Shown: piece by piece, positions 1 to 6,796 of the stretch | How the letters are laid out: each line of letters starts with the position of its first letter | Position numbering within the stretch: the stretch's first letter is position 1 | Source: a virus | Taxonomy: Duplodnaviria; Heunggongvirae; Uroviricota; Caudoviricetes | Strand: one strand, 5' to 3' | DNA length: 6,796 nt | Virus record (IMG/VR): IMGVR_UViG_2778261418_000010 | Location: 1-6,796 of that record | Translations under genes and position numbers: made by a program | The notes under the pieces: model-generated | Told to the model about the DNA's origin: nothing | The model's input: the letters and a program-made list of their open reading frames with translations, nothing else | Database searches by the model: none

Positions 1-3000
1 CTCACAATATAGTTAAATGCGATGTTTTTGACGGTGTTTTCCGCGTTACCAGCAGCGTTAACGGTGATGGTGTGTCCGTGTGAGCCAATCGCAACGGAGT
101 GCGTATGAGCACCAATACCGACAGTATGCGCGTGTGCACCTGCACTTGCAGCAGTACCTGACACCGGGTGGGTATGCGCTCCGGCTGACGATGTGCCAGT
201 ACTCGAGCCTGCACGAGACGCACCTTTGAGGGCTTTATCGCCCTGCTCGGTATTGCCAGATGGGTAACAGGCAACCGTGTGTGTATGTGCCCCTGCAGAA
301 GCAGCCGTACCACTGACACTATGGGTGTGCGCTCCGGTGTTATTCGTGGTCTTAGTACCATAATCAAACGAACTGGTTGTTTTCGTCCCCAAATCCGTAC
401 TGGATGCACTGGCACTGTGGGCATGCGATTTAATACCGTCCTGTTCCTGAGACAATACAGCGCGACCACTGGCGGGTTTGCCCTTAATTGTCCATCCACG
501 CAGATCAGGGATCACACCAGATGGGTAAGCGGTTGCAAGTTTCGGGTAGGCAGATTTGTCAAAAGTCTGCCCCTGCATCAGGGCATAACCAGACGGAACG
601 GTATCTGATGGCCACGGGATTGGTGCGCCAACTGGATAAAACTCTGCCGGAGGATGGGCAGTAGTGTAAAGCTGCGCCCACGGCGACCAGTTGGCGTCGG
701 TTGTATCCCGTCGCGAACGAATAAATGCCGGAGCATGTGCACCGCTTGTACCACTCCACCCGATAAGCAATTCGCCCTCTCCAGCAGCATTCGCACCTCT
801 CATATGAAGCACATTGCCATAAGCAGTGGGGTAGCCATTGTTGTACGCCTCGTACATTTGAATGCCAGCAGTGCCTTGAGTAGAGCCGCTTAACGCCGTA
901 ACTCGGCCACGAGATACCAATGTATTAATGTTGATATCGCCTGAGCCATCAAACTTAACACCATTGATGTTTCTCGCTGTTTGCAACTTCGTAGCTGTTG
1001 AAGCATTACCCTTAATGCCGCCATTAACGGTAAGCGCCCCGGTTATTGTGCCTCCTGTTAATTTCAAAAAGAGCGCATCAATCCATCCAGCGAAACCCGG
1101 TTTATTGATATACAAGTTGCCATCATTGGCAAATATGCCACCACCTGGTGTTCTTAATGGCTGTGACATATCCGCCAAAGTTAACTGGCCTGACATTGAA
1201 TCACCAGCTCGATTAAAGTCCCGTCTCCAGCCTGGCGCATAATTGTCACCGTGGTTGATGTAGGTAAATTGTGCCTTGACGGTTCCGCCGTTCGTTGCGG
1301 TCGTGGGGGTGGTGATGCGAATAGTCATAGCCTCTCGAACCCCCATAACCTCAACTACAGCGCCAGAAAGTTGTATATTTCCACAACCGGTATCCGTGAT
1401 GATTTTATTGGCAGCGTAAGCCCATGAGCCTTTGCACATCCAGTATGAATGATTGAACGCCCCCTTAGACTCCAGCCACTCGATAAATTGCGCCGTCGTC
1501 CAGTTATTGCTGTCTCCTCCGATGCTGATATTGCCGCTGGCAGCTTTCGCTGCGCCAATATTTTTTACGAAGGTGTCTTTATCAGGTATATCTGCCCCGT
1601 TCTGGTTTTTCCGAAGGCGTGTTTCAGCGTTGTCGTATGCGGACTTTACCGCTTTCGGTGTTGCAGCGAGCGTCTCAGATTCGCTGCTGGTCTCACTGCT
1701 GAGCTGTACTATCCCTTTTTTCGTCGTGCTTGCATCCTCAAGCGCCACGGCAGATGCAATATCCTCTGCCCGTTTTGCAGCTGTCTCGGCGCGCGTTGCC
1801 GCGGATTCAGCCGCATTTTTGCTCTGAGCTGCCTCCGTCGCACTTCCTGCCGTCTCTGTCGCCTTCGTGGATGCCGTTGACGCACTCTCTGCCGCCGCTG
1901 ACGCCTGTCTGGTCGCCTCATCTTTTGAATCAGACGCAGATGATGCCGATGATGCCGCCGAACTGGCTGACGATGCGGCTGCCGTCTTTGAGGATTCTGC
2001 ACTGGTTTCCGACGCTTTCGCGTTCGTCTCGGATGTCTTCGCTGCGGAAGCTGACCTCGCTGCTGCCGTGGCCTGCTCAGTGGCTTCGCCAGCCTTCGTT
2101 GTGGCTGTTGAAGCGGACGATGCGGCGCTTTCTGCCGATTTCCCGGCGGCGGTGGCACTGGCGGCTGCCTCCTCTGCCTTAATGGATGCTTCACGGGCCG
2201 ATGATGCAGCTACTGTCTCAGAGCCTGCCGCAGCTGAGGCGCTCTGTTCCGCTGCCGTTTCAGAAGACTTAGCATTCGTCTCTGACGTTTTTGCCGCCTT
2301 CGCGGAATTTCCTGCCGCCGTTGCCGAGGAGGCTGCACTGCTGGCGCTTGTGGAGGCGTTCGTTTCTGATGATTTTGCCGCCTCTTTGGAGGCAGCCGCA
2401 TCTCTGGCTGAAGTGGCGGCTTCTGACGCTTTCGTCGTCGCAGTGGATGCAGAAGTGGCTGCTGATTGTTGTGACGCTGCCGCATTCGTTTCTGACGTTT
2501 TCGCGGCACCGGCACTGGTGGCCGCCGCGCTTTTTGAGGACTCTGCAGCGGCAGCACTTTTTGACGCTTCCGTGGCCTTTGTTGATGCCGTTCCTGCGCT
2601 GGAAGATGCTGACTGAGCAGACGATGCGGCCTGTTCGGCGGACGTGCTGGCTGCGCGTGCTGAGCCTGCGGCATCAGTCGCATGGGTTGCCGCCTCACTG
2701 GCAGATGTGCTGGCATCGCTGGCTGACTTCTTCGCGGCTGCCGTGTTCTGTGCCACTACGGACGCGTTACGCGCCACCTCTTCCACCATCAGTTCAAAAC
2801 GGCGCAGTGCCTCCGGACGGGCATCATCCTCCGTCATGGCACCGAGAAAATCATTCAGCGTCCCCGGCTTTGAATCCTCATACACGGTGATGGTCCCGGC
2901 ATGTGACGGCGGGAATCCTTCCACCATCAGAATAACGCTGTACTGACCGTACTCAACGTCCATGCTGTAACGCCCGGCTTCATCCGGATTTTCTGAGGCC

Positions 3001-3113
3001 AGCGTGTTCACCACGACCGTGGTACTGTTACGTTTTGCCTTCAGCTGAATGGTGCAGTTCTGTACCGGTTTCCCTGTTCCGTCTTTCAGTACACCTGAAA
3101 TCTTTACTGCCAT
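1..3113 (-). CDS. stf: Side tail fibre protein Stf, partial (1037 codons in window; last few codons and stop lie beyond position 1)
   Basis: Minus-strand frame with codons at [3k,3k+2] checked by hand for TTA/CTA/TCA on the plus strand: none from 3 to 3113. ATG at 3113-3111. Translation starts [37 protein letters not shown], continues through an Ala/Ser/Thr-rich shaft with (A/S)AKTSETNA repeats, and ends in window with GAHxH motifs and ...[23 protein letters not shown]. The N-terminus, shaft and C-terminus match lambda Stf as I recall it. Absent from the ORF track only because no stop falls inside the window. Confidence 0.9.
63..345 (-). repeat. His-rich G-(A/S)-H-x-H motif repeats in the Stf C-terminal tip domain (coding)
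   Basis: Hand translation gives GAHTHS, GAHTHT, GAHTHP, GAHAHT, GAHTHS and GSHGHT within about 95 residues. Corresponding DNA repeats of gcacacac/gcgcatac type are visible on the plus strand. Confidence 0.5.
2016..2502 (-). repeat. Degenerate in-frame repeats encoding (A/S)AKTSETNA(K/A)(A/S)S in the Stf shaft
   Basis: Four copies of K-(T/S)-S-E-T-N-A in the hand translation, at about 2016-2040, 2274-2292, 2358-2376 and 2484-2502. Plus-strand DNA shows the recurring motif attcgt(c/t)tctgacgtttt at about 2273-2297 and 2482-2506, and gttcgtctcggatgtcttcgc at about 2019-2040. Confidence 0.5.
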
Positions 3114-3115
3114 AT

Positions 3116-3122
3116 TCACCCC
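3116..3122 (-). promoter_or_regulatory. Putative Shine-Dalgarno for stf (minus-strand GGGGTGA)
   Basis: Minus-strand sequence GGGGTGAAT immediately precedes the stf ATG at 3113. The spacing is short, so the exact SD core is uncertain. Confidence 0.35.
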
Positions 3123-3124
3123 AC

Positions 3125-3151
3125 AAAAAAGCCCGCCTGAACCGGCGGGCT
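3125..3151 (-). terminator. Rho-independent terminator downstream of lom, directly upstream of stf
   Basis: Plus strand 3131-3137 gcccgcc and 3144-3150 ggcgggc form a perfect 7-bp GC-rich stem (8 bp with 3130/3151) around a 6-nt loop. Plus-strand A6 at 3125-3130 gives a U6 tract right after the hairpin on the minus-strand transcript. The plus-strand side has no U-tract, so it is oriented for minus-strand transcription. Confidence 0.7.
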
Positions 3152-3177
3152 GTCATAACACTGTGTTACCTGGCTAA

Positions 3178-3777
3178 TCAGAATTTATAACCGACACCCA
3201 CGATGAAACCGTCAGTGCGCCAGTCACCACTGCCGGAGCCTTCATAAGCAATATCAATGGCCACGGATTCGGTCGGGTTAAACTGCACGCCTGCCCCCCA
3301 CGCCAGAGACGTGTTGCTGTGGCGACTGTCATCACTTCCGGTCAGCACATCGTGCGTTTTCCCCTTGTTGTCAGTTACGCGGAGATAATCCCCGGAGAAA
3401 GTCGAAACACGGCTGTAAGCCACACCCGCCATCGCATATGTGCTGAACCATTCATTCACGCGTACAGACGGCCCCGCCATCACGCTGAACCAGCGGTTAC
3501 GAACGGAATCTTCATGCCAGCGGGTATCGCTGTAATGCGTTTTTTGCTCATCTTCGGCGTTGGCATAACTGAATGACGTCACCATCCCAAGCGTGTCCGT
3601 AAATTCATAACGGTATTTCACGTTAATACCATTCAGATCATCACCGCCTGGCATTTTCGTATGAGCATGAATATATCCTGCGCTTAATGTGCTATGGTGT
3701 TCTGCTGCACTCACTGTCGTACCCGATACGGTCAGGAATACTGCTGCGGACAAAAGAATTGCACATACTTTACGCAT
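3178..3777 (-). CDS. lom: Outer membrane protein Lom (Ail/Lom/OmpX-family beta-barrel), 199 aa
   Basis: ORF track 3178..3777. N-terminal Sec signal peptide MRKVCAILLSAAVFLTVSGTTVSA with an A-x-A-type cleavage site. C-terminal ...GFIVGVGYKF ends in Phe, as is typical of outer-membrane beta-barrels. Strong similarity to lambda Lom as I recall it (GINVKYRYEFTDTLG, RWHEDSVRNRWFSVMAGPSVRVNEWFS, NTSLAWGAGVQFNPTESVAIDIAYEGSGSGDWRTDGF). Position between J and stf matches lambda gene order. Confidence 0.95.
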   Translation of the reverse strand: MRKVCAILLSAAVFLTVSGTTVSAAEHHSTLSAGYIHAHTKMPGGDDLNGINVKYRYEFTDTLGMVTSFSYANAEDEQKTHYSDTRWHEDSVRNRWFSVMAGPSVRVNEWFSTYAMAGVAYSRVSTFSGDYLRVTDNKGKTHDVLTGSDDSRHSNTSLAWGAGVQFNPTESVAIDIAYEGSGSGDWRTDGFIVGVGYKF

Positions 3778-3782
3778 AATTA

Positions 3783-3788
3783 CCTCTC
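3783..3788 (-). promoter_or_regulatory. Shine-Dalgarno for lom (minus-strand GAGAGG)
   Basis: Minus-strand GAGAGGTAATT precedes the ATG at 3777-3775; GAGAGG sits 5 nt upstream of the start. Confidence 0.5.
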
Positions 3789-3801
3789 ACTTTTCTGCAA
3801 T

Positions 3802-3825
3802 AAAAAAGGCGCCATTTCTGGCGCC
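3802..3825 (-). terminator. Rho-independent terminator between J and lom (tJ-like)
   Basis: Plus strand 3808-3813 ggcgcc and 3820-3825 ggcgcc form a 6-bp all-GC stem around a 6-nt loop (atttct). Plus-strand A6 at 3802-3807 gives minus-strand RNA GGCGCCAGAAAUGGCGCC-UUUUUUAUU. Lies 20 nt after the J stop codon (3845-3847). Confidence 0.7.
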
Positions 3826-3844
3826 CGGTTTGGGTTTTAAACAT

Positions 3845-6796
3845 TCAGCTGATACTGATACCAGCTGTGGATTTTTTCATAATGACCACAAGCAAATCGC
3901 TGATAGTCGCTGAAGGATAATAATTCCCGTTTGACGCAGAAACTGAAAACTCAAGAGTTATTCCTCCAGAACCGGCTGGCATATCCATGATGCCTGTGTA
4001 AATGGCTGTAACATCGTTGGTCGATTTGTCATAAATTACAGAACCATTCTTTTTTACAACAAGACGACAGGATGAATAATATTCACTGTTTGTGGATGCC
4101 TGCCGGTGCTTCGCCCCACGAAACGCAACAGCAGGAATGACAATTTGTCTGTCATATTTTTGATCATCATCTATCCTCACAGTAATCGTACCTGACGGCC
4201 ACGGTTTAAATTCTGATTCGCGCGGATCATGTGGAAAAGCCTTTCCCACCGCTTTGACAATATCGCCCTCAATCTGACTGGCAGACAGTTTTCCTTTTAT
4301 CAGACAGTTCTCATTAATCGTGACATTGTTGAGCGTCCCGGCGTTCGCATTCACACTGCCACTGATATCCGCATTTTTAGCAGTCAGCTTTCCGTCAGGT
4401 GTCAGGGAGAATGCCGGAGGATTACCACCACTGGTAATCGTGGGAGCAATAAGGAACTTGATCAGCGCCTCATTAATAAACGTCTGTCCGCCCTGTGTGA
4501 CCAGTGCAGGAGTGGTGTTACCATTCGCCGGGTTAATAAATGCCACCCGGTCTGCAGCCAGAAGCACCTGACTCTGCATGCCGTCCTGGGTATTCTCAAT
4601 ACCGGCACCGATACCCGCAATATAAAGGCGTCCATCCTTCATCTGTTGCAGCTTCACAGCCCACATACTGTTCAGGTTATTACTGGTGTCAACCTGAACC
4701 TTCTGTATCTGCTGGATTGCTGCGCTCTGGTCTTTCAGTGTCTTGTTAACGGTCTCGGTGATTTCATTGCTGACATTCGTAATGGATGTCCTGATTTCAG
4801 CCAGATCCGGGGCAAGCTGACCGTTATCAATTTGTGTCCACAGCTCCTGGGCCAGATGTGTTTTCCCTATCTCTCCTTTGAAAAAATCCAGATAGCCGGA
4901 CGCATCATTACTCGGCTGGCCAACAGCTTCCACAAATACCGATTTGCCGACGGTGTTCACACTGCGAACATAAAAATAATAATCATGGCCCGGCCTGATA
5001 TTGATACTGGCAGCTATCCAGCACTGCGCCGTACCAAGATAACGCGCGCTGGTTTCAACCTGCCTGATATCGGTAATCCGCTTTTCCGAAAACCAGAACT
5101 CAAACTGTACCGTCGGATCATAAACCGCAAGATGCGGCGTGGCGGTGATCTGAAAATAACCCGGCGTCAGCTCAATCCGCGACGGTGCTGCCGGTGCGGC
5201 AATCCGGAACGATACCGATGCCGGATCGCCCTGCTGCTCCCAGGCATTTGCCGCCCGGACTGTCAGCCTGTAGTTTCCCAGCGCCAGTTGCGTGAAGCGG
5301 TATGTGGTTTCCGTCGTCCGGGCTGTGCTGACCAGCCGCTCACTGCCGTCTTCCGCTGTCACGGTCAGACGAAGCAGGAAGCTCACGCCCTTCACCACCT
5401 TCGGCGTATCCCAGCGCGCCAGCACCTGATATTCCCCGCTGTCTGCGGTGACTTCGGCAGTCAGGTGCTGCACCGCTGGCGGCGTGACACCATTCACCGT
5501 GCCGCTCTGGTCGCCGTCAAAGTGCGCCCCGTTATCCACGATGGCTTCTTTTTCCGGTATATGCTGCACGGCGGTGATGGCATACGTGCCGTCGTCGTTC
5601 TCACGGATACTCACGCAGCGGAACAGGCGCTGGCGCAGCGTCGGCAGCTTCAGCCCCCACACGCTGTATTCAGCAACGCCGTCAGGAACCCGGCTCACTT
5701 TCACCTTCACGCCGTCGGTGACGGACTGAACCTCCACGCTGACCGGATTGCCACTTCCGTCAACCAGGCTTATCAGCGTGGTACCGGAGGATGGCAGCGT
5801 GATTTCACGGTCGAGCGTCAGCGTCCGGGTCTGGCTGTTTACCGCCAGCACGCGCCCGCCGGTGCTGATACCGGCATAGTCATCATCGCAGATTTCAATG
5901 ACATCGCCCGGTACATGGCGAAGCCCTTCGGCACCCACGCTGAAGTCCACGGTCTGCGTTTCCAGCAGTTCTGTTTTAATCAGCCACAGCCCGGCGCGAT
6001 GTGCCTGCCCCCGGCTGGTACAGCCAAAGGCATCCATCTTCGTGACGTTACGACCGTAACGGGCAATGGCCTGCGTGTCCTCCACAAGCTCTGTCGCCGT
6101 CTCCCAGCCGTTATTCGGGTCAATCCAGTTCACCTCAACGGCATTATGGCGGTCCTTCAGGGCGCTGAAGCTGTAGCGGAACGGCGCGCCATCATCCGGC
6201 ATCACCACATTACTGCGGTTATAGGTCCACACCTTATCCGAGGGTCGGTCCTGCACGAACGTCAGCGTCTGCCCGTTCCATACCGGCATACAGCGCATCG
6301 CCGAGCAGAAATCACTGAGCACATCCCACGCCTTACGCTGTGTGGTCAGGTACGCATTACAGGTGATGCGCGGCTCCGTGCCGCCAAAGCCGTCCGGCAC
6401 TGACTGGTCGCAGTACTGGCCGATGACATACAGCGCCCATTTATCGACATCCGCCGCACCAAGACGTTTTCCCATGCCGTAGCGCGGATGGGTCAGCATA
6501 TCCCACAGACACCAGGCCGGGTTGTTGCTGTATGCCGGTTTAAACGTTCCGTCCCAGATACCGCTGTATTGCCGCGTCTGCGGGTTATAATTCGACGGCA
6601 CCTGCAGAATACGCCCGCGAAGATGATAATTACGGCTCACCTGCTGGCTGCCGAACTGCTCCGAATCCACCTGCACGCCGACCAGTGCCGTGTTCGGGTA
6701 GCACTGTTTCACATCGATAATTTCGGTGTATGACGACCAGAGCGTTTTGTTCTGCAGCTGGTCTGTGGTGCTGTCCGGCGTCATCCTGCGCATCCG
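3845..6796 (-). CDS. J: Host specificity / central tail fibre (tail tip) protein J, partial (984 codons in window; N-terminal ~150 aa beyond window end)
   Basis: ORF track 3845..6793, and the same frame stays open to the window edge at 6796. Translation ([54 protein letters not shown]..., ...[47 protein letters not shown]...) matches lambda gpJ as I recall it over most of its length. Stop TGA at 3845-3847. Synteny J-lom-stf as in lambda. Confidence 0.93.

Follow-up and report, generated by a model that had tools for sequence, protein, structure and literature searches.

A side tail fibre gene of a lambda-like prophage with a mosaic, three-module centre

The window, by which we mean the whole 6,796-nucleotide stretch of viral DNA analysed here, carries part of a tail gene cluster on its minus strand. 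An open reading frame at positions 3845 to 6793 covers the C-terminal 982 codons of J, the tail tip or central fibre gene, whose product has 99.4% amino acid identity to gpJ of the Escherichia coli CH4799 prophage and 75% to lambda J. It is followed by lom, encoding an Ail/Lom outer-membrane protein of 199 residues (3178 to 3777; annotated as Lom in the syntenic loci L001, L002, and L004), and then by the side tail fibre gene stf (3 to 3113), whose unbroken translation carries the Pfam families phage_tail_N, Collar, and Phage_fiber. No NCBIfam family was found on the whole Stf protein. The stf gene starts with an ATG at 3113 and runs for 1,037 codons without a stop to the left end of the window. 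Judging from two identical C-terminal proteins (P0001 and P0002, 573 to 585 residues, ending NYIVRLA), the missing part is the last three codons (RLA) and the stop; proteins identical to the window Stf are already in public databases. In identical loci L006 to L008, tfa (Caudo_TAP, PF02413) lies directly after stf, and the order J-lom-stf-tfa is common to lambda, PhiR29_1, and CH4799. The gene belongs to a lambda-like prophage, and its product to the lambda-type Stf family of side tail fibres, which assemble as trimers on the virion and speed adsorption.

The first 134 residues (StfN, positions 2712 to 3113) form an N-terminal tail-attachment domain that matches PF08400, the family that makes the collar on the tail, over its full length (1 to 134; E = 8e-72), with 91% identity to lambda, 98% to StfR of the E. 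coli K-12 Rac prophage, and 100% to CH4799; residues 1 to 94 match the lambda Stf chain in PDB entry 9E7M (E = 7e-52). An Ala/Ser/Thr-rich shaft follows (aa 135 to 455, positions 1749 to 2711) and corresponds to the proximal coiled coil of Ur-lambda Stf, in the domain names of PMC12617516. In a global alignment it is collinear with the lambda shaft apart from one gap, where it is longer by ~105 Ala/Ser-rich residues (approximately aa 301 to 405, positions 2213 to 1899). Tandem duplication as the source of these extra residues found no support, with one weak 21-nt repeat from Tandem Repeats Finder in the shaft and no internal duplication from self-BLASTP. Rac StfR (1,120 aa) has the same shaft length and matches aa 1 to 521 without gaps at 92% identity, and CH4799 Stf (1,124 aa) is likewise gap-free over the N-terminal domain and shaft, at 98 to 100%. 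The initial annotation, which was made from the sequence letters and called these regions lambda-like, was right about the relationship, but the N-terminal half is of the Rac StfR/CH4799 type, and the shaft is the longer one. A conserved fibre repeat ending in LAATPKAVK (aa 456 to 490, positions 1644 to 1748) is the last stretch in common with lambda before the replaced centre; it is 86% identical to lambda aa 351 to 385 and 100% identical to both CH4799 and P276M, the fibre gene of a DLP12 remnant. This repeat falls inside a match to the Mu S fibre 5YVQ (aa 437 to 524), and in protein P0043 a Phage_fiber_2 repeat lies on the homologous motif. Over aa 1 to 490 as a whole, Ala makes up 28.6% and Ser 18.8% of residues.

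Between LAATPKAVK (aa 482 to 490, positions 1670 to 1644) and a downstream landmark motif (aa 827 to 837, positions 635 to 603) lie 336 residues (aa 491 to 826, positions 1643 to 636), close to the ~338 first estimated. The same landmarks enclose 146 residues in lambda (Ur-lambda) Stf (aa 386 to 531 of 774), not the roughly 190 of the initial annotation, and no alignment or detectable similarity was found between window aa 491 to 826 and lambda aa 386 to 531. The lambda protein has been mapped as a hinge (394 to 422), a distal coiled coil (423 to 525), and a gp37-like receptor-binding domain that binds OmpC (PMC12617516). Its hinge and distal coiled coil (aa 394 to 525) are absent here; they characterise lambda's allele and do not define the annotated family. 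Gene position, the Ala/Ser-rich shaft, the KGIVQLSS...LAATPKAVK repeat, and a gp37-type tip are held in common. The centre is richer than the shaft in Gly (13.1%), Asn (8.3%), and Trp (2.7%), as had been noted from peptides that we located at aa 537 (NWTTAQF) and at aa 706 to 730 (25 residues), but it is not rich in Cys (2/336, 0.6%). Pfam searches of aa 491 to 826, even at E ≤ 1, returned no family, including Gp34_trimer (PF21446), which in relatives P0043 and P0060 is confined to sequence beyond the part corresponding to the beginning of the centre (cenA, below), or overlaps the end of that part. An AlphaFold2 (AF2) monomer model of the whole 336 residues (18-sequence alignment) had a pLDDT of 47 and was set aside for fold searches.

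The centre, proposed as a single exchanged module at 620 to 1640, was indeed exchanged, but it is not one module; it consists of three independently distributed ones, here cenA, cenB, and cenC. The first, cenA (aa 491 to 634, positions 1212 to 1643), begins with a conserved linker and is a neck and globular domain of the Mu S'/P1 S' type, with aa 494 to 637 matching residues 177 to 320 of PDB 8JU3 (E = 1.8e-66), the Mu G(-) fibre gp52 (PMC11821841). The P276M remnant carries an identical cenA (100%), a tail fibre gene of E. coli plasmid p2017-01-4CC_1 has one at 90% identity, and PhiR29_1 has one at 72%; both Cys residues and the Trp residues of the module are kept in alignment A1. Past the linker it is not present in lambda, CH4799, or StfR, the latter two having after the linker (aa ~513 to 516) a longer domain of their own where cenA stands here. 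The fibres that have cenA in common with the window include Mu S' (gp52), P1 and P7 S', and P1-like plasmid fibres; unlike Stf, the Mu/P1-type proteins are myophage baseplate fibres with another N terminus, sited in P1, P7, and Mu in invertible segments. The cenA-like domain of Mu sits in the variable, specificity-associated half of S', so that cenA may contribute to binding in Stf too.

The second module, cenB (aa 635 to 711, positions 981 to 1211), is a 77-residue insert ending in GNAS that had no Pfam or PDB sequence match, and its first 74 residues were matched by a single representative (P0189) among the best 150 listed. The third, cenC (aa 712 to 826, positions 636 to 980), is a widespread fibre knob, entered through a fibre repeat from aa 706 and otherwise all-beta, with 2,746 cluster representatives at E ≤ 1e-3, often with several matched stretches per protein. 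Its AF2 model (pLDDT 84.7) is a monomer, and Foldseek with it retrieved the C-terminal region of T4 gp34 (4UXG and 5NXH; probability 1.0, TMq ~0.5, rmsd 6 to 10 Å), the R-pyocin fibres 6CL5 and 6CL6, and Mu 8JU3; across the gp34 domains and R-pyocin knobs the probability was 0.99 to 1.0 and TMq 0.36 to 0.50, at 14 to 18% sequence identity, a likeness at fold level only. The predicted fold of cenC may be that of a T4 gp34-like shaft knob. In a PDB sequence search with cenB and cenC together, whether as a single sequence or as a 27-sequence profile, the one match was that of the short fibre-repeat motif of cenC to the stalk of phage L Dec (6E3C).

PHROG families put these segments at different positions, and other fibres combine them differently. 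P1-like S' proteins have cenC, cenA, and then the tip, which is gp37_C-like or a separate adhesin. P2-like H proteins (P0060 to P0120) and Stf of the lambdoid PhiR29_1 lack cenB, so that cenA joins cenC directly over a short linker; they resemble the window in cenA, cenC, and a gp37-type tip (70 to 74% identity; PhiR29_1 tip, 85%), although the P2-like N terminus is PF12571 instead of PF08400. In CH4799 cenB-cenC occurs without cenA, and in P0043 a P2 H-like tip comes after cenA-cenB.

The remainder of the protein (aa 827 to 1037, positions 3 to 635) is a gp37-type receptor-binding tip made of a collar domain (PF07484, aa 829 to 876) and a needle. Residues 825 to 1037 align end to end, with small indels, with residues 28 to 239 of the T4 gp37 tip chain in 2XGF (phmmer E = 3e-85), and these last ~210 residues are all that is common to the two proteins. 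Seven HxH motifs (aa 897, 929, 943, 980, 994, 1003, and 1012) each align with a T4 HxH; we take those of 2XGF to be iron ligands, and metal binding in the window protein is predicted from the motif. The tip is 85% identical to that of PhiR29 Stf, 68 to 69% to T4 gp37, and 67.6% to lambda, and at 633 nt it compares with 630 nt in T4 gp37 and 723 nt in lambda (30 residues shorter here, with indels). Given these identities and the length similar to T4 gp37, the tip is no more lambda-like than T4-like, so the initial annotation's view of a lambda-like C terminus holds for the relationship but describes a generic gp37-type tip. Its most variable stretch lies between HxH motifs 2 and 5 (aa 931 to 990, positions 144 to 323), with 51 to 68% nucleotide identity to every allele compared and 84 to 98% in the flanks; from the gp37 alignment, this is presumed to be the distal, receptor-contacting end of the needle. 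Tips of the gp37 type bind OmpC and/or LPS, but since this stretch differs from both T4 and lambda, the receptor is not to be inferred from relatives.

As an alternative to a structural role, the centre, and especially cenA, might be a second determinant of receptor binding or specificity, a lateral site acting alongside the gp37-type tip. This reading would fit the match of cenA to a part of 8JU3 labelled S', which is presumably the invertible variable part of the Mu fibre, the position of cenA directly before the distal tip in P1-like S' proteins, and its exchange as a unit between alleles. However, a complete tip with all seven HxH motifs follows the centre, and the gene's most variable stretch is in that tip and not in the centre. 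The 67 to 76% conservation of cenA among fibres whose tips are very dissimilar is more in keeping with a scaffold than with a specificity element, the model of cenC points to a shaft knob, and the centre had no match to a lectin, depolymerase, or other enzymatic family. We therefore regard a second specificity site as unlikely and favour a centre that is structural rather than receptor binding.

Base composition had been taken as a further sign of a distinct central module. The reported counts are exact (27/60 for positions 961 to 1020 and 40/60 for 2101 to 2160), and the contrast is real by segment, with a GC content of 0.59 in the N-terminal domain and shaft, 0.497 in the centre, and 0.54 in the tip. 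It mostly reflects the Ala-rich shaft: GC2 there is 0.78 (Ala/Ser/Thr codons) and GC3 is 0.51, compared with a GC3 of 0.55 in cenA, and lambda's own stf has the same contrast (shaft, 0.603; centre, 0.527). Because shaft GC is driven by the second codon position and lambda is alike, the contrast is weak evidence of foreign origin, and after codon-position analysis and the lambda control we rejected GC as a marker of it. Only cenB is distinctly low in GC3 (0.39), with the lowest GC of the gene (0.459). One could see in cenB a distinct functional element, such as a hinge altering the reach of the fibre, or, together with cenA, a lateral second binding site allowing dual receptor use, but we hold this to be a speculative and improbable reading; what prompts it is the low GC3, the few relatives, and the lack of a structural template.

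Comparison with the nearest alleles places the exchanged tracts at approximately 2104 to 1038 and 1037 to 1, rather than at 1640 to 625. Nucleotides 1 to 1010 of stf are identical to those of the CH4799 prophage, with which the window is 98.8% identical in nucleotides over positions 1576 to 6796, J and lom included; the remaining 2.1 kb of stf has 678 differing columns, and the distal parts of CH4799 and StfR are only 57 to 88% identical to the window. Perfect identity to CH4799 stops at 2104, and similarity to P276M starts at ~2007 and is uninterrupted from 1970, which defines a first breakpoint zone at 2007 to 2104. Positions 1970 to 1038 differ from P276M by 1 mismatch in 933, and 236 informative sites favour P276M, a run broken at one site, where the window agrees with neither parent. 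Identity to P276M stops at the second breakpoint (1037/1038, aa 692/693), in a conserved motif; since this is within cenB, one breakpoint is inside the supposed module. Protein P0043 turns into its P2 H-like tip at the same motif. Below 1038, where P276M and CH4799 hardly differ from each other, the window shows 167 differences from these two. This pattern of identity to CH4799 and P276M is far beyond chance. With the best relatives differing from segment to segment and identity ranging from 100% down to ~40%, the initial annotation's main proposal, a mosaic Stf with a horizontally exchanged middle as in enterobacterial prophage fibres, is borne out.

No near-identical donor of window positions 1 to 1037 was found in complete E. 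coli genomes, where the best match was 90 to 92%, and for this reason we infer a third source for everything below 1037. In a one-genome-per-species collection, the exact 50-mer across the second breakpoint was absent, and a scan for related loci returned partial relatives only, in E. coli, [Erwinia] mediterraneensis, Pectobacterium, and Photorhabdus.

Divergence in situ of a lambda-like centre, with insertions but no exchange, would agree with flanks clearly related to lambda. It is a highly improbable history, however, for a gene whose identity to CH4799 steps from 100% to 37 to 63% within a few codons and in which 932 of 933 nucleotides are identical to a different locus; moreover, no residual similarity to the lambda centre was found, and the module order is shuffled in other fibres. 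An assembly chimera from collapsed repeats among several prophage fibre genes of one genome might also be suspected, since short-read contigs L007 to L009 end inside the repetitive shaft and an E. coli genome has fibre genes at a median of 3 places (maximum, 16). The same allele is nevertheless present in four independent assemblies, three of them 100% identical over the parts covered, including L007 (1 to 2552) and L009 (1 to 2444), and L006 is 99.8% identical over the whole window. L006, L007, and L009, which come from different samples, span both breakpoints, and the reading frame is intact over 1,037 codons; an artefact of this kind is therefore extremely unlikely.

How the tracts were brought together is less direct. 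Din-family invertases (Cin/Gin/Pin) could have exchanged the modules by site-specific recombination, as in Sandmeier's proposal (cited in PMC3945230). CH4799 and K-12 Rac do have a pin-type recombinase gene just downstream of tfa, and the invertible location of the P1, P7, and Mu relatives of cenA points the same way, yet no recombinase was called downstream of tfa in identical loci L007 and L008. The sequence AAACCNNGGTTT, which we take to be the Din-invertase crossover core, was not found in the window, even at one mismatch. The recent tracts are instead flanked by long high-similarity stretches and their junctions lie in conserved coding motifs, as homologous exchange predicts. For lambda there is experimental precedent: its stf/tfa was shown to undergo such exchange with the Rac and Qin remnants, and horizontal transfer of stf has been called "well documented" (PMC3945230). 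We accordingly give exchange by invertases only a small chance and favour homologous recombination.

Taken as a whole, it is very probable that the modular centre of this Stf (636 to 1643) is a distal shaft and that the allele was built by homologous recombination. The fibre would be a trimeric chain in which a lambda/Rac-type tail-attachment domain and a long Ala/Ser-rich coiled-coil shaft lead through the conserved fibre repeat to a Mu S'-type neck and globular domain (cenA), the 77-residue spacer (cenB), and a gp34-like knob (cenC). Receptor specificity would reside at its end, in a needle tip of the T4 gp37 type, stapled by iron and folded with the help of Tfa, the chaperone encoded downstream. 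In place of the hinge and distal coiled coil of lambda (146 residues) stand three modules that recur, separately and in other orders, in fibres of Mu, of P1-like and P2-like phages, and of other lambdoid phages. Resident prophages or remnants of prophages would have recombined where short linker motifs are conserved (LAATPKAVK, the linker at the start of cenA, and the motif at the second breakpoint), giving a product with a CH4799-type left part (J, lom, and stf nt 1 to 1010), a DLP12-remnant tract (1970 to 1038), and a third distal tract (1037 to 1).

Reports of modular exchange of tail fibre segments between lambdoid, P1, P2, Mu, and T-even phages go back to 1989 to 1994, and a patchwork produced by recombination of interchangeable fibre segments is an ordinary, already known pattern. 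Such exchange has already been exploited to retarget lambda particles, and engineered chimeras of lambda Stf with P2, K1F, and K5 have proved functional (PMC11338833). The value of this locus is as a clean, finely mapped natural example, with junction motifs that tolerate module swaps and could guide the design of chimeric fibres. It is also an example of a prophage-remnant fibre gene with a nearly identical 933-nt tract in an intact prophage gene.

The window has three genes, all of them on the minus strand: J, of which the C-terminal 982 codons are present (3845-6793), lom (3178-3777) and the side tail fibre gene stf, which begins with an ATG at 3113 and leaves the window at its left end after 1037 uninterrupted codons. 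Two database relatives, P0001 and P0002, share C-terminal 573 to 585 residues identical to Stf and end 3 residues further (...NYIVRLA); stf thus lacks only three codons and the stop. This very protein is already public in these two entries, annotated as tail fibre protein, and fibre-module exchange as a phenomenon is already in the public record. Where the identical sequence recurs in other loci, stf is directly followed by a gene for tail fibre assembly (Caudo_TAP), and the prophage end lies beside dinI and prfC.

The initial annotation, which read Stf as a mosaic with lambda-like ends and an exchanged, compositionally distinct centre, was confirmed as a whole with corrected numbers; its interpretation is supported with three qualifications, concerning the types of the ends, the number of central modules and the weight given to GC content. 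Searches of Pfam and solved structures along the chain placed an N-terminal domain at aa 1-134 (PF08400; the lambda Stf chain of 9E7M matches over aa 1-94), a Mu S fibre match (5YVQ) at aa 437-524, a match to residues 177-320 of the Mu G(-) fibre S'/gp52 (8JU3) at aa 494-637 (E 1.8e-66), and a T4 gp37 tip match (2XGF) at aa 825-1037 (E 3e-85), with the identities of 8JU3 and 5YVQ taken from PMC11821841. The tip carries a Collar domain and seven aligned His-x-His motifs. Both ends are related to lambda but not specifically lambda-like, being of Rac StfR type and gp37 type: Escherichia coli K-12 Rac StfR aligned without gaps over aa 1-521 (92% identity), whereas the lambda shaft is ~105 residues shorter. 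The tip is as near in sequence to T4 gp37 (68-69% identity, length about equal) as it is to lambda Stf (67.6%, lengths differing by 30 residues).

Both landmarks that had been used to delimit the centre are real: LAATPKAVK at aa 482-490 (nt 1670-1644) and an 11-residue motif at aa 827-837 (nt 635-603), with 336 residues between them (nt 1643-636). Between these landmarks Ur-lambda Stf (KT232076) has 146 residues rather than ~190, and the two centres did not align. The two peptides quoted from the centre were found in the Stf translation, and its enrichment in Gly, Asn and Trp holds, but with two Cys only it is not Cys-rich. A Pfam search of the 336 residues returned no match, and a poor monomer model of the full centre was set aside. 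The centre is distinct but not one unit, and comparison with 120 database relatives divided it into three parts: cenA (aa 491-634), a Mu/P1 S'-type domain; cenB (aa 635-711), absent from PhiR29_1 Stf and many P2-like gpH-type fibres, which have a short linker between cenA and cenC; and cenC (aa 712-826), a widespread domain that follows a TATKLxTARxINGVxFDGSxDI fibre repeat. cenC matched 2746 cluster representatives at E<=1e-3, commonly with several stretches per protein. A predicted model of aa 689-826 from a 27-sequence alignment (pLDDT 84.7) had as its best structure matches the T4 gp34 globular shaft domains (4UXG, 5NXH), R-pyocin fibre knobs and the Mu fibre; the modelled likeness to these structures would be at the level of fold only.

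Related fibres carry these parts in other arrangements. Stf of the window has cenA, cenB, cenC and gp37-type tip; P2-like fibres and PhiR29_1 have cenA, cenC and gp37-type tip; P1-like S' proteins have cenC, repeats, cenA and a different tip; the Stf of the E. coli CH4799 prophage has another domain at the cenA position, then cenB and cenC; the relative P0043 has cenA, cenB and a P2 H-like tip; and lambda Stf and StfR lack all three. PHROG families likewise hold the segments at varying positions and in both orders. These sequence comparisons show that the modules are shuffled among fibres, beyond simple swapping.

The GC counts offered as a sign of exchange were exact (27/60 and 40/60), and raw GC does differ among N terminus plus shaft (0.59), centre (0.50) and tip (0.54), but this is a weak argument for foreign origin. 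In the shaft the excess comes from second codon positions (GC2 0.78), a consequence of its ~29% Ala and its many Ser/Thr residues, while GC3 is 0.51 in the shaft, 0.55 in cenA, 0.46 in cenC and 0.46 in the tip. Since the contrast recurs in the stf of lambda itself (shaft 0.603, centre 0.527), GC reflects fibre architecture, and its use as a sign of foreign origin was ruled out by the codon-position split and the lambda comparison. The sole outlier in composition is cenB (GC 0.459, GC3 0.39). Several ORFs of 150 to 250 codons in other frames on both strands of the Ala/Ser-rich shaft (window 1709-2890; e.g., 1867-2616, plus strand) are artefacts of biased GCN/AGC composition.

Comparison with the two nearest alleles resolved the joins. 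The CH4799 prophage is 98.8% identical over window 1576-6796, and the first 1010 nt of its stf (window 3113-2104) are identical, but identity falls to 37-63% over aa 511-630. The DLP12-remnant fibre gene of E. coli strain P276M, whose similarity begins at ~2007, the start of the remnant, has one mismatch in 933 nt over window 1970-1038. Downstream, past nt 1037, CH4799 and P276M hardly differ from each other, whereas the window departs from both at 167 sites, and identity to the best complete E. coli genomes is no higher than 90-92%. In a three-way alignment, P276M-type informative sites fell in two runs of 111 and 125 with one non-parental site between; sites before about gene nt 1107 cannot be relied on, as nothing in the remnant is related to that part. 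These steps indicate an allele of at least three sources and contradict divergence of the centre in place. One junction, at aa 692/693, lies inside the module originally proposed; P0043 diverges at the same linker motif, and CH4799 and StfR diverge at a motif beginning ...RLRK(N/D), so that junctions coincide with short conserved linker motifs. That the mosaic is a misassembly is contradicted by independent contigs from different samples carrying the same joins: L006 (99.8% identity over the whole window), L007 (100% over 1-2552) and L009 (100% over 1-2444) each span both breakpoints, and L008 (100% over 1-1981) spans the second only. L006 (6637-9758; Logan assembly ERR14712748) has the same stf called as two ORFs of 298 and 585 aa, in a matching stretch 3 nt shorter than the window, which points either to a genuine disruption or to misassembly of the repetitive shaft.

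The most economical mechanism for the exchange is homologous recombination among prophages and remnants that share a host. Recombination of lambda stf/tfa with Rac and Qin has been demonstrated experimentally, and stf transfer among unrelated phages has been termed well documented (PMC3945230). Functional chimeras have also been engineered by joining lambda Stf to the distal parts of P2, K1F and K5 (PMC11338833). In the P276M remnant (L003, 5637-7701), upstream of ompT, stf has lost its 5' end and is annotated as a 601-aa "phage tail protein," and tfa is frameshifted. The 933-nt tract common to this remnant and the intact window stf likely reflects the passage of sequence between functional prophages and remnants. 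Fibre-associated invertases possibly acted in older exchange events, but no crossover core was found in the window, and the identical loci show no recombinase call downstream of tfa.

Cryo-EM and cryo-ET of Ur-lambda Stf mapped StfN (aa 1-91), a linker, a proximal coiled coil (aa 102-393), a hinge (aa 394-422), a distal coiled coil (aa 423-525) and a gp37-like receptor-binding domain that binds OmpC (PMC12617516). By analogy, the centre of this Stf would take the place of the hinge and distal half-fibre, forming a knobbed distal shaft that would position the needle tip. Receptor specificity would reside in the tip, mainly in aa 931-990, the gene's most variable part, situated between HxH motifs 2 and 5, with 51-68% identity to every allele compared. 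A second binding function of cenA or cenB is possible but unsupported.

Other features of the window and its copies were also observed. The last ~150 codons of J (3845-4294, minus strand) have 42% identity to lambda J, against 83% for the rest, with low GC (0.43; GC3 0.37) and no nucleotide match to lambda or PhiR29_1. This divergent C terminus suggests that the central fibre probably has a receptor-binding domain other than lambda's LamB-binding one, and that a second mosaic joint probably lies here. A 724-codon ORF antisense to J (4229-6403, plus strand, codon-aligned frame) exists because J lacks TTA, CTA and TCA between codons 131 and 860 of the window part, and is most likely a by-product of codon usage rather than a gene; six of the eight TCA codons fall in the diverged, low-GC last 125 codons, and in the 751 codons of the lambda J fragment TCA occurs once. 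Lom (3178-3777) is strongly unlike lambda Lom over most of its length, while its last ~25 residues (...IDIAYEGSGSGDWRTDGFIVGVGYKF) are identical, which looks like another local mosaic joint. The prfC genes beside the identical prophage end (L007, 4489-6075; L008, 3918-5504) have only 87% identity to CH4799 prfC, compared with 98% for the dinI-region prophage end, suggesting that the hosts of these copies are probably not E. coli. This is consistent with the lack of a full-length match in 5,426 complete E. coli genomes; source labels name Salmonella enterica serovar Rissen and Escherichia sp. GZ89.

Follow-up and report, generated by a model that had tools for sequence, protein, structure and literature searches.

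A perfect 13-bp palindrome between lom and its terminator in a lambda-like prophage is very probably incidental sequence within the untranslated 3' spacer of lom

Does a perfect palindrome that lies between the stop codon of a phage gene and the terminator of that same gene have a function of its own, or is it simply part of the untranslated sequence that surrounds it? The question is raised by a stretch of DNA of 6,796 nucleotides (hereinafter, the window) from a tailed phage record (IMGVR_UViG_2778261418_000010, positions 1 to 6,796), which shows, in reverse orientation, the tail-fibre region of a lambda-like prophage. At positions 3156-3168 of its plus strand, the sequence TAACACTGTGTTA has two arms of 6 bases each, complementary at every position and separated by a single base (TAACAC-T-GTGTTA); in the sense of the lom transcript, it reads TAACACAGTGTTA. 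The original prediction had placed a perfect 13-bp palindrome here, between the lom stop and the lom terminator, and it was right on both counts, as it was in considering the 1-base centre too short for a stable RNA hairpin, since a 1-nt loop is impossible. Three options had been offered for it: a chance occurrence, a piece of the context of the terminator, or a DNA target bound by a protein dimer. The evidence favours the former two; as for the latter, the symmetry is lost among relatives without compensation and the arms show no extra conservation. In our opinion, the palindrome is very probably an incidental part of the 26-nt 3' untranslated spacer of lom, carried along by descent and recombination, with no function of its own.

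The genes that surround the palindrome are all encoded on the minus strand of the window. A long J open reading frame (6793-3845, from the list of open reading frames) is followed by lom (3178-3777), which encodes an outer-membrane beta-barrel protein of the Ail/Lom type, 199 amino acids long and matched over its full length by the Pfam family Ail_Lom (PF06316, E 5.6e-122). Further downstream, an stf-like side tail fibre gene (1-3113) starts with an ATG at 3113-3111, contains a phage_tail_N domain (PF08400, E 2.9e-73) and runs off the end of the window. The lom gene ends with a TGA codon (3180-3178) and, between this stop codon and the terminator stem, there is an untranslated spacer of 26 nt (3152-3177) with the composition UUAGCCAGG-palindrome-UGAC. 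Read on the minus strand, the palindrome starts 9 nt past the stop codon and ends 4 nt ahead of the terminator stem; half of the spacer is palindrome. It cannot be extended as a DNA symmetry, because the flanking bases (A3155 and C3169) are unpaired.

The intrinsic terminator of lom (3125-3151; AGCCCGCC-GGTTCA-GGCGGGCT plus a T-run) has an 8-bp, G+C-rich stem spanning 3151-3130 and a 6-nt loop, and the equivalent hairpin of phage mEp460 is annotated as a rho-independent terminator. Just downstream of its T-run lies GGGGTGA, the ribosome-binding region of stf. The palindrome was considered as a component of this terminator and discarded as such: it is rich in A+U, is separated from the stem by 4 nt on the upstream side, is followed by no U-run and falls outside the centroid hairpin, while it is the 3151-3125 terminator itself that combines a G+C-rich stem-loop with a U-run. 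The palindrome is, hence, adjacent context. Likewise, a small open reading frame of 42 amino acids on the minus strand (3028-3156), whose ATG overlaps the right edge of the palindrome, was set aside as a mechanical one: it lacks a Shine-Dalgarno sequence, and the start of stf falls within it in another frame.

The lom gene, its spacer and its terminator belong to an insert. Downstream of J and upstream of lom, there is another terminator-like hairpin (3799-3826, minus strand; GGGCGCC-AGAAAT-GGCGCC plus a T-run), also found in the lom-less locus L215, where the T-run of this post-J terminator joins directly to TGTGGAGTGAGTATG, the ribosome-binding region of stf. In Fels-1 and Lambda_4B5, homology to the window resumes only at the T-run. 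Comparison with lom-less relatives delimits an insert, or 'moron', of approximately 3125-3798 (minus strand), which comprises (i) a ribosome-binding site; (ii) lom; (iii) the spacer with the palindrome; and (iv) the terminator, its edges being ambiguous by a few T's. The palindrome itself was rejected as an insert boundary, because it lies inside this segment, whose edges are at the T-runs. Published work describes lom as an accessory gene expressed while the prophage is repressed, and morons as bringing along a terminator of their own (PMC7067206, PMC3594210). When the window (3778-3826) is set beside L215 (2300-2440), the lom insert is seen to start directly past the post-J T-run, and only 21 nt separate this T-run from the lom ATG. 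Such a short gap leaves no room for a promoter and, in consequence, a lysogen promoter, if used, would lie upstream, within or before the 3' end of J.

How unusual is a palindrome of this size? For perfect palindromes of this layout (arms of 6 bases, centre of 1 base), a first-order Markov model predicts 1.73 +/- 1.25 in the window and two were found, so one of them within 6.8 kb is unremarkable. When spacers of 0-3 bases are allowed between arms of 6 bases, 6 palindromes are observed versus 7.3 expected. The particular 13-mer is naturally rare (0.19 occurrences with up to two mismatches are expected per window), and the probability that any palindrome with this layout lands in this 26-nt spacer is about 2%, a figure that carries little weight because the place was chosen post hoc. 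The only other perfect palindrome of the same layout in the window, TGAATAATATTCA (4073-4085), is located within the J coding sequence; on the plus strand, antisense to J, a promoter-like match (TTTACA-16-AATAAT, 4053-4080) overlaps it.

In RNA of the lom sense, the best fold of the palindrome opens the innermost pair and yields a stem of six pairs (five Watson-Crick and one G-U) with a CAG triloop. This hairpin is weak: its predicted energy is -2.3 kcal/mol (z = -0.91) and 44 of 200 shuffled sequences fold as well. The spacer as a whole folds no better than its shuffles (z = +0.29) and, in a context of 72 nt, the centroid structure contains the terminator only. The minimum-energy fold of those 72 nt includes a long-range CACAG/UUGUG pairing around the terminator, which was set aside, with an ensemble frequency of 0.04, a z of -1.47 and a position outside the centroid. 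A scan against Rfam at E <= 10 returned sub-threshold chance matches only, the best of them being Trp_leader with 21.7 bits versus a gathering score of 41 bits.

The palindrome is not exclusive to the window. Phage lambda (NC_001416) carries an identical copy at 19595-19607, within a lom-orf401(stf) region (19586-19649) that has the same flanking genes and whose spacer, between the stop codon and the stem of the terminator, is identical to that of the window. There, the terminator differs from that of the window in the loop and one stem base only (TTCAGGC versus AACCGGT), while the two phages have different alleles for the body of lom, with about 45% amino-acid identity. Nothing is annotated at the palindrome in the lambda record, and nothing was found on it in the literature searched. 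Both phages share a mosaic block (window 2900-3255, lambda 19510-19870), around 93% identical, which begins with the last ~75 nt of lom, includes the terminator and continues into stf; upstream of it, lom diverges sharply. With a block identity of about 93%, 13 unchanged bases are to be expected (P ~0.4, as an estimate). The same 3' block is attached, in other loci (L007-L034), to lom alleles that are 39-88% identical to that of the window. Near-identical lambda sequence was also encountered in assemblies labelled as Neobacillus, Kitasatospora, Pseudomonas, Shewanella, Bradyrhizobium, Enterococcus and others (L015-L028, L032-L038), in contigs whose coverage is often ~1x and some of which are ~48.4-48.5 kb long; it looks like lambda DNA contamination.

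The lom-stf junction is common to 236 phage records and to most E. coli genomes. For the comparison of relatives, loci were gathered by means of anchors placed outside the palindrome (the terminator-side flank, the 3' end of lom and the 5' end of stf), and Lom-encoding loci from a one-genome-per-species collection were added. The palindrome is intact in about 90% of the approximately 200 related loci sampled (183 sites), an observation that is counted against an incidental nature, as weak purifying selection may escape notice among sequences so closely related. When ~190 of these loci are reduced to the 42 distinct haplotypes that they form between the lom stop and the stf start, 30 keep the palindrome and 12 have it broken by substitution, deletion or insertion. 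Substitutions affect 7 of the 12 arm positions; in one locus (L209), a deletion takes nearly all of the left arm and, in another (L246), a single nucleotide is inserted within that arm. Not one compensatory change on the opposite arm was detected for any of the six pairs across the 42 haplotypes.

Across these same haplotypes, the arms are no better conserved than the neighbouring spacer bases, with 1.62 variant cells per column in the palindrome versus 3.0 in the spacer before it and 1.0 in the spacer after it. The corresponding values are 1.6-1.75 for the arms of the terminator, 3.3 for its loop, and 1.4 from the T-run to the stf start. The difference between both elements emerges when changes are classified by their effect on pairing. 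If the palindrome is counted as a helix, 14 of its 17 changed cells are left unpaired and 3 become wobble pairs; in the terminator helix, on the contrary, 9 cells are unpaired versus 14 wobble, that is, changes mostly keep pairing as G-U. The terminator behaves as a maintained structure and the palindrome does not.

Regarding recurrence elsewhere, lambda contains a second exact copy, TAACACGGTGTTA, at 47288-47300, together with a copy with two mismatches 9 bases further on (47309-47321). Since only about 0.003 exact matches are expected in lambda, this was counted, as an unlikely coincidence, against the incidental reading. Both of these copies lie inside the coding sequence of lambdap78 (YbcV/DUF1398 family, on the other strand), and N-T-V-L is the peptide that the palindrome encodes there. 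In the homologues of Chlobot and ev099 (83% identical), the peptide is kept and the symmetry is destroyed by three synonymous third-position changes; the ybcV-like copy of Tritos is broken as well. For this reason, the copy at 47288-47300 was rejected as a site: it is a by-product of the coding sequence, and homologues lose it through synonymous changes. In PhiR26_1, the ybcV-like copy shares its central base with the lom copy. The closest relative of the window (97.1% identical, the best among 5,426 complete E. coli genomes) was scanned over a 47-kb region that represents most of the prophage, in which only the lom copy appears at up to one mismatch. In 2.02 Mb of lambdoid DNA, for which chance predicts 0.11 occurrences of the motif, 183 copies lie in the spacer and 3 in ybcV, and no copy was found outside these two contexts.

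For these two comparisons, proposed in the original prediction as ways to check the palindrome, the outcome is mixed. The search for other copies of TAACAC-N-GTGTTA produced one recurrence, in lambda, and none further in the prophage region of the relative or in the 2.02 Mb; the examination of related lom-stf regions revealed a motif that is widely present but whose symmetry is lost in 12 of 42 haplotypes. A lack of both conservation and recurrence had been named as what would speak against the palindrome and, taken literally, neither is lacking: the motif is widespread in relatives and recurs once in lambda. In any case, its presence in relatives and its single recurrence in lambda can both be explained without a function.

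A functional small RNA is known from the region downstream of lom in another lambdoid phage, and the two situations deserve comparison. The 20-nt 'microRNA-size' RNA 24B_1 is encoded 'between lom and vb_24B_43' of the Stx phage Phi24B (PMC4426718, PMC10732415), and its authors state that it is absent from lambda (PMC4426718). The likeness resides in the location: 24B_1, too, belongs to a lambdoid phage and is encoded in the interval that follows lom, which indicates that the region downstream of lom can carry a functional small RNA. But the region of 24B_1 is a 428-nt, non-homologous one, in a phage of the 933W type, and no homology to the 20-mer or to its 80-nt precursor was detected in the window. 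The 20-mer itself (TAACGTTAAGTTGACTCGGG) has no match in the window, the best alignment, with 7 mismatches, being elsewhere, at 4807; conversely, Phi24B contains no TAACAC-N-GTGTTA. A BLAST comparison of the Phi24B region with the window outside the lom coding sequence gave only a weak 19-nt match (E 0.019) between the post-lom terminator of Phi24B and the post-J terminator of the window. Ahead of its lom terminator, in a similar relative position, Phi24B has GGTAACCGTTTAC, an imperfect palindrome, which constitutes the only resemblance. The 24B_1 locus was discarded as a counterpart of the palindrome, given the lack of homology between the regions and the fact that neither sequence, 20-mer or palindrome, occurs in the DNA of the other. 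In Phi24B (HM208303, locus L260, 177-205), there is a canonical terminator-like hairpin, ACCCGCTGTGATGGCGGGT, followed by a T-run, about 24 nt past the lom stop and on the lom strand; the paper on 24B_1 reports that ARNold gave no rho-independent terminator in that region.

Several functional explanations can be weighed against these data. The palindrome might be a DNA operator at which a dimeric protein, be it a host regulator or a phage protein of the repressor type, binds and acts as a roadblock or modulates read-through from lom into stf. Its dyad symmetry is indeed perfect, lambda holds one more exact copy, and its arms, TAACAC and GTGTTA, correspond to the half-site hexamers of the lambda operator OR2 (TAACACCGTGCGTGTTG), whose outer hexamers they match at 6/6 and 5/6 positions. 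The spacing, however, is wrong, and the likeness to lambda operators was rejected on that ground: CI/Cro operators are 17 bp long with a gap of 5 bp between hexamers, whereas the palindrome has 13 bp and a gap of 1 bp, which places the half-site centres 7 bp apart, not 11, a distance that, judging from known operator geometry, a CI or Cro dimer would not span. With up to three mismatches, the pattern TAWCAC-N5-GTGWTA finds no 17-mer overlapping 3156-3168. Elsewhere in the window, that same pattern has 12 matches (e.g., 956-972 and 4351-4367) versus 5.5 expected, a number reached by 1 of 200 shuffles; all of them are weak and located in coding sequence, and they probably reflect a compositional effect. 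To our knowledge, no E. coli regulator consensus fits TAACAC-N-GTGTTA in orientation and spacing (DeoR, Zur, NadR, ArcA, FabR, GntR-type, CRP and LexA were considered). Besides, the palindrome is unchanged across many immunity types (Stx phages, mEp460, cdtI, lambda), its second lambda copy is a by-product of coding sequence that is missing from homologues, neither the 2 Mb of phage DNA nor the prophage of the relative shows a recurrence like that of a regulon, and its arms vary as much as their flanks, with symmetry absent from 12 of 42 haplotypes. An operator is, hence, highly unlikely. It is also unlikely, though somewhat less so, that the palindrome acts as RNA, as a small hairpin in the lom 3' untranslated region (UAACA-CAG-UGUUA, G-U closed) that works with the terminator, for example by hindering 3' exonucleases a second time, by signalling processing or by binding an RNA chaperone. 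It does belong to the transcribed strand, with 4 nt between it and the downstream stem of the terminator, it has a predicted fold of six pairs and a 3-nt loop, and it is intact in most relatives. But that fold is no better than those of shuffled sequences and is missing from the 72-nt centroid; 14 of the 17 changed cells break pairing with none compensated, next to a terminator helix whose changes are mostly wobbles; natural variants exist without nearly all of one arm (L209) or with an insertion in it (L246); and neither an Rfam family nor, in the literature searched, a small RNA at this untranslated region was found.

Finally, the palindrome could be a recombination-related site, that is, it could mark a scar or the edge of the lom insertion, or favour illegitimate recombination as a hot spot. 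One junction points in this direction: in locus L059 (9180-9260) and in two complete E. coli genomes (NZ_CP147059.1 and NZ_AP043606.1), bor, ybcV-like and ybcW-like genes from the lambda right end are joined directly to the lom-stf spacer, the 3' flank of ybcW (lambdap79-like) being linked to it inside the left arm with a 4-nt TAAC microhomology. A junction of this type implies the loss of everything from cos through lom. However, it is a single rare junction (2 of 5,426 genomes), and a 4-nt microhomology suffices for it, with no need for the palindrome. The boundaries of the lom insert, for their part, are at terminator T-runs, the right-hand one some 30 nt away from the palindrome, and the mosaic breakpoint between lom alleles falls about 75 nt upstream of the stop codon, within the gene. 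A recombination site is thus extremely improbable. Apart from its symmetry, the palindrome lends no positive support to any of these three rival readings. There is also very little chance, in our estimation, that the palindrome is under weak selection, be it as an RNA hairpin that acts with the terminator on the stability of the lom mRNA or gives rise to a small RNA of the 3' untranslated region, or as a DNA site to which a dimeric protein binds with low affinity, tuning the read-through into stf. If true, weak selection would explain why ~90% of the copies are intact, and the second lambda copy in ybcV would be more than a coincidence.

If incidental, the palindrome would be transcribed within the 3' end of the lom mRNA and within the late tail-gene transcript that reads through the terminator, and in those transcripts it would form, at most, a marginal hairpin of six pairs with a 3-nt loop. 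Its presence in lambda and in most lambdoid relatives would derive from common descent, and the highly similar block made up of the lom 3' end, the terminator and the stf 5' end would have been spread by recombination, a process for which selection on symmetry need not be invoked. We infer both this spread and the absence of function from the observed anatomy, frequency, folding and variation of the locus.

For the biology of lambdoid phages, a functional palindrome would add a small control element to the expression of lom, a lysogenic-conversion gene, or of the side tail fibre. As it is, a candidate is cleared: a perfect palindrome, present also in the well-studied phage lambda, that gives no sign of a regulatory role. 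The case also illustrates that near-universal presence among closely related mosaic phages does not amount to evidence of selection, and that descent and constraint can be told apart by comparing a motif with neighbouring neutral positions and, as here, with the helix of the adjacent terminator.

Follow-up and report, generated by a model that had tools for sequence, protein, structure and literature searches.

The window, that is, the whole stretch of 6,796 nucleotides that was analysed (positions 1 to 6,796 of IMG/VR record IMGVR_UViG_2778261418_000010), carries on its minus strand the 3′ part of the J gene of a lambda-like prophage (3845..6796), which encodes gpJ, the tip attachment or central tail fibre protein. 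The open reading frame (3845-6793) ends with a stop codon at 3845-3847 and is truncated at the window end, beyond which lie the N-terminal 180 residues of J. The full-length protein in related prophages comprises 1162 residues, 982 of which fall within the window. The peptides quoted in an earlier, sequence-only reading of this DNA were found in the translation of this minus-strand frame. The frame encodes the Phage-tail_3, Ig_J, Ig_J_second, Phage_Tail_Tip and Ig_GpJ_C domains, all of which exceed the Pfam cut-offs (PF13550, 149 bits; PF24421, 137; PF24489, 135; PF09327, 103; PF12421, 133). This combination of Phage-tail_3, two Ig/FNIII domains, the Phage_Tail_Tip fibre and a C-terminal Ig_GpJ_C domain is that of gpJ, and the gene is placed as gpJ is in lambdoid tail operons: it is followed in the window by lom and stf, and the genes that precede it (tape measure, M, L, K and I) are present in two near-identical prophages, CH4799 and L092. 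Both prophages have a complete set of head and tail genes around J, which is annotated as gpJ in CH4799.

A terminator-like hairpin followed by a T-run (3807..3826, minus strand) lies directly 3′ of the J stop codon, and a terminator is annotated at the equivalent position in phage 21. The lom gene (3178..3777, minus strand) encodes an Ail/Lom outer-membrane β-barrel (PF06316, E = 5.6e-122). A plus-strand open reading frame of 724 residues (4229-6403) runs antisense to J in GC-rich DNA and was dismissed as a reading-frame artefact. Scanning of the window detected neither Rfam families nor any meaningful tandem repeats, and the junctions are free of Chi sites.

The tail tip is a trimer of J, the conserved N-terminal part of which is the hub joining the tail tube. 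The C-terminal part consists of a helical shaft, a β-prism fibre and, at the very end, an Ig-like receptor-binding domain (RBD). In the window, the hub and the FNIII/Ig domains constitute a conserved lambda-type body (4907..6796, minus strand), with at least 90% DNA identity to every lambdoid J compared and dS values of 0.14-0.17 against all comparators. With lambda itself (gpJ reference NP_040600 / UniProt P03749; structures 8IYK, 8XCG, 8XCI, 8XCJ and 8XCK), the nucleotide identity is 94.7% over 6796-4837. When the two proteins were compared in blocks of 30 residues, 24-30 residues per block were identical up to residue 810, 4-17 at 811-960, 29 at 961-990 and 9-16 thereafter. The break with lambda J that had been suspected after GYLDFFKG is therefore real, as the identity of at least 90% extends to about 4907 and then collapses.

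The similarity to lambda is lost in the α-helical shaft (4676..4918, minus strand; approximate boundaries from the alignment with lambda J), a domain named as in PMC11101478. The shaft is a long variant, with 28 residues (21 + 7) more than that of lambda. Its DNA is only 27-62% identical to lambda, as compared to 83-93% for PhiR46_1, phage 21 and prophage J genes, and its dS against the long-shaft types is 0.5-0.6. Of 89 loci, 74 have the long form and 15 the short one. A heptad-register test on the long shaft gave no clear register.

In the central straight fibre, DNA identity and dS delimit a patch of 30 residues (4457..4546, minus strand; full-J residues 930-959), in which about 10 mostly conservative substitutions occur where other J proteins are nearly invariant. 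The patch DNA is about 61% identical to every comparator and saturated in dS against all of them. The patch peptide is present in only 4 of 91 loci and was seen only together with this RBD. The fibre base is formed by a conserved island (4277..4456, minus strand). The sequence-only reading had quoted 33 residues of it as conserved, and identity to lambda J indeed recovers over this stretch. The island DNA is 76-91% identical to all comparators, and at residues 976-1005 the synonymous-codon difference is only 0.11-0.15 from lambda, ARS-C301 (L004) and the J of locus L015. The island contains lambda residue 964, the joint of the engineered gpJ chimeras (PMC11338833, methods), and it is probably here that crossovers exchange the RBD.

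The end domain (3848..4276, minus strand; full-J residues 1020-1162) is a genuine gpJ C-terminal RBD, as revealed by PF12421, AlphaFold2 and Foldseek. The Ig_GpJ_C match spans 3848-4249 and covers profile positions 1-135 of 135. The AlphaFold2 monomer model (pLDDT 85) adopts the Ig-like β-sandwich fold of the solved gpJ RBDs, with 9wcb, 9wca, 8xck and 8xcj as the top Foldseek matches (E = 1e-19 to 1e-21, TM-score 0.73-0.75). The sequence matches to solved structures were A8 gpJ713 (E = 2e-116) and lambda gpJ (E = 1e-98). This RBD fold is common to LamB-binding and OmpC-binding forms.

The allele itself is distinct. The DNA match to lambda ends at 4293, and the last 143 residues are identical to lambda J at only 59 of 145 aligned positions (41%). 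The earlier impression that the last 150 or so residues are unlike lambda J thus holds, and the domain falls far below the >90% identity over this region by which a LamB-specific, lambda-type allele would be recognized. The RBD shares 54% (80/147) of its residues with A8, 68% with the PhiR46_1 type, 80% with L016 and 85% with L015. Its synonymous sites are saturated against most alleles, with dS of 0.74-0.83 against the nearest RBDs, those of L015 and L016. As in every other segment of J, dN/dS is about 0.1, which counts in favour of a functional domain. Indels and the lowest identities to the window sequence (0.15-0.54) are found in four predicted loops, as compared to 0.70-0.86 in the strands, the top loops and the C-terminal tail. 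Variability is only modestly enriched (Mann-Whitney p = 0.025) in the predicted bottom loops, which were assigned by strand order in the monomer model and not by coordinates.

The base composition changes along the same gene. The hand counts of G+C in the sequence-only reading (18/60 at 4021-4080 and 39/60 at 5401-5460) were exact, and segmentation confirmed its AT-rich 3′ end of J: GC is not uniform and steps down along the gene, from 58.9% at 4881-6796 to 50.4% at 4351-4880 and 43.7% at 3845-4350. GC3 falls in three tiers, 0.734 (6793-5135), 0.547 (5134-4301) and 0.371 (4300-3848). The first split was matched by 0 of 300 permutations and the second by 13 of 1000, and the lowest tier differs from the middle one (Fisher, p = 6e-4) and from the body (p = 4e-16). 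The first step, near residue 733, is found in lambda J too and is therefore a feature of the family. The second, at about 4300, is specific to this RBD allele and coincides with the identity break. Over the last 390 nucleotides of J, GC3 is 0.36, whereas lambda has 0.61 and five other J genes have 0.47-0.56, and the value for the RBD (0.37) is the lowest among the 35 unique RBD variants sampled (median 0.54). The AT-rich tract extends past the J stop codon, through the intergenic terminator and the first 150 nucleotides of lom (GC3 0.32), to about 3628.

Comparison with known systems places this J among the lambdoid gpJ proteins. It resembles lambda gpJ, which binds LamB, in the gene position (with the tail assembly genes preceding it, and lom and stf following), the domain order, the Ig-like RBD fold, the island at the fibre base and the closely matching body, but differs in the longer shaft, the replaced fibre patch, and the RBD with its loop indels and low GC3 (0.37, as compared to 0.62 in lambda). 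The best match in both sequence and fold among the solved structures is the A8 gpJ chimera, determined in a closed form (9WCA) and in an open form with OmpC G17 of E. coli EDL933 (9WCB) (PMC11338833). However, A8 carries a phage 21-type RBD that differs from this one in loop lengths and sequences, and it is an engineered fusion, whereas this J is a natural mosaic in which the shaft and the fibre are also different. The PhiR46_1 type, common in prophages and Stx phages (e.g. PV340565.1, PPompW prophages and VT1-Sakai), shares the long shaft and the lom neighbourhood, and its RBDs form the nearest large cluster to this one. On the other hand, it is saturated at the RBD synonymous sites, has an RBD GC3 of 0.47-0.55 and is without the fibre patch. 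Our literature search found no paper on PhiR phages or their receptors and no receptor assignment for the PhiR46_1-type J.

The closest match to the whole window is a Salmonella Rissen-labelled assembly, GCA_021094645.1 (99.88% identical), whose gpJ has an identical RBD and 1 difference over 982 residues. The gpJ of E. coli CH4799 and other Escherichia (WP_000515508.1) also has an identical RBD, with 6 differences over the 982 residues. The annotation of both proteins is limited to host specificity protein J and gives no allele or receptor information. CH4799 is the best complete E. coli genome (98.8% identical to the window), but it has a different stf tip and a J body with a synonymous divergence of 6%. 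Three IMG/VR contigs are 98.6-99.1% identical to the window. The RBD allele is rare: among 5,426 complete E. coli genomes a single one carries it, and E. fergusonii contributes a few further records, as judged without the word-indexed protein search, which returned almost only short J fragments. The allele appears to move between Escherichia species and Salmonella. Recent entry of the AT-rich RBD and the fibre patch into Escherichia/Salmonella lambdoids from phages of lower-GC hosts, bringing recognition of a receptor or a range of porin variants undescribed for gpJ, would explain the near-identical allele in E. coli, E. fergusonii and a Salmonella genome, and we regard it as improbable. When such a donor was sought, the matches in GenBank phages reached at most 72% protein identity, with the top ones all from Escherichia or Stx phages, and a peptide-pattern-limited search of GTDB species representatives returned only E. 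ruysiae and Shigella, at up to 67%; no donor lineage of comparably low GC emerged from these searches.

The distal part of J comprises at least four segments with different histories, namely the shaft, the fibre patch, the island and the RBD, and the RBD is itself a sub-mosaic relative to its nearest relatives. The sequence-only reading had proposed a swapped module; an RBD allele of different, older history and distinct composition is indeed present, but not as a single swapped block. The RBD has a much longer history than the body, its dS being saturated, as compared to 0.15 in the body. Short and long shafts are each found with several RBD types, indicating that shaft and RBD assort independently; in L015, a related RBD is paired with a lambda-type short shaft, and J bodies that differ among E. 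coli, E. fergusonii and a Salmonella assembly carry one and the same RBD. We conclude with high confidence that J is mosaic through module exchange and not through local decay. Past homologous recombination in short conserved stretches has joined the lambda-type body to three distal parts, namely the common long shaft variant, a rare lower-fibre variant and the rare AT-rich RBD allele.

Two alternatives are disfavoured. Without any exchange, and under strong diversifying selection by host receptor variation, the C-terminus could have diverged in place while the body was conserved, consistent with the concentration of variation in the predicted receptor-facing loops and with experimental evolution of lambda J, which concentrates changes in the RBD (cited in PMC11101478). 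This is very unlikely in view of the saturation of synonymous sites in the RBD, as opposed to 0.15 in the body, a dN/dS that is not >1, the GC3 shift from 0.73 to 0.37, the varied combinations of shaft and RBD types, and RBD DNA that is 100% identical between two J genes with a 6% synonymous difference in their bodies. The AT-rich end could instead be no working domain but the product of gene decay in a cryptic prophage, or of faulty assembly, since prophages often decay and databases contain many fragmentary E. coli J genes. Here, however, the frame is intact to the conserved final 10 residues, the Pfam domain is complete, the low dN/dS is maintained, the AlphaFold2 model is confident, full head and tail gene sets flank J in CH4799 and L092, and the same junctions recur in at least five independent assemblies, so that this explanation is hardly credible. 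It is likely that this J is a mosaic whose porin-type RBD is functional and has an altered specificity. The sequence-only reading had suggested lambda-type tail attachment, which fits the lambda-type body, together with a different receptor specificity, which is plausible. The exchanged RBD might nevertheless still bind LamB, its divergence being neutral or tracking the LamB variants of other hosts. The fold is that of the LamB-binding domain, and E. coli, E. fergusonii and the Salmonella assembly, in which the allele occurs, all have LamB. This is unlikely given the 41% identity to the lambda RBD, the indels in three of the four predicted contact loops, the OmpC binding of the closer solved relative, and the natural non-lambda gpJ ends (Brodel et al.), which delivered DNA into a lamB deletion strain via OmpC (PMC11338833).

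In lambda J, a few point mutations can switch the receptor, and overall identity is thus a poor predictor of specificity. Furthermore, with just 54% identity between the RBD and the A8 domain that binds OmpC, the transfer of the receptor by homology is weak. The loops are replaced, with indels relative to lambda, and OmpC is the receptor of the nearest solved relative, so LamB is probably not the receptor here. In our view, a trimeric porin is to be preferred to LamB, and OmpC is the most likely one. The chance that the receptor is OmpC or a variant of it is roughly even, some other protein is a weaker possibility, LamB would be unlikely and OmpF more unlikely still. Exchange of gpJ at the conserved island, as in A8, yields an RBD that works on the lambda body and retargets lambda from LamB to OmpC (PMC11338833). 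In the binding and trigger mechanism described for gpJ, the RBD trimer places four bottom loops into a trimeric porin and the tail opens (PMC11101478). By analogy, the three RBDs of this J would reach with their variable bottom loops into the mouths of a trimeric porin of the outer membrane; on binding, the RBDs would be spread apart, and a twist travelling up the fibre would open the tail tip so that the DNA can be ejected.

Lambdoid phages change their host range by exchanging modules at the end of J, a textbook route that has already been applied to retarget lambda-based DNA delivery particles. The J end described here represents the ordinary module shuffling of lambdoid phages, which has probably changed the outer-membrane porin that is used. 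The understanding of gpJ systems is not changed by this allele. The analysis adds a rare, uncharacterised RBD allele, with a natural junction at the conserved stretch that engineers picked; the allele could serve as an extra retargeting part and as a small case study of intragenic recombination.

All genes of the window are encoded on the minus strand. J (3845-6793), which encodes the tip attachment protein gpJ of a lambda-like prophage, runs past the window end and lacks its first 180 residues; lom (3178-3777), of the Ail/Lom family, comes next, and the side tail fibre gene stf begins at 3113 and continues beyond the window start. A 724-aa plus-strand ORF (4229-6403), antisense to J in GC-rich coding DNA, looks like a reading-frame artefact and not a gene. 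The lambdoid prophage of E. coli CH4799, adjoining prfC, is 98.8% identical to the window across 5.2 kb; its J encodes 1162 aa and is preceded by a complete head and tail gene set. The closest sequence found was a prophage at the same site, adjoining prfC (locus L092, 10538-17333), in assembly GCA_021094645.1, labelled Salmonella enterica serovar Rissen, which differs from window 1-6796 at 8 of 6796 positions (99.88% identity, gap-free). Outside the window, L092 carries an additional 112-aa ORF between tail genes I and J (9596-9934), without a Pfam match and absent from CH4799. The stf portion (1-3113) is mosaic, being near-identical to CH4799 down to 1576, without a match in 1576-1197 and about 88% identical beyond that; it contains a long Ala/Ser/Thr-rich repeat region and His-rich GAHTH/GAHAH repeats close to its end.

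Up to residue 810 (full-J numbering), 24-30 of 30 residues in each block are identical to lambda J. As the sequence-only reading had proposed, the two proteins diverge after GYLDFFKG, where identity falls to 4-17 of 30. The island that it quoted as conserved (residues 961-990) retains 29 of 30 identities, and beyond it 9-16 of 30 residues match as far as the end of J. At the DNA level, similarity to lambda ends at 4837 and resumes only as a 73% stretch (4666-4293). Over the last 143 residues, identity to lambda amounts to 41%, as against the identity above 90% that would have spoken against a lambda-unlike C-terminus; together with the loss of DNA similarity, this value thus leaves the claim of a different C-terminus standing.

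The end domain belongs, as an ordinary member, to the gpJ C-terminal receptor-binding domain (RBD) family. Its match to Pfam Ig_GpJ_C (PF12421) is full-length and scores 133 bits (cut-off 26), and in the PDB the top hits by sequence are "A8 gpJ 713" (E = 2e-116) followed by lambda gpJ (E = 1e-98). By Foldseek, the AlphaFold2 model of the last 176 residues (mean pLDDT 85) most closely resembles, at TM-scores of 0.73-0.75, the structures 9WCB (A8 gpJ with OmpC), 9WCA, 8XCK and 8XCJ (lambda gpJ with LamB). In A8, which is a lambda gpJ altered by engineering, the end was taken from a natural E. coli gpJ, and DNA is delivered via OmpC in place of LamB (PMC11338833). At the protein level, the RBD is 85% and 80% identical to those of the IMG/VR loci L015 and L016, 68% to the abundant PhiR46_1/prophage type, 54% to A8 and 53% to phage 21.

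The base composition of J is not uniform, with G+C contents of 58.9% in 4881-6796, 50.4% in 4351-4880 and 43.7% in 3845-4350; the earlier hand counts of 18/60 in 4021-4080 and 39/60 in 5401-5460 proved exact on recount. Likelihood segmentation of third-codon-position GC (GC3) divided J into three tiers, of 0.73 (6793-5135), 0.55 (5134-4301) and 0.37 (4300-3848). The first split, near 5134, was reached in 0/300 permutations and the second, near 4300, in 13/1000, and Fisher tests separated the last tier from the middle tier (p = 6e-4) and from the body (p = 4e-16). Since the first step occurs at the same place in lambda J, it is a property of the gene family; the second is a property of this allele. 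The final 390 nt of J have a GC3 of 0.36, as compared to 0.61 in lambda and 0.47-0.56 in five other J genes, and the allele has the lowest GC3 among the 35 unique end-domain variants from 91 loci (median 0.54). The AT-rich tract goes beyond the J stop codon, over a terminator-like hairpin at 3826-3807 and into lom, the first 150 nt of which have a GC3 of 0.32. An AT-rich stretch is present as had been claimed (roughly 3845-4350), with a real extent of about 3628-4300. The lom gene lies between two terminator-like hairpins with T-runs (3130-3151 and 3807-3826, minus strand) and has the appearance of a self-contained gene insertion.

We compared J with other J genes segment by segment, by DNA identity and synonymous divergence (dS), naming the domains after the lambda structure (PMC11101478). 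The body (6796-4907) is at least 90% identical to every lambdoid J compared, with a dS of 0.14-0.17. The alpha-helical shaft (about 4918-4676) is 83-93% identical to PhiR46_1, phage 21 and many prophages, with a dS of 0.5-0.6 against long-shaft types and saturation against lambda. It exceeds the lambda shaft by 28 aa, in two gaps (21 and 7 residues), and is of the commoner, long form (74/89 loci, versus 15/89 for the short form of lambda). A simple heptad-register test of the shaft (4676-4918) gave no clear register. Within the fibre, a patch at residues 930-959 (4546-4457) is only about 61% identical to everything compared, with saturated dS. Its peptide, [26 protein letters not shown], stands where other J proteins are nearly invariant, and is present in only 4/91 loci, each time with this RBD. 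The island (4456-4277) is 76-91% identical to all genes compared, with an overall dS of about 0.55, but over residues 976-1005 the fraction of synonymous codons differing from lambda, L004 (ARS-C301) and L015 is only 0.11-0.15, which points to recently shared DNA. The engineered gpJ junction of Brodel et al. falls in the same island (PMC11338833). Finally, the RBD (4276-3848) is 40-56% identical to lambda and 52-73% to the others, with dS saturated against most J genes and 0.74-0.83 against L015 and L016.

These data support the construction of the J end by exchange, as opposed to local divergence. The dS of the RBD and the patch exceeds that of the body at least tenfold. The dN/dS of about 0.1 in every segment indicates purifying selection on the RBD, which as a whole shows neither decay nor rapid evolution. 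The modules assort independently: in L015, an RBD 85% identical to this one sits on the short, lambda-type shaft, and several RBD types occur with each shaft type, long and short. The RBD is also a sub-mosaic in its own right, as its centre (residues 1066-1135) was recently shared with L015 and L016, whereas its first part, carrying the long loop [15 protein letters not shown], was not. The window and CH4799 are identical throughout about 5626-3459, while the J body upstream of 5626 is a patchy 91-100% identical, with 6% of synonymous sites differing. The swapped-module interpretation of the sequence-only reading is supported, with several nested modules in place of a single block. A donor lineage with matching low GC was not found among GenBank phages or, by peptide patterns, among GTDB species representatives. 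Separately, in the body at 5627-6796, short patches change their nearest relative (5806-5717 is 91% identical to CH4799 and 100% to PhiR46_1 and RM11911), which suggests frequent small gene-conversion tracts within the conserved part.

In lambda gpJ, four bottom loops of the trimeric RBDs insert into the trimeric porin and thereby trigger tail opening: the RBD bases move away from one another, newly formed hydrogen bonds draw the fibre into a more compact, twisted form, and the shaft flips and the hub opens (PMC11101478). By homology, the J of the window would use the same mechanism. Four RBD loops (46-61, 93-96, 120-123 and 149-160 of the 176-residue fragment), assigned from strand order in the monomer model and not from coordinates, are predicted to face the receptor. 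Insertions and deletions between RBD types sit in these loops, where identity to the window sequence is lowest (0.15-0.54, as compared to 0.70-0.86 in the strands, top loops and C-terminal tail); their entropy difference is modest (p = 0.025). A receptor change relative to lambda J is probable. Given the replacement of the predicted contact loops, and given that OmpC is bound by the nearest solved relative, LamB seems unlikely as the receptor and OmpC would be the best single guess. A few point mutations are known to give lambda J the use of OmpF (cited in PMC11101478), and specificity can therefore be only weakly predicted from overall identity.

The RBD DNA was found at 99% identity or above in 1/5,426 complete E. 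coli genomes (next best match 75%). Three IMG/VR prophage contigs also carry it, and the exact CH4799 J protein is on record for 50 contigs. Three E. fergusonii J proteins and the Salmonella Rissen assembly have this RBD or one nearly identical to it, and the same J is likewise present in E. fergusonii. The chromosomal flank of the prophage in that assembly is only 84% identical to E. coli, which fits a host of a different genus, and nearly the same tail module thus appears to be present in a different genus. What is seen here is a familiar phenomenon, in a domain family that is already curated and structurally solved, and RefSeq already lists this exact protein as J. The allele itself is uncharacterised, and is of value chiefly for a possible new retargeting specificity and for its apparent cross-genus spread.
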